Shown piece by piece: positions 1 through 64,000 of a stretch of 64,000 bases of DNA. Origin of the DNA: Desulfuromonadales bacterium. Its GTDB lineage: Bacteria > Desulfobacterota > Desulfuromonadia > Desulfuromonadales > SZUA-540. The first letter of the stretch is position 1; each line of letters begins with the position of its first letter. The notes beneath the pieces were generated by a model that worked only from the letters and a program-made list of their open reading frames with translations, had not been told where the DNA came from and did not search any database. The DNA lies in NCBI GenBank assembly GCA_033549025.1, contig JAWSUS010000012.1:27480-91479 (forward strand), read 5' to 3'. The position numbers and the translations under genes are program-made.

Positions 1-36
1 GGCCTCGTTTCATTTTTAAGCGAAGGCTCCTTGCCT

Positions 37-3000
37 TCAGTCGGGATGAGCCTGCCGGGGGGCTTGCCGATGGCTTGAATGAAGGGGGCAGCTTTGACCG
101 CTGCACTCGCGATTTTCGGGCTGCTGGCGGCAGCCGATGACGGCCTCGGCCCGCAGTGGGATCGGCAGCAGCGGCGCCGACAGTTCGGCGGCAGCTCGCA
201 GGGCGACCCAGCCGTCGCGCCGGCAGCAGCGAGGTGCGTTAAGAGAAGCGATGCGGGCGAGGACCTCCTGGGTCAGCTGCTGAACCTGCTGACGCTGTGC
301 ACCCTTGAGGGGATTGGCTTCGAGCAGAAGGCTGAAGGCGACGCCGACCCCGGTGGCGGCGCCGCAGGCGCCGAGAAAGGCGCAACTGCCGCCGATGACC
401 TTGCTCCCGCGCTGGATGCCGGCCCGGATCTGGCCAGGGGAGATAGGACCGCCGAGATTGCCAAAGGTGGTGAGGATGACGGCCGGTACCAGAGCATGAT
501 GTTCGGGGCCATGGATGGGAATGGCCGGGTGGCGGCGGATCCGGTCGAAGAGGGCGAGCAGATCCGTTTCGCGGCTCTCCAGGCACATCTGCTCAATGAC
601 CTGCAGGGCATCCTGCGAATGGCAGCCGTCGCAGACGAAATGACCGTGCGTGCAGCTGGCGTTGGCGGCAAAACTCTGACCGCAATAGGTGCAGACGGCG
701 GGGCGCTCCTGCGGGAAGTAGTCGAGGGGAGCGCCGCAGACCATGCAGCCGCTGCCGTATTTTATCGTGCTCGGCGCCGAAGGCTGGACCGCCGCTTGAT
801 CGGTCCGGGCTTCCGGCGACAGAGCGCAGCCGCAGCCGGCCCCGAGATCGAGGTTGCTGACAGCCCCCTGGGCGTCGAAGACGAATAGCTGCTTGCCCAG
901 CTGGGTCGCCTCGCTGGCGGCAATCTCCACCTCTGTACCGACAGCGAGGGTCTGGCCGCTGCTGGTAGTGACGCTGGCGAAGGGGCCGCGGTACATGACC
1001 CGCACCTTGGCAGCGGCCTCGGGTTTGCGGGCCTCGAAGGTCAGGGAGAAGAAAGGGTGCCCCTGCACGGTGCGGTAGGGGAAGCGTTTAAGCAGGCGGA
1101 TGTGGGCGAAGCCCTCTTCTTCCAGCAACCCGACTAGATCTTGCTGGGTGAGGGCGCCGCCGATGCATTCGCCATGCAGGGTGGTGTCGTTGCGGATGGC
1201 CCCGCCGGGCTCGCGGTCGCACACCACATCGGCCACGACGAGGCGGCCGCCGGGTTTTAAGGCGCGGAAAATGCCGGCAAAGGTCCGACGCTTGTGACTG
1301 GAGAGATTCAGCACACAGTTGGAGAGGATAACATCGACACTATTTTCGGCCAGAGGTAATTCTTCCAGATAGCCTTTTTCAAAGGTCAGATTGTCGTAGC
1401 CAAGGTTGGCCCGCACACCTTGGGCTCCTCGCCGCGCCAACTCCAGCATGGGATCGAGCATGTCGACTCCGATGGAACGGCCCTCGGCCCCGACCAGGCG
1501 GGCGGCGATAAAGCTCTCGACGCCGCCGCCACAGCCGAGATCGACTACCGTCTCCCCTGGTTGCAGACCAGCGTCCAGCACCGGGCTGCCGCAGCCGTAG
1601 CCCCGAAAGCGGAACTCGGCCGGGATGTGGGCGATAAGGTCCTTGTCATAACAGACGGGGTTAAGTATCTCCTCCTTGCGGTCACCCACCGCGGCGGCGT
1701 AAAAGTCTTTGACGACGCGGCGGCTGTCGTGATTGGCCAGGGAGAGCAGGCAGTTGGCGTGGGTGAGGGCGACAGCGCCATGGGCTCCGCAGCCCTCCAG
1801 TACATCCCCCATCTTCAGACGCAGGCTCGGCCTGTCATCGTCGCGGCTGGGCTCAGCCTCTGAGGCGATAAGCCAAAGCAGGATGTTCTCGTACAGCGGA
1901 ACATAGGGGTCATCCCCTGCAAAGCATCCGCCACGGAGAAAGCTGTGATCGGCATCGCCCCCGCCCGTAAAAAATCGCCAGGGGGAGGGGAGTGTGGCAG
2001 CCGTGGCCTCTCGCAGCTGTCGCAGAGATTCGCCCTGGCGCCAGGCCGTCGCCAAATCTTGGGAAAGCTCGGTGGCCAGCTCTTTCAGGCCGACGGTGGC
2101 GGTCGAGGGATAAAGGCGGCGGTCGGGGCCGATGGCGACGGATTCCCAGCCGCTGTTGCTGCCGTCGTGGAAGGTGCCGACGGGGGCGAAGGCCTGGGTG
2201 CGCAGCGCCTCCAGATTGTCGATGCGGATGCCCCGTGCTTTGGCGCGCTCGGCGGCGAGGCGCAGCTGATGGAAGAGTTCGTTCGGGGGGACAAAGCTTT
2301 CAGCCCCGGCGCGACCGCGCACGAAGTACCAGAGAAAATGGACGTTGGCGGCGCCGACGTCGGCAGCATAATCGATGAGCGCCGGCATATCGGCGACATT
2401 GTCCCGCTCGACGCACATGGAGAGGGTGAAGGGGAGTTCCCGGGCTTTCAGCCACGCAAGCTCGGCGCCGAGGGCGGCAAAGGTTCCCTTGCCCCGGATG
2501 CGGTCGTGTCGCTCCTCCAGACCGTCGACGCTGACCTGCAGATGAAAGCGGGAGAGATCCCAGTCGGCTGTCTCCAGGTGGCGGGACAGCTGCAGGCCGT
2601 TGGTCAGCACGACGACCTGGGTGTCCCGGTAGGCCAGCAGGTCACGGACGATGGTGCCGAAGTGCGGGTGGCTGAAAGGCTCGCCGCCGGTGAGAGCGAA
2701 GACCCGGCAGCCAAGCTCAACCGCTTCGGCGGCCAGCTGGCCCACGTTCTCCAGGGAGAGTTCGTCGGTCGCCTCCGGTCCGGAGGCGAAGAGGCAGTGG
2801 CGGCAGGCCAGGTTGCAGCGGTTGGTCAGGTGAAACCAGAGTTCACGCAAATGTTCGGTCTTGAGGAGGGCGCCACGGCCGGCGTAGCCAGCGCCTTGAA
2901 GGTCGGGCAGCCTCTGCCGGAAACGTTCAGCCTCTAGAGAACAGGGAGAGTCTTCGTTCCGCTGCCAGCCCTGCAGCAGTTCGTCGCCGGCGCGATTGGG

Positions 3001-3087
3001 CACAAACCAGCAGGGCTGGTCGTCACGGACGTAAATAGGCACGTTCTCGAACGTGCAGCGTGTCCACTGGGAGGGATCAAAGGACAT
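37..3087 (-). CDS. Radical SAM / ArsM-like SAM methyltransferase / Cys-rich (DUF5714-like) fusion protein
   Basis: 1016 aa. CNLACRHC radical SAM motif, LTGGEP and SVDG motifs. Methyltransferase motifs GYGCGSP, VVDLGCGGG, SNCVLNL, GECIGGA. C-terminal CxxC/HGPEHH/RCCRR-rich domain. RBS AGGAG upstream. Confidence 0.9.
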   Translation of the reverse strand: MSFDPSQWTRCTFENVPIYVRDDQPCWFVPNRAGDELLQGWQRNEDSPCSLEAERFRQRLPDLQGAGYAGRGALLKTEHLRELWFHLTNRCNLACRHCLFASGPEATDELSLENVGQLAAEAVELGCRVFALTGGEPFSHPHFGTIVRDLLAYRDTQVVVLTNGLQLSRHLETADWDLSRFHLQVSVDGLEERHDRIRGKGTFAALGAELAWLKARELPFTLSMCVERDNVADMPALIDYAADVGAANVHFLWYFVRGRAGAESFVPPNELFHQLRLAAERAKARGIRIDNLEALRTQAFAPVGTFHDGSNSGWESVAIGPDRRLYPSTATVGLKELATELSQDLATAWRQGESLRQLREATAATLPSPWRFFTGGGDADHSFLRGGCFAGDDPYVPLYENILLWLIASEAEPSRDDDRPSLRLKMGDVLEGCGAHGAVALTHANCLLSLANHDSRRVVKDFYAAAVGDRKEEILNPVCYDKDLIAHIPAEFRFRGYGCGSPVLDAGLQPGETVVDLGCGGGVESFIAARLVGAEGRSIGVDMLDPMLELARRGAQGVRANLGYDNLTFEKGYLEELPLAENSVDVILSNCVLNLSSHKRRTFAGIFRALKPGGRLVVADVVCDREPGGAIRNDTTLHGECIGGALTQQDLVGLLEEEGFAHIRLLKRFPYRTVQGHPFFSLTFEARKPEAAAKVRVMYRGPFASVTTSSGQTLAVGTEVEIAASEATQLGKQLFVFDAQGAVSNLDLGAGCGCALSPEARTDQAAVQPSAPSTIKYGSGCMVCGAPLDYFPQERPAVCTYCGQSFAANASCTHGHFVCDGCHSQDALQVIEQMCLESRETDLLALFDRIRRHPAIPIHGPEHHALVPAVILTTFGNLGGPISPGQIRAGIQRGSKVIGGSCAFLGACGAATGVGVAFSLLLEANPLKGAQRQQVQQLTQEVLARIASLNAPRCCRRDGWVALRAAAELSAPLLPIPLRAEAVIGCRQQPENRECSGQSCPLHSSHRQAPRQAHPD

Positions 3088-3323
3088 CGTGGGCTCCTGA
3101 AAAGCGTCAAAACCTAACGGGAAAGGGGATGTTGGGAAAGGTTTTATCTATAGCAGGTATTGAGGGATGGGGGCAAGTCGTGAAAACGGCCTGCAAAGCG
3201 GGAGGACGTGAAAACTTTTTTTCAGCAGCAGGTAAACCTTGGAGGATGGGTACCGTCTAAATTAACAATTCCACGGATGATCTCATCCGCAAAAAAACAT
3301 GAACGAAGAAAAGAGGGAGGTAA

Positions 3324-3719
3324 ATGATGAATGCGAAAAAAGTAATGCTCATTGGTGGTTTGGTGGTGTGTGTCGCTGTTGCCGGTCCCGGCGCCGCGTT
3401 GGCCAAAGGCGGGCAGGGGGGCCAGTCGGGCTCCCGAGCTCAGGGTTCCATGAGTAACGCAAGTTCCATGGGGCAGACGCAGTCCCAGCACCGCTATCAG
3501 AACCAGAATCAGCACCGCTATGAGAATCAGAGCGGCAACGGTCTGCAGCAGAAGGCTGGTGAAGGGGAGGGCACGCAGGATCCGGCCCAGAACCGTTATC
3601 AGAATCGTTACGAGAACAAGAGTGGCACCGCCCAGGAATCTGGTGATCTGGACCGCACCCGCGACCGCATCCAGCTGCGTGATCCTTCTACCCATGAAAC
3701 CACGGAAACGGCGCAGTAA
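3324..3719 (+). CDS. Secreted low-complexity Q/N/G-rich hypothetical protein
   Basis: RBS GGAGG, signal peptide ending ALA, QHRY/QNRY repeats, followed by a terminator hairpin. Confidence 0.8.
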   Translation: MMNAKKVMLIGGLVVCVAVAGPGAALAKGGQGGQSGSRAQGSMSNASSMGQTQSQHRYQNQNQHRYENQSGNGLQQKAGEGEGTQDPAQNRYQNRYENKSGTAQESGDLDRTRDRIQLRDPSTHETTETAQ

Positions 3720-3747
3720 ATCGCCTCAGCCGGAGCCATGCACAAAG

Positions 3748-3786
3748 CGGGGGGAGATGGGCAACCATCTCCCCCCGTTCTTTTTT
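3748..3786. terminator. Intrinsic terminator between convergent genes
   Basis: CGGGGGGAGATGG-GCAA-CCATCTCCCCCCG followed by TTCTTTTTT. Confidence 0.85.
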
Positions 3787-4018
3787 ACCTGCCCCTGATT
3801 GCCTCATCCGCCACCTGGCGGATATCGCCGAGGCATCAACGGCTCCGGGGGTGCAGAGTCTCGCAGCGGCAGCGTCCTTCCCGGTGGGCGAGCAGAACGG
3901 CGGCGAGGATGGTCGAGTGGCCGTGTCGGCGCACATCCTCGCGGATATCGTGGCGGCTGTGGCGAAAGCAGTAGCAGATCAGCTCATCGTCTCCATCGGA
4001 GCCGGTCGGGTTCCCCAT
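3785..4018 (-). CDS. Small BFD-like/[2Fe-2S]-metallochaperone-like probable selenoprotein (77 aa, Sec at UGA 3836-3838)
   Basis: ICYCF...CRCETLHPRSR-(TGA)-CLGDIRQVADEAIRGR-TAA. Read-through restores the family-type CC motif as UC. Hairpin directly after the UGA. Start overlaps the upstream stop (TGATG). Confidence 0.75.
3800..3835 (-). promoter_or_regulatory. Putative bacterial SECIS element
   Basis: mRNA after UGA: UGCCUC-GGCGAU-AUCCGCC-AGGU-GGCGGAU-GAGGCA. 6-bp lower stem, 7-bp upper stem, G-containing apical loop beginning 20 nt after the UGA. Confidence 0.72.
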
Positions 4019-4239
4019 CAGGCTATCCTCTCCAGGCGCACGAACTTGCCGCCTTGGTCATAATACAGGGCAAAACGCCCCTGAATCCCCCGTTCGCTCA
4101 AAAAGGGCCGCAGATGCGCGGCCGGAAACTGCACCCGCGGGCCTTCCTCCGTGGTCACCAGAATCTGCTGAACCTGCCCCTGGTAGTAGCGCAGAAACTG
4201 CTGGCGGTCGATATGGATGGAGAAGCGGCAGCGGGGCAT
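4018..4239 (-). CDS. DUF2835-like small protein
   Basis: 73 aa, FLRYYQG...VQFPAAHLRPF...GIQGRF pattern; operonic with neighbours. Confidence 0.75.
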   Translation of the reverse strand: MPRCRFSIHIDRQQFLRYYQGQVQQILVTTEEGPRVQFPAAHLRPFLSERGIQGRFALYYDQGGKFVRLERIA

Positions 4240-4245
4240 GGCGGC

Positions 4246-5121
4246 TCAGTCCTCGGCGAGGCAGGCTTGAAGCCCTTCGGCGAGGGTCGGATAATCGAGG
4301 CGGATGTCCAGCTTCTCCAGCATCTTGCGGTTTTCCATGCGCCGCGATTCGCTGAGGTAGGAGATCATCAGGGGCGCCATGACCTGGCGGGCCTCTTCCA
4401 TGGGAATCTGTTGCGGGCGGGGGAGGCCGAGAAGATCGGCCACGGCCAGAAAATACTGGGTCATGGTGCCGCCCTGGCCATCGCAGACATTGAAGATGTC
4501 GCCGGCCTCGCCTTTATCCATGGCGGCCAGACAGACGCGGGCCAGATCTTCGGCGTGGATGCGGTTGGTCGGTTTACACTCCTCTTCCCGCAGGAGGGGG
4601 TGTCCCTCCGTCAGGCGGGCGACGGGAAGACGTCCCGGGCCGTAGATGCCGGTGACCCGCAGGATGACCACGGGGACCTGGTGCTCTTTTCCCCAGGCGA
4701 GGAAGGCGTTTTCAGCGTCGAGGCGGCGCCTGGCCCGCGAGGTCTGCGGGTTGGGCGGCGTCTCTTCCGTGACCAGATCATCGCCGCAGTCGCCGTAGAC
4801 GCCGCTGGTGCTGATGTAGACGATTTTGGCCGGTTCCTGCCCCGGCGTGATGGCGGCCAGAAAGTTCCGCACCCGCGGATCGCTGAAGCCGCCGCCCGGC
4901 GGCGGCGCAAAGTAAAAGAGGCCGGCGCCGGCCAGTGGCAGCCCGGTGAGCGATTCGGGGTCGTCGAGGTGCCCGACCAGGGGCGCAATCCCTGCCGCTG
5001 CCAGAGCCTGGCCTTTTTCCTCTTCCCGCACCAGGCCGTGTACCTGTTGCCCCTGGGCCAAGGCCCGGCGGGCGACGCGGCGACCGATATCGCCGCAACC
5101 AATAATGACGATTCTATCCAT
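4246..5121 (-). CDS. NAD-dependent epimerase/dehydratase (atypical SDR, YeeZ-like)
   Basis: IIGCGDIG Rossmann motif, YISTSGVYG, GIYGPGR, NRIHAEDL. Start chosen at MDRIV. Confidence 0.88.
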   Translation of the reverse strand: MDRIVIIGCGDIGRRVARRALAQGQQVHGLVREEEKGQALAAAGIAPLVGHLDDPESLTGLPLAGAGLFYFAPPPGGGFSDPRVRNFLAAITPGQEPAKIVYISTSGVYGDCGDDLVTEETPPNPQTSRARRRLDAENAFLAWGKEHQVPVVILRVTGIYGPGRLPVARLTEGHPLLREEECKPTNRIHAEDLARVCLAAMDKGEAGDIFNVCDGQGGTMTQYFLAVADLLGLPRPQQIPMEEARQVMAPLMISYLSESRRMENRKMLEKLDIRLDYPTLAEGLQACLAED

Positions 5122-5160
5122 GGAGACCATCCTTTTCAAAAGGCGTAAGGGAGTGCGGCC

Positions 5161-7806
5161 TTACGACAGGCTCTTGCTGACGATTTCATAGACGTCGCGG
5201 GAGAGCTTGGGGGCGTCGAGCAGGCGCTGTAGTTGTTCTTTCATCAGCTGCTGGCGGCCGTCGTCGAACTTGCGCCAGCGGATGAGGGCGGCGGCAAGGC
5301 GGGCGGCGACCTGGGGATTGAGAGGATCGAGGGCCAGCACCTGCTCGGCGGTGAAGCGGTAGCCGCTGCCGTCTTCCCGGTGGAAAGCGGCCGGGTTGCC
5401 GTGGCAGAAGGCGCCGATGAGGGCCCGCACCTTGTTGGGGTTGCGCAGGCTGAAAGCCGGATGCGCCATGAGGGCGCGCACCTGCATCAGGGTGTCGGGG
5501 TGGTCGGCGGTGGCCTGCAGGCTCAGCCACTTGTCGACGACGAGGGGGTCCTGGCTCCACTTGGCGTAGAAGGCCGCCAGCGCCCCCTGTCGTTCGGGGC
5601 GGCAGCTGTGTGCCAGGGCGCCGAGAGCGGCAATGACGTCGGTCATGTTGTCTCCCTGCGCGAACTGCCGCTGGCACAGACGGACGGCCTCATCCTCCTC
5701 CAGGGCCATGAGATAGGCGAGACAGACGTTCTTGAGGCTGCGCCGTCCCACCGCCGCCGGCTCGATGCTGTAGGGGCCGGTCTCACCCAGACGCTCATAA
5801 GTATCGAGCAGTTCGGTCCGCCAGCGCCGGGCCAGACTTTGGCGCAGGGCCTGGCGGGCGGCATGGATAGCCGCCGGGTCGACCACGGTCATCTGTTCGG
5901 CCAGGTAGGTTTCACTCGGCAAGGTCAGGGCGAGGGCAAGCAGGGCCGGATCGGCCTCGCGATCCTGCAGGGTCAGGCCGAAGGCTTCGCTGAAAACCTC
6001 GGCCTCCCCCGGCGTGCGTCCCTGACTGAGATCCTCGACCAGGCCCAGCAGTACCCTGGTGGCCAGCTGCTGGCCGGCTTCCCAGCGGTTGAAGGGGTCC
6101 GCATCCCGGGCCATGAGAAAGGCGAGGTCGGCGTCGGCCAGGTCGATCTGCAGCTTGACCGGGGCCGAAAAGTCCCGCAGCAGTGAGGGGACGGGTTCTT
6201 CCGTAAGACCGACAAAGCGGAAGCTCTCCTCTTCCTGACGCAGGTTGAGCACCCGGGTGCCGGCGGCGGGGGGAGCGGTCTCCCCTTCGAGCTGCAGAGG
6301 GAGGTCGTTGCCCTGGCGGTCGAGCAGACCCAGGGCCAGGGGGATATGGAAAGGCTGCTTGCTCTCCTGTCCCGGTGTCGGCGGGCAGGACTGGCGGCAG
6401 CGCAGGGTGTAGACGCCGCCGGCCGGGTCGAACGCTGTGGTGACCTGAATCTCCGGGGTGCCAGCCTGGCTGTACCAGCGGCGGAACTGTGCGAGGTCGG
6501 CGCCGTTGGCGTCGGCCATAGCCGCCAGAAAATCCTCGGTGGTGACGGCCTGGCCGTCGTGGCGCTCGATGTAAAGATCCATCCCCCGGCGGAAGCCCTC
6601 GCGACCGAGCAGGGTCTGGATCATGCGAATAACTTCGGCCCCTTTGTTGTAGACCGTGGCCGTGTAGAAGTTGTTGATCTCCACGTAGGATTCGGGCCGC
6701 ACGGGGTGCGCCATGGGGCCGGCGTCCTCGGGGAACTGGGCCTGGCGCAGGATGCGCACTTCCTCAATGCGTTTGACGGGCCGCGAGGTCATGTCAGCGG
6801 AGAACTCCTGGTCGCGAAAGACGGTGAGCCCTTCCTTGAGGCTGAGCTGAAACCAGTCGCGGCAGGTGATGCGGTTGCCGGTCCAGTTGTGGAAGTATTC
6901 GTGGCCGATGACCCCCTCGATCCCCTGATAGTCGGCGTCGGTGGCGGTATCGGGCCGAGCCAGCACGTACTTGGAGTTGAAGACGTTGAGCCCCTTGTTC
7001 TCCATGGCGCCCATGTTGAAGTCGTCCACCGCCACGATCATGTAGATGTCCAGATCGTATTCGAGGCCGAAGATCTCCTCGTCCCAGGCCATGGCTTTCT
7101 GCAGGGAACGCATGGCGTGTTCGCACTTGTCGGCGTTGCGCGGCTCCACGAAGATCTGCAGGGTGACCACACGGCCGGAGCGGGTCGTGAAGCGGTCCTC
7201 GATTTTGACCAGCTGGCCGGCGACCAGGGCGAAGAGGTAGGACGGCTTCTTGTAGGGATCCTGCCAGCGCGCGAAGTGGCGGCCGCCATCGAGCTCGCCT
7301 TTCTCCATCAGATTGCCGTTGGACAGCAGCACAGGATACTTGGCGCGGTCGGCGACGAGGGTGACGGTGAAAGGCGCCATGACGTCGGGACGGTCGGGAT
7401 AGTAGGTGATCTTGCGAAACCCCTGGGCTTCGCACTGGGTGCAGAAGTTGCCGCTGGACAGATAGAGCCCCTCCAGCGAGGTGTTCGCCTGCGGATCGAT
7501 CTCGGTGACGGTGCGCAGGGTGAAGGCGTCGGGCACCTCGGCCAGGGCCAGGGTTTCCGCGTCGAGCGCATAGGCGGTCGTCGGCAGGGGACGCTCGTCC
7601 AGGCTGATTTCCCGCAGTTTCAGTTCCCGCCCGTGCAGCACCAGCGGAGCGGCGGGGTCGACACCGGCCGGGTTGCGGCGCAGACGCAGGGTCGCGGTGA
7701 CCAGAGTCTGCGATTCGGCCAGCTCGAAATGCAGGTCGGTGTTATCGACCAGAAAGGCCGGGGGGGTGTAATCCTTGAGATAAATCGTGGTGGGTCGGTT
7801 GGTCAT
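5161..7806 (-). CDS. pepN: Aminopeptidase N (M1 family)
   Basis: GAMENKGLN and HEYFHNWTGNR zinc motifs, NNFYT, C-terminal NPNKVRAL. Confidence 0.97.
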   Translation of the reverse strand: MTNRPTTIYLKDYTPPAFLVDNTDLHFELAESQTLVTATLRLRRNPAGVDPAAPLVLHGRELKLREISLDERPLPTTAYALDAETLALAEVPDAFTLRTVTEIDPQANTSLEGLYLSSGNFCTQCEAQGFRKITYYPDRPDVMAPFTVTLVADRAKYPVLLSNGNLMEKGELDGGRHFARWQDPYKKPSYLFALVAGQLVKIEDRFTTRSGRVVTLQIFVEPRNADKCEHAMRSLQKAMAWDEEIFGLEYDLDIYMIVAVDDFNMGAMENKGLNVFNSKYVLARPDTATDADYQGIEGVIGHEYFHNWTGNRITCRDWFQLSLKEGLTVFRDQEFSADMTSRPVKRIEEVRILRQAQFPEDAGPMAHPVRPESYVEINNFYTATVYNKGAEVIRMIQTLLGREGFRRGMDLYIERHDGQAVTTEDFLAAMADANGADLAQFRRWYSQAGTPEIQVTTAFDPAGGVYTLRCRQSCPPTPGQESKQPFHIPLALGLLDRQGNDLPLQLEGETAPPAAGTRVLNLRQEEESFRFVGLTEEPVPSLLRDFSAPVKLQIDLADADLAFLMARDADPFNRWEAGQQLATRVLLGLVEDLSQGRTPGEAEVFSEAFGLTLQDREADPALLALALTLPSETYLAEQMTVVDPAAIHAARQALRQSLARRWRTELLDTYERLGETGPYSIEPAAVGRRSLKNVCLAYLMALEEDEAVRLCQRQFAQGDNMTDVIAALGALAHSCRPERQGALAAFYAKWSQDPLVVDKWLSLQATADHPDTLMQVRALMAHPAFSLRNPNKVRALIGAFCHGNPAAFHREDGSGYRFTAEQVLALDPLNPQVAARLAAALIRWRKFDDGRQQLMKEQLQRLLDAPKLSRDVYEIVSKSLS

Positions 7807-7988
7807 GGACATTCCTTCTCTGTGCGGGTGGCAATGAAAAGAGGTTCCTGTCAGAGGGTGAGCCCGCTATTTTTCAGCCGCCCCTGACATAAATAAAAAA
7901 AATGGTAAGATTTACAAATTGTAATGAAGGCCCGATAAGGCCTTTCGTTGTTTTGTCAACAGACGTGATTATCGCAGGAGGCCAATGA

Positions 7989-8762
7989 ATGAACAAGAGG
8001 ATTGTCGGATTAATGGTGTGGCTGTTGCTGGTGATGCTGGTCGGGGCGGCGGGGGCGGAAACCTTCGGCATGAAGCAGAAGCGCCCCAAGCTGCATGAAT
8101 ACGGCTCTGTCGTCATGAACAACTACTCCGAGCAGAAGAACATCGCGCCCGTCGTTTTTCCCCATTGGGTGCACCGGGCCAGGTACACCTGCCGCCTCTG
8201 TCATGTGGATATCGGCTTCGCCATGACGGCCGAAGGGACGCAGATGACGGAGACGGACAATATCAACGGTCTCTATTGCGGTGCCTGTCACAACGGCCAG
8301 GAAGCTTTTTCCGTCGCCAAGGCAGAAAAAAACTGCGATCGCTGCCACTCCTACGGCAAGAACGTGCTGTTCAAGAACAACTTCTACGATTTCCGCAAAA
8401 AGATGCCTAAAGAGCGGTTCGGCAACGGCATCGACTGGCTTAAGGCCGAAGACGAGGGGCTGGTCACGGTCAAGGACTACCTCGAGGGTGTCTCCATCTC
8501 TCGGGCCAAAATCAAGGAGCCGGATAAATTCGATCTGACCCCCACTGAGCCGAACATGCCCAATATCATCCTGTCCCACCAGAAGCATGTGGTGTGGAAC
8601 GGCTGCGAACTCTGTCATCCCGAGATCTTCCCCGTCAAGAAGAGCACCCAGACCTACAGTATGCAGGACATCTTCAACGGCAAATACTGCGGGGTCTGCC
8701 ACGATACGGTGGCGTTCCCCAATATCGACTGCCAGCGCTGTCATACCCAGCCGGTGCATTGA
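7989..8762 (+). CDS. Hexaheme c7-type (two triheme repeat) periplasmic cytochrome c
   Basis: Signal peptide; six CxxCH (CRLCH, CGACH, CDRCH, CELCH, CGVCH, CQRCH); FPHWVH. Confidence 0.93.
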   Translation: MNKRIVGLMVWLLLVMLVGAAGAETFGMKQKRPKLHEYGSVVMNNYSEQKNIAPVVFPHWVHRARYTCRLCHVDIGFAMTAEGTQMTETDNINGLYCGACHNGQEAFSVAKAEKNCDRCHSYGKNVLFKNNFYDFRKKMPKERFGNGIDWLKAEDEGLVTVKDYLEGVSISRAKIKEPDKFDLTPTEPNMPNIILSHQKHVVWNGCELCHPEIFPVKKSTQTYSMQDIFNGKYCGVCHDTVAFPNIDCQRCHTQPVH

Positions 8763-8821
8763 TCCGACGCGGGCGGGCCGCCGGTCCGCCCGCGCCACAG
8801 ACCTGAGGGATGAAATAGCGT

Positions 8822-9598
8822 ATGGGAACGATAAGGTCAAGATGGGTCCGGATACTGGGCTGGTGCGTCCTGGGCCTCCTCTGGGCGGAGACGGGGCCGG
8901 CGGCGGGTAAGTACTGGGATTTTCCGCCGCTGCCGGCTCCCCATGAATACGGCAATGTCCTGATTAGCCGGATTTCGGTGGAGAACAAGATCAAGCCGGT
9001 GCTCTTCCCCCACTGGAGTCATCGGGCCCGATTCAGCTGTCGGGTTTGTCACTTTGAGCTCGATTTCGCCTTTGCCACCAACAAAACGGAGATCACCGAG
9101 GCCGAGAATCGCAACGGTCTCTACTGCGGCTCCTGTCATGACGGAGAGCGGGCGTTCGGCCATACGGAAGGCAACTGTGAACGGTGTCACTCCGGTTACG
9201 GTTCGACGGATGCGGAGAAATTCGAAGCTTTCAGGCGGCCCCTGCCGTCGGCGCCTTTCGGCAACAAGATCCACTGGGGCTATGCCCTGGAAGACGGGCT
9301 TATCAGGCCGGCCTACAGCCTTTTTCATGCGGACGAAAAACCGATGGATTTCGACCGTGAGCTGGAACTACAGGCCGAATGGACCTATGTGCCGCCGGCG
9401 TACTTTCCCCATGCCAAACACACGCCCTGGCTCGATTGCGCCAACTGCCACCCGGACATCTTCAACGTCAAGAAGAAGACGACCCAGCATTTTTCCATGG
9501 AATATATACTCGAAGGCAAGTTCTGCGGGGTCTGTCACCTGCGGGTGGCGTTCCCCCTGGACGATTGCAAGGGGTGCCATCCGCGCATTTCCCGCTAA
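8822..9598 (+). CDS. Hexaheme c7-type cytochrome c, paralogue of upstream gene
   Basis: Six CxxCH (CRVCH, CGSCH, CERCH, CANCH, CGVCH, CKGCH); same layout as 7989-8762. Confidence 0.93.
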   Translation: MGTIRSRWVRILGWCVLGLLWAETGPAAGKYWDFPPLPAPHEYGNVLISRISVENKIKPVLFPHWSHRARFSCRVCHFELDFAFATNKTEITEAENRNGLYCGSCHDGERAFGHTEGNCERCHSGYGSTDAEKFEAFRRPLPSAPFGNKIHWGYALEDGLIRPAYSLFHADEKPMDFDRELELQAEWTYVPPAYFPHAKHTPWLDCANCHPDIFNVKKKTTQHFSMEYILEGKFCGVCHLRVAFPLDDCKGCHPRISR

Positions 9599-9604
9599 CA
9601 AAGG

Positions 9605-9904
9605 ATGAAGGTGCTCATGAAACGATGGGGATGGGGTGTTCTGGTCGGCCTGCTGCTGACGGCGAGTCTGGTGCAGGCCGAGCCTTGGAAAGAGGATTTC
9701 GACCGACTCTGCGGCCAGACCGCTGTGGCGGAAGGGCTCACGGTCTCCGAACTGGACGATCTGACCGCCGCCTGCGACCGGGTCATTCGGGACATGGAAA
9801 AAAGCGATTCGGTGGAGAAGAAGGTCTACCTTTTTCGTCTGAAAAAGTGCCGAAACCTCTTCAGCTATCTGGCGGAGGTGAAAAAGACCCAGGGAGAGAA
9901 ATGA
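9605..9904 (+). CDS. Small exported hypothetical protein
   Basis: Signal peptide (VQA), helical, 3 Cys; 6 nt after the cytochrome gene. Confidence 0.75.
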   Translation: MKVLMKRWGWGVLVGLLLTASLVQAEPWKEDFDRLCGQTAVAEGLTVSELDDLTAACDRVIRDMEKSDSVEKKVYLFRLKKCRNLFSYLAEVKKTQGEK

Positions 9905-9906
9905 TC

Positions 9907-10950
9907 TCAGCCTGACCGGGCCAGTTGGTGAATATCGCCGACGAGCCGGTCGATGTCCTCTGCTGTCGTCTTCCAGGAACACATGAAGCGGGCGTGCCCT
10001 GAGCCGATGAAGGTGTAAAAGGTCCAGCCTTTGCGGTGCAGAGCCTCGATGAGGGTCTTTGGCATCTGTACGAAAACGGCGTTGGCCTGCACCGGGTGCA
10101 TGATGTCGACCCCGGGTATTTCCCGCAGCCGCGCGGCCAGGCTGCGGGCGCAGCGGTTGGCGTGGTCGGCGTGACGCAGCAGGGCGCCGGCCTTGAGCAT
10201 GCCGATCCAGGGGGCGGCCAGAAAGCGCATCTTCGAGGCCAGCTGCCCCGCCTGTTTACAGCGGTAATCAAATTCGCGGGCCAGGGCGCGATTGAAAAAT
10301 ATCACCGCCTCACCCATGGCCATGCCATTCTTGGTGCCGCCGAAGGTCAGCACGTCGACGCCCGCCTTCCAGGTGAGCTCCTTGGCGGGAACCTGCAAAA
10401 AGGCCAGGGCGTTGGCAAAACGGGCGCCATCCACCTGCAGGTGCAGGTTCAGCCGTCGGGCCGCTTCTCCCGCTGCCGCCATCTCCTCCGCCGAATAGAC
10501 GGTCCCCACCTCCGTCGCCTGCGTCAGGCTCAATACCCGCGGCTTGGGGTAGTGAATGTCGGCCCGCCGGGTTACCGTTGTTTCCACTTCCCCCAGGTTG
10601 ACCTTGCCGTTTTCCCCAGGAACGAGAAGCACTTTGGTGCCGTTGGAAAAAAACTCGATGGCGCCGCATTCATCCGTCTCGATGTGGGCGAGTTCATGAC
10701 AGATGATGCTGTGATAGCTCTGGCAGAGGGAGGCCAGCGACAGGGAGTTGGCGGCTGTGCCGTTGAAGACGAAGAAGACCTCGCAGTCGGTTTCGAAAAA
10801 CTCCCGCAGCAGATTACAGGCTTTCTCAGTCCAGGGGTCGTTGCCATAGGCATTGGCAAAGCCCTGGTTGACCGCGGCCATGGCCTCCCAGGCTTCGGGG
10901 CAGATGCCGGCGTAATTGTCACTGGCGAACAGGTTCATGCTTTCGGACAT
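9907..10950 (-). CDS. ltaE: Low-specificity L-threonine aldolase
   Basis: FASDNYAG, NGTAAN, DGARFANA, FGGTKNG (PLP lysine), SKMRF. Confidence 0.93.
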   Translation of the reverse strand: MSESMNLFASDNYAGICPEAWEAMAAVNQGFANAYGNDPWTEKACNLLREFFETDCEVFFVFNGTAANSLSLASLCQSYHSIICHELAHIETDECGAIEFFSNGTKVLLVPGENGKVNLGEVETTVTRRADIHYPKPRVLSLTQATEVGTVYSAEEMAAAGEAARRLNLHLQVDGARFANALAFLQVPAKELTWKAGVDVLTFGGTKNGMAMGEAVIFFNRALAREFDYRCKQAGQLASKMRFLAAPWIGMLKAGALLRHADHANRCARSLAARLREIPGVDIMHPVQANAVFVQMPKTLIEALHRKGWTFYTFIGSGHARFMCSWKTTAEDIDRLVGDIHQLARSG

Positions 10951-11196
10951 GGAGCAGACTCCTTCGGGGATGGAGATGAACTCTCTGCTGGGAGCATAGA
11001 GGGAGCGGGGTCATAAAATCAAGTGCCGGAACCTGAGGTGTGACTTATCAGGTCGTGCAGGAGGGGGTTTTTGCTCTACAGGGCAGGCGAAAAGAAGGCT
11101 TTTATTGCCCAAAAGACCTGTGCTACTCTTTTTGACGCCGCCGGAAGCTGCTCCCGGTGCCGGCGCCAACCATTTCTCACAGCGATTTCGGGGTCC

Positions 11197-14100
11197 GTGG
11201 TTATTAAAACGTTGCGCCTCATATTCCTTGTCGGGCTCTCTTTGCTCTTCTTCGGGCTGTGTCAGGCTGAAGCCCGGGTCGTGCGCACGGGCCTCTACCC
11301 GATTCCTCCCCTCATTGTTTTATCCGACCAGAACACACCCGATTCCGTGCAGGGGATTTTCCCCGAATTGCTTCAGCATGTGGCCCGTCAGGAAGGCTGG
11401 CAGCTCGAGTTCGTGAGGGGAACCTGGGCCGAATGCCTGTCGCGACTGGAGAAGGGGGAGATCGACCTGCTCCCCGCCATCGCCATCACCCGGGAGCGGA
11501 GCCGATACCTGGTCTTCTCCAGGGAGACCGTGGTTTCCGACTGGGGACAGGTCTTTGTCTCCTCTTCCGCGCCTTCCCCCATTCAGTCCATCATCGATCT
11601 GGACGGCAAGACCGTGGCGGTCATGAAGGACAGCGTCTTTTATGTCGGCGACAATGGACTACGTCAGCTCGCCGAGGCCTTCAAGCTGCAGATCGACTAT
11701 CTGGAACTGAACGGACCGGAACAGGTGCTGGGGGCCGTTATCCGTGGTGAGGCGGAGGCGGGCCTGGTCAATCGCATCTATGCCCTGCCCCATGAATACA
11801 GCCAGCCGATTCGCAAAACCTCCATTCTGGTGAGCCCGTTTGAGATTCTCTTTGCCACCCGGCCGGGAGCCGATGTTCAGTTGCTGGAAAAGATCGACGC
11901 CCATCTGGCCCGGCTCAAGCAGAATCCCGCCTCGTTGTACTACCAAAGTCTGGAAACCTGGCTCGGTCAGAAGACGCCCCCGCACCTGCCGGACTGGCTG
12001 CCCAGAGTCATGATTCTGGTCGCCTTGCTGGTCGTTCTGCTGCTGGCTTCCTCCTTATGGGGGCGTTTTCAGGTCAAACGAAAAACCGGGGAATTGAAGG
12101 ATACCAATCGCGAACTGAAAATGGAGATTGCCGAGCGCAAGCAGGTGGAGGCGCTGCTGCGCCAACAGGCCCAGCTGCTGGAACAGGTTCGGGAGGCGGT
12201 TTTCACGACAGACCCCGACCATCTGGTCACCTCCTGGAACCGAGGGGCCCAGCAGCTTTTCGGCTATTCGCCCGACGAAATTCTGGGGAGTCCCGTTTTT
12301 CAACTCTTCCCTGAACCTCCGGGCGAGGATATTCCGGCGACTCTCGATCGACTGTTAGAGGGCGAGACGGAGGCTGTGCTGGAAATTCGCCTGCTGCGCC
12401 AGTCGGGTATGGTGTTTTTTGGCCAGATCTCCCTGTCTCCGCTGCGTGATGATGGCGGCGCCGTCCAAGGCGTCGTCTTTTCCATTCGGGACATTACCGA
12501 GAGCAAGGAGGCCGAGCAGGCGCTCAGAAGCCAGTTTGATCAGGTCAGTACCATTTTCGACGCCTTGGATGCCTTGGTCTATGTAGCTGATCTGGAGACT
12601 CACGATCTGCTCTATATCAACCAGAGCGGTGAGGCTCTAATGGGGCGCAACTGGCCGGGTCGCAAATGCTACGAGGTGTTGCAGAAAGACATGGCCGAGC
12701 CCTGTGTGTTCTGCACCAACGATCGGCTGGTGGTGAACGGCGAGATTCAACCGCCGGTGAAGTGGGAATTTCAGAACACGGTGACCCAGCGCTGGTACCA
12801 GTGCATCGATCGCGCCATTCACTGGCCGGACGGCCGTCTGGTGCGTCTGGAGATCGCTATCGATGTCACCGAGCAGCGTCAGGCCAAGGAGGCGGTCGCC
12901 GCCGAGCGGGCCTTCCTCCAGGCCGTCGTCGACGGAGTGGTCGATCCGATCATGGTGGTGGCTCCGGATTATCGCATCGTCATGATGAACCAGGCGGCGC
13001 GGCAGTATCTGAGTTCGGATCTGCAGCAAAAGACCAGTCTGTGCTGCCATCAGGTCTCCCACGACAGTGAAGTGCCCTGTCAGGGCGCGGACCATCCCTG
13101 TCCCCTGGAACAGATCAAGAAAACCGGGCAGCCGGTCACCGTCATCCATCAGCATGCCAGCGGCACCGGCGAGCGTCGTATCTATGAACTGGAGGCTTCC
13201 CCCATGTGGGATGCGAACGGCACCCTCACGGGGATCATCGAGGTGTCGCGCGATATCACCGACCGCCTGCAGATCGAGGCCAAACTGAGTGAGAACGAGC
13301 AGCGTCTGCACCATCTGGCCCACCATGACCCCCTGACCGACCTCCCCAATCGCCTTCTTTTTCAGGACCGCCTGCAGCATGCCATGAGCAAGGCCCGGCG
13401 GCAGAATCTTATGGTCGGTCTCCTCTTTATCGATCTCGACCGCTTCAAGGTGATCAATGATACCCTCGGTCATGAGACGGGCGACAGGGTGCTGACCGAG
13501 GTCGCCAAGCGCATCCGTTACTGGGTGCGGGCTTCGGATACGGTAGCGCGCCTGGGCGGGGACGAGTTCGTCATCATCCTGGAGGATATCCAGGATCCTA
13601 CTTACGTCGGAGCGGTTGCCCAGAAAATATTGAGCGTGCTGTCGCAGCCGGTGCATTTCGATGAACAGGAGCTTTTCGTCACGGCCAGCATCGGCGTCAG
13701 CCTCTTCCCCGCCGATACGGAAAGTCCCGAAGAACTGATGAAATTTGCCGATGTGGCCATGTATCGGGCCAAGGACAGGGGACGCAACACCTGCCAGTTC
13801 TATACGCCGGACATGAATGCTCGCGCCCACGAACTGCTGGCCCTCGAAGGCAGCCTGCGCAAAGCCCTGGACAACGATCAGCTGGTGCTGCACTACCAGC
13901 CGCAGATCGATCTCAACAGCGGCGAACTGATCGGCATGGAAGCCCTTCTGCGCTGGCAGCACCCGCAGCGGGGGCTGGTCTCTCCCGGCGATTTCATCCC
14001 TTTGGCGGAAGAAACCGGGGTTATCCTGCCTATCGGGGAATGGGTCCTGAAGACGGCCTGTCTGCAGAACAAGGCCTGGCAGGAACAGGGCTTTCCCCCC

Positions 14101-14634
14101 GTGCGCATGTCGGTAAACATTTCGGCCAGACAATTTCGCCAGGCCGACCTGGTGGACATGATCGACCGGGTTCTGGAAGAAACCGGCCTCGACCCCGAGT
14201 GGCTGGAACTGGAAATTACCGAAAGCGTTATCATGGAGGATTTCGGCGAGGTTATCATGACGCTCACCGACCTCAAGGTGCGCGGCGTGCATCTGGCCAT
14301 CGACGACTTCGGCACGGGGTATTCTTCTCTGGCCTATCTCAAACTGTTTCCCATCTCCAAGCTCAAGATCGATAAGGGTTTCGTGCGGGACATCACCAAC
14401 GACGCCAACGACGCCTCCATCGCCGCTTCCATTGTTGCCCTGGCCCGCAGTATGAACCTCGAGGTCATCGCCGAAGGGATAGAAACCCGGGAGCAGATGG
14501 AATTTCTGCTGGATTATGGCTGCGATCAAGGCCAGGGTTATCTCTTCGGCCGTCCCCTTCCGCCGGAACAGTGCCGCTCTTTTCTTGTCACCTCGCTGGC
14601 TTCCGGTTCAGACAAAAGCCTTATTCCCGCCTGA
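11197..14634 (+). CDS. Periplasmic-binding-domain / PAS x3 / GGDEF / EAL protein
   Basis: Signal, SBP family-3-like domain, TM, PAS repeats, intact GGDEF and EAL, DDFGTGYSS. GTG start at 11197 is inferred. Confidence 0.92.
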   Translation: MVIKTLRLIFLVGLSLLFFGLCQAEARVVRTGLYPIPPLIVLSDQNTPDSVQGIFPELLQHVARQEGWQLEFVRGTWAECLSRLEKGEIDLLPAIAITRERSRYLVFSRETVVSDWGQVFVSSSAPSPIQSIIDLDGKTVAVMKDSVFYVGDNGLRQLAEAFKLQIDYLELNGPEQVLGAVIRGEAEAGLVNRIYALPHEYSQPIRKTSILVSPFEILFATRPGADVQLLEKIDAHLARLKQNPASLYYQSLETWLGQKTPPHLPDWLPRVMILVALLVVLLLASSLWGRFQVKRKTGELKDTNRELKMEIAERKQVEALLRQQAQLLEQVREAVFTTDPDHLVTSWNRGAQQLFGYSPDEILGSPVFQLFPEPPGEDIPATLDRLLEGETEAVLEIRLLRQSGMVFFGQISLSPLRDDGGAVQGVVFSIRDITESKEAEQALRSQFDQVSTIFDALDALVYVADLETHDLLYINQSGEALMGRNWPGRKCYEVLQKDMAEPCVFCTNDRLVVNGEIQPPVKWEFQNTVTQRWYQCIDRAIHWPDGRLVRLEIAIDVTEQRQAKEAVAAERAFLQAVVDGVVDPIMVVAPDYRIVMMNQAARQYLSSDLQQKTSLCCHQVSHDSEVPCQGADHPCPLEQIKKTGQPVTVIHQHASGTGERRIYELEASPMWDANGTLTGIIEVSRDITDRLQIEAKLSENEQRLHHLAHHDPLTDLPNRLLFQDRLQHAMSKARRQNLMVGLLFIDLDRFKVINDTLGHETGDRVLTEVAKRIRYWVRASDTVARLGGDEFVIILEDIQDPTYVGAVAQKILSVLSQPVHFDEQELFVTASIGVSLFPADTESPEELMKFADVAMYRAKDRGRNTCQFYTPDMNARAHELLALEGSLRKALDNDQLVLHYQPQIDLNSGELIGMEALLRWQHPQRGLVSPGDFIPLAEETGVILPIGEWVLKTACLQNKAWQEQGFPPVRMSVNISARQFRQADLVDMIDRVLEETGLDPEWLELEITESVIMEDFGEVIMTLTDLKVRGVHLAIDDFGTGYSSLAYLKLFPISKLKIDKGFVRDITNDANDASIAASIVALARSMNLEVIAEGIETREQMEFLLDYGCDQGQGYLFGRPLPPEQCRSFLVTSLASGSDKSLIPA

Positions 14635-14756
14635 CCGACGCAAGGCGCGTCAAGGGCTTTACTTGTGATTCCCAGCCCTTTTAGCCCCCCGTCGTTTCGG
14701 TTTGCCAGAAGCAAAAAGTTACGCTAATATCGCACCCTACCCGCAGGAGGGTGGAA

Positions 14757-16130
14757 ATGAAGAAGTTCGTAGTATCCCTTTTTTTTCGTAGCATCGGGGC
14801 CAAGCTGGCCCTGTTCGTTTTGTTGCTCATTGCCGTTATCACCGCCGCGTCGGCGTTTCTGGTCATCGACATCCTCGATCGTTTCCTGGTGGCGGAAATG
14901 GTCAAGCGCGGGCAGTCCATCGCCCTGAGCGCCACCTCGCCCGCCGGCTTCAGCATCCTGTCGGGAGACCGGCTGGCCCTCGACAATCTGGCCGCCAAGA
15001 TCAAGGAGTCGCAGCAGGACATTCTCTATCTGGCGATTGTCGACACCGAAGGAAAAATCCTGGCTCACAATGACCTGTCCAAGGCCGGTCAGACCTACGC
15101 CCCGGTCTCGGGCACGCTGCTGGAGCAGAGCACGAGTGGTACGGTTCGCCGGGTTGTGCGCGACGGGGTGGCCGGCTATGAGTTTTCCAGCGGTGTCCAT
15201 TTTGCCGGCCGTCATGTCGGCCAGGTATTTCTCGGCATCGATGCCGCCAATCTGGAAGCCAGCCAAAGTAGCGCCCGCCGGCAGATTGCCTGGGTCAGCG
15301 TGGCGGCCCTGTTGGGGGGCGTGGTTGGCGCCATTCTGTTGTCGCGCATCATCACCGGCCCCATCCAGCGGCTGGCGGCCGGGGTCAATCGTATCAAGCA
15401 GGGGGATTACCGGGTGACTCTCGCCCCGCGCAGCCGGGACGAACTGGGGGAGCTGACCCGCCGGTTCAACGAGATGGCGGGAGTGATTCAGGGGCAGAAG
15501 GAACGTCTGCAGAAATACGCCGAGAACCTGGAGTCGTCCTACAGCGATACCGTACGGATTCTGGCCGCCGCCATCGACGCGCGGGATCAGTATACCTACG
15601 GCCATTCTTCCCGGGTGGCGGGGCTCTCGCTTCTTCTCGGAGAAAAACTGGGGTTGTCGGCGGAGGAGCTCAAAGAGCTGGAAATGGCCTGTTTTCTGCA
15701 CGATGTCGGCAAAATCCGCATCCCCGACGAGGTGCTGAACAAGCAGGGATCCCTGGACGAGCAGCAAGCCAGGCTCATTCGCTGCCATCCGAGTTATGGC
15801 GCCGAGATCCTCGGGCTGGCCGATTCACTCCACCGCTACATTCCGGCCGTCCTGCAGCACCATGAATTTTATGACGGCAGCGGCTATCCTGCCGGTCTGA
15901 AAGGGAGCCAGATTCACCTGCACGCCCAGATTGTCGCCCTGGCTGACAGCTTTGACGCCATGATTTCTTCGCGGCCCTACCGGCCGGGGCGTTCCCGCGA
16001 CGCGGCCGTGGGGGAAATTTTGAAGTGTCGCGGCACCCAGTTTTCCCCCGAATTGACTGACCTGTTCATCAAAATTCTACCGGAATTCGACGCGGGTCGG
16101 CGTCCATCCTTTATGGGAGATGGCTTATGA
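14757..16130 (+). CDS. Membrane HAMP + HD-GYP c-di-GMP phosphodiesterase
   Basis: Two TM segments, HAMP, YTYGHS, LHDVGK, HHEFYDGSGYP; RBS AGGAGG. Confidence 0.92.
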   Translation: MKKFVVSLFFRSIGAKLALFVLLLIAVITAASAFLVIDILDRFLVAEMVKRGQSIALSATSPAGFSILSGDRLALDNLAAKIKESQQDILYLAIVDTEGKILAHNDLSKAGQTYAPVSGTLLEQSTSGTVRRVVRDGVAGYEFSSGVHFAGRHVGQVFLGIDAANLEASQSSARRQIAWVSVAALLGGVVGAILLSRIITGPIQRLAAGVNRIKQGDYRVTLAPRSRDELGELTRRFNEMAGVIQGQKERLQKYAENLESSYSDTVRILAAAIDARDQYTYGHSSRVAGLSLLLGEKLGLSAEELKELEMACFLHDVGKIRIPDEVLNKQGSLDEQQARLIRCHPSYGAEILGLADSLHRYIPAVLQHHEFYDGSGYPAGLKGSQIHLHAQIVALADSFDAMISSRPYRPGRSRDAAVGEILKCRGTQFSPELTDLFIKILPEFDAGRRPSFMGDGL

Positions 16131-16723
16131 GGTTTCCCCTGAAAACGATCTGTCTGTTCGCCCTGCTGGGCGCTTTGAGCCTTCTGACCTCTTCCTGTGC
16201 CCCCCACACACCGGCATCATCCTCCCCGTCCTCCTTAAACCTCCCTGCGCCGGAAGCGAACCGGGATGACAGTCTGGTGCAGAAGCAGCAGAAGCTTTTA
16301 TCCCAGGGAGACTACCTGGCCGCGCTGAATCTTGCTGATAACGGCAAGGGAGACAGTGCCGAGCTTCTCCGGCGGGCGTTGCCGGGGGCTTACCGGCAGG
16401 GGGAGCAGATGCTGGCGGCGCAGCATTATGCCGAGGCCGGTGCCACCTTCGCCTATCTGCTGTCCCTCGTTAAAGAGAGCGAGGCGACCGTCACCGGCGG
16501 TGAAGTGTCTGGCGAGGAACTGACCCGAAAGCGGGACTTCTGCGCCGAGCAACTGATGGTCCAGGGGATGACCGCCTACCGGAACGGCCTGCTCGAAGAG
16601 GCGATCGGAACCTGGGAGCAGATTCTCGCCTTTGCTCCCGACCACGAGGGGGCGCATAAATCGCTGGCCACCAGCCGTACCCAGTTGAGCAACCTTCAAG
16701 CCCTGAAAAAAGAGGATATCTGA
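16127..16723 (+). CDS. TPR-like lipoprotein
   Basis: Lipobox-like LTSSC, TPR-like helices (EAIGTWEQILAFAPDH); ATGA overlap with HD-GYP gene. Confidence 0.8.
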   Translation: MRFPLKTICLFALLGALSLLTSSCAPHTPASSSPSSLNLPAPEANRDDSLVQKQQKLLSQGDYLAALNLADNGKGDSAELLRRALPGAYRQGEQMLAAQHYAEAGATFAYLLSLVKESEATVTGGEVSGEELTRKRDFCAEQLMVQGMTAYRNGLLEEAIGTWEQILAFAPDHEGAHKSLATSRTQLSNLQALKKEDI

Positions 16724-16732
16724 TTCCCCACC

Positions 16733-19531
16733 TCACCCCGTGTTGCGCAAGCCGGCGGCAATGCCGTTGATGGTGGCCGCCAGCGCGTAGTTCAATTCAT
16801 CATTTTCTTCCTGGGCCCGTTTGCGGCGCAGCAGCTCGATCTGAATGAGACTCAGGGGATCGACATAGGGCTTCCGTAGCTGCAGGGAGCGGGCCAGGGG
16901 CTGGTTTTTTTCCAGCAGCCGCGTCTGTTCGGTGATGGTCAGCAGCACCTGGCGGGTGCGGTGGAACTCGTCGACAAAGAGGTCGAAGACGCGCTGCCGC
17001 ACCTCGCTGTCGGTCACCAGCCCGGCGTAGAGGCGGGCCAGGGGGAGATCGACCTTGGTCAGAGCCAGCTCGATGTTGCGCATCATATCGGAAAAAAACG
17101 GAAACTCTTTCATCATCTCCCGCACCAGGGTCTCTTTCTCCCGATCTTCTCCCATAAAACGCTCGAAGGCATAACCGACCCCAAACCAGCCGGGAATAAC
17201 GTGACGGCTCTGCATCCAGCCGAAGCCCCAGGGGATGGCGCGCAGGTCGTCGAGGCTCTGGCTGTCTTTGCGGCGCGATGGCCGCGAGCCGATCTTGGCC
17301 AGTTCGAATTCGAGGACGGGCGTGGCCTGTTCGAAATAGGGGAGGATGTCGGGATTTTCGGCGATCTTGTCCCGGTAGCGGGCAAAGGCGTAGCCGGAGA
17401 TCTCCTCCAGGGCTTCTTCCCAACGGGCGGGGATTTCCGGGCAGTCCAGCAGGGAAGGGCAGAGGGCCTCCAGCGAGGCGGCGACCATCAGCTCCTGGTT
17501 GCGCAGGGCGAGCTGAGGGTCGGAATACTTGAAGTTGATCACTTCGCCCTGTTCCGTGAGCTTGAAGGTGCCGGTGAAGGCCCCCGGCGGCTGGGCGACG
17601 ATGGCCCGGTGGGTGGGTCCGCCGCCGCGCCCCACGGTGCCGCCGCGGCCGTGAAAGAGGCACAGTTTCACCTGGCATTCCTCGGCAACCCGATGCAGGG
17701 CGCGATGGGCCTTGAAGATTTCCCAGGTGCTGGTGATCATGCCGCCGTCCTTGTTGGAGTCCGAATAGCCGAGCATGATCTCCTGCCAGCGCCCCCAGGA
17801 ATCGAGATAGGGCTGGTAGTCCGCCGCGTTCCACAGGCTGCGGCAGATGGCGGGGGCGTTGCGCAGATCCTCAATGGATTCGAACAGCGGGACAGGCATC
17901 AGGCCGGGGTCTCGTGCCGTTCTATCCCCTTTAACCGTGATGCCCGCCAGTTCGCACAACCACACCAGGGCGCGGATGTCGGCCACGCCGCTGGCCCCGC
18001 TGATAACGTAGCTGCGGATGGCCTGGGCGATGCCGCGTTTTTTCTGGTCGGCGATGGCGCGCAGGGCCTTGAGCAGCTCTTCCGTCTGTCGCGAAGGGGG
18101 GGTGGGAAAATCCTCGGCGGACTCGGCGCAGCCCTGGCTGCCGGCGGCCAGCTCGTGCAGAGCCTGGCTGTGGACCCGGGCATGCTGGCGAATGTCGAGG
18201 GTGTGCAGATGAAAACCGAAGGTGTCGACCTTGCGCAGCAACGGGTCGAGCCATTGTCGGGCCAGGCGGCCGCCGCCGTTCTCTATCAGGCTCTCGCGCA
18301 CCAGTTCGAGGTCTTCGGCAAACTCGGTGGCGACATCGTAGGACTCGTCGGTTCGGGGCTGACGCAGCGCCCCCTGCAGGCGGTAGAGAACGAAGCCGAG
18401 CAGCTGCCGATAGCTTTCGCAGGGGAAGCCGTCGGACAGGCTCTGTTCAAAGGCGGGATAAGCCTGCCGGTAGGCCTCCAGGCGTCGGGTAAGGGCGCGG
18501 GAGACGGGAACCCGGCAGGTGGAGGGGGTGAGCAACTCCTGCAGCAGGCTGACGGCTTCGAGGTAATGGCCCAGAATGAGGGCCCGGGCCTGGCCCAGCG
18601 CCTCCAGGGTCGATTCCGGCGTGACGAAGGGGTTGCCATCGCGATCGCCGCCGATCCACGAACCGTAACGGAGCACCGTCGGCAGGTCGTGCGCTTCGAT
18701 CGGCCGCCCGTAAACCTCCTGCAGGGCGGCGGCCATGTCCACGTACAGGTCATGGGTGGGAGGGAGCAGGGCATTGAGATAGTGGTCGAAACCCATGCGG
18801 ATTTCGTCGCTGACCGTCGGCTTGCGGCGGCGGACCTCGTCACTCTGCCACAGGGCGGTGATGTCGGAGAGAATCTCCTGCTGCCCTTGCCGGACGTCCG
18901 CTTCGCCGAGGGGAAGACGATCCAGCTGTTCGAGTTGCTGGCCGATGCGGCGGCGTTTGAAGCGGACCACCCGGCGGGCGACTTCCGTCGGATGGGCGGT
19001 GAAGACCGGGATAATCTCAATGCGGGTCAGCCGTTCGAGGACGGCGTCGAGGTCTAGTCCTTTTTTCTGCAGTCGCAGCAGGGTTCCGCGCAGCGAACCG
19101 GCCTTGTCCGGGGCGCCCGCCTGCAGCCGTTCAGCCCGCCGGCGCCGCTTGCGGTGGTTGGTCTCGGCCAGGTTGGTCAGTTCAAAAAAGGTGGCGAAGG
19201 CCTTGATGATGGTGTGGGCCTGGGCCACGGAGAGATTTCGCACCAGGGCCAAGGCCTGCTCTATAAGCTCGCTCTCCACCGGGTCTTCCAGGGCGTCCGC
19301 TCCCGCCTTGTCCAGTTGCTCACGGTGACGGATGGCCAGCTGGCGCAGTTCTTCCTCCGTATTGTAGAGGTCGAGACCCGCCTGCTCGCGGATGACGGTG
19401 CCGAGCATCTTGCCGAGAGAGCGCACATCCCGGCGCAGGGGGATGTCCTTGCTCTCTTCCTGCCGGCTGGTCAATTCGACCAGGCGTTCCATCTGGTCGC
19501 CGGGATACCAGTAGTTCTCCTCGCTGGGCAT
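16733..19531 (-). CDS. ppc: Phosphoenolpyruvate carboxylase
   Basis: VFTAHPTE, GSWIGGDRDGNP, MLGYSDSNKDGG, FHGRGGTVGRGGG, C-terminal GLRNTG. Confidence 0.97.
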   Translation of the reverse strand: MPSEENYWYPGDQMERLVELTSRQEESKDIPLRRDVRSLGKMLGTVIREQAGLDLYNTEEELRQLAIRHREQLDKAGADALEDPVESELIEQALALVRNLSVAQAHTIIKAFATFFELTNLAETNHRKRRRRAERLQAGAPDKAGSLRGTLLRLQKKGLDLDAVLERLTRIEIIPVFTAHPTEVARRVVRFKRRRIGQQLEQLDRLPLGEADVRQGQQEILSDITALWQSDEVRRRKPTVSDEIRMGFDHYLNALLPPTHDLYVDMAAALQEVYGRPIEAHDLPTVLRYGSWIGGDRDGNPFVTPESTLEALGQARALILGHYLEAVSLLQELLTPSTCRVPVSRALTRRLEAYRQAYPAFEQSLSDGFPCESYRQLLGFVLYRLQGALRQPRTDESYDVATEFAEDLELVRESLIENGGGRLARQWLDPLLRKVDTFGFHLHTLDIRQHARVHSQALHELAAGSQGCAESAEDFPTPPSRQTEELLKALRAIADQKKRGIAQAIRSYVISGASGVADIRALVWLCELAGITVKGDRTARDPGLMPVPLFESIEDLRNAPAICRSLWNAADYQPYLDSWGRWQEIMLGYSDSNKDGGMITSTWEIFKAHRALHRVAEECQVKLCLFHGRGGTVGRGGGPTHRAIVAQPPGAFTGTFKLTEQGEVINFKYSDPQLALRNQELMVAASLEALCPSLLDCPEIPARWEEALEEISGYAFARYRDKIAENPDILPYFEQATPVLEFELAKIGSRPSRRKDSQSLDDLRAIPWGFGWMQSRHVIPGWFGVGYAFERFMGEDREKETLVREMMKEFPFFSDMMRNIELALTKVDLPLARLYAGLVTDSEVRQRVFDLFVDEFHRTRQVLLTITEQTRLLEKNQPLARSLQLRKPYVDPLSLIQIELLRRKRAQEENDELNYALAATINGIAAGLRNTG

Positions 19532-19685
19532 GGCCGTAAATCCTTTCATCGATGGGAAGGTAACCTGCTCTGAAGTATACCAGCTCTGCGGCGGGCTTCA
19601 GGCCCGGGGGAGAAGATCGGGATTTCTGGTAGACTTACCGAAAGGGGACAAGGAGGAAGGACGCTTCTTGCCGAAGAGGAGCCCA

Positions 19686-20954
19686 ATGGCAGGAAAATTT
19701 CGATTCTGGCAGGGCCTGTTGGCGGTGCTGCTGCTGGCGAGCCTGCAGCTGTCGCCGGGGTGGGCGCCGAAGCCGGCTGCAGGGGCCGAGACGCAGACCC
19801 TCAGCCTGCACTACTACTGGGCGGCCAACTGCCCGCACTGCGCCGAAGCCAAGCCTTTTCTGGCGGAATTGACGGCGGCCTACCCCGGCCTGAATCTGGT
19901 CGAGTACGAAGTCTGGAGCAACCGGGAACATTTCGATCGCCTGGTTGCCCTGGCCGAGCAGTTCGGCAGCGGCACCGTCAGCACACCGGCCTTTCACATC
20001 GAGAACCGTTTGTGGTTCGGCTTTTCGGCGGAGACAGCCCGTGAGATCGAAGCCTTTGTGGCCCGGCGGCTGGGGCCGGAAGCGCCGGCGCCGGTCGCGT
20101 CTGCCGGGGAGGATTACGCCCTTCGCCTCCCCTTGTTGGGGGCGGTCGACGGCGAAAGTCACTCCCTGCTGCTAGTCACCCTGGTTCTCGGCCTGCTCGA
20201 CAGTTTCAATCCCTGCGCCTTTTTCGTCCTCTTCTTTCTGCTCAGTCTGCTGGTGCACGCGCATTCGCGCCGCTGGATGCTGCTGGTGGGCGGCACCTTT
20301 GTCTTTTGCTCGGGGCTGATCTATTTTCTGTTCATGGCCGCCTGGCTGAATCTCTTCCTGCTGGCGGGCCATCTGCCCTGGATTACGGTGACGGCCGGGC
20401 TGGTGGCCCTGGGGGTGGCCGCCATCAACATCAAGGACTTCTTCTGGTTTAAAAAGGGGGTGAGCCTCTCCATCCCCGAGGAGGCCAAGCCGAAGCTCTT
20501 CACCCGCATGCGCGCCCTGCTCGGTCAGCGCCGGCTGGGCCCGGTGCTGATGGCCACTCTGGTGCTGGCCGTGGCGGCCAATACCTACGAACTGCTGTGC
20601 ACCGCCGGGTTCCCCATGGTCTATACCCGGCTGCTGACCTTGCGTCCGCTGACCACCTGGCAGTATTATGGCTACCTTGTCCTCTACAACCTCGTCTACA
20701 TCCTGCCGCTGTTGACCATCACCCTGGTCTTTACCTGGACGCTGGGTTCGCGCAAGCTCAGCGAGTGGGAAGGCCGGGTGCTCAAGCTGCTGTCGGGGGT
20801 GATGATGCTGCTTTTGGGCGGCGTGCTGCTGATCCACCCGGCCTGGCTCAACAACCCGGCCGCCGCCGGCGGGATGCTGGCCATGGCCATCGGGGCGACG
20901 GCTGTGGTCGTGGTCGTCTATCGCCGCCTCTATCCACAGGGAAAAAACGATTGA
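19686..20954 (+). CDS. Thioredoxin/glutaredoxin-fold + CcdA/DsbD-like transmembrane protein
   Basis: Signal, CPHC redox motif, then about 6-7 TM helices with DSFNPC and ELLCTAG cysteines. Confidence 0.85.
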
Positions 20955-20973
20955 GAGAAAGGAAGATTATCGC

Positions 20974-21735
20974 ATGAGTCTCGCAGGAAAAAACGTCCTG
21001 ATCACCGGTGGAGCCCAGGGAATCGGCCGCGGTCTGGCCGAGCGCTTTCTGGCCGAGGGGGCCCGGGTGATGATCGCCGATATCGACGACGCCGCCGGTC
21101 GAGAGACCGAACAGGAACTGCAGGCGGCAGGGGAGGTGCGTTTTTTTCGCGCCGATGTGGCTTCGGAGGAGGAGGTCGGCAGCCTGGTCGCGCAGACGCT
21201 GCACACCTTTGGCGGTCTGGATGTGCTGATCAACAACGCCGGCATCATGATCCGCCGGCCCCTGACGGAGCTGAGCCTGGCGGAATGGAACCGGGTCCTG
21301 GCCGTCAACCTGAGCGGCGCTTTCCTCTGCGCCCGCGCCTGCGCCCCCGCCCTGCGCCAAACCAAAGGCGCCCTGCTCAATATCGCCTCCACCCGGGCCC
21401 TGATGTCCGAGGCCGACACGGAAAGCTATGCGGCCTCCAAGGGGGGGCTTCTCGCCCTCACCCACGCCCTCGCCGTCAGTCTCGGGCCACAGGTACGGGT
21501 AAACTGTATCAGTCCGGGCTGGATCGACGTGTCCGGCTGGGCCAAAAAATCCGTCCGGGCTCAGGAAGAGCTGAGTGAAGCCGATCATGCCCAGCATCCG
21601 GCCGGGCGGGTGGGTACGCCGTCCGACATCGCCTCGCTGGTCGTGTTTCTCTGCCGCCCCGAAAACAGCTTCATCACCGGTCAGAATTTTGTCGTGGACG
21701 GTGGCATGACGCGCAAAATGATTTACATCGAGTAA
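20974..21735 (+). CDS. Short-chain dehydrogenase/reductase
   Basis: [21 protein letters not shown]. Confidence 0.93.
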
Positions 21736-21748
21736 ATTTTCCTCAAAA

Positions 21749-21780
21749 CTCACATATTTCTAACAAAACGGCCCTATATT
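21749..21780 (+). promoter_or_regulatory. Putative Pho-box promoter of phoBR
   Basis: CTCACA/CTAACA direct repeat at 11-bp period followed by TATATT; same motif upstream of pstS. Confidence 0.6.
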
Positions 21781-21824
21781 CCTCCAAATCGTGCGATATT
21801 CCCGAGGAGAAAAGAAGCGGACCC

Positions 21825-22514
21825 ATGAGCAAAGAGCGCATTCTCGTCATTGAGGACGAAGAGGATATTCTGGCCCTGATCCATTACAACCTGGCCAAGG
21901 AAGGCTACCAGGTCGCTGGCGCCATCAGCGGGGAAGAAGGGTTGCAGAGGGCCCGCAAGGAACCCTTCGACCTGGTGGTTCTCGACCTGATGCTGCCGGG
22001 ACTCGACGGCCTGGAGGTCTGTCGGGCGCTGAAGAGCGACCCGGCCCTGGCCCCGATTCCGATCGTCATGACCACGGCCAAAGGGGAGGAATCCGACGTG
22101 GTGCTGGGCTTGGAGATGGGCGCCGACGATTATGTCACCAAGCCTTTTTCGCCCAAAATCCTGCTGGCCCGTATCAAGGCGGTGCTGCGGCGCCGCAGCG
22201 AGGGGGAGCCCGCCGCGACGGAAGAGGTCCTGCGGCTGGGCGAGTTGGTCATCCATCCTGGCCGCAACGAGGTGCTGGTCGGTGGTGAGCCCGTCGAACT
22301 GACCTTCACGGAGTTTCGCGTCCTGCACTTTTTGGCCAGTCGTCCCGGCTGGGTCTTCACCCGCTACCAGATCGTCAATGCGGTGCGAGGCGACGACTAC
22401 TCGGTCACCGACCGGGCGGTAGACGTGCAGATCGTCGGACTGCGCAAGAAGCTGGGCCCCTGCGGCAAGGTCATCGAAACAGTCCGCGGCGTCGGCTACC
22501 GCTTCAAGGCCTGA
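21825..22514 (+). CDS. phoB: OmpR/PhoB-family response regulator
   Basis: Receiver (EDEED, LDLMLP, KPF) plus winged helix (ETVRGVGY); paired with PhoR-like kinase, pst operon nearby. Confidence 0.88.
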   Translation: MSKERILVIEDEEDILALIHYNLAKEGYQVAGAISGEEGLQRARKEPFDLVVLDLMLPGLDGLEVCRALKSDPALAPIPIVMTTAKGEESDVVLGLEMGADDYVTKPFSPKILLARIKAVLRRRSEGEPAATEEVLRLGELVIHPGRNEVLVGGEPVELTFTEFRVLHFLASRPGWVFTRYQIVNAVRGDDYSVTDRAVDVQIVGLRKKLGPCGKVIETVRGVGYRFKA

Positions 22515-22541
22515 TTATCCTTTCTCACGAGGCAAAATAAC

Positions 22542-24326
22542 ATGATGCGTCCCAAGCGGCTGCTCTGGCAGTTCTATATTCCCTGTCTGGTCATCATTCT
22601 CCTCTCCCTGCTGGTACTGACCTGGTATTTTTCTTCCACCCTGCGCTCCTCCTACCTCAAGCAGGCGGAAGAAGACCTGATGGCCCGGGCGCGCCTGGTC
22701 ACCGTGCAGGTCAAAGGGCTTTTCGCCGTCTCCCAGTCCCCCTATCTTGAAGCGCTGGTCGCTGAATTGGGGCAGGACTCGGCGACGCGAATTACCCTCA
22801 TCATGCCCTCGGGCGTGGTGCTGGCCGACTCGGAAGAAGAAGCCGCCCGTATGGAAAATCATGCGGGCCGGCCGGAAATTGTGGAGGCGATGCAGGGGCG
22901 CACCGGGCGCTCTGTCCGTTTCAGCCATACCATTCAGCAGGACATGATGTACGTCGCCCTCCCGGTGGCGGAGAACGGTGCCATCACCGGCGTGGTCCGG
23001 ACCGCCATGGCGATCACGGCCCTGGATGAAACCCTCGACACGCTGCTGCGCCGGGTCATTTTGGGCGGTTTGGCGGCGGCTGGGCTGGCGGCCCTGCTGA
23101 GCCTGCTCGTCTCCCGCCGCATCAGTCAGCCCCTGGAGATGATGAAGCAGGGAGCCGAGCGCTTTTCCCGGGGCGAGCTGCAGCAGCCGCTGGTCGTGCG
23201 AGGTTCGGCGGAGGTGCGTAGTCTGGCCGAAGCGATGAACAAAATGGCCGCCCAGCTCGACGAGCGTATCCGTACGGTGCTGCGCCAGCGCAACGAGCAG
23301 GAGGCCGTGCTGGCCAGCATGGTGGAAGGGGTGTTGGCGGTGGATGCCGAGGAGCGCATCCTGCGCCTGAACCGGGCGGCGGAAAAGCTGCTGGCTCTCG
23401 ACTCCGAAAAGGTGCAGGGAAGTCGTATCCAGGAGGTGGTGCGCAAGGCCGATCTGCAGCGTTTTATCGCCCAGGCGCTGGCCAGCCCGGAAGCGGTGGA
23501 AGGGGATATCGTCTTTCACGGGGAACCCGAACGTTTTCTGCAGGCCCACGGTACGGCCCTGCGCGGCTCCCAGGGGCAACGCATCGGCGTCCTTATTGTT
23601 CTTAATGACGTGACCCGCCTGCGCCGTCTGGAGACCATGCGCCGGGATTTCGTCGCCAACGTCTCCCACGAACTGAAGACGCCGATCACGGCCATCAAGG
23701 GGTTCGTCGAGACCCTTCTCGATGGCGCCATCAACCAGCCGGAAGACGCCCAGCGTTTTTTGACCATTGTCAGCAAGCAGGCCGACCGTCTCAATGCCAT
23801 CATCGATGATCTGCTCGATCTGTCCCGTATTGAGCAGGGTGCCGAGCGGCAGCAGATCGACCTGCAGCCGGAGGGGGTGGACGAGGTGGTGCGGTCGGCC
23901 ATCCAGTCCTGCGAGGTGCAGGCGCAGGAGCGGGGGATCCAGGTGGAGCAGGCCGTGGCCGATAACCTGCGGGCCCGTCTCAATCCGCCGCTGATCGAGC
24001 AGGCTCTGGTCAATCTCATCAGCAACGCGATCAAATATTCCCCCGAAGGCAGCCGGGTGCGGGTAGAAGGGGCGCAGGGGGACGAAGGCGTCGTCATCCG
24101 CGTCATCGATCAGGGCTGCGGCATTGCCCGCGAGCATCTGCCCCGTCTGTTCGAACGCTTCTACCGGGTCGATAAGGCCCGCAGCCGCCAGCAGGGGGGC
24201 ACCGGGCTGGGCCTGGCCATCGTCAAACACATCGTGCAGACCCATGGCGGCCGTGTCACCGTGGAAAGTGTTCCGGGTAAAGGCAGCACCTTCTCCATTA
24301 TCCTTCCCTCCGAGCCCCGGTCCTGA
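22542..24326 (+). CDS. phoR: PhoR-like sensor histidine kinase (HAMP, PAS)
   Basis: FVANVSHELKTP H-box, FERFYRVDKARSR, GGTGLGLAI. Confidence 0.9.
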   Translation: MMRPKRLLWQFYIPCLVIILLSLLVLTWYFSSTLRSSYLKQAEEDLMARARLVTVQVKGLFAVSQSPYLEALVAELGQDSATRITLIMPSGVVLADSEEEAARMENHAGRPEIVEAMQGRTGRSVRFSHTIQQDMMYVALPVAENGAITGVVRTAMAITALDETLDTLLRRVILGGLAAAGLAALLSLLVSRRISQPLEMMKQGAERFSRGELQQPLVVRGSAEVRSLAEAMNKMAAQLDERIRTVLRQRNEQEAVLASMVEGVLAVDAEERILRLNRAAEKLLALDSEKVQGSRIQEVVRKADLQRFIAQALASPEAVEGDIVFHGEPERFLQAHGTALRGSQGQRIGVLIVLNDVTRLRRLETMRRDFVANVSHELKTPITAIKGFVETLLDGAINQPEDAQRFLTIVSKQADRLNAIIDDLLDLSRIEQGAERQQIDLQPEGVDEVVRSAIQSCEVQAQERGIQVEQAVADNLRARLNPPLIEQALVNLISNAIKYSPEGSRVRVEGAQGDEGVVIRVIDQGCGIAREHLPRLFERFYRVDKARSRQQGGTGLGLAIVKHIVQTHGGRVTVESVPGKGSTFSIILPSEPRS

Positions 24327-24428
24327 CCGGTCGGGGTTGCGGGCCGCCTCGGGCGTGATAAGGTTTAACCGTTCTTTTAATCCCCGTGACAGGGGGGGAA
24401 CGGTTGAGCCCGCCCCGAGGAGGTCCCT

Positions 24429-27097
<2,669 letters not shown>

Positions 27098-27101
<4 letters not shown>

Positions 27102-27853
27102 TGGCGGTTTTCTCCTGCGACTGTGAAAAGCTCGACATCCTCTACGCCGACGACCACCTGGTGGCGATCAACAAACCGGCGGGGCTGCTGGTGCATCGCA
27201 GCCCCATCGACCGGCGTGAAACCCGTTTTGCCCTGCAGTTGTTGCGGGACCAGCTGGGCCGACCGGTTTACCCGGCCCATCGCCTGGACAAGCCGACCTC
27301 CGGCGTGCTCCTCTTCGCCCTCTCCCCCGAGGTGGCCCGCGCCTTGGGGGAGTCTTTCGCCCGGGGCGCGGTGGAAAAGACCTACCTGGCCGTACTGCGC
27401 GGCGTCTGCCCGGAGACCGGGATCATCGACTATCCCCTGATCGAAGAGCCCGACCGCCTCGCCGACTATCCGGCCCAGCCGGACAAGCCAGCCCAGGAGG
27501 CCGTGACCTCCTTCCGCCGCCTGGCGCAGGTCGAACTCCCCTTCGCCGTCGGGCGCTACCCCAGCAGCCGTTACAGCCTGGTGGAGGCCCGTCCCCACAC
27601 CGGGCGCCGTCATCAGCTGCGTCGCCACTTCAAACACCTCTTCCACCCCATTATCGGGGATACCAAGTACGGGGAAGGGCGCCACAACCGCTTTTTTCGG
27701 GAGCACTTCGGCTGCCACCGACTGCTGCTGGCCGCCACCCGCCTAGCTTTCCCCCATCCCCTGGACGGTCGGCAGCTCGTCATCGAGGCCCCTCTCGACC
27801 CGGCCATGGCTGCTCTGCTGGGGCAGCTGGGGTGGTCGGACTGTCTCCCCTGA
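27098..27853 (+). CDS. truC: tRNA pseudouridine synthase (TruC/RluA family)
   Basis: NKPAGLLVH, HRLDKPTSG, TGRRHQLRRH, HPIIGD. Confidence 0.9.
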
Positions 27854-27934
27854 GGAACTTTCGCTTCCTTCAAATCCTGCTAAAATTGTGGGGTCGTTTT
27901 TTGATGTCACCACTCAACCGAAGGAGAAAATCTC

Positions 27935-28396
27935 ATGATGAACAATGGAACAGGAAGACGCGTCGCTCTCTTTGTCCTTTTCGCCGGGATGCTGTTTTTC
28001 GCTCTACCCCAGGCTGTTTTCGCCGCTCCCAAGGAGGGCAAGGGGAAGCCGGACCGGATGGAGCAGATGCAGCAGGTCGCCGATGGCGATATGAAGACCC
28101 TGGAGAAGCGCCAGCAGGCCGAGCGCAAGGCGCTCGAAGAGCGCTACAAGGCGGACAAGGAGGCCCTCAAACAGCGGCATAAGCAGGAGCGCAACGCCTA
28201 TCAGGAACGCATGCGCTATGAAAAGAGTAAAGGAAAGGCCACCGACGAGGGTGAAAAGATGCGCAAGCGAGCCGAAGAAGTCGAGCGCAAGCGGGATTCA
28301 CAGCGTGAAGATGGGGATCGCCGCATGATCTGGGAGCGTCAGCGGGACCAGGAGCAGGAGGGCGAGACGGAGCGCAGGGGCAACGAAAGGAACTGA
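27935..28396 (+). CDS. Exported highly charged coiled-coil hypothetical protein
   Basis: RBS AAGGAG, signal peptide, E/R/K/Q-rich helix with KTLEKR/KALEER/EALKQR repeats. Confidence 0.75.
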   Translation: MMNNGTGRRVALFVLFAGMLFFALPQAVFAAPKEGKGKPDRMEQMQQVADGDMKTLEKRQQAERKALEERYKADKEALKQRHKQERNAYQERMRYEKSKGKATDEGEKMRKRAEEVERKRDSQREDGDRRMIWERQRDQEQEGETERRGNERN

Positions 28397-28418
28397 GGTT
28401 CTGCGTGACACAAACCTG

Positions 28419-28457
28419 AGAAAGGGCCACCGGGACAGATTTCCGGTGGCCCTTTCT
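28419..28457. terminator. Bidirectional terminator hairpin
   Basis: AGAAAGGGCCACCGG / CCGGTGGCCCTTTCT 15-bp inverted repeat between convergent ORFs. Confidence 0.8.
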
Positions 28458-28567
28458 TATGGTCGGGGCGGGCGGCGCCTTTTCCGGCGGGCCCGCAGGC
28501 CGAAAAAACAGCCGGCGGCGGTGAGCCCCCAAATCAGCAGGGTGACAATGGTTTCACTCTCTGGCAT
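28457..28567 (-). CDS. 36-aa single-TM small protein with Arg-rich tail
   Basis: AGGAGG RBS 6 nt before ATG; MPESETIVTLLIWGLTAAGCFFGLRARRKRRRPPRP; stop abuts the terminator. Confidence 0.6.
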   Translation of the reverse strand: MPESETIVTLLIWGLTAAGCFFGLRARRKRRRPPRP

Positions 28568-28731
28568 GCTTATCCTCCTGTCAATGATGATCGTGCCGCT
28601 ACTAAAACACGTTCCGGGCGCCGTTGCCTTGAGGCAGGTCAAAAAAGGGCTTGTCCCTGCTCAGGCCGTGGGTGTTTTATGGATCAGGCCCAGCCGCTTG
28701 GGACCACGCGGAAAACCGAGGAGATTTTATT

Positions 28732-29394
28732 ATGGAACAGATGATATTGGATGCCGTGGAGGCCAGGGTGCTCGGCTGTCTCCTGGAAAAAGAGATGGCG
28801 ACACCGGAATACTATCCTCTCAGCCTCAATGCCCTGACCAACGCCTGCAACCAGAAATCCAACCGCGAGCCGGTAATGGTTCTGGAGGAGACGGAGGTCG
28901 TGCGGGCGCTGGAGCGCCTTCGCCACGGCGGGCTGGCCATGCAGAGCGGCGAAGGGGGGAGGGTCCCCAAATACCGGCACACGCTGGCCGAGAAACTTCA
29001 TCTCGAGCCCGAGGAACTGGCCGTGCTCTGCGTGCTGCTGGTGCGCGGACCGCAGACCCTGGGCGAATTGCGGGGGCGCAGCGAGCGGCTGTATTCCTTC
29101 GAGGAGCTGGCGCAGGTGGAGGAGGTGCTGCAGGGGCTCGAACAGCGGCAGCCGCCCCTGGCGATCCGTCTCCCCCGTCAGCCGGGGCGTAAAGAGTCGC
29201 GCTACGCCCACCTCTTCGCCGGGGCGCCGCCGGAGGAAGCCGTCTGCTCCGAGGCTCCGGCCGAAGCGGCCACCCTGCGGGTGCGGGCCGAAGAGGAGCG
29301 TATGGCCCGTCTCGAGGACGAAGTGGCCGCCCTGCGTGAGGAGGTAGAGACCCTCCGGCGGGAGATGGCCGCCTTCAAGGCCCAGTTCGACTGA
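28732..29394 (+). CDS. YceH/DUF480 family protein
   Basis: EARVLGCLLEK..TPEYYPLSLNAL..ACNQKSNREPV, RGPQT, GRKESRYAHL. Confidence 0.9.
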   Translation: MEQMILDAVEARVLGCLLEKEMATPEYYPLSLNALTNACNQKSNREPVMVLEETEVVRALERLRHGGLAMQSGEGGRVPKYRHTLAEKLHLEPEELAVLCVLLVRGPQTLGELRGRSERLYSFEELAQVEEVLQGLEQRQPPLAIRLPRQPGRKESRYAHLFAGAPPEEAVCSEAPAEAATLRVRAEEERMARLEDEVAALREEVETLRREMAAFKAQFD

Positions 29395-30352
29395 GGGCGC
29401 TCTCCTCGGTTATAGGGGCCGTTACCGGTGCGCCGGTCTGGCGGGATGACTTGCGGCCGCCGTGACGGCTGATGAGGACGCCGGCCAGGACCAGAGCCGA
29501 GGCGGCCAGCTGCTGAAGATTTAGCCGCTCGCCGAGAAAGAGCATGGCCATGAGCACGCTGAAGACCGGGATGAGATTGACGAAGACCGCCGCCTGGCTC
29601 GCGGGGATGTGTTTGACGCCGATGTTGTAGCAGGTATAGGCCACCAGAGTGACGAAGAGGCCCAGGTAGGCGATGGCCAGGACCGGCACCAGCAGAAATT
29701 CGCTGGGGAGAACCGTCTGCGGCAGCAGCAGGAAAGGGAAGAAAAAGAGGCTGCCGGCGAAGGACTGGAAGGCCGCCATGAACAGGGGCGGGTAGCCGGC
29801 GCTCAGGTGACGCAGGGAGACGGTGTAGCCGGCCGCGCAGATCATGGCCAGAAATTCGTAGAAATTACCCAGCAGGGGGTTGGGTGCATAGGCGTCACTG
29901 CTGCTGGCCAGGCTCAGCCAGACGGCGCCGACGATGGCCAGCACAAACCCCGCCAGGGTCAGGCGGCTGATGCGCTCGCGCAGAAAGAACCAGGCGAGGA
30001 TGGCTACCAGGAGGGGCATCATGGCGGTAATCATCCCGGCCTGTGACGCCGTGGTGTTCTCCATGGCTCTGGCCTCGAAGACAAAGTAGAGACAGGGCTC
30101 GCACAGGGCCATGAGGGCCAGATATTTCAGATCTCCCCGGCGAAAGCGGATGCGGCGGAAGCTGGGAATAAAGGGGAGAAAAAAGAGGCTGGCCAGAAAC
30201 ATGCGTCCGAAAATGACGACCATGGGGTCGTAGCTTCTAAAAGCCAGTTTAAGGGCCACAAAAGAACTGGCCCACAGCAGCATGGCCGCCACCAGGCTGA
30301 CCAGGGGCAGCCACTCGATCTCCTCGTTCTTCACTCCAAACCCATCCTTCAT
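29375..30352 (-). CDS. DMT/EamA family transporter
   Basis: About 10 TM helices, LWASSF, two EamA repeats, NLIPVF, FLGE. Confidence 0.9.
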   Translation of the reverse strand: MKDGFGVKNEEIEWLPLVSLVAAMLLWASSFVALKLAFRSYDPMVVIFGRMFLASLFFLPFIPSFRRIRFRRGDLKYLALMALCEPCLYFVFEARAMENTTASQAGMITAMMPLLVAILAWFFLRERISRLTLAGFVLAIVGAVWLSLASSSDAYAPNPLLGNFYEFLAMICAAGYTVSLRHLSAGYPPLFMAAFQSFAGSLFFFPFLLLPQTVLPSEFLLVPVLAIAYLGLFVTLVAYTCYNIGVKHIPASQAAVFVNLIPVFSVLMAMLFLGERLNLQQLAASALVLAGVLISRHGGRKSSRQTGAPVTAPITEESALSRTGP

Positions 30353-30516
30353 GTCTTAAGCGCCTCCTTTTCGACCGCGCGCTAAAATACGCCTCTTTTT
30401 TTTTCAGGGCCAGAAAAATCCCGGGTGCCGCCGCAGAAGGCCATGCACATATCTGCCTGTCCTTATTTGTCCTCTCCCCTTGAATGAGGGCCGACGGACG
30501 ATATAGTGCTTCTATC

Positions 30517-30635
30517 CTAATATTCCCCTAACAAAAGACCCTTATTCCTTGTTCCTGCCCAGCTGTCGGACGAGGTCTGTTTCATCGGCGGAAAAACTCA
30601 TGAGCTTCTTACAGGCGGCTAACAAACCCCTAACA
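30517..30635 (+). promoter_or_regulatory. Putative Pho boxes upstream of pstS
   Basis: CTAATA/CTAACA (30517, 30528) and CTTACA/CTAACA/CTAACA (30608, 30619, 30630), all at 11-bp period. Confidence 0.65.
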
Positions 30636-30742
30636 GAAGCGAGGCAGAATCCGAACCGTAAAGAACGAAACAGAACGATCGCCGTCGCCGCTTTTACGTG
30701 TTTAAGCGGTATCTCAAAACGACACATCAGGAGAAAAGACAG

Positions 30743-31732
30743 ATGAAAAAAAATGTTTGGAAGAAGCTGGTTCTTGCCGCTGCCGTAGTGGCCGCAGCCA
30801 TGGTTTTTGCCGGTGGGTCCGCTGTCGCCGCGCAACTCAAAGTCGATCCCGCCCTGCCGGTCTACGCCAAGACCCAGGGGGTGAGCGGCAACCTCAACAG
30901 CATCGGTTCCGATACCCTGAACAACCTCATGACCTACTGGGCCGAAGGGTTCCGCAAGCAGTACCCCAACGTCAATATCCAGATTGAAGGCAAGGGCTCC
31001 AGCACCGCCCCCCCTGCCCTCATCGAAGGAACCGCCCAGATCGGCCCCATGTCCCGCAAAATGAAGACCTCCGAGATCGAGGCCTTCGAGAACAAATACG
31101 GCTTCAAGCCGCTGCAGATCGGCGTCGCCCTCGACTCCCTGGGCGTCTTCGTCAACAAGGATAACCCCATCAAGGAACTCTCCCTGCAGCAGATCGATGC
31201 GATCTTTTCCAAGAACCGCAAAGGGGGCTACTCGCAGGATATCCTGACCTGGAGCCAGGTGGGCGTAACCGGCTCCCTTGCCAATATGCCCATCAGCCTC
31301 TATGGCCGCAACTCGGCTTCTGGCACCTACGGGTACTTCAAAGACCACGCCCTCTTCAAAGGGGACTATAAGGACATCGTCAAGGAACAGCCCGGCAGCG
31401 CATCGGTCGTCCTCTCGGTGACGGAAGACAAGGCCGGTATCGGCTACTCGGGCATCGGTTATCTGACCTCGGGGGTCAAGGCCATCGCCCTGTCGGAAAA
31501 AGGCGGCCCGGCCTACGAGCCTACCTATGAAAATGTCCTCAGCGGCAAATACCCCCTGGGACGCATGCTCTACCTCTACGTTGCCAAAAAGCCCAATGAG
31601 CCGCTGCCCAAGATGCTTGAAGAGTTCATCAAGTTCGTGCTGTCCAAGGAAGGACAGGAGGTCGTAGTCAAGGACGGCTATCTCCCGCTGCCCGCCAAGG
31701 CCGCCCAGCAACAGCTCGACCTGCTCAAATAA
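30743..31732 (+). CDS. pstS: Phosphate ABC transporter substrate-binding protein
   Basis: Signal peptide, [19 protein letters not shown]. Confidence 0.95.
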
Positions 31733-31828
31733 ACCGGCCAGACCCGGTAGCAACCCTGACAACCTGTCTGCCTGCCTTGCGGCCATCTAGCCGGGGGCAG
31801 GTAGACGCATGTTCAGGATTCTGGATGG

Positions 31829-34066
31829 ATGGATATGGATCAGAAGCTGCTGAAAAAAGTTAAACGACGCGACCGCATCGCGCGCTGGGTGATTACCGTT
31901 GGGGGCATGACCATCATTTTTGCCGTCATTTTCATCCTGCTCCTTATCGGGGAAGTCTCCCTCCCTCTGTTCAATCAACCGACGGCGGCGCCCGTGGCCC
32001 GCATCCACCCGGTCGATTCGCAGGGGGGCGAAGCGACCCTCGCGCTGGGCCTTGACGAGTATCTGGAGACGGCTTTCACCCTGTCGGCCGCCGGCGACTT
32101 CACCTTTTACGAAGTGGCCTCGGGTGAGATCACCGAACGGATCTCCCTGCGGCCTCCCGGTGCGCCGGAGGCCCACATCGTCGCCGTCGACAAATTCGGC
32201 CGCCAGGCTTATGGCCTGCTGTGGAGCGACGGCGTTCTGTCCATCGAGCAACTGCGTTTTTCGGCCCAGTGGGACAAGGAGCACAACCGGACCTTCGAGA
32301 TCGCCGTGGAGCGGGAAGGGGTCTTTGCGGCTCCCGAGGGGAACTTGCCAGTCATTTCCCGGGGACGGATTGCCGGCGATGGTACCCGCACCCGCGTCAG
32401 CCTCATGGACGACAACCGCCTGCTGCTCGACCAAGAGGCGGTGACCACGGATATCTTCGGCAACGAGGAGCGGATTCAATCCACGGCGGTTCTGGGCGAC
32501 GGAGAGCCGGACCGTCTCACCGCCCTGGCCCTCGACACCGAGGGGCGCGCCCTCTATGCCGGCACCGACCAGGGAGCTCTGCTGCGCTGGGATCTGAGCG
32601 AGGCGGGGAACCCCCGACTCGTGGAGCGGCAACAGGCTTTTCGGGACCGCCGCGCCATCACCGCCCTGGCCCTGGTCTTTGGCGATATTTCCCTTGCCGT
32701 CGGGGACGCGCAGGGGCAGCTGACTACCTGGTTTCCGGTACGCACCGACACGGAAGGTGGGGAGAAGCGCCTGCGCCGCATCCATACGCTGGCCGATCGC
32801 GGCAGCGCCGTGCGGGCCATCACCCCCTCGCACCGGGACAAGTCCCTGCTCAGCCTCGACGAGGAAGGGACGGTCTATCTCGATCATATGACCAGCGAAC
32901 GCCAGTTGCTGACCCTCGAAGGGCAGGAACCCCTGCGTACCGCCGCCCTCAATCTGCGGGGCACCGGCATCATCGCCCTCAATGCCAAGGGGGAGCTTGA
33001 AGCCTGGAGCGTGGACAATCCCCATCCCGAGGTGAGCTGGCGCACCCTCTTCGGCAAGGTCTGGTACGAAAGCTACGATGAACCCGCTTACGTCTGGCAG
33101 TCGTCGTCGGCTTCGGAGGATTTCGAACCCAAGCTCAGCCTGACGCCGCTGATTTTCGGCACCCTGAAGGGGACGTTCTACGCCATGGTCTTCGCCATCC
33201 CCCTGGCGCTGCTCGGGGCGATTTACACCAGCCAGTTCGGCCACCCGAAGCTCAAGCAGTACATCAAGCCGACGGTGGAGATCATGGCCGCCATCCCCAG
33301 CGTCATTATCGGCTTCCTCGCTGCCCTCTGGCTGGCCCCTATTGTGGAAAAGTCGGTGACGGCTATCTTCCTCAGCTTCCTCTTCGTGCCGACATCCTTC
33401 ATCCTCTTCTCCCTGCTCTGGCAGAAGCTGCGGGAAGTCGGTCCTTTGCGGAAAATTGAGAGGGGTTTCGAGTTCCTCACCTTTGCGCCGGTCATCGTCC
33501 TATCGGTGGCGGCGGCCTTCGCCATCGGGCCCCTGGTGGAAGCCTGGCTCTTCGGCGGCGACTTCCGTCTGTGGCTCTTTACCGAAATGGGGACGCGCTA
33601 CGACCCCCGCAACAACATCATCATCGCCTTCGCCCTCGGCTTCGCCGTCATCCCCATCATCTTCACGATTGCCGAGGACGCGCTCTCCAACGTACCCGGC
33701 AGCCTGAAGGCGGCCTCCCTGGCCATGGGCGCCAGCCGCTGGCAGACGGTGTGGCGGGTGATTCTGCCTTCGGCCAGTCCCGGCATCTTCGCCGGCATCA
33801 TGATCGGTTTCGGCCGCGCCATCGGCGAGACCATGATCGTGCTCATGGCCACGGGCAACACGGCCATCATGGATATGAGCATCTTCAACGGCATGCGGCC
33901 TTTGTCGGCCAATATTGCGGTCGAGATTCCGGAGGCGCCGGTGGCCAGCACGCTCTACCGGGTGCTGTTCCTGTCGGCTGTCATCCTCTTTCTCTTCACT
34001 TTCATTCTCAACACCATCGCCGAAGTGGTTCGGCAGCGGCTGCGCAAGAAATATGGCCGGTTTTAA
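31829..34066 (+). CDS. pstC: Phosphate ABC permease PstC with large beta-propeller-like periplasmic insert
   Basis: 745 aa; C-terminal permease (AIPSV, GRAIGETM) preceded by WD40-like repeats. Confidence 0.92.
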   Translation: MDMDQKLLKKVKRRDRIARWVITVGGMTIIFAVIFILLLIGEVSLPLFNQPTAAPVARIHPVDSQGGEATLALGLDEYLETAFTLSAAGDFTFYEVASGEITERISLRPPGAPEAHIVAVDKFGRQAYGLLWSDGVLSIEQLRFSAQWDKEHNRTFEIAVEREGVFAAPEGNLPVISRGRIAGDGTRTRVSLMDDNRLLLDQEAVTTDIFGNEERIQSTAVLGDGEPDRLTALALDTEGRALYAGTDQGALLRWDLSEAGNPRLVERQQAFRDRRAITALALVFGDISLAVGDAQGQLTTWFPVRTDTEGGEKRLRRIHTLADRGSAVRAITPSHRDKSLLSLDEEGTVYLDHMTSERQLLTLEGQEPLRTAALNLRGTGIIALNAKGELEAWSVDNPHPEVSWRTLFGKVWYESYDEPAYVWQSSSASEDFEPKLSLTPLIFGTLKGTFYAMVFAIPLALLGAIYTSQFGHPKLKQYIKPTVEIMAAIPSVIIGFLAALWLAPIVEKSVTAIFLSFLFVPTSFILFSLLWQKLREVGPLRKIERGFEFLTFAPVIVLSVAAAFAIGPLVEAWLFGGDFRLWLFTEMGTRYDPRNNIIIAFALGFAVIPIIFTIAEDALSNVPGSLKAASLAMGASRWQTVWRVILPSASPGIFAGIMIGFGRAIGETMIVLMATGNTAIMDMSIFNGMRPLSANIAVEIPEAPVASTLYRVLFLSAVILFLFTFILNTIAEVVRQRLRKKYGRF

Positions 34067-34078
34067 AGGACAGACTGT

Positions 34079-35674
34079 ATGAAAAAGTACTGGCGTGAAG
34101 GAGAACCCTTTGTCTGGGCCACCGGCGTGGCCCTGGGCATGACCCTGCTCATTGCCGCGACCCTGATCGTCGTGGTGCTGGTCAACGGCCTCGGTGTCTT
34201 CTGGCCCTCCGACGTGGCGATGGCCCGGCTGCACAGCGGCCAGACTGTCATCGGCGAGATCATCAAACGCGAACCGACCGCGTCGGGCGAGGGGGAACGG
34301 ATTCAGTTCAAGATCGGCAACCGGGATCTGTACGGCCTGGATTTCCGCTGGATCGACGAAGCGGATATCGCCGCCATGGACTATCCCGATGAAATAACGG
34401 TCATTGAGCGGGAAGAATACGGGAACTTCTACGGCACCCTGGTTCGGGTACAGACGCCGGCCGAGGAGTTCGCCCGGGCGCCGTTGGCCGAGCCTCTGGA
34501 AAAGCTGCTGGCCCAGGTGGAAAAAGAGGAAAAGCCCCTGGTGCGAAGCGGTGAAGAACTGAGGCGGCTGAACAGAGCAATGGAAAAGCTGCGGCGTCAG
34601 GAACTGAAGCTGGTCTACCAGGGAGTGGACGAGGCGGACTCCCGCCTGGTGGAGCTGCGCCAGCAGCAGGCCCTGCTGCGGGAAGATTTCGAGCAGATTG
34701 TGACGCAACAGGGACAAAAGGCGGCGGAACTGACGCGCTACAAGATCGTGGTGGCCGATGCCGGCGGTCAGGAAAAAGAGATCGAGGCCAGCCACATTGT
34801 GCGCTTTTACCAACCCAACGCGCTGTCCTGGCTGGATAAATCCCTGATCTATGCCGGCAAGCTGTGGGAGCTCATCTTCGGCGAACCGCGGGAATCCAAT
34901 ACGGAAGGGGGCCTCTTCCCAGCTATCTTCGGTACGGTCATGCTGATCTTCCTCATGACCCTGGTAACTTTCCCTCTGGGCGTCATCGCCGCGGTTTATC
35001 TGCGGGAATACGCCAAAGACGGTGTCGTCGTGCGCCTGGTGCGCATCGCCGTCAACAATCTGGCCGGTATCCCCTCCATTGTCTACGGCATCTTCGGACT
35101 GGGTTTCTTCGTGTACGGCATCGGCAGCACCATCGACAAAATCTTCTTCCCTGAACAGCTGCCGACCCCCACCTTCGGCACCGGCGGCATCCTCTGGGCC
35201 AGCCTGACCCTGGCATTGCTCACCGTGCCCGTGGTGATCGTGTCCACCGAGGAAGCGCTCGGGGCCATCCCCGCCGGGGTGCGCGAAGGTTCGCTGTCGC
35301 TGGGGGCGACCAAGTTCCAGACCCTGATGCGGACGCTGCTGCCCATGGCCTCGCCCGGTATTATGACGGGCCTGATTCTGGCCATGGCCCGCGCCGCCGG
35401 CGAGGTGGCGCCGCTGATGATCACCGGGGTGGTCAAATTGGCGCCGGCCCTGCCGCTGGACGGCAATTTCCCCTATATCCATCTGGATCGCAAATTCATG
35501 CACCTGGGATTTCATATCTACGACATCGGCTTCCAGTCGCCCAACGTCGAGGCCGCCAAACCCATGGTGTTTGTGACCACCCTGCTGCTGGTGCTTATCG
35601 TGCTGGTCATGAGCAGCGTGGCGATCTATCTGCGCAACAAGATGAAAAAGCGCTACACTTACGGCACCTTCTAA
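34079..35674 (+). CDS. pstA: Phosphate ABC permease PstA with extended N-terminal domain
   Basis: LAGIPSIVYG, ARAAGEVAPL; periplasmic coiled-coil insert. Confidence 0.93.
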   Translation: MKKYWREGEPFVWATGVALGMTLLIAATLIVVVLVNGLGVFWPSDVAMARLHSGQTVIGEIIKREPTASGEGERIQFKIGNRDLYGLDFRWIDEADIAAMDYPDEITVIEREEYGNFYGTLVRVQTPAEEFARAPLAEPLEKLLAQVEKEEKPLVRSGEELRRLNRAMEKLRRQELKLVYQGVDEADSRLVELRQQQALLREDFEQIVTQQGQKAAELTRYKIVVADAGGQEKEIEASHIVRFYQPNALSWLDKSLIYAGKLWELIFGEPRESNTEGGLFPAIFGTVMLIFLMTLVTFPLGVIAAVYLREYAKDGVVVRLVRIAVNNLAGIPSIVYGIFGLGFFVYGIGSTIDKIFFPEQLPTPTFGTGGILWASLTLALLTVPVVIVSTEEALGAIPAGVREGSLSLGATKFQTLMRTLLPMASPGIMTGLILAMARAAGEVAPLMITGVVKLAPALPLDGNFPYIHLDRKFMHLGFHIYDIGFQSPNVEAAKPMVFVTTLLLVLIVLVMSSVAIYLRNKMKKRYTYGTF

Positions 35675-35695
35675 ATACCCAGTGAGGACAGGTCC

Positions 35696-36478
35696 ATGTC
35701 AAAAAGCACACTCGTTACCATCGATGATCCCGTCATCGAGGTCAAAAATCTCAACTTCTACTACGGCTCCTCCCAGGCTCTGCACGACATCAGTCTCGCC
35801 TTTCCGCGGCGCCAGGTCACGGCCCTCATCGGCCCCTCGGGCTGCGGCAAGTCCACCTTTCTGCGCTGCCTCAACCGCATGAACGATCTGGTGGACGGCA
35901 CCCGGGTGGTGGGGAGCATGACCCTCAACGGCGTGGAGATCAATTCTTCGGCCATGGATGTCATCGAGTTGCGCCGCCGCGTCGGCATGGTCTTCCAGAA
36001 ATCCAACCCCTTCCCCAAATCGATTTACGAAAACGTCATCTACGGGCTGCGCATCGCCGGGGTGAAGAGCAAAACCACGCTGGACGAGACGGTGGAGAAG
36101 AGTCTCAGGGGGGCCGGGCTGTGGGATGAGGTCAAAGACCGTCTGCATCAGTCGGCTCTCGGTCTGTCCGGCGGGCAGATGCAGCGCCTGTGCATCGCCC
36201 GCGCCATCGCCGTCAATCCCGAGGTCATCCTCATGGACGAGCCCTGCAGCGCCCTCGACCCCAAATCAACAGCCCGGGTGGAAGAGCTCATTGGCGAACT
36301 GCGGGAGAACTACACCATCATCATCGTCACCCACAACATGCAGCAGGCGGCCCGGGTCTCCGACTATACCGCTTTTCTGTACGAAGGCCTTCTGGTCGAA
36401 TACGGCAAGACCAATGGCATTTTCATGAAGCCTAAGAATAAACAGACAGAAGACTATATTACCGGCCGCTTCGGTTAA
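35696..36478 (+). CDS. pstB: Phosphate ABC ATPase
   Basis: [29 protein letters not shown]. Confidence 0.96.
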
Positions 36479-36495
36479 GGAGAAAGAATCAGGCT

Positions 36496-37167
36496 ATGAC
36501 CATACATCTGCAGAAAGAACTGGATACACTGAAAAAGATGCTGCTGGGGCTCAGCGCCGTGGTGGAGGAGAGCGTCCACCAGGCCGTGGAATCCCTGGAG
36601 AAGTGCGACGTGGCGCTGGCCGAGAAGGTGATCGCCGGCGACACCCAGATCGACAACCTCGAAGTGGAGATTGAGGAGGAGTGCCTCAAGGCCCTGGCTC
36701 TCTATCAGCCCGTGGCCGTGGATCTGCGCTTCATCGTCGCCGTGCTCAAGATCAACAACGATCTGGAGCGCATCGGCGACCTGGCCACCAATATCGCCGA
36801 ACGCACCCTGGCATTGGCCTCCATCTGCCGGCTGGAGCCGCCTTTCGACTACCTCTCCATGGCGGCCAAGACCCAACGGATGCTGAAGATGAGCCTCGAC
36901 TCTCTGGTCGGTCTCGATGTCGTTCTGGCCAAAGAGGTGCAGAGCCTCGACGACGAGGTGGACCAGATGCACGCCGACAACTTCACCTTCATCAAGGCCG
37001 AAATGCGCCGCGACCCGGACAGCATCGACCACATCACCCAGTATCTCACCGTCTCCCGCCACCTCGAGCGCATCGCCGATCTGGCCACCAATATCGCCGA
37101 GGAGGTCTATTACCTCATCGAGGGCGAGATTGTCCGCCACACCAGCGACTGGGGGCCGAAATCCTAG
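36496..37167 (+). CDS. phoU: Phosphate signalling protein PhoU
   Basis: Duplicated LERIGD/LERIAD..ATNIAE motifs. Confidence 0.95.
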   Translation: MTIHLQKELDTLKKMLLGLSAVVEESVHQAVESLEKCDVALAEKVIAGDTQIDNLEVEIEEECLKALALYQPVAVDLRFIVAVLKINNDLERIGDLATNIAERTLALASICRLEPPFDYLSMAAKTQRMLKMSLDSLVGLDVVLAKEVQSLDDEVDQMHADNFTFIKAEMRRDPDSIDHITQYLTVSRHLERIADLATNIAEEVYYLIEGEIVRHTSDWGPKS

Positions 37168-37195
37168 CCTGCGTCGTGCTGTCTTCACTCCCACT

Positions 37196-37227
37196 GGCCG
37201 CCTCTTCCCTGAGGCGGCCTTTTTTTT
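37196..37227 (+). terminator. Intrinsic terminator of pst operon
   Basis: GGCCGCCTC-loop-GAGGCGGCC followed by a T8 run. Confidence 0.88.
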
Positions 37228-37343
37228 GAAGCGGATAAAGGATTTGTCGCCCCCGCTTGTTCCCGGTGAAAAACAGGGTACCTTTTAAGAGGCCGATTTT
37301 CCGTGGCAGTCAAAAGAGACCCTTGTTCACACCGGGAGTTTTC

Positions 37344-38930
37344 ATGTCTTTGGAATTGAGTACCAAATTCACCCTGGGAACCAGTGCGGTGGTATTGGTC
37401 GCCATGAGCTTCTTCGCCTTCATGACGATCAAGAATGTCAGGAACATGAGTACGGACAACGCCATCGAGCATGTCGAGCATCTGAGCGAAACCCTGCTCA
37501 GCACGACCCACTACGAGATGCTGGTGGATAATCGTGCCCGCGTTTACCAGATGATGGAAGAGGTCGGCGCTCAGGAGGGGATTTCCCGCATACGGCTGTT
37601 CAATAAGGATGGACTGATCAGCTTTTCCACGGCCAAGGAAGAAGTCGGCAGCACCCTGGATGTTGATTCCGAGGGGTGCAACGGCTGCCATATCGACAAC
37701 AAACCGCCCCATACCGATGTGCCGACAGAGGGGCGCGCCCGCTTTTTTTCCGAAGGGAACAACAATTTTCTAGGCGTAACCAAAGGCATCTACAACAAGC
37801 CGAGCTGTTATACCGCCGCCTGTCATGTCCACTCGGCCAGTGCTACGGTCCTCGGCACCCTGGATGTCATTATTCCTTTGAATCGCATGGAGGCCCAGAC
37901 TGCCGCCAGCCGCAATCAGATCGTTCTGCTGACCGTCTTTGTCTTGCTGCTGGTTTCCCTCAGTCTGGCTTTTTTGACCCACAAGCTGGTGAACGTGCCG
38001 GTCAATCGCCTGCTCTATCATACGCGGCGACTGGCCGATGGCGAGCTGGACAGCCGTGTTTCCACCGTGCCCTCCGATGAAATCGGCGAGCTGGCCCTGG
38101 CCTTTAACGACATGGCCCAGAACCTTCAGAAGGCGCAGCGGGAACTCAAAGAGTGGGCCAACACCCTGGAAGTAAAGGTTGAGGAACGCACTGCCCGCAT
38201 CCAGTCCATGCAGTCGAAGCTCGTCCGTTCGGAAAAGCTGGCGACGATCGGTGAACTGGTGGCCGGGATCGCCCATGAAATCAACAATCCCCTCACCGGG
38301 ATTCTTATGTATGCCTCCATGCTCGAAAGCGACCCCCGCCTGGATGCCGGCCTGAAAGACGATCTCGCCGTCGTGGTGCGGGAGACGCAGCGCTGTGCGG
38401 AAATCGTGCGGGGGCTGCTCGGTTTTTCGCGCGAATCCATCCCCCAAAAACGCCCGGAGTCCATCAACGGGGTCATGGAGAGGACGCTCTCTTTGATCGA
38501 AAGGCAGGCGGATTTCCAGAATATCCGGATTTCACGCGAATACGGCGAGGGACTGCCCCAGGTGCTGATTGATCCCAATCAACTGGAACAGGTGTTCATG
38601 AACATCCTCATCAACGCCAGTCAGGCCATGGAGGAAACGGGTGGCGGCAGTCTGAGTATCACGACGGGGACGGAGAGCGAGGGGCGGGGAGTCTTTGTCC
38701 GTATTGCCGATACGGGATGCGGTATCTCAGAAAAGAACCTGGCCCGTATCTTTGACCCCTTCTATACGACCAAGGAGAATCGCGGCACGGGGTTGGGTCT
38801 GTCGGTTTCCTACGGCATCGTGGAGAATCACGGCGGCCAGATCGAGGTTTCCAGCCAGGAGGGGAAGGGGACGACCTTTACCATTACGCTCCCCTTCAGC
38901 AACCCCGCCGCGGCACCCGCCGCCGGCTGA
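37344..38930 (+). CDS. Heme-c-containing sensor histidine kinase (NtrB-like core)
   Basis: Periplasmic CNGCH and CYTAACH, HAMP, AHEINNP, FDPFYTTK, GTGLGL. Confidence 0.92.
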   Translation: MSLELSTKFTLGTSAVVLVAMSFFAFMTIKNVRNMSTDNAIEHVEHLSETLLSTTHYEMLVDNRARVYQMMEEVGAQEGISRIRLFNKDGLISFSTAKEEVGSTLDVDSEGCNGCHIDNKPPHTDVPTEGRARFFSEGNNNFLGVTKGIYNKPSCYTAACHVHSASATVLGTLDVIIPLNRMEAQTAASRNQIVLLTVFVLLLVSLSLAFLTHKLVNVPVNRLLYHTRRLADGELDSRVSTVPSDEIGELALAFNDMAQNLQKAQRELKEWANTLEVKVEERTARIQSMQSKLVRSEKLATIGELVAGIAHEINNPLTGILMYASMLESDPRLDAGLKDDLAVVVRETQRCAEIVRGLLGFSRESIPQKRPESINGVMERTLSLIERQADFQNIRISREYGEGLPQVLIDPNQLEQVFMNILINASQAMEETGGGSLSITTGTESEGRGVFVRIADTGCGISEKNLARIFDPFYTTKENRGTGLGLSVSYGIVENHGGQIEVSSQEGKGTTFTITLPFSNPAAAPAAG

Positions 38931-38942
38931 GAAGGTGTTGCC

Positions 38943-40364
38943 TCAGCCGGGAATCCTGTCCCGGATGGATATGCCCTGCTTCTTGAGCAGCGCCTGAAAG
39001 TTCGGGCGCAGCATGCCGACTTCTTCCGCCGCCCGGGTGACATTCCAATTGTTCCTTTCCAGCGCGTCCAGCACGAAGGCCTTTTCCACCGGCATGACCG
39101 CCATCTCTCGTATCTTCTGTTTGGTCTCCTTCAGCTCTTCCGCCGTCTTGGGGATGAACTGACAGAAGGGGGCGCCGGCCTCATTCGTCTCTCCCGCCAG
39201 TTCCAGATTGTCGATCTCGATGACAGGTCCTTCCGCCAGCACGACGGCGCGCTCCAGGATGTTTTCCAGTTCGCGGACGTTGCCGGGGAAAGCGTGCTGG
39301 TTCAAATGCTCCATGGCGGCCGGCGAGAGACCGCGGATTTCCTTGCCCAGTTCGCGGGCGAACTTTTCCAGAAAAAACCGGGTCAACAGGGGGATATCGC
39401 TCGGCCGTTCGCGCAGGGGGGGCAGGTCGATGGGGATGATATTGAGCCGGAAGAAGAGGTCCTCGCGAAACTCACCCTTGGCGCACATTTCCCGCAGGTT
39501 GCGGTTGGTGGCGGCGATGAGCCGGATATTGATGGGGAGGGGCTTGTTGCCGCCGACGGGGGTGATTTCCCGCTCCTGCAGCACGCGGAGCAGCTTGGCC
39601 TGCGTCGTGAGGCTGATGTTTGAGATTTCGTCGAGAAAGAGGGTGCCGCCGTCCGCCACCTTGAACAGCCCCACCTTGCTCTGCACGGCGCCGGTGAAAG
39701 AGCCTTTCATGTGACCGAAAAGCTCGCTCTCCAGCAGGCTTTCGGCCAGCGAGGTGCAGTCGACGGCGACGAAGGGCTGGTCTTTGCGGGCGCTGTGATT
39801 GTGGATGGCGCGGGCGAGCAGTTCCTTGCCGGTGCCGCTCTCCCCGGTGATGAGCACGGTGCTGTCCGTGGGGGCCACCTGCAGGATTCGGCGGTAGACG
39901 CGCTCCATCTGGCGGCTCTCCCCCACAAAGAGATCGAAACCGGGATGCCGGCCGGGCGTGTCCCCCCGCACCGCCTTTTCAATCTGCGTGAGGCGATGTT
40001 TGAGGGCGGATGCGGTCAGTTGAAGGATCTGTTCCGGCGTGAAGGGCTTGGCCAGGTAATCGAAGGCGCCGAACTTCATGGCCTCGACGGCGGTCTCTAC
40101 CGTGGAGTACCCCGTGATGATGACGACGGGCACGTCCGGCTGCAGAATGCGGATGGCCTTGAGCACCTCCATGCCGCTCATCCCCGGCATTTTCAGGTCG
40201 GTAATGACCAGATCGAAATCGGCTGCCTGTAGGCGCTCGAGGGCCAGATTGCCGCTGGATGAGGTCTCGACCTGATAGCCGCCCTGGAGAAGTATTCGCC
40301 GTATCCCTTCCCGAATGACGCTCTCATCATCCACAACCAGGATATTGGCCTCGCCTTTTTTCAT
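38943..40364 (-). CDS. Sigma54-dependent response regulator (BccR-like by context)
   Basis: Receiver, [29 protein letters not shown], Fis HTH; divergent from a cbcBA-like operon. Confidence 0.93.
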   Translation of the reverse strand: MKKGEANILVVDDESVIREGIRRILLQGGYQVETSSSGNLALERLQAADFDLVITDLKMPGMSGMEVLKAIRILQPDVPVVIITGYSTVETAVEAMKFGAFDYLAKPFTPEQILQLTASALKHRLTQIEKAVRGDTPGRHPGFDLFVGESRQMERVYRRILQVAPTDSTVLITGESGTGKELLARAIHNHSARKDQPFVAVDCTSLAESLLESELFGHMKGSFTGAVQSKVGLFKVADGGTLFLDEISNISLTTQAKLLRVLQEREITPVGGNKPLPINIRLIAATNRNLREMCAKGEFREDLFFRLNIIPIDLPPLRERPSDIPLLTRFFLEKFARELGKEIRGLSPAAMEHLNQHAFPGNVRELENILERAVVLAEGPVIEIDNLELAGETNEAGAPFCQFIPKTAEELKETKQKIREMAVMPVEKAFVLDALERNNWNVTRAAEEVGMLRPNFQALLKKQGISIRDRIPG

Positions 40365-40566
40365 GGATAACCCCCTCTGTTGCACAAGATTTCCGCTGGG
40401 CAGAAAAAGAGATGTGGGGCGCGGAAGATGTAAAAAAACACGTTAAAAGATACCAAATTTAACCCCAAAAGCAATGAGGTTATTGCCCCACCGATGCGGA
40501 TTGAGATCGATGGCTTCCCGGTGTCGTGTTGGGCCTGATGGCCCAAACGGCAAAGAGCCAGAGAGC

Positions 40567-40687
40567 GTATATTTTCTTCATACAGGGTTTCTTCTGGCGA
40601 ATGGCCTTATTGTTTCAGGGGCTTAGAGATTCGCAGCCTGGCGAAACCGGCCGACCGGGCGAATCTTTCTGTATGAATAAATTATTC
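40567..40687. promoter_or_regulatory. Two GTAT-N9-ATAC candidate enhancer sites
   Basis: GTATATTTTCTTCATAC (40567-40583) and GTATGAATAAATTATTC (40671-40687, one mismatch). Confidence 0.55.
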
Positions 40688-40785
40688 ATGGACTCTCTCG
40701 CTAGGCAGTCAGGCCTGGGAATAGAGGGGTGAAAGACGCGTGAAAACAGGCGGTTAGGGTAGATTTGCTGCGGTAATAGCCCCCT

Positions 40786-40801
40786 TGGCACATTCGATGC
40801 T
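40786..40801 (+). promoter_or_regulatory. Sigma54 (-24/-12) promoter
   Basis: TGGCACATTCGATGCT, GG-N10-GC, 79 nt before the ATG at 40880. Confidence 0.75.
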
Positions 40802-40879
40802 CTGTATAACGCACGGGGGAAATCACCTTGGATCAGGGGAGGCAGGCCTGCCGGAGGGCAGGAGGAAGCGGTTACGGTT

Positions 40880-41326
40880 ATGAGCCAGGCGCACATTTTG
40901 ATTGTCGATGACGAGCAGGTGATCCGAAGCGGTCTGCAGAAGGTGCTCGAACGGGACGGCCAGCGGGTAACGGTGGCGAGCTGCGGCCAGCAGGCTTTGG
41001 CGAGTCTGCAGGAACACGCCTTCGACCTGGTCATCACCGACCTGAAGATGCCGGGCATGAGCGGACTCGAAGTACTCAAGACGATTCGTCGCCTGCAACC
41101 GGAGGTGCCTGTATTGATCGTCACCGGCTACGCGACGGCGGAGATGGCCACCGAGGCGCTGGTGTCCGGGGCATTCGATTTTTTATCCAAGCCGTTTACG
41201 CCGGGGCAGATTCTCTATCAGGCCAAAAGAGCCGTCGATTGGCGCCGAACGCAAAATGTCGAGCAGGCCGATCGCACTTCTTCTGTCGCGGACTGCTCTT
41301 TACCCGGGTCCCGGTTTTCATCGTGA
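40880..41326 (+). CDS. Single-domain response regulator receiver
   Basis: IVDDE, ITDLKMPGMSG, KPFT; very similar to the receiver of the adjacent sigma54 regulator. Confidence 0.9.
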   Translation: MSQAHILIVDDEQVIRSGLQKVLERDGQRVTVASCGQQALASLQEHAFDLVITDLKMPGMSGLEVLKTIRRLQPEVPVLIVTGYATAEMATEALVSGAFDFLSKPFTPGQILYQAKRAVDWRRTQNVEQADRTSSVADCSLPGSRFSS

Positions 41327-41404
41327 GTCTTATTGGTATAGTTGTTCGGGTGGTGCAAGACGCCCGTGAAGTTGCCGCCTTACTCATCCTGCAGGGAGTA
41401 CACC

Positions 41405-42256
41405 ATGAGACAGAGCTTGTCGTTCAAGGCCATCGTGCCCGTTGCTCTCACCGTTACCGGTTTTGTCACCGTGTGCAGTATCCTGCTGTACAGTTACAAC
41501 CGGCAGAATCTGGTAGCGGATGAGATCAAGCAGCAGAACAGCCTGGCGAACACGGTGGTCAAAGCCACGCGCTACAGTATGTTGAAATCAGACCGGGAAT
41601 CCCTCGCCCATACCATCCAGTATGTGGGGGAGAGCGATGGTCTGGTGCATCTGCGCATCTTCAACAAGAAGGGGATCATCTCCTTCTCTTCCGATCCGTC
41701 TGAAATCAATCAAATGGTAAAAAAAGAAGCGGAGGGCTGCGTGCAGTGCCACAGCGGTCCGGTTCCTCTGGCCACCCTGGGCACCAACGAACGGACCCGG
41801 CGCTATACCAACGAGCATGGTCTGGATGTCATGGCCATCACCGTTCCTATCTACAATGAACCAGGCTGCTTCGCCGGTGACTGTCACGTCCATTCGGAAG
41901 AGGAGAAGGTGCTGGGTACCCTGGATATCGGCATCTCGGAAGAACCGCTGAACGCCACCCTCGCCACCCTCGGCCAGGGACTGGTGGGATTCTGCCTGAT
42001 GATCCTGCTGCTGTCTGTCGGTGGGGTGGCCGCTCTTTTACACCGCAATGTGCTGCAGCCGATCAAAAACCTGGTCGATTTCAGTGAAAAAACTCTGCGA
42101 GGCGAACTGCATCATCCCCTGCCCGATGAGAATGCCGAAGTCGAGTTCCTGGGGCGCTCCATTCATCGTCTGGCGGCTCGCCAGCATGACAAGGGCAATT
42201 CCGCTGCGGTGCAAAGCCCTTCGCCGGAGAAAAGCCCAGTGACTCCAGAGGCCTGA
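41405..42256 (+). CDS. Membrane heme-c sensor-domain protein lacking a kinase domain
   Basis: TM, periplasmic CVQCH + CFAGDCH, TM, HAMP remnant, then stop; paralogous to the N-half of 37344-38930. Confidence 0.85.
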   Translation: MRQSLSFKAIVPVALTVTGFVTVCSILLYSYNRQNLVADEIKQQNSLANTVVKATRYSMLKSDRESLAHTIQYVGESDGLVHLRIFNKKGIISFSSDPSEINQMVKKEAEGCVQCHSGPVPLATLGTNERTRRYTNEHGLDVMAITVPIYNEPGCFAGDCHVHSEEEKVLGTLDIGISEEPLNATLATLGQGLVGFCLMILLLSVGGVAALLHRNVLQPIKNLVDFSEKTLRGELHHPLPDENAEVEFLGRSIHRLAARQHDKGNSAAVQSPSPEKSPVTPEA

Positions 42257-42257
42257 T

Positions 42258-42779
42258 GTGATGACCCTTTCGGCGGAAAATGGTTTCCTGACGCCAGAGC
42301 AGCGGCGTGCGCAGATCGAAAAGAGGATCGGTGTCCTTCAGCGCCGGGCCCGGACCGGGCTCTGGGGCATCCTCTCGTTCGTGCTGGTGAGCGTCCTTTT
42401 TGCCGGTGCGCAGTCGATCATTCTGTACGATTTTTTCTCGCTGGAAACGAGAAAGCTGCTGGGCGCGCCGCCACCGGCCAACCTTGTCAGCCTCGCCCTG
42501 GCGGTGTACAGCTTTTCCGCCCTGACGATCCTGCTGGCGCGTATGGCCAAGGGGGCGGGGGTTTACAAGGGCTGGCCCCATTTGGGGTATCTGGCCGCTT
42601 TCTATCTCTTCTACTGGGCCGGCAATGCGTTAAAAGGCAATTTCTGGGCGGTTTTCATCGCCGGCCTGACCATCCTCGGGCTTGAACACTATCGGACCTG
42701 GTCTGAAACCCAGCATGCTCTGGCCAAAGAGAAAGAGCTGCTTTATCAATTCGTGCGTTCGTCCTCGAATCCATCCTGA
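42258..42779 (+). CDS. 4-TM membrane protein, resembles CbcE-like subunit of Geobacter Cbc5 cluster
   Basis: Hydrophobic helices, LGAPPP, GWPHLGYLAAFY, NFWAVF. Family recognition from memory and context. Confidence 0.7.
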   Translation: MMTLSAENGFLTPEQRRAQIEKRIGVLQRRARTGLWGILSFVLVSVLFAGAQSIILYDFFSLETRKLLGAPPPANLVSLALAVYSFSALTILLARMAKGAGVYKGWPHLGYLAAFYLFYWAGNALKGNFWAVFIAGLTILGLEHYRTWSETQHALAKEKELLYQFVRSSSNPS

Positions 42780-43116
42780 CTTCCCCCACCGCCGTATTTT
42801 TCTTCCCCCCTCGGTTCTCCCCTGAAGATCCGTTTTTTATCGACTGTACATCTGGCTTATACGGCTGAGCGCCGCATGAAAAGTCCGGATATCGGGGCCT
42901 TGTGGTGCCTTGTCTGTGGGGGACTGCCCGGCGGGGGGGAGGTGGATAATCAGGTCATGCACCTCATCGCTTGGCCTGGGCGGGGTGCCGATTAATCGTC
43001 TTCCCGTAAAAAATGTAGAGATTCCATAGTGTTGAGGGTCATTCCCCTTTTTGTAAATGGATACTGCCCCGGCCTGGTCGCCCTGTTTCCGGAAGCCGCC
43101 CGCCGGCCAAGGGGCG

Positions 43117-43139
43117 GACGTATAGTTTGTTCATACGTC
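43117..43139. promoter_or_regulatory. Candidate enhancer site (GACGTAT-N9-ATACGTC)
   Basis: Perfect 7-bp inverted repeat; core ends 100 bp before the -24 GG. Confidence 0.6.
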
Positions 43140-43234
43140 ATCGGTATAAAAATTGGGGTCAGGCACGGTTCTGTTTTAGGTAAATAAGTGTCATTTCAGG
43201 TGTTTGTATTGTTTTTTAACGGATTTTAAGGTTT

Positions 43235-43250
43235 TGGCACAAGGGGTGCA
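43235..43250 (+). promoter_or_regulatory. Sigma54 (-24/-12) promoter of cbcBA-like operon
   Basis: TGGCACAAGGGGTGCA, GG-N10-GC, preceded by an AT-rich tract. Confidence 0.78.
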
Positions 43251-43362
43251 ATTTCAAGAAGACAAGAACAGACGAAGCAGGTGATGACGGTTGGATACAC
43301 AGGGTTCAGGATAATGCGGCGGATGGTTTATTGCCGCCAACCCCAGATGAAATGAGGATGCC

Positions 43363-43791
43363 ATGATGGAAAGAGCGATTCTCATAGCGGATAAGGATCC
43401 AGCCGTCAGAAAACAGATGGCCGCCCTTTGCATCGAGTCCGGCTATCAAGTGGTGGCGACCAACTCAGCGGCCCGCGTCCTGAGAGACATTCTGAAACGA
43501 AACGTCCAAGTGGTGCTGCTGGGCAGTGAGTTTGACGAGCTGGCCGCCGCCGACCTGATCCCGCTGTTCAAAATGCTCAACCGCGATCTCCCTATCATTC
43601 TCATGTCCAATGAAGTTTCCCTGGCCATGGAGCGCCGGATACGGCGGGAAGGCATTTTTTATCACGCTTTGAAGCCCCTGGATTCCCGTGACCGTGAGGA
43701 AATCAGGCTGGCTTTGAAATGTGCTTTCGAGGAACTGGAAAACCGCCTCGCCGGCGGTCATGCCAGAAAGTTATCTGTCAACCCACAATAG
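43363..43791 (+). CDS. Atypical receiver-domain protein
   Basis: Receiver fold (ILIADKD..., KP) but VVLLG where the phospho-acceptor Asp is expected. Confidence 0.8.
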   Translation: MMERAILIADKDPAVRKQMAALCIESGYQVVATNSAARVLRDILKRNVQVVLLGSEFDELAAADLIPLFKMLNRDLPIILMSNEVSLAMERRIRREGIFYHALKPLDSRDREEIRLALKCAFEELENRLAGGHARKLSVNPQ

Positions 43792-43802
43792 AGGAGGATG
43801 TC

Positions 43803-44039
43803 ATGAAAGCAACGCGTATTCTGTCGGCAGCCGCAAGTATGTGGATCGTTTCCGTTGTTCCGGCCCTCGCCGCCGCGGGTCGTGAAGATTCAAGCGGTCT
43901 GGTCGTCTGGGTTTTTCTCGGCTTCTGCGCCCTGATCGTGGTCGCCCAACTGCTTCCCGCTGCCATGATGCTGTTCGGCCTGGTCAAAGGGGCTTTCAGC
44001 CCGGCCCCCAAGGTGGCGAAATCTCAAATTAATGAATAA
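43803..44039 (+). CDS. Small membrane protein (paralogue 1)
   Basis: RBS GAGGAGG; signal-like N-terminus; SGLVVWVFLGFCALIVVAQL. Confidence 0.8.
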   Translation: MKATRILSAAASMWIVSVVPALAAAGREDSSGLVVWVFLGFCALIVVAQLLPAAMMLFGLVKGAFSPAPKVAKSQINE

Positions 44040-44136
44040 GCGCACGTCTGATTGCCAAAGGCAGTCCGCGGCGGCCGCAAGCAGATGAAAAACCCCTGGC
44101 CGCCGCAGCTCCGATGGCGTAAAAGGAGGCAAGAGT

Positions 44137-44370
44137 ATGAAAGCAGCGGTTTTTGCTCTGTTGTCATTAGGGATGCTGGGGACAGCCACATCGGCCTGGG
44201 CTAATTCGTTTGTCCCCGAGGGGACCAGCGGTCTGGTCATCTGGGTTTTTCTGGCTTATTGCGCCCTGGTGGTGGTAGCTCAGCTCATGGCGGCCTTGAA
44301 GGGACTCCGTTTCCTGATGGAGGAATGGAGCGAAAAGAAGAAAAAGGCCAGACGGGTCGCTTTACGTTAA
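44137..44370 (+). CDS. Small membrane protein (paralogue 2)
   Basis: RBS AGGAGG; SGLVIWVFLAYCALVVVAQL. Confidence 0.8.
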   Translation: MKAAVFALLSLGMLGTATSAWANSFVPEGTSGLVIWVFLAYCALVVVAQLMAALKGLRFLMEEWSEKKKKARRVALR

Positions 44371-44404
44371 TTCGTCGCGTGGTCAACTAAAGGAGGGCCT
44401 TGTT

Positions 44405-45457
44405 GTGTTGAAATGGATAAGAAGAATAAGTTTGATGACCGTGTTGATGGCCGGTCTGGTGGCGGCATCGGGCTGGGCGATGGAGAATGAGGACTGTCTT
44501 GGCTGCCATGCCGAGGCGGACATGGTCGGATCGGATCTGGTCATCGAGGCCGAGCAGTTTGACCATACCGCCCATGCGGAGATCGGTTGCACCAGTTGTC
44601 ATGCCAGCGTGACGGTAGAGCACCCCGATGACGGCCTGGTACCCAGCAAGGCCAGCTGCAACGACTGCCACGGGGAGGTTAATGAGGAATATGCCGCCAG
44701 CCTGCACGGCGACAAGGCCGCCTGCACCGACTGCCACAATCCCCATGATGTGCATGATCCGACCGCCGTTTCAGGTCACGACATGAACCAACAGTGCGAT
44801 ACCTGCCACCTGGAGGTGGATTCCATCCGCACCCACGCCCAGTGGCTGCCCCAGGCCGAGCTGCACATCGGGGCGCTTCCCTGCGTGGCCTGTCATACCG
44901 GCTCGAAAGAGTATGTGATCACCTGGTACATCATCAAACGGGAGAGTGACCCGCGCTATGGGGATTTCGAGCTGGCTTCCTACCGCGAACTGCAGAAGCT
45001 GGCCGGCGGCGACAACATCGACCGTCTGCTGGACAGCAATGAAGACGGCCGGATCGCTCTGGCCGAATTGAAAGACTTCAATGCACGGATTGACCTGAAA
45101 AACGAGGGAATCCGCCTTAAAGGCATGATGATGCCGGAACAGGTGACCCACAGTTTTCAGATTCTGGAAAATCGCTGGGACTGTTCCTTCTGCCATGCCT
45201 CCGGACCTGAAGCGATGCAGAACAGTTACGTTGCCTTCCCATTGGCGGACAATTCCTACCATCGTCTGCCCGTCGAGAAAGGGGCCGTTCTCGATGCTCT
45301 CAACGGCACCCCGGACTTCTACATGATGGGGGCGACGCGCAATGCCTCCTTGAACCTCATCGGTTTGGCCATCATCGCCGGCGGTCTGGTCATGCCCATC
45401 GGCCACGGAACGCTGCGCTTCCTGACCCGAAGCAAACGTCAAGGAAAGGGGCACTAG
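44405..45457 (+). CDS. cbcA: Heptaheme cytochrome c with C-terminal TM anchor (CbcA-like)
   Basis: Seven CxxCH, signal peptide, C-terminal TM with His (PIGHG); directly upstream of a cytochrome b. Orthology inferred from heme count and synteny. Confidence 0.85.
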   Translation: MLKWIRRISLMTVLMAGLVAASGWAMENEDCLGCHAEADMVGSDLVIEAEQFDHTAHAEIGCTSCHASVTVEHPDDGLVPSKASCNDCHGEVNEEYAASLHGDKAACTDCHNPHDVHDPTAVSGHDMNQQCDTCHLEVDSIRTHAQWLPQAELHIGALPCVACHTGSKEYVITWYIIKRESDPRYGDFELASYRELQKLAGGDNIDRLLDSNEDGRIALAELKDFNARIDLKNEGIRLKGMMMPEQVTHSFQILENRWDCSFCHASGPEAMQNSYVAFPLADNSYHRLPVEKGAVLDALNGTPDFYMMGATRNASLNLIGLAIIAGGLVMPIGHGTLRFLTRSKRQGKGH

Positions 45458-45459
45458 CC

Positions 45460-46155
45460 ATGAAAGCAAAAATGATCTATCTGCAGCCGACACCTGTCCG
45501 CATCTGGCACTGGCTCAACGCCCTGGGCATCATTACCCTGATTGCGACGGGTATTCAGATCCGCTTTCCCGAATTCGTCAACCTGTTCGGGACCTACAAG
45601 GCCGCCATCCGTCTGCACAATACGGCCGGGGTGGTCGTCGCCATTTCCTTCGGCCTCTGGCTCTTCTATTACCTGGTGGTTGCCGGCACCCTGAAAAAAT
45701 TGTATCTGCCGGGCAAGGACGACCTGCAGCATGGTCTTTTGCGTCAGGGGATATTCTACTTCTTCAACTACTTCCGCGGGGGGCCGAACCCTCACCACAC
45801 CACTCCGGATGACAAGTTCAATCCTTTGCAGAAGTCGGCCTACCTGGTCATCATGATGATCCTGGTCCCCCTGGTCATCGTCTCGGGCCTGCTGCTGATG
45901 AATATCGCGCCCTTACGGGAAGTGGTTCTGCTCTTCGGCGGTTTGAAGTTTTTGGTGGGACTCCACTTTCTGCTCGCCTGTTGCCTGTGCGCTTTTCTCT
46001 TCACCCACGTCTATCTGGCCACTCTGGGTCATACCGTGATGGCCCATATCGTCCCTATGTGGACGGGATGGGAGAAAGTGGAAGAGCCTGAGGAAGGCGA
46101 GCATGAGGAAACTCATGAAGGGGTCAAGGAGAGCACGCAGGTGAAAGCCGCCTGA
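45460..46155 (+). CDS. cbcB: Diheme cytochrome b (Ni/Fe-hydrogenase b-type family, CbcB-like)
   Basis: RIWHWLNA, RLHN, KFNPLQK, LHFL..FTHVY histidine pattern in 4 TM helices. Confidence 0.88.
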   Translation: MKAKMIYLQPTPVRIWHWLNALGIITLIATGIQIRFPEFVNLFGTYKAAIRLHNTAGVVVAISFGLWLFYYLVVAGTLKKLYLPGKDDLQHGLLRQGIFYFFNYFRGGPNPHHTTPDDKFNPLQKSAYLVIMMILVPLVIVSGLLLMNIAPLREVVLLFGGLKFLVGLHFLLACCLCAFLFTHVYLATLGHTVMAHIVPMWTGWEKVEEPEEGEHEETHEGVKESTQVKAA

Positions 46156-46174
46156 ACATAGCGTCATGACGAAC

Positions 46175-46215
46175 AAAAAAGAGGCCGCTCCCGAAAGGAA
46201 AGCGGCCTCTTTTTT
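46175..46215. terminator. Bidirectional intrinsic terminator
   Basis: A6-GAGGCCGCT...AGCGGCCTC-T6 between convergent genes. Confidence 0.9.
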
Positions 46216-46233
46216 ATGCAGGGAACGGGATTG

Positions 46234-46854
46234 TCAGCGGCACAGTTTCAGCGCAATCTCCGCCACCCGGCGGCCTTGGGCGCGGGCCAGGGTCAACTCG
46301 TTTTCACTGGGCTGGCGGGAGCCGTCTCCGGCCGCCAGGGTGCTGGCGCCGTAAGGCGTACCGCCGGTGACTTCATCCATTTTGAGCAGCCCCTTTTCCG
46401 AATAGGGTACCCCGACAATGACCATGCCGTGGTGCAGCAGGGTGGTGTGAAAGCTGGTGATGGTCGTCTCCTGCCCCCCGTGCTGGGTCGCGGTGGAGGT
46501 GAAGACGCTGCCCACCTTGCCGATAAGCTTGCCTTCCAGCCACAGCTTGCCCGTCTGGTCGAGAAAGTTGCGCATCTGGCCGCACATGTTGCCGAAGCGG
46601 GTGGGGGTGCCGAAGATAATGGCGTCCGCGTCGGCCAACTGCTGCGGGGTCGCCACGGGAACATGGGCAAAGGCCTGGCGGGCCTTGGCCGCACCGGCGG
46701 CTTTCAGGGCTTCTTCGCTCATGTGTTCCGGAACCTGCAGCAACAGGGCTTCGGCTCCTTCGATTTCATTCACGCCTGCCGCTATGGCTTCGGCCATCTG
46801 GTAGACATGGCCGTACATGCTGTAAAAGACAACCTGAATCTGGATTTTTTTCAT
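46234..46854 (-). CDS. wrbA: NAD(P)H:quinone oxidoreductase, WrbA family
   Basis: [33 protein letters not shown]. Confidence 0.95.
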
Positions 46855-47151
46855 GGTTCCTCCTCTAGTGAAAAATATGCGCCATATCGTCTGATTCTAA
46901 TCGAAGGAGGGCAAAGTTCAAGCGGTGTCGCCTATTTCCAATATCGGCGCGGCATTTAAGGGTAAATCCCGCTTTTTCACGGCTTCAGTCGGGGGATGGC
47001 CACGGATCGCCCGTGGGTTTTTGGGCCTGTTGAGGATTAAAATCCTATTAATATATTGAAATCAGTGAACATGAGAGAACGCCCCGGTGTTGGCTGAGTT
47101 TTTGCTAACAGGTTCTTTCAGACCGCTATTTTGCCCGGGGAGGTTCCGTTT

Positions 47152-48261
47152 TTGACACTTCATGCGTTTCTGATTGTCGGTTCCTCTTTGCTGCTGGGAC
47201 TGGCGGCCGGCGTGGTGATGCATCGCGCCGATTACTGTATCGCCGGCATGTTCCGCGACTTGTTCCTGACCGGCGTGGGCGGCATGCAGCGCAGTCTGCT
47301 GCTGCTGATCGCGGCCAGCATGGTGCTCCTCGAAGCCGGCCGTCTGGTCGGGCTCTTTCCCGAGATGCAGGCCCTCTATAAAACCCCGGCTCTCACCAAC
47401 CTGTTGGGCGGGATTCTCTTCGGCATCGGCATGGTGCTGGCCGGAGGCTGCGTCGTCGGGACACTCTACAAGATGGGAGCCGGGCGATTTCCGAGTCTGC
47501 TGGCGTTTTTGGGGCTGCTGGTCGGCAGTGTCCTCTACGCCGAAATTCACCCGGCCTGGATGGCGCTGACCGATTATCTCAAGCTGCCGGTAGCGGGCAA
47601 AACCCTGCCGGCGCATCTCGGCCTGGCGGCGACCCCGATGATCCTTGGATTTGCCCTTCTTCTGGCCGTTCCCGTAGGCCGCTGGCTGCGGACGGGGGCC
47701 ATGGTGAGGCCCTCGGTAGTTTCCGGCTACATTCAGCCTTGGAAAGCTGCGCTGCTGCTGGCTCTGATTGGCGTGGCCGCCTGTGCGCTGCTGGGATCCC
47801 CCATGGGCATAACCACCTCCTATGCCAAGATGGGAAGCTGGGTTGAACAGCTTTTTTTCCCGGAACACGTGGCCGGTCTGACCTATTTTCAAAGCGAAAC
47901 GAGGATGGCAGTGGAGCGTTTCGGCGGCGGGCCGCTCTACGGTGGGGGCGGGCCAAGGCTCGATGGCGTGGTGTTGCTGCAGTTTCCCCTGATTGCCGGC
48001 ATCGTTTTGGGCGCCGCCGCTTCGGCCATCCGCCTTGGTGAATTTCGACTGTCCTTTCGTCTGCCCTGGCGGCAGGCCCTTTCCGCCGTCCTGGGCGGGA
48101 TCGCTATGGGGCTGGCGTCCCGTCTGGCGCCGGGGTGCAATGTCTGGCACCTGCTGGGGGGAGGCCCCCTGCTGGTCACCCAGAGCCTGCTTTTCATCCT
48201 GGGACTCTTTCCCGGCGCCTGGCTGGGCGCCCGACTTTTCGTGAACGTGGTCCTGCGCTGA
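47152..48261 (+). CDS. YeeE/YedE (TsuA-like) sulfur-compound transporter
   Basis: HRADYCIAGMFRD, LAGGCVVG, LAPGCNVW cysteine motifs; multi-TM; TTG start after GGAGG is inferred. Confidence 0.9.
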   Translation: MTLHAFLIVGSSLLLGLAAGVVMHRADYCIAGMFRDLFLTGVGGMQRSLLLLIAASMVLLEAGRLVGLFPEMQALYKTPALTNLLGGILFGIGMVLAGGCVVGTLYKMGAGRFPSLLAFLGLLVGSVLYAEIHPAWMALTDYLKLPVAGKTLPAHLGLAATPMILGFALLLAVPVGRWLRTGAMVRPSVVSGYIQPWKAALLLALIGVAACALLGSPMGITTSYAKMGSWVEQLFFPEHVAGLTYFQSETRMAVERFGGGPLYGGGGPRLDGVVLLQFPLIAGIVLGAAASAIRLGEFRLSFRLPWRQALSAVLGGIAMGLASRLAPGCNVWHLLGGGPLLVTQSLLFILGLFPGAWLGARLFVNVVLR

Positions 48262-48292
48262 TGCGGCAGAACCATTCTGGTGGAGGGGGATT

Positions 48293-48535
48293 ATGGAAAC
48301 CCTGAGGCTCGATGTTCGCAACCAGATCTGTCCGTCCACGCTGCTGGTCGCCCTGAAAGAGATTAACACCCATCAGGCGGCTTTGCGCCATGGAACACTG
48401 GCCCTGGTGGTGCTGTCCGATAACCGGGATTCCACGACCCGTATCGCCGAAGCGGTCGAGAATATGGGATATGGCGTCAAGGTGGACAAGGAAGAGGCAC
48501 ACTATCGTCTGACCATCACCGGTCGAAGCGACTAA
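48293..48535 (+). CDS. TusA/YeeD-like sulfur carrier
   Basis: 80 aa, LDVRNQICP motif, VLSDN. Confidence 0.88.
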   Translation: METLRLDVRNQICPSTLLVALKEINTHQAALRHGTLALVVLSDNRDSTTRIAEAVENMGYGVKVDKEEAHYRLTITGRSD

Positions 48536-48549
48536 GAGAAGGATCATCC

Positions 48550-51279
48550 ATGGCAAAAGATTCAGCTGAGCCTAAGGCCAGGGTTATCGACCTGCGGGAA
48601 GGACCACTGAAAGGGACGGAGCAGTTGCTCGAAGACTTTTTCTCGCTGCGGGAGCGGGAAAAGGCCTTGAGCACCTATGTGCGCCAAAAGACCAATCAAC
48701 TGCTTGAAGTCATTGGTACCCTGCCGCTGCGGGCGGAGGAACTGGACGACGAGACCCTGGTTCAGGTCGATCCCATCGGCATCGTGGCCGACTCTTTTTC
48801 GCAGGTTCTGGAGCATCTGCGGGAGACCAACGAAACCCTGGCCCTGGCCCACGACGAAATCCAGGCCATTTTCGATTCAGCAGGCGCCGCCATCCTGGTG
48901 GTTGACAACCACCGGCGGTTACAGGCCTACAATCGCAAGAGTCAGGAGCTCTTTTTCCCGGACCGCTCGGAGCTGATCGGATATAACCTGCGTGAACTCA
49001 TGTGTGATCCCGGGACGCACCCGCAGGTGTGCATTTTCGATCAGGTCATGGCGGAAAAAGCGGTGGTCGAACAGCCTGATTTTGTGGCCCGCGGCCGGAA
49101 CTATCACGTCATTGCCACCCCCCTTAAAGACAATCAGGGTGAAATCGCCCAGGTCATACTCGTCTGCACGGATATCACCGAGCGCCGGCGCAATGAACAG
49201 GCTCTTCGCGAAGCCGAAGCCCGTCTGAAGACCATTCTCAACAGCGTTCAGGCGGGTATCATGGTCATCGACCCCCAAACGAAACAGATCGAACTCGTCA
49301 ACGAGGCGGCGGCCAGTCTCGTCGGGGCGCGGCCCGAGAGCATGATCGGCAAGGTCTGTCATGACTTCATCTGCCCTGCCCTGCGGGGACGCTGTCCTAT
49401 TGACGGTGGCAGAACGGTTGACAATTCAGAGCAGGTGCTGGTGACGGCCTGCGGACAACATTCGCCGGTTCTCAAAACCGTAACCCGGGTGGATATCGGG
49501 GGACGGGAGATGTTTCTGGAGAGCTTCATCGATATTTCGGCCCGAAAAGAGGCTGAAGAACGTCTGCAGAAGAGCGAGGAGCGCTATCGCTCCCTCTATA
49601 GCACCATGCATGAAGGCATGGCCTTGAAAGAACTCGTCTATGATGAGGCGGGCAGGGCCATCGACTATCGTATAGTGGATGTCAATCCGGCCTATGAACG
49701 GATTCTCGGCCTGCGCCGTGACCGGGTGCTGGGCCGGCTCGGCTCGCAGATTTATCCTCCGGACGCCAAGGGGAAGCCGCCATTGCTGGAGGCTTTTGCC
49801 AGGGTGGTGGAGACTGGCCAGCCGGTGCATCTGGAAAAGATCTACGAACCTTCCGACAAAATTCTGGCTCTTTCGGCTATCTGTCCCTCGCCCGGGCAGG
49901 TTGCCATCATTTTCGACGACATCACCGAGCGTAAGAAGGCCCAGAGCCAGATCGAGCGACTGGCCTATTACGATATGCTCACCGGCCTGCCCAACCGTGT
50001 GCTGTTAAGGGACCGCCTCGGCCAGATGATCGCCAAGGCGGGGCGAAACAGGCTGAAGCTGGGGATGATTTTTATCGACCTTGATCAGTTCAAGGCGGTC
50101 AATGACACCCTCGGGCACGATTCGGGCGATCACCTGCTGCGGGTGATCGCCGGCCGACTCAATGAATGCATGCGCAAGAGTGACACCGTGGCTCGTCTGG
50201 GGGGCGACGAATTCATTGTGCTGCTGGACGATGTTAGTAACGAAGTCGCCGTCGGCGAAGTCGCTCAGAAGGTCCTCGATGTTCTTTCCCAGCCCATATC
50301 GCTGGGCGGCCGTGAGGTCTTCACCACGGGCAGTCTGGGCATTGCGCTTTACCCGGCCGACGGGCTTGATGCGGAGACCCTGCTGAAAAACGCCGATACG
50401 GCCATGTATCAGGCCAAAGAGCGGGGGCGCAATAACTTCCAGTTTTACGCCTCAGAGATGCATGCCCAGGCTCTGGAAAAAATGCTGCTGGCCAATGACC
50501 TGCGCCGGGCCCTGGAGCGCAGCGAATTCTTTCTTGAGTACCAGCCTCAGCTGTGCCTGAAAACCGGCAAGTTGACGGGGACTGAAGCACTTCTGCGCTG
50601 GCAGCACCCGGATTTGGGGGTGATTCCCCCAAGCCAGTTCATCCCCATGGCCGAGGAGACGGGTCAGATTCTCCCCATCGGCCGCTGGGTCCTCGAAACG
50701 GCTTGTCGGCAGAACAAGGCCTGGCTGGACGCGGGTTTTTCACCCTTGCGCATGGCGGTGAATCTTTCCGGCAAGCAGTTCAGGGAAGGCGGGCTGCTCG
50801 AATGCATCAAAGGCGTGTTGCAGGAAACCGGTTTGCCGGCGTCCTGTCTTGAGCTGGAGTTGACCGAAAGCATTCTCATGGAGAATGCCGGGTCCACCCG
50901 TTACACCTTGAAAGCCCTGAAAGAGATGGGCGTGCAGTTGGCGATTGATGATTTTGGCACCGGTTACTCATCCCTCAACTATCTCAAGCATTTTCCCATT
51001 GATCGGCTGAAAATCGACAAATCCTTCGTGCGGGAGATTGACGTTCATCCCGACGATGCCGCCATCGCCGAAGCCATCATTGCCCTGGCCCACAGCCTGC
51101 GCGTCCAGGTGGTGGCCGAAGGCGTGGAGCAGCGATCGCAGCTTGAATTTCTCCGACAGCGCCATTGTGATGAAATTCAGGGATTTTACTTCAGCCACCC
51201 TCTGTCGGCCACGGCGCTGGAGGCATTGCTCATGGGAGCGACCCACCCCGCCGCCTTCTGCTTTTACTCCGGTCAATAA
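48550..51279 (+). CDS. Cytoplasmic PAS x3 / GGDEF / EAL protein
   Basis: Intact GGDEF, EAL, DDFGTGYSS; no TM; 14 nt after the TusA-like gene. Confidence 0.93.
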   Translation: MAKDSAEPKARVIDLREGPLKGTEQLLEDFFSLREREKALSTYVRQKTNQLLEVIGTLPLRAEELDDETLVQVDPIGIVADSFSQVLEHLRETNETLALAHDEIQAIFDSAGAAILVVDNHRRLQAYNRKSQELFFPDRSELIGYNLRELMCDPGTHPQVCIFDQVMAEKAVVEQPDFVARGRNYHVIATPLKDNQGEIAQVILVCTDITERRRNEQALREAEARLKTILNSVQAGIMVIDPQTKQIELVNEAAASLVGARPESMIGKVCHDFICPALRGRCPIDGGRTVDNSEQVLVTACGQHSPVLKTVTRVDIGGREMFLESFIDISARKEAEERLQKSEERYRSLYSTMHEGMALKELVYDEAGRAIDYRIVDVNPAYERILGLRRDRVLGRLGSQIYPPDAKGKPPLLEAFARVVETGQPVHLEKIYEPSDKILALSAICPSPGQVAIIFDDITERKKAQSQIERLAYYDMLTGLPNRVLLRDRLGQMIAKAGRNRLKLGMIFIDLDQFKAVNDTLGHDSGDHLLRVIAGRLNECMRKSDTVARLGGDEFIVLLDDVSNEVAVGEVAQKVLDVLSQPISLGGREVFTTGSLGIALYPADGLDAETLLKNADTAMYQAKERGRNNFQFYASEMHAQALEKMLLANDLRRALERSEFFLEYQPQLCLKTGKLTGTEALLRWQHPDLGVIPPSQFIPMAEETGQILPIGRWVLETACRQNKAWLDAGFSPLRMAVNLSGKQFREGGLLECIKGVLQETGLPASCLELELTESILMENAGSTRYTLKALKEMGVQLAIDDFGTGYSSLNYLKHFPIDRLKIDKSFVREIDVHPDDAAIAEAIIALAHSLRVQVVAEGVEQRSQLEFLRQRHCDEIQGFYFSHPLSATALEALLMGATHPAAFCFYSGQ

Positions 51280-51465
51280 CGTCCCGCCATCTTGAGCCTT
51301 TCCGTCCTTCCGGCGGGAAGGGGGTTCCGTTTTAATCCTGGGCAGGTTTTTTGCATTCTTCCCGCAGGCGGGTAAAAGATTCCGTTTGTGACGGGTTTTT
51401 GACAGGCCTTCGCCTGCGCCCAGCCCCCTTTCTGTCAATGGTTGGATAAAAAAGGCTCCGAGATC

Positions 51466-52752
51466 ATGCGTCATCGAAACCCCTTCAATCGCAGGACGTT
51501 GAAACCCGTTGTGGGGATTCAGCGTCGAATCGGCCTTGACGCCGCCCTCAGCCGTGAGATTGCCCGACGAATAAGAACCGAAGACGAGTTGCGGGCTCAC
51601 GAAGAACTGGCCCGGCAGCGGGACCTCGAATTTCGGACGCTGATAAATGCTATCCCCGACCGTATTACCCTGTTGACGGCTGACTTGCACCTCGGCTGGA
51701 GCAACAAGGAGGCTGAGCCGGAATACAGCCGTCCGCACGGCGATCCGTCGAGTCCGACCTGTTACGGAAGATGGCATGGCCGCGCCGAGCCCTGCGAACC
51801 CTGCCCGGTCCAGCGCTGTCTCGTATCCGGACAGACCGAAGATCAGCTTAACAGGGCGCCTGACGGCAGCTATTGGGGGGTCAAGGCTTTTCCCATGCGG
51901 GATGAGACCGGCGGGATTGCCCATGTCATTCACGTTGCCAGCGATGTGACCGAAAAGGTTCGCATGCGCCAGGAGGCTGAACGTTCGGGGCGGCTGGCCT
52001 CTCTCGGCCAGCTGGCGGCCGGGGTGGCCCACGAGATCAACAACCCCAATGCCCTCACCCTGCACAATGTGCCCATGCTGCAGGAAGCCTGGGAGGACAT
52101 ACAGCGCATCCTTGATGAAGTGCAGGCTGAAAAGGGCGATTTTACCTTGGGCCGGATGCCCTATTCGCGCCTGCGAGATCAGATCCCCCGAATGCACGAG
52201 CAGATTCTGGAGGGCAGCCGCCGTATCCGCGGAATCGTCGAGGATCTCAAGGATTTTGTCCGTCAGGGCGATCTCAGCGTGCTCGAACCCGTTGACCTCA
52301 ACGCCGTCGTGCAGTTCGCTGTGCGCCTGGCTACCAATACCATCAAAGTATCGACCGATCATTTTGCCGTCAGTTACGCCGAGGCTCTGCCTCCTTTTAT
52401 GGGAGCGCCCCAACGCATCGAGCAGGTGGTGGTCAACCTCATCATGAACGCCTGCCAGGCCCTGCCGGTCCGCAGTCGGGCCGTACGGGTGGAAACCTGC
52501 TACGACAGCAGCCTGCGCCGCAGTATGGTGCGGGTGGCCGATGAGGGCAGCGGCATCGACGAGGAGAACCTGTCCCATATCCTCGAACCTTTTTTCACCA
52601 CCAAGCGTCAGCAGGGGGGAACGGGCCTGGGGCTTTCCATCGCCGCCCGCATTGTCAGGGAACACCAGGGAGAGCTGACCTTCGATTCGACACCCGGGCA
52701 GGGCACCCTGGTCACCATCGCCTTTCCCGTTGCCAAGGAGACGCCGCGATGA
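51466..52752 (+). CDS. Cytoplasmic PAS sensor histidine kinase
   Basis: Cys-rich PAS, AHEINNP, EPFFTTK, GTGLGL. Confidence 0.9.
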   Translation: MRHRNPFNRRTLKPVVGIQRRIGLDAALSREIARRIRTEDELRAHEELARQRDLEFRTLINAIPDRITLLTADLHLGWSNKEAEPEYSRPHGDPSSPTCYGRWHGRAEPCEPCPVQRCLVSGQTEDQLNRAPDGSYWGVKAFPMRDETGGIAHVIHVASDVTEKVRMRQEAERSGRLASLGQLAAGVAHEINNPNALTLHNVPMLQEAWEDIQRILDEVQAEKGDFTLGRMPYSRLRDQIPRMHEQILEGSRRIRGIVEDLKDFVRQGDLSVLEPVDLNAVVQFAVRLATNTIKVSTDHFAVSYAEALPPFMGAPQRIEQVVVNLIMNACQALPVRSRAVRVETCYDSSLRRSMVRVADEGSGIDEENLSHILEPFFTTKRQQGGTGLGLSIAARIVREHQGELTFDSTPGQGTLVTIAFPVAKETPR

Positions 52753-54203
52753 CCGATGTCGTCTATCCCCAGCATCCTGTCCTTCTGGTCGATGACGAGC
52801 GGTCCTGGCTGGAAAATTTTGCTTTTGCCCTCGAATATTCGGGCAAGATCAACCATGTCGTCCTCTGCCAGGACAGCCGCGAGGTGCTGAACATTCTCGG
52901 CCGCCAGCCGATCAGCGCCGTTGTGCTCGACCTGACCATGCCCCATCGGGGCGGAGAAGAACTGCTGGCCGAGATTGCCGCCGATTTCCCCCAGTTGCCG
53001 GTCTTGATTCTCAGCGGCCTCAACCAGCTTGAGACGGCCGTGCGCTGCATCAAAGCCGGGGCCTTCGATTATTTCGTCAAGACGACGGAGGCCGAACGTC
53101 TGGTCGCCGGCGTCAAGCGGGCGCTTGCCCAGCGGGAAATGCAGGATGAACTCGAACGGCTGCGTGAAAGAATGCTGCACGGCGGAGTCGACTCCCCCGA
53201 AGCCTTTGCCGGCCTTCAGACCCGCAGCCCGAAAATGCGGACTCTTTTCTCCTATCTGGAGGCGGTGACGGCCAGCCGCGAACCGATTCTCATCCGGGGC
53301 GAAAGCGGTGTCGGCAAAGAGCTCTTTGCCCGGGCCGCCCACCGTCTGGCTTGTCCCGACGGGCCCTGGGTGGCCGTGAATGTGGCCGGACTCGACGATC
53401 ACGTCTTTGCCGATACCCTCTTCGGCCATGTGCGCGGGGCTTTCACCGGGGCGGAGCAGCCGCGCAGCGGCATGGTCGAGCAGGCGGCGGGGGGGGTGCT
53501 CTTCCTCGACGAAATCGGCGATCTCAGTCTGCCCTCGCAGGTCAAGCTCCTGCGCCTTTTGCAGGAGGGGGAGTACTACCCCCTGGGCTCGGACCGCCCC
53601 CGCCGGGTGCAGACCCGGCTCGTCTGCGCCACCAACCAGGATCTGGCGCGACGTCAGGCCGAGGGGACCTTCCGCCGGGATCTCTATTATCGTCTCTGTG
53701 CTCACCAGTTGGAGATTCCTCCCCTGCGTCAGCGCAAGGAGGATATTCCCTGCCTGCTGGAACACTTTCTCGCCGAGGCGGCCGCTGCCCTTGGCAAGAG
53801 TCGTCCCACGCCGCCGCCGGAGCTCGCCGTCCTGCTGTCCACCTACGCTTTTCCCGGCAATGTACGTGAACTGCGGGCCATGGTCTATGACGCCCTGAGC
53901 CTGCATGGCGGTGGGGTCCTTTCCCTGTCGGCCTTTAAAAAAGCCATGTCCCCGTCGGACCAACGGCCACCGACGGCTGCGGCTCCCGGGGAGGAAGCCG
54001 GGCCCGATGGTGTCCGGGTGCAGTTTTTTGACCCTCTGCCCACGCTGGACCAGGTTGGCGAATTCCTGGTTGACGAAGCTCTGGCCAGAGCGGGGGGCAA
54101 CCAGACCATCGCGGCCCGTCTGCTCGGCATCTCCCAGCCGGCGCTGAGCAAGCGCCTCAAGAAGAGGGCGGATAGTCAGGCTGGCCCCGCCCAAGTCCCA
54201 TAA
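52749..54203 (+). CDS. Sigma54-dependent response regulator
   Basis: Receiver, [29 protein letters not shown] overlap with kinase gene. Confidence 0.94.
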
Positions 54204-54311
54204 CCTGAGTTATAATCCCCCCTGTGGTTATAGGGTCTCCGAACCCTCTTATCCTTGCGCCTTGTCTGGCCGCTGCGGCCGGCACCCATAACCCTGGTTA
54301 TGGGTGCCGGC
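54200..54311. promoter_or_regulatory. Two ATAAC-N4-GTTAT palindromes, second inside a 16-bp perfect inverted repeat
   Basis: 54200-54213 and 54288-54301; IR GCCGGCACCCATAACC-CT-GGTTATGGGTGCCGGC (54278-54311). Confidence 0.6.
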
Positions 54312-54381
54312 ATCTCCTCCTGCTGTTCTTCCAAACCTAAAATACCTGTAAAAACAAGAACCTGTGTTCTGCTCAGGAGGT

Positions 54382-54397
54382 TGGCATCTGTCTTGCT
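54382..54397 (+). promoter_or_regulatory. Sigma54 (-24/-12) promoter
   Basis: TGGCATCTGTCTTGCT, GG-N10-GC, 43 nt before the ATG at 54440. Confidence 0.8.
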
Positions 54398-54439
54398 TTG
54401 TGAGGCCTAGCGGGCAAGGGCGCGCCAAGAGGGGGATGG

Positions 54440-54865
54440 ATGGCTGACGGAAAACAAAAAGAGGTTCTGCTGATCTGTCAGACGACCCAGGACGGCCGGA
54501 ATCTGACCTTTCTGATGAAGCTGAGCGGCTATGGCTATCGCCTGGCCCGTGATGTGATGGAAGGGGTCAACTATCTCCATAATTGCCGGGTCAACGGTTT
54601 TCCGCTCCATCTTATTCTGACCGACAGCGCCGCCATGACGGCCGGTGATTGCCGTGAGCTCCACATGTTGCAGGAAATTCGTCGACAGACGCCGCTGCTG
54701 ATTATCGACCGTGGCAACGGGGACCGGAACGCGCTTCTTGACCGTCTGCAGGACACCCGTGACGGAATATACTTCTGCGAGCCGGAAGAGGTGGTGGGTG
54801 CCGTTGAAAACCTGCTTCACCAGGATCGCCGGGATAGCGGCCAGCCAGCCGCTCAGTCGGCCTAG
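54440..54865 (+). CDS. Divergent receiver-like hypothetical protein
   Basis: Alternating beta/alpha pattern (VLLI, HLILTD, PLLII); RBS GAGGGG. Confidence 0.65.
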   Translation: MADGKQKEVLLICQTTQDGRNLTFLMKLSGYGYRLARDVMEGVNYLHNCRVNGFPLHLILTDSAAMTAGDCRELHMLQEIRRQTPLLIIDRGNGDRNALLDRLQDTRDGIYFCEPEEVVGAVENLLHQDRRDSGQPAAQSA

Positions 54866-54946
54866 TTACGCGCGACGCGTCATTTCTGAAATCATAACAG
54901 GCAACACATCAAACCCCATGCCCAGGGATGGGAGGAGAAGGAAAAG

Positions 54947-56770
54947 ATGAAAAACATCAAAGTCGGACAGAAGATTTTCGGCCTGAGTCTGGCCATCATC
55001 ATCATCTTTACCGTGGTCATCGGCTGGGTGTATCTGCGGGCTCGGGATAACCTGTACGAAGCCAAGCGGGTGGAGATTCTTCACGCCGTGGAAACGGCCT
55101 GGGGGGTGGTGGATCACTATGCCAAGGAGGCCGCCGCCTACAGTATTTCCATGGAAGGCGCGCAGGAGGCGGCTTTGGAAGCTATCCGCCACACCCGTTT
55201 CGATGAAACCAACTATTTCTGGATCAATGACCTGTCACCGCGCATGGTCATGCATCCCCTCGCTCCTGAACTCAACGGCAAGGATCTGACGGAAAACAAG
55301 GATCCCAACGGCAAGGCCCTCTTCGTGGAGATGGCCAAGATCGCGCGGGAAAAGGGGGGCGGTTTTGTCGATTACGAGTGGAACAAGCCCGGCTCTGACC
55401 GTCCCGTGCCCAAGATTTCCGCCGTCAAGCTCATCCCCGAGTGGAACTGGGTAATCGGCGCCGGCCTTTATCTCGACGATATCGAGGCCGAGCTCTTCGC
55501 CATTCTCTGGCGCGTGGCGGTGGTGGTGGTCGCCATCATTCTGCTGGCGCTTGCCCTGGTCATTTTTGTGGCGCGCGGCATCTCGCGCCCTCTGGGCCGG
55601 GCCGTACATATGATGGAAGAGCTGGAAAAAGGGCACCTCGATACCCGCCTCAACCTGTCTCAGACTGACGAGATCGGCCGCATGGCCCAGGCCATGGATG
55701 CCTTCGCCGACAGTCTGCAGCACGAGGTTGTCGCCTCTCTGCAGCAACTGGCTGCCGGCGATCTGACCTTCAGGGTGACGCCCCGTGACGGCCAGGATGT
55801 GGTGCGCAACGCCCTGGCCCAGGTGGGTCAGGACCTCAATGGCATCCTGGGGCAGGTGCAGATGGCGGGCGAACAGATCGCCTCGGGCAGCGCCCAGGTT
55901 TCCGACTCGAGCCAGGCCCTCTCACAGGGGGCCACCGAATCGGCCAGCAGCCTCGAGGAGATTACCAGTTCTCTGACCGAGATGGGCAGCCAGACCAGCC
56001 TCAATGCCGAAAATGCCTCGCAGGCTAACCAGTTGGCCGCCCATGCCCGCGGCGCCGCCGAAAAAGGCAATGCCCACATGCAGCAAATGGTGACGGCCAT
56101 GGGCGAAATCAACGAATCGGGTCAGAATATCAGCAAAATCATCAAGGTCATCGACGAGATCGCCTTCCAGACCAACCTGCTGGCGCTCAACGCCGCCGTC
56201 GAAGCGGCCCGGGCTGGCCAGCACGGCAAGGGCTTCGCCGTCGTCGCCGAGGAAGTCCGCAACCTGGCTGCCCGCAGCGCCAAGGCCGCCAAGGAAACGG
56301 CTGACCTGATCGAAGGCTCCGTCAAGAAAGCGGAGAACGGGGCGGATATCGCCGACAAGACCGCCAGTGCCCTGGGGGAAATCGTCACCGGCATCACCAA
56401 GGTGACGGACCTGGTGGCAGAGATCGCCGCGGCCAGTAACGAGCAGGCCCAGGGGATCAGCCAGATCAACCAGGGGCTCAACCAGATCGACAAGGTGACC
56501 CAGCAGAACACGGCCAGCGCCGAGGAAAGCGCCGCCGCTGCCGAGGAGCTTTCCAGTCAGGCCGAACAGCTGCGGCAGATGCTGTCGCGTTTTATGCTGA
56601 CGGGCAGCCAGGCCCAGTGCGCACCGGTAGAGCCGCTCCCGGCGTTGTCATCCTGGGGGCATGACAAGCCCGTTGCCGCCGTCAAAAAGGCCCTGCCCAA
56701 GTCGCAAGCCGCCAAACCCGAGCCGCGGGAAGTGATCGCACTGGACGACGCCGAATTCGGCCGCTATTGA
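54947..56770 (+). CDS. Methyl-accepting chemotaxis protein with sCache sensor
   Basis: [44 protein letters not shown]-terminal EFGRY pentapeptide-like end. Confidence 0.95.
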
Positions 56771-56801
56771 TGCCGGCGGCTCGTGCAAAGATCACTGTAA
56801 G

Positions 56802-56857
56802 GTAAAACGCCAGCGGCCGCCATATTCTCAAAGGAATGTGGCGGCCGCCTGTTTTAC
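56802..56857. terminator. Hairpin terminator between convergent MCP and Hsp20 genes
   Basis: GCGGCCGCCATATTC / GAATGTGGCGGCCGC stem flanked by GTAAAAC / GTTTTAC. Confidence 0.75.
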
Positions 56858-56876
56858 GGGGAATGCCGGGTACCGG

Positions 56877-57398
56877 CTATTCGATGGTGACCTTCTTGAC
56901 TTTTTCTTTGGCCTGCACGGTTTTGGGGAGAACGATTTCGAGAACGCCGTTTTTGAAGCTGGCTTTCGCCTTGTCCGGCTGCACTTCCGCCGGCAGGCGC
57001 AGAGAGCGGGAAAAGGAACCGCTGGAGCGTTCAAGTCGGTAGAAGTCCTTTTTTTCGACTTTCTCTTCGGTCTGCTTCTCGCCGCTGATGGTGAGGGTGT
57101 CCCCCGTCAGTTGAATGTCGAGGTGTTCTTTTTCCAGGCCGGGGACCTCAGCTTTTACGATCACGTTGTCCCCTTCCTCGTAGATGTCCACCGAGGGTGA
57201 AATTTCAGCGAGATCGGCCCGCAGGCGGTGGCGGAAGCCGGGCGGAAAAAAGGAGCGACGGAAGCTGTCTTCAAACCAGCGCTCCATGTCCAGCGGACGG
57301 CGGAAAAAATCTTCGAACCAGCGCTCCATGTCATCGAAGGGGATGAGTGATTTTTTTGATTCGGTGGCCGGGACGTCTTTGGTTTCTTTCTTGGCCAT
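56877..57398 (-). CDS. Hsp20/alpha-crystallin small heat-shock protein
   Basis: PSVDIYE, ERSSGSFSRS, ASFKNGVLEI, C-terminal VTI; RBS AGGAGG. Confidence 0.94.
   Translation of the reverse strand: MAKKETKDVPATESKKSLIPFDDMERWFEDFFRRPLDMERWFEDSFRRSFFPPGFRHRLRADLAEISPSVDIYEEGDNVIVKAEVPGLEKEHLDIQLTGDTLTISGEKQTEEKVEKKDFYRLERSSGSFSRSLRLPAEVQPDKAKASFKNGVLEIVLPKTVQAKEKVKKVTIE
57268..57332. repeat. 42-nt-period tandem duplication within Hsp20 gene
   Basis: TCTTC(A/G)AACCAGCGCTCCATGTC at 57268 and 57310; encodes DMERWFED(F/S)FRR twice. Confidence 0.85.
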
Positions 57399-57650
57399 GA
57401 CATACCTCCTTTGTTGCTGTTTTTGCGCAGAAATTTTCTTAAAATGAGTCTCTGTTCATCATTCTAGTAGGCGCACCGGTGATGTCAAATGGGCGGAGGC
57501 AACTTGGAGCCATGGCCAGCGGGAGGACCTGTTTGCCTGCTATTGAGTTAAAAGGTTGCAGAATTATCGGGGTTTCACTAACATGGTCAAATCTTACGGG
57601 TTTTGCACACGGGATTTTTCGATCAGGCTTCCGGTGTTCAGGAGACTGAA

Positions 57651-60600
57651 ATGAAGGCTCTTGGGTTCTTCGGTCAATCGTGGCGTCACCTGGTTTTTTC
57701 CGCGCTTTTTCTGTTGCTGTTGTTCACCGCAGCGCCGGCGATGGGCGGTCGTCCCATTCTTGTCGGTGGTCCCGACAATTTCCCCCCTTATGGTTTTATC
57801 GATCCGGCCAGCGGCAAGCCAGCCGGGTTTAATGTCGAACTGGCCCGCGCCGTGGGCGAAGCCATGGGGTTCGAGGTGGAGATCCGCCTGGCTCCCTGGC
57901 ACCAGACCCGCCAGCGCCTGGATCGGGGTGAGATCGATCTGATTCAGATGATGATTCGCACCCCCGAGCGTGAACGGCTCTACGACTTCAGCCCCCATCA
58001 TACGATCGTCAACTATTCCATCTTTGCCCACCTAAACTCCCCCCAGGTCAAAACCCCCGACGACTTGGCAGGTAAGCGCCTTGTTGCTAACCGCGGCGAT
58101 CTCAGCCACGACTATTTTGTGCAGCAGGGCTTGGATGAATACCTGGCGCTGGCCCCCAGCCAGGTCGAAGCCTTGAAATTGGTAGCCGATGGGCACTATG
58201 ACTTTACCCTGGTTTCCCGCCTCTCCGGCTTGTACTGGGTGCGCAAGCTCGACCTGGACAACCTGCAGGCCGTCGGCGAGCCCTTGTGGGATCAGTACGG
58301 CAGCTTTGCCGTCAGAAAAGGGGAAGAAGAGCTGCTGGCCCGTTTCAGCGAAGGCCTGGCCATCGTCAAGGCGGATGGCACCTATCAGGCGCTCTACGAC
58401 AAATGGCTGGGCGGCTTGGAACCGACCCGGGTCCCCATGCGTGATCTGGTGCGCTACGGAACCCTTTTTCTGGCCGTCGGACTGGGACTCGCCATTCTGG
58501 CCGCTCTGTGGTTCTGGACCTTGCGCAAGCAGGTGCGCGCCCGTACCAGGGAACTGCGCCACGAGGTGCAGGAGCGTCGTCGGACCGAAAAAGCTCTAAA
58601 GGCCAGCGAAGAACGCTTCCGCCTGATTTTCGATTCGACGGGGGCGGCCATGAACACGCTGACCAAAGACGGTGGGTTCTCCATGGTAAACCCCCGTATG
58701 TGCAGCTTTCTCGGCTATTCCGAAAAGGAGCTGCTGCAGATGACGGTGGAGGATATTACCTATCCCGCCGACAGGGAAATGACCCGCCTCTTTTACGATC
58801 AGGTCAAAGCCGGGCATCTGCAGTCTTTCGATTATGAAAAACGCTTCGTCCGCAAGTCGGGGAGCGTGGTCTGGGGGCATGTCACCGTTGCCTGGATATT
58901 GGACGATGAGGGGCATCCCGATCACGCCATCGCCATGGTGCAGGATATCACCGACCGCAAACATGCCGAAGAGCTGCTGCGTCAGAGCGAGGAGCGCTTC
59001 CGTACGACCGTCAACAACGCGCCCATTATCCTCTGGGCCCTCGATGCCCAGGGCGTCTTCACTCTCTCCGAAGGGCGCTCTCTGGCCACTATGGGGTTGA
59101 GGCCGGCCGAAGTGGTCGGACAATCGGTCTTCGAGCTGTTCGCCGAGGTCCCTCAACTGAAGCATTATGTCCAGCGGGCCCTGGGCGGCGAAGAGTTCTC
59201 CGCCCGCAATGAGGTCAAAGGACGGGTTTTCGAGACTCTCTGGAGTCCGCAGAAAATCGCGACGGGAAAGGTCGTGGGCATTATCGGCGTTTCCACCGAT
59301 GTTACCGAACGAGCCCAGGTTGAAAACCGTCTGCGCGAAAACCAGGAGCGCCTGAATTATCTCTCCTATTACGACCCCTTGACCCATCTGCCCAACCGGG
59401 TGCTGCTGCACGATCGCCTGCAACACGCCCTCGAAAAGGCCCGGCGCACAGGCGGCAAGCTGGCTCTGCTCTTTTTCGATCTCGACCGTTTCAAGACTGT
59501 CAATGATTCGATGGGGCACGCCTTTGGTGACCGCGTTTTATGCGAGGTGGCGCTGCGCCTCGAATCCCACGTGCGGCGGGCGGATACCCTGTCCCGTTTC
59601 GGCGGTGACAAGTTCATTCTGCTTCTTGAGGATATCAACGATTTCCAAAAGGTTTCCGAAATCGTCCAACAGATCCAGTTCAGTCTTACCCGCGAGCTGG
59701 TGCTGGATGATCTGCAGTTTTACCCGACGGCCAGCATCGGCATCAGCTATTTCCCCGATAACGGCGATGACAGCGAAAGTCTGATCAAGGCCGCCGAGGT
59801 CGCCATGTACCGGGCCAAAGAGCTGGGGCGCAATCTTTATCAGTTTTATATGCCCGATATGGATGCCCACGCCCGCGACCGTCTGATCCTCGAAGCGGAT
59901 CTGCGCAACGCCCTCGAAAGGGAAGAGCTTCTGCTCCACTACCAACCCCAGATCGAGTTGCAAAGCGGCACGCTGGTGGGGATGGAAGCCCTGATCCGCT
60001 GGCGCCGAGGCCAGGGCGATCTGGTGCCCCCCTTCAGTTTTATCCCCCTGGCCGAAGAGACCGGCCTCATCGTGCCTATTGGCGAGTGGGTGCTGCGCAC
60101 CGCCTGCCGGCAGAACAAGTACTGGCAGGACCGCGGCTGTGCCTGCGTACCGGTTTCGGTCAACATCTCGGCGCGCCAGTTCCGCCAGCGCGATCTGGTC
60201 GATACGGTCAAACAGGCGCTGGAGGATTCCGGCCTCGAGCCTCGCTATCTGCATCTGGAAATTACCGAAAGCATGATTATGGTCGATATCAACGCCTCCA
60301 TAGCGATTCTGCAGGAGCTGGCAGAAATGGGGGTCGGCTGTTCCATCGATGACTTCGGGACCGGATATTCTTCGTTGAGCTATTTGAAGCGATTCCCCAT
60401 CTCAGCCCTGAAGATCGACCAGTCCTTTGTCCGCGATGTCACCGTTGATACCAACGATGCCTCTCTCGCCATCGCGATTATCGGACTGGCCCGCGGTATG
60501 AATCTCAATGTGGTGGCCGAAGGGATCGAGACGGAGGAGCAGCTGGCTTTTCTGAAAGAACACGGCTGCGCCCATGGTCAGGGCTATCTCTTCAGTCGGC

Positions 60601-60653
60601 CCGTACCGCCGGAGGAGATCGAGCCATGTCTGTGTTTGAGAAGTGAGGAGTGA
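57651..60653 (+). CDS. Periplasmic-binding-domain / PAS x2 / degenerate GGDEF (GGDKF) / EAL protein
   Basis: Signal, SBP family-3-like domain, TM, PAS, GGDKF, intact EAL and DDFGTGYSS. Confidence 0.92.
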   Translation: MKALGFFGQSWRHLVFSALFLLLLFTAAPAMGGRPILVGGPDNFPPYGFIDPASGKPAGFNVELARAVGEAMGFEVEIRLAPWHQTRQRLDRGEIDLIQMMIRTPERERLYDFSPHHTIVNYSIFAHLNSPQVKTPDDLAGKRLVANRGDLSHDYFVQQGLDEYLALAPSQVEALKLVADGHYDFTLVSRLSGLYWVRKLDLDNLQAVGEPLWDQYGSFAVRKGEEELLARFSEGLAIVKADGTYQALYDKWLGGLEPTRVPMRDLVRYGTLFLAVGLGLAILAALWFWTLRKQVRARTRELRHEVQERRRTEKALKASEERFRLIFDSTGAAMNTLTKDGGFSMVNPRMCSFLGYSEKELLQMTVEDITYPADREMTRLFYDQVKAGHLQSFDYEKRFVRKSGSVVWGHVTVAWILDDEGHPDHAIAMVQDITDRKHAEELLRQSEERFRTTVNNAPIILWALDAQGVFTLSEGRSLATMGLRPAEVVGQSVFELFAEVPQLKHYVQRALGGEEFSARNEVKGRVFETLWSPQKIATGKVVGIIGVSTDVTERAQVENRLRENQERLNYLSYYDPLTHLPNRVLLHDRLQHALEKARRTGGKLALLFFDLDRFKTVNDSMGHAFGDRVLCEVALRLESHVRRADTLSRFGGDKFILLLEDINDFQKVSEIVQQIQFSLTRELVLDDLQFYPTASIGISYFPDNGDDSESLIKAAEVAMYRAKELGRNLYQFYMPDMDAHARDRLILEADLRNALEREELLLHYQPQIELQSGTLVGMEALIRWRRGQGDLVPPFSFIPLAEETGLIVPIGEWVLRTACRQNKYWQDRGCACVPVSVNISARQFRQRDLVDTVKQALEDSGLEPRYLHLEITESMIMVDINASIAILQELAEMGVGCSIDDFGTGYSSLSYLKRFPISALKIDQSFVRDVTVDTNDASLAIAIIGLARGMNLNVVAEGIETEEQLAFLKEHGCAHGQGYLFSRPVPPEEIEPCLCLRSEE

Positions 60654-60660
60654 GGGCGCT

Positions 60661-61575
60661 TTATCCGCGGTTTTTTATGGCGATGGCGGCGTTTCTTTGC
60701 AGGCAGGCGAGACCGGTGCGGTAGAGAGGGGTGCCCTGAAAGCGCTCCTGAAAAACCTCCTCCGTCATGGTCAGAAAGTCTTCGGGCGTGAAGGGGGCGT
60801 CTCCCGTCAGCTCTGGCATAATCAGCGCCTCGCCGAAACGGTTCCTGGGGCAGGACGCCGTGCACAGATCGCAGCCGAACAGCGCCTGGCCCAGCAGAGG
60901 CTGATCTTCCGCAGGGATGTCCCCGTCGTGTTCAATGGTCAGGTAGGAACGGCACCGACGCGCATCGACGAGGCCGTTGGCGTCGATGGCCCCGGTCGGG
61001 CAGGCGTCGATGCAGCGACGGCAGGTGCCGCAGCGGTTGAGGCGAGGGGAAGAAGGGTGTAATTCCAGGTCGACCAGAACCTCGCCCAGTACAAAGCAGC
61101 AGCCGAACTCTTCATGGACGAGCTGTCCCTGCCGGCCGCGCCAGCCGATGCCGGCGCGGATCGCCCACTCCCGCTCCAGTACCGGCGCTGAATCGACACA
61201 GATGCGCGCCACCTGCATGTCCGTATGATCGCGCAGAAAGGCGACCAGTTGCTTCAGCTTCTTGCGCACCACTTTATGATAGTCCCGGCCGCGGGCATAG
61301 CTGGCGATGCCCCCGGTGGCCGGTTCAGGGTTTACCGGATAGCGTGCCGCCACCACAATGACGGAGCGGCTACCGGGGGCCAGATGGTTCACGTTGGCCC
61401 GCAGCTCGGCATGGCGCGCCAGGTAGCTCATCCGCGCCGCAGCGCCGCTGTCGAGCCAACTTTGGTAGATGCCCAGCGTCTCGGCCTCCGTCGCCTCGGC
61501 AAACCCCACGGCGGCAAAACCGAGACGCCGGCCTTCCTCTGTGATTTTTTCTTCCAGGGTCATGGCTGCTCTCAT
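60661..61575 (-). CDS. queG: Epoxyqueuosine reductase
   Basis: YARGRDYH, VDSAPVLER, CGTCRRCIDACPTGA, LFGCDLC...CP. Confidence 0.92.
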   Translation of the reverse strand: MRAAMTLEEKITEEGRRLGFAAVGFAEATEAETLGIYQSWLDSGAAARMSYLARHAELRANVNHLAPGSRSVIVVAARYPVNPEPATGGIASYARGRDYHKVVRKKLKQLVAFLRDHTDMQVARICVDSAPVLEREWAIRAGIGWRGRQGQLVHEEFGCCFVLGEVLVDLELHPSSPRLNRCGTCRRCIDACPTGAIDANGLVDARRCRSYLTIEHDGDIPAEDQPLLGQALFGCDLCTASCPRNRFGEALIMPELTGDAPFTPEDFLTMTEEVFQERFQGTPLYRTGLACLQRNAAIAIKNRG

Positions 61576-61856
61576 GCGTTCATAACGTTTGACCAGTCGC
61601 CTATACTAGAGCGCCATATGCTGAAAATCAATAGAAGCAGGGCGTTGTGATGATAATATCGCAGATGGTGTCTCTGCCTGAAAAGACTAGCGGAAAATCT
61701 TCGGGATAGCCGGTAGGTGAAAATTCACTTCCATTCGATTAGAACATGGTGTTAAGTTGTAGTGAAAGTGTTTTTGTCAACTATTAGCACGCTTTTATCT
61801 TGTTTTGGTAGCTTTGGTACACACGGGAGATTTATCACAAGGCATATCATATAAAG

Positions 61857-61902
61857 TAAAATCAAAACAGCGTTTGATTTTATAAAATTGGTATAGTATG
61901 AT
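61857..61902 (+). promoter_or_regulatory. Sigma70-like promoter with overlapping operator palindrome
   Basis: TTGATT-17-TATGAT; TAAAATCAAA-N6-TTTGATTTTA inverted repeat covers the -35. Confidence 0.6.
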
Positions 61903-61977
61903 TTGTGTAAGTCCAAAATTCCGGCAAAATTTCCACCCTGGACTCCCACAGAAACACAAACGCGGGAGGTGCCAAAT

Positions 61978-62418
61978 ATGGGAGTAGCAAGCAGCGACCC
62001 TATCTATCCAATCAGCGTAGCAGCCAGACTGCTCAACGTCCATCCGCGAACCATTCGAATTTACGAAGAAGAAGGCCTGGTCAAGCCTTCCCGCCAGGGG
62101 AGCAAGCGCTACTTCTCCAACGACGATATTGAATGGATTCAGTGCCTGCGTGATCTCATCCACGACGACGGCATCAGCATCCCCGGCCTCAAAAAACTTC
62201 TCGACCTGAGCCCCTGCTGGGAAATCAAATCCTGCGACCCCGACAAACGTTCCCACTGTTCCGCCTATGTCGATCGCACCAAACCCTGCTGGGAGCGGGC
62301 CAACACCGCCTGCGCCAAGGAACTGAAGCAGTGCGCGGCCTGCGAGGTGTTCATGCAGCGGATGCGGGGGGCACGGGAGAAGGTGGTCGAGATGAGGGAG
62401 GTTCGGCGGGGGAAATAA
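61978..62418 (+). CDS. MerR/HspR-like regulator with Cys-rich (two-CW-like) C-terminal domain
   Basis: YPISVAARLLNVHPRTIRIYE HTH; CWEIKSC..C..CWE..TAC..CAAC; RBS GGAGG. Confidence 0.88.
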   Translation: MGVASSDPIYPISVAARLLNVHPRTIRIYEEEGLVKPSRQGSKRYFSNDDIEWIQCLRDLIHDDGISIPGLKKLLDLSPCWEIKSCDPDKRSHCSAYVDRTKPCWERANTACAKELKQCAACEVFMQRMRGAREKVVEMREVRRGK

Positions 62419-62436
62419 AAGTCATTTTTTGAGCAG

Positions 62437-62478
62437 AACGACGCGAGGCGGAACCAGTTGGTTCCGCCTCGTGTCGTT
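62437..62478. terminator. Long hairpin terminator between convergent genes
   Basis: AACGACGCGAGGCGGAACC / GGTTCCGCCTCGTGTCGTT. Confidence 0.75.
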
Positions 62479-62490
62479 TACGGGGTATGT

Positions 62491-63843
62491 TTATTGTGGA
62501 CTAGGATAATAAATATCAAACAGACCACCAAGCAGATTTTGCCCGGACAGATCGACCCAGGTGATCAGAATATCAGAGGCGACCGGGTAAATGTAAAGGG
62601 TTCCTTCAGGCGGTTGTTCGCTGATCTCATAGCCGAGAGTAGTAGGGGCGTTTTCACGGCTGTATACAGAACCTTCGGTTGATACAGCGTCTGCGTAGAT
62701 GCCACTGTTTGATGGCGTATCCGGATCAAGATTGGCCCAAGCTACCACAAAATTTATTCCATTCCAGGTGACGGTAGGGAAGTTTTGGATAGGCGCGCTG
62801 GCGGTGTTAATGGCTATGCCATCTGCTTCAAGCACGTCACCACCCATTGAAATGCGAGAACCGTAGATATCGTAGCCTGTGGTGGTAGCATTTCGGAGAT
62901 CACTCCATACCGCGAGATAGTTAGTGCCATCAAAGGCCAGTTGTGGTTCAGCCTGGCCTCCGGGGGCTGCGGAAACAACGAATTGGTCGCCGACAACCGT
63001 GCCATTGGTAGCTTCGACCCTGGCCCCATATATATCACTGGCAAGGGTAATGTTCTGACTTGTGTCGGTCCATTGGCGCCATAGCACTAGGTAGTTCGTG
63101 CCGTCGAAGGCGACGGCTGGCTCGTTCTGATCCCCGGCCTGAAGTCCAAGAAGGGATTCTTCCAACCGTTCTTTGGCAATGTTGCCAGAAAGGTTGTCAA
63201 ATGAAATGAGGGCACTGTACAAGTCATAATAATTGACGCTTTCATCCATGTACTTGACCCAGACGACCAATGCTTGTTGGTTGAGGTCATCGTCATCATA
63301 GGCCATGACGGGTAGATAATTGCCATCGCCCGACGACAGAGTCTGTTTTGTGCCTAATAGATTGCCGTCCGTTTCGATCAGCTGGGCATAAATGCTGCCG
63401 CCGTCCTGAAAGACGACGCAATAATGCGTGCCGTTGAAGATAGCCGCGGGTCGACTTGAGGTGGCGTTATCCTGAAGATCCGCAATGGCAATAGTCCAGT
63501 CATCAGGGAAGGTCGTGCCGGTGAATGGGTCACTGTCGATAATGCCAACAAGCTTGCTGGTGCCATCCGCTGCAGTGGTCGCACTGACCACTAAGAAGAC
63601 CGTTCCGTCAGTAGCAACAGTGGGGCGACCTGGCTGTTCTAAGTCTAAACCGTCAATTTCGGACCCTGCCAGTGGATCCTTGTTCACGGTGTTGTCGGGA
63701 TCAGCAGGGGGAGTAACAGGGTCAGAAGGGGGAGGAACGGTCTCTGTGCCACCTCCACCACCCCCACCGCCACAACCGCTTAGGGTCAGTAGCATCAGAC
63801 CAAGTATTAATGCAATGATAAATACAAGATTATGCTTTTTCAT
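62491..63843 (-). CDS. Acidic lipoprotein with beta-propeller-like repeats
   Basis: Lipobox LSGC, poly-Gly/Pro linker, repeats PxxAFDGTNYLVxW; visibly lower GC than the rest of the window. Confidence 0.82.
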   Translation of the reverse strand: MKKHNLVFIIALILGLMLLTLSGCGGGGGGGGTETVPPPSDPVTPPADPDNTVNKDPLAGSEIDGLDLEQPGRPTVATDGTVFLVVSATTAADGTSKLVGIIDSDPFTGTTFPDDWTIAIADLQDNATSSRPAAIFNGTHYCVVFQDGGSIYAQLIETDGNLLGTKQTLSSGDGNYLPVMAYDDDDLNQQALVVWVKYMDESVNYYDLYSALISFDNLSGNIAKERLEESLLGLQAGDQNEPAVAFDGTNYLVLWRQWTDTSQNITLASDIYGARVEATNGTVVGDQFVVSAAPGGQAEPQLAFDGTNYLAVWSDLRNATTTGYDIYGSRISMGGDVLEADGIAINTASAPIQNFPTVTWNGINFVVAWANLDPDTPSNSGIYADAVSTEGSVYSRENAPTTLGYEISEQPPEGTLYIYPVASDILITWVDLSGQNLLGGLFDIYYPSPQ

Positions 63844-63923
63844 TTTGCCCCCCTTGGTTTCCGTTGCAAAAATGGCTTAATAAGAGATGAGTTGGTGCTG
63901 CCTGTCTTTGTAAGGATTTTGAA

Positions 63924-64000
63924 TGTAGCGGAACCGGTTCCTTGGACACAAGTTTAGATTATGCCGCCTGACGGATTTCGTCGGGCGACCGGAAGCCGTT
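63924..64000 (-). mobile_element. Right end of an IS3-family-like insertion sequence (truncated by window edge)
   Basis: Minus strand reads NGFRSPDEIRQAA-stop (stop 63959-63961), like a DDE transposase tail, then a terminal repeat reading inward TGTAGCGGAACCGGTTCCTTGGACAC (TG end). Confidence 0.62.

Follow-up and report, generated by a model that had tools for sequence, protein, structure and literature searches.

The gene at positions 37 to 3087 (minus strand) of the 64,000-nucleotide stretch of DNA analysed here (the window) encodes, in an anaerobic bacterium, a protein of 1016 residues in which a radical SAM module, an ArsM-type methyltransferase and a cysteine-rich domain are fused. Judged from its sequence, the fusion may represent a single-protein route to carbon-arsenic compounds that joins the roles of ArsM and ArsS in one polypeptide, a reading to which a probability of about one half is assigned. 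It is favoured because the arsenic-binding cysteine triad of ArsM is present, radical SAM and ArsM-type domains are fused in both orders, the fusion and ArsS nearly exclude each other, and neighbours of the ArsS type recur; the gene content of the source genome and the precedent of ArsS and ArsL, together with an RCC dyad, also favour it. It is weakened because the radical SAM module does not resemble ArsS, lacks conserved arsenic cysteines of its own and has a predicted fold nearest to those of CteB and TigE, because the ArsM models score below cut-off and no ars or accessory gene adjoins in the window, and because the source genome has ArsS too, pairing of ArsS with ArsM is not general, and the genomes compared are kin and thus non-independent. 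A preliminary description had proposed a single enzyme that methylates and radical-modifies arsenic. The recurrent fusion, the near-exclusion with ArsS and the common neighbours lend indirect support to the combined activity; the comparison with ArsS is not borne out for the radical SAM domain.

The reading frame and its translation are intact from an ATG at 3087 (minus strand), the same methionine at which the homologues begin, and full-length homologues have 943-1109 residues. A Shine-Dalgarno-like AGGAG (3094..3098, minus strand), read from the sequence, lies 6 nt before this ATG. The modules follow one another as an RRE-like domain, radical SAM, a SPASM-like region, the ArsM-like methyltransferase, a CGC linker and DUF5714, of which Pfam recognises Radical_SAM (residues 87-240, 65.7 bits), Methyltransf_31 (510-659, 101 bits) and DUF5714 (831-1002, 192 bits). 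Since the best 120 of 663 database matches, with 53-89% identity, all have 943-1109 residues and the same three Pfam families, the fused architecture is not due to chance. The preliminary description had named the three parts of this single polypeptide and its motifs correctly: the CxxxCxxC it had placed at 2794-2817 corresponds by translation to C91, C95 and C98, and GYGCGSP, SNCVLNL, GECIGGA and CGC occupy residues 496-502, 589-595, 639-645 and 752-754. It had also found no ars operon adjoining; likewise, no ars or accessory gene was found beside the fusion by Pfam in the 15.5 kb past the 3' end of the gene or by eye among the open reading frames of window positions 1-9600. Between the fusion gene and a convergent feoB, named by Pfam, a G+C-rich, terminator-like hairpin of 16 bp lies 27 nt past the stop codon (contig C12, 27454-27489; L008, 15455-15490), with its 3' end at 1..10 of the window. 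No Rfam family was detected in the whole window. Upstream of the fusion gene, at a distance of 0.7 kb, a small selenoprotein resembling CopZ is encoded.

The methyltransferase domain (residues 470-750; 838..1680, minus strand) was delimited by phmmer, the NCBIfam model NF008823 and conservation of its cysteine triad, and matches Methyltransf_11 and Methyltransf_25 in addition to Methyltransf_31, as is typical of a class I SAM methyltransferase. In phmmer, residues 482-670 align with residues 55-253 of CmArsM (4fr0/4kw7) at E 9e-38, placing CmArsM Cys72, Cys174 and Cys224 on C499 (GYGCGSP), C591 (SNCVLNL) and C641 (GECIGGA), respectively. The three CmArsM cysteines are the As(III) ligands. The fusion thus has, like ArsM/AS3MT (CmArsM 4fr0/4fs8/4kw7), a class I methyltransferase fold with three arsenic-binding cysteines in register, as the preliminary description had claimed from the motifs. 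The triad is invariant in 40/40 close homologues and kept in 45/48 distant representatives, forms with swapped MT-rSAM order included. An arsenic-ligand role of the ArsM triad is also described in a bioRxiv preprint. Among solved structures and named families, the nearest relatives of the domain are without exception arsenic methyltransferases. Unlike ArsM/AS3MT, the domain is embedded in 1016 residues, is not located beside ars genes and falls below the cut-off of every NCBIfam ArsM model (NF008823, 209.6 versus 263; NF040538, 161.4 versus 500; NF038099, 106.5 versus 400); the NF040538 match, at profile positions 168-345, covers part of the ArsM C-terminal domain. A further difference may concern the fourth, N-terminal cysteine (CmArsM Cys44), to which C479 may be compared: located outside the CmArsM alignment, C479 is present in 33/40 close homologues and is not conserved across the wider family.

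Architectures were compared in a set of 71 proteins, namely the query and 70 of 150 proteins from a representative search, scanned with domain HMMs and required to have a near-complete radical SAM module. In this set 22 proteins are rSAM-MT-DUF5714, 22 are rSAM-MT, 3 are MT-rSAM and 24, partly fragments, have the radical SAM module only. Most relatives of the module are thus joined to an ArsM-like domain, which may stand on either side of it, and the intact CxxxCxxC and the GGE motif are kept in all three fused architectures. Split genes were considered and rejected, as most short matches with rSAM only or DUF5714 only are fragments on short contigs whose ends do not fall at a cysteine. The distribution was analysed in 301 genomes from the class to which the source belongs, with TIGR04167 as the definition of ArsS; related genomes in this sample are non-independent. 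In this sample the fusion and ArsS almost exclude each other. The fusion is found in 74/301 genomes, 5 of which also have ArsS, and ArsS is found in 174 of the 227 fusion-free genomes; the split recurs within at least four genera (g15, g20, g59, g62). The strength of this exclusion makes the organoarsenic hypothesis directly testable. A stand-alone ArsM-like gene (E<=1e-35) occurs in 43 genomes overall and in 34/174 of the ArsS genomes that lack the fusion, and therefore pairing of ArsS with ArsM is not the rule in this class.

The source genome is one of the five with both genes, so that replacement of ArsS by the fusion fails as an account of this genome. Apart from the fusion (212 bits) it has no ArsM-like gene, the next-best match, an ArsR-fused methyltransferase, reaching 65 bits. 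ArsS, TIGR04282 and TIGR04283 are all present, no TIGR04290 exceeds the cut-off, and an Acr3 gene is located on another contig. With a true ArsS encoded elsewhere and no second ArsM-like gene, the fusion may here also provide ArsS with methylated arsenic. Furthermore, the fusion and ArsS have accessory neighbour families in common, namely VTT/DedA, DUF2064/TIGR04282, DUF3047 and DUF547. Within 3 kb of the fusion, a DUF2064/TIGR04282-like gene was observed in 15/80 loci (9 of these immediately downstream and co-directional), VTT/DedA in 13/80 (9 directly upstream), DUF3047 in 6/80 and DUF547 in 3/80; true ArsS loci have the same VTT subfamily in 9/21, DUF3047 in 2/21, and DUF2064-like and DUF547 genes in 1/21 each. 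In at least 13/74 fusion genomes, a TIGR04282 match above the cut-off occurs no more than 4 kb from the fusion. As a phyletic marker TIGR04282 was rejected as non-discriminating, since it is near-universal (272/301 genomes); its presence in a genome therefore says little, and only its position beside the fusion counts.

Beyond the methyltransferase, the CGC linker (C752 and C754; 826..834, minus strand) is conserved, with C754 in 40/40 and C752 in 35/40 homologues, and leads to the domain that had first been noticed only as very rich in cysteine. This is DUF5714 (PF18978; residues 778-1005; 73..756, minus strand; AF2 pLDDT 89), which matches at 192 bits against a gathering cut-off of 26.2, over profile positions 1-172 of 173, and retains its cysteines and histidines. 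Its N-terminal part contains a CxxC...CxxC hairpin (C781, C784, C799, C802) followed by C812/H816/C819/C822/H823, and its helical part a GGxCAFxGxCGAA motif (C902, C908), an RCC dyad (C954, C955) and C986/C995/C1000. The dyad is nearly invariant, and R953, C954 and C955 follow the radical SAM module at a distance of 500 residues. The C-terminal 230 residues of the fusion, clearly of the DUF5714 family, align with MbdU (NF045648) at 138 bits; unlike MbdU, which has two selenocysteines, it has none, there being no in-frame TGA in the gene, and its match to the MbdU model (132-138 bits) is far below the cut-off of 600. In our reading, the vicinal CC sits where the 'CU' motif of MbdU is taken to be, a placement made without an alignment. 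Selenocysteine forms were considered for 8 relatives with an in-frame TGA and rejected, as in 6/6 checked the TGA at about residue 1004 is an ordinary stop. With Foldseek, the fold of DUF5714 found nothing in the PDB at E<=0.001, and the wider VIA matches are middling (CyuA 9fsl, Z 6.2; split-Soret cytochrome 1h21, Z 6.1); Pfam C_GCAxxG_C_C matches the region at E 0.009. A protein atlas search with DUF5714 gave no usable match, and 16 loci of stand-alone DUF5714 have no neighbour common to them. Prediction of a complex between residues 1-750 and DUF5714 (775-1005) scored 0.00, which speaks neither for nor against binding. No paper on the fusion or on DUF5714 was found in the literature, judged partly by titles and the beginnings of abstracts. 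We know of no function for DUF5714, MbdU or the C_GCAxxG_C_C family.

The resemblance of DUF5714 to domains with Fe-S or iron centres, weak as it is in CyuA, 1h21 and C_GCAxxG_C_C, would suit an ordinary anaerobic arsenite methyltransferase serving detoxification or volatilisation, in which the radical SAM module and DUF5714 provide redox support, arsenic delivery or regulation and no C-As bond is made. Redox support might mean, for example, returning the ArsM cysteines to their reduced state or providing electrons. Two points agree with such an enzyme: of all functional features of the protein the ArsM triad has the best support, and conserved arsenic-binding cysteines are missing from the radical SAM module. 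However, keeping a complete radical SAM module through all three fused architectures is costly for a helper, the near-exclusion with ArsS is not expected, and the gene is not beside ars resistance genes here; this explanation is considered rather unlikely. Slightly less probable again is that the same triad handles another thiophilic element (Se, Te, Sb or Hg) and not arsenic. In NCBIfam, several Cys/Sec-rich metal-binding modules (ArsM_AhpD_UU, ArsM_DUF2284_UU, MbdU) occur as fusions with ArsM-type domains, which, with the nearby CopZ-like selenoprotein gene and the lack of adjacent ars genes, is in keeping with that possibility. Nevertheless, the complementary distribution and the common neighbours both concern ArsS, for which DMAs(III) is the substrate tested, and the nearest solved and named relatives of the methyltransferase point to arsenic throughout.

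The radical SAM module departs from what had been supposed. Its core (residues 80-300; 2188..2850, minus strand; PF04055, 65.7 bits) contains the CxxxCxxC (C91, C95, C98) and a TGGEP SAM motif at 133-137, and C91/C95/C98 and G134-P137 are invariant among close homologues and in the wide family. The preliminary description had set this domain beside ArsS and ArsL. It scores 52.1-54.1 bits against ArsS (TIGR04167; cut-off 300), BLASTP against the ArsS of its own genome aligned 47 residues and nothing more, and ArsL is not among the best 25 of 55 NCBIfam rows for the protein, the best-scoring of which are SPASM-type maturases. The module is not ArsS, having no specific homology to it in sequence, and its predicted fold is that of SPASM/RRE peptide maturases. 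The closest is CteB 5wgg (VIA Z 28.4 over 388 residues, model 6-414 versus chain 2-450), with further matches to anSME (Z 26.5) and TigE 8vpo (Z 24.6, model 1-419, N-terminal domain included); Foldseek agreed with this SPASM/twitch fold at E 7e-16. The N-terminal domain itself (residues 1-65; 2893..3087, minus strand) is predicted by the AF2 model (pLDDT 91.7) and VIA to be an RRE/PqqD-like winged helix, with strands at 8-13, 16-21 and 27-30 followed by helices at 32-42 and 51-59. It has a conserved WFVPNxAGD motif, W27 of which is nearly invariant across the wide family. The N-terminal 80-85 residues gave no Pfam match at E<=10 and no meaningful PDB match with a 27-sequence profile. The SPASM/twitch-like extension (residues 301-465; 1693..2187, minus strand), assigned from structural alignment with CteB, anSME and SuiB (VIA, Z 26-28) and from cysteine counts, has no auxiliary-cluster motif: its only cysteines are C388, C433 and C446, of which C433 and C446 are conserved only among close homologues and none is kept in the wide family. 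PF13186 is not matched by the protein, and residues 250-470 belong to no Pfam family.

Like CteB 5wgg and TigE 8vpo, the fusion is predicted to have the maturase scaffold over some 390 residues, the N-terminal domain included; unlike them it lacks the auxiliary-cluster cysteines and an adjacent precursor gene, and identity is 12-17%. That it is a peptide or protein maturase of RiPP type, with the RRE-like domain binding a peptide that radical SAM modifies and the methyltransferase methylates, is very improbable, since in spite of these structural matches and the SPASM-type NCBIfam rows a survey of 80 loci showed no small ORF up to 700 nt from the gene with conservation between lineages, the SPASM auxiliary-cluster cysteines are absent, the N-terminal 80-85 residues match no Pfam or PDB sequence, and the ArsM triad would be left without a role. 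The best small-ORF cluster, in 9/80 loci, was an out-of-frame shadow of the adjoining gene and was rejected. Like ArsS, the fusion is a radical SAM enzyme tied to an ArsM-type methyltransferase, with common neighbour families and a complementary distribution. Unlike ArsS it has no DUF3641 Cys/Sec-rich tail (Pfam, E<=0.1) and follows an RRE-like plus SPASM-like architecture. As the module has no conserved cysteine in the wide family other than the cluster triad, it has no obvious arsenic site, unlike ArsS and ArsL.

On the proposed route to carbon-arsenic compounds, the protein would likely methylate trivalent arsenic and likely attach another SAM-derived carbon group to it through radical chemistry. 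As(III) would be bound by C499/C591/C641, with SAM as the methyl donor, in the manner of ArsM. Subsequently, the [4Fe-4S]/SAM site would generate a radical that attacks arsenic, most likely a 5'-deoxyadenosyl radical leading to a DDMAA-like product, by analogy with ArsS. According to PMC13598754 and two bioRxiv preprints, ArsS adenosylates DMAs(III), and ArsL moves an ACP group onto As(III) held by the cysteine motif RCCLKC; in the arsinothricin pathway, as given in PMC13598754 and the bioRxiv preprints, ArsL forms the C-As bond by radical chemistry first and ArsM methylates the product next. The RCCLKC of ArsL may be likened to the conserved RCC dyad of DUF5714. Unlike ArsL, the fusion lacks a C-terminal RCCLKC tail and is a single chain, ArsL and ArsM being two small proteins of their own. 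The CGC linker and DUF5714 might serve to bind the metalloid or pass it on, or might contain an Fe-S or metal centre as a source of electrons, and the product would probably feed the DUF2064/TIGR04282, TIGR04283 and VTT-type genes. A bolder version, put forward tentatively and rather doubtful, is that the RRE-like domain no longer binds a leader peptide and docks the protein's own CGC/DUF5714 arm, which would swing As(III) between the ArsM and radical SAM sites, giving a self-contained assembly line on a peptide-maturase scaffold that yields a C-As product and has an evolutionary origin apart from ArsS and ArsL.

To our knowledge, only two makers of carbon-arsenic bonds by radical chemistry are known, ArsS and ArsL, both found in aerobes or soil bacteria. 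Should the fusion make C-As bonds, a third route of independent evolutionary origin would stand beside these; the fusion would then be a likely source of compounds of the arsenosugar or arsenolipid type in the anoxic sediments in which arsenic has its highest mobility and, with methyltransferase and radical enzyme in one chain, useful to enzymologists. Anaerobes commonly carry the fusion: a search of a collection limited to a single genome for each species gave 217 matching stretches, Desulfobacterales, Maridesulfovibrio, Chlorobium, Victivallales and Pirellulales being among the sources.

The fusion is most economically read, at a probability of about one half, as a single-protein organoarsenical synthase in which ArsM-type methylation of arsenic would be coupled to C-As bond formation by the radical SAM module. 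Its function would be ArsS-like, the arsenosugar enzyme ArsS (with or without ArsM) being its functional analogue, and its radical SAM part would have evolved from a peptide-maturase-like scaffold. The product, the order of steps, what DUF5714 does and which SAM bond is cut are all inferred. The gene (window 37..3087, minus strand) consists of one uninterrupted reading frame of 1016 codons by ORF call and translation. Its ATG at 3087 (-), the same methionine that opens the homologues, is preceded by AGGAG at 3094-3098 (-). The gene looks monocistronic in this genome, because its stop is followed 27 nt on by a 16-bp hairpin, before the convergent feoB, and a small divergent ORF lies upstream (3324..3719, plus strand).

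Translation places C91/C95/C98 at nt 2817-2794, where the preliminary description had put CxxxCxxC, and recovers the other motifs it named, GYGCGSP (496-502), SNCVLNL (589-595), GECIGGA (639-645) and CGC (752-754). Pfam assigns Radical_SAM to residues 87-240, Methyltransf_31 to 510-659 and DUF5714 to 831-1002 (192 bits). In NCBIfam, the middle part is nearest to arsenite methyltransferases, under every cut-off: NF008823 gives 209.6 bits against 263, methyl_ArsM 161 against 500 and AsSugarArsM 106.5 against 400. In a search of solved structures, residues 482-670 aligned to 55-253 of the arsenite methyltransferase CmArsM (E 9e-38). By counting along this alignment, C499, C591 and C641 fall on Cys72, Cys174 and Cys224, the As(III)-binding residues of CmArsM, bearing out the suggestion that the three motifs carry the As-binding cysteines of ArsM. 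The triad is retained in 45 of the 48 representatives covering all three sites, the exceptions being P0242, P0252 and P0279. A bioRxiv preprint on ArsL describes binding of As(III) by ArsM through conserved cysteines. That the protein is a plain ArsM with helper domains is unlikely.

The DUF5714 model, predicted with good confidence (pLDDT 89), is composed of a CxxC...CxxC hairpin and then a helical bundle, a fold for which Foldseek found no PDB match. VIA wide returned middling matches only, the top two being iron or Fe-S proteins, CyuA (9fsl, Z 6.2) and split-Soret cytochrome (1h21, Z 6.1, 19% identity), and Pfam C_GCAxxG_C_C falls sub-threshold at 898-956. Some 17 Cys/His positions, the vicinal C954-C955 among them, show complete or almost complete conservation. 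The closest NCBIfam family for the C-terminal part is the double selenoprotein MbdU (138 bits against a cut-off of 600), whose listed 'CU' motif resembles C954-C955, a likeness and no more. The same holds for RCCLKC, through which ArsL binds As(III) according to PMC13598754 and two bioRxiv preprints. Action on another metalloid appears a little less probable still than a plain ArsM. Two genomes from a single genus (loci L153, 316-6904, and L146) have a stand-alone DUF5714 protein of 320 aa clustered with a radical SAM protein of 318 aa, a methyltransferase of 230 aa without the ArsM cysteines, a PadR regulator and a NifU-like Fe-S scaffold. This cluster resembles a loosened, split version of the rSAM-MT-DUF5714 order, and the presence of NifU is a hint that DUF5714 might hold an Fe-S centre. 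In a single case (G217:C3:34762-36804), a true ArsS is immediately preceded by a stand-alone DUF5714 gene in the same orientation.

Residues 1-470 alone match only generic SPASM/twitch-type families in NCBIfam (about 60-76 bits), the ArsS model (TIGR04167) ranking 23rd with 52 bits where 300 are required. BLASTP of the fusion against this genome's own ArsS aligned 47 residues only, around the cluster and GGE motifs. By Foldseek and VIA, the AF2 model of the radical SAM module (pLDDT 91.7) is closest to the sactipeptide maturase CteB (VIA Z 28.4, rmsd 3.5, 388 residues, model 6-414 against chain 2-450). Also close are anSME (Z 26.5), with a match beginning only at model residue 79, and TigE (Z 24.6, model 1-419). 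The N-terminal domain of CteB is a PqqD-like RRE, and the strand-strand-strand-helix-helix order of model residues 8-59 fits that fold; sequence methods (Pfam, PDB search) gave no match for this RRE-like domain. The SPASM-like region is without auxiliary-cluster cysteines, and in an alignment of 40 distant relatives C91, C95 and C98 are the sole invariant cysteines in the whole radical SAM module. The flanks of the fusion contain no conserved small ORF; for all the resemblance to CteB, a peptide maturase is the least probable alternative, and improbable.

The best 120 of 663 database matches are full-length three-domain proteins whose annotations go no further than 'DUF5714 domain-containing protein' or 'methyltransferase type 11'. 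In a genome collection at species level there are 217 matching stretches (Desulfuromonadales, Desulfobacterales, Maridesulfovibrio, Chlorobium/Prosthecochloris, Victivallales, Pirellulales, Nitrospiraceae and others), and residues 1-470 found 111 clusters at E<=1e-30 among 1.84 billion representatives. When 150 proteins were scanned with purpose-built HMMs of the three domains, 70 that reached 330 profile positions and 150 bits over the radical SAM module were kept with the query and the others dropped. These 71 rows comprise rSAM-MT-DUF5714 (22), rSAM-MT (22), the swapped MT-rSAM (3) and rSAM only (24, several clearly fragments). A quick maximum-likelihood tree shows two well-supported halves, one with 20 of the 22 three-domain rows, this protein included, the other with most two-domain and all swapped rows. 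Class genomes G166, G172, G186, G214, G292 and G274 each carry two full-length paralogues, at ~59% and ~43% identity to this protein. No publication on the fusion was found in the literature on DUF5714 or radical SAM/ArsM fusions; the related work consulted comprises PMC9312934, PMC13188914, PMC13598754, PMC3543383 and two bioRxiv preprints.

Within one set of 301 class genomes, related and hence non-independent samples, the fusion is present in 74 (72 by an NF008823 match inside an ORF of at least 600 aa, one split gene and one contig-end fragment) and ArsS in 179, 176 of them above cut-off. Both occur together only in five (this genome, G120, G041, G215 and G246), 69 having the fusion alone, 174 ArsS alone and 53 neither. 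The alternation is repeated within genera g15, g20, g59 and g62, and is therefore not one ancient split. Of 10 fusion-bearing genomes from other classes, 2 encode ArsS, a figure with no baseline for those lineages. Stand-alone ArsM-like genes are found in only ~43 genomes (34 with ArsS, 3 with the fusion) and TIGR04282 is nearly universal (272/301), which together count against a simple replacement of ArsS plus ArsM.

Among 80 fetched fusion loci, many cut by contig ends, no neighbour is universal. Within 3 kb, DUF2064/TIGR04282-like genes occur at 15 (same strand, 9 directly downstream and 4 upstream), VTT/DedA at 13 (9 directly upstream, same strand), DUF3047 at 6 and DUF547 at 3, with the order VTT - fusion - DUF2064 at L053 and L058. 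At least 13 of the 74 fusion genomes have an above-cut-off TIGR04282 match no more than 4 kb from the fusion, among the matches listed (150 of 317). Around 21 true ArsS loci (20 from a range of genera and this genome's), HMMs made from the fusion's neighbours found VTT at 9, DUF3047 at 2, and DUF2064-like and DUF547 at 1 each.

None of these genes is linked to the fusion in the present genome, where the fusion is the sole ArsM-like gene. ArsS (360-365 bits; G000:C2:22303-26343, L103 6304-10344, next genes included) is a selenoprotein (Sec) form as read from its one in-frame TGA. Next comes a 725-aa protein in which a VTT/DedA membrane domain is joined to a FAD disulfide reductase resembling MerA/lipoamide dehydrogenase, then a DUF547-like ORF. 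Acr3 is also on contig C2, and TIGR04282 is beside tolQRAB on C11. The 'arsenosugar biosynthesis glycosyltransferase' TIGR04283 (185 bits against a cut-off of 182) lies on C6 in the order metK, TIGR04283, hotdog thioesterase, ArsR-HTH/class I methyltransferase fusion, adenosylhomocysteinase ahcY (G000:C6:59289-64433; L133 228-3008; L096 1087-3331), so that an arsenosugar-set gene is embedded among SAM-cycle genes. An S-adenosylmethionine synthetase of the archaeal type (PF01941, 508 bits; G000:C12:22777-23982, L008 10778-11983, plus strand) lies 3.5 kb beyond the 3' end of the fusion, additional to the bacterial metK on C6; a second synthetase is thus near an enzyme having two SAM-using domains, a linkage not kept among the 80 related loci. 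Upstream, the divergent ORF (3324-3719, +) encodes 131 aa; its start resembles a signal peptide, and Q/N-rich 'NRYENQ/K' units recur in it. Beyond this ORF, 0.7 kb upstream of the fusion and on the fusion's strand, is a 77-codon ORF (3785-4018, -) with an in-frame TGA and the Cys-rich motifs CYC, CRC and UC. Two adjacent paralogous ORFs of ~257 aa each (7989-9598, +) contain several CxxCH motifs and, read by eye, are putative multihaem cytochromes.
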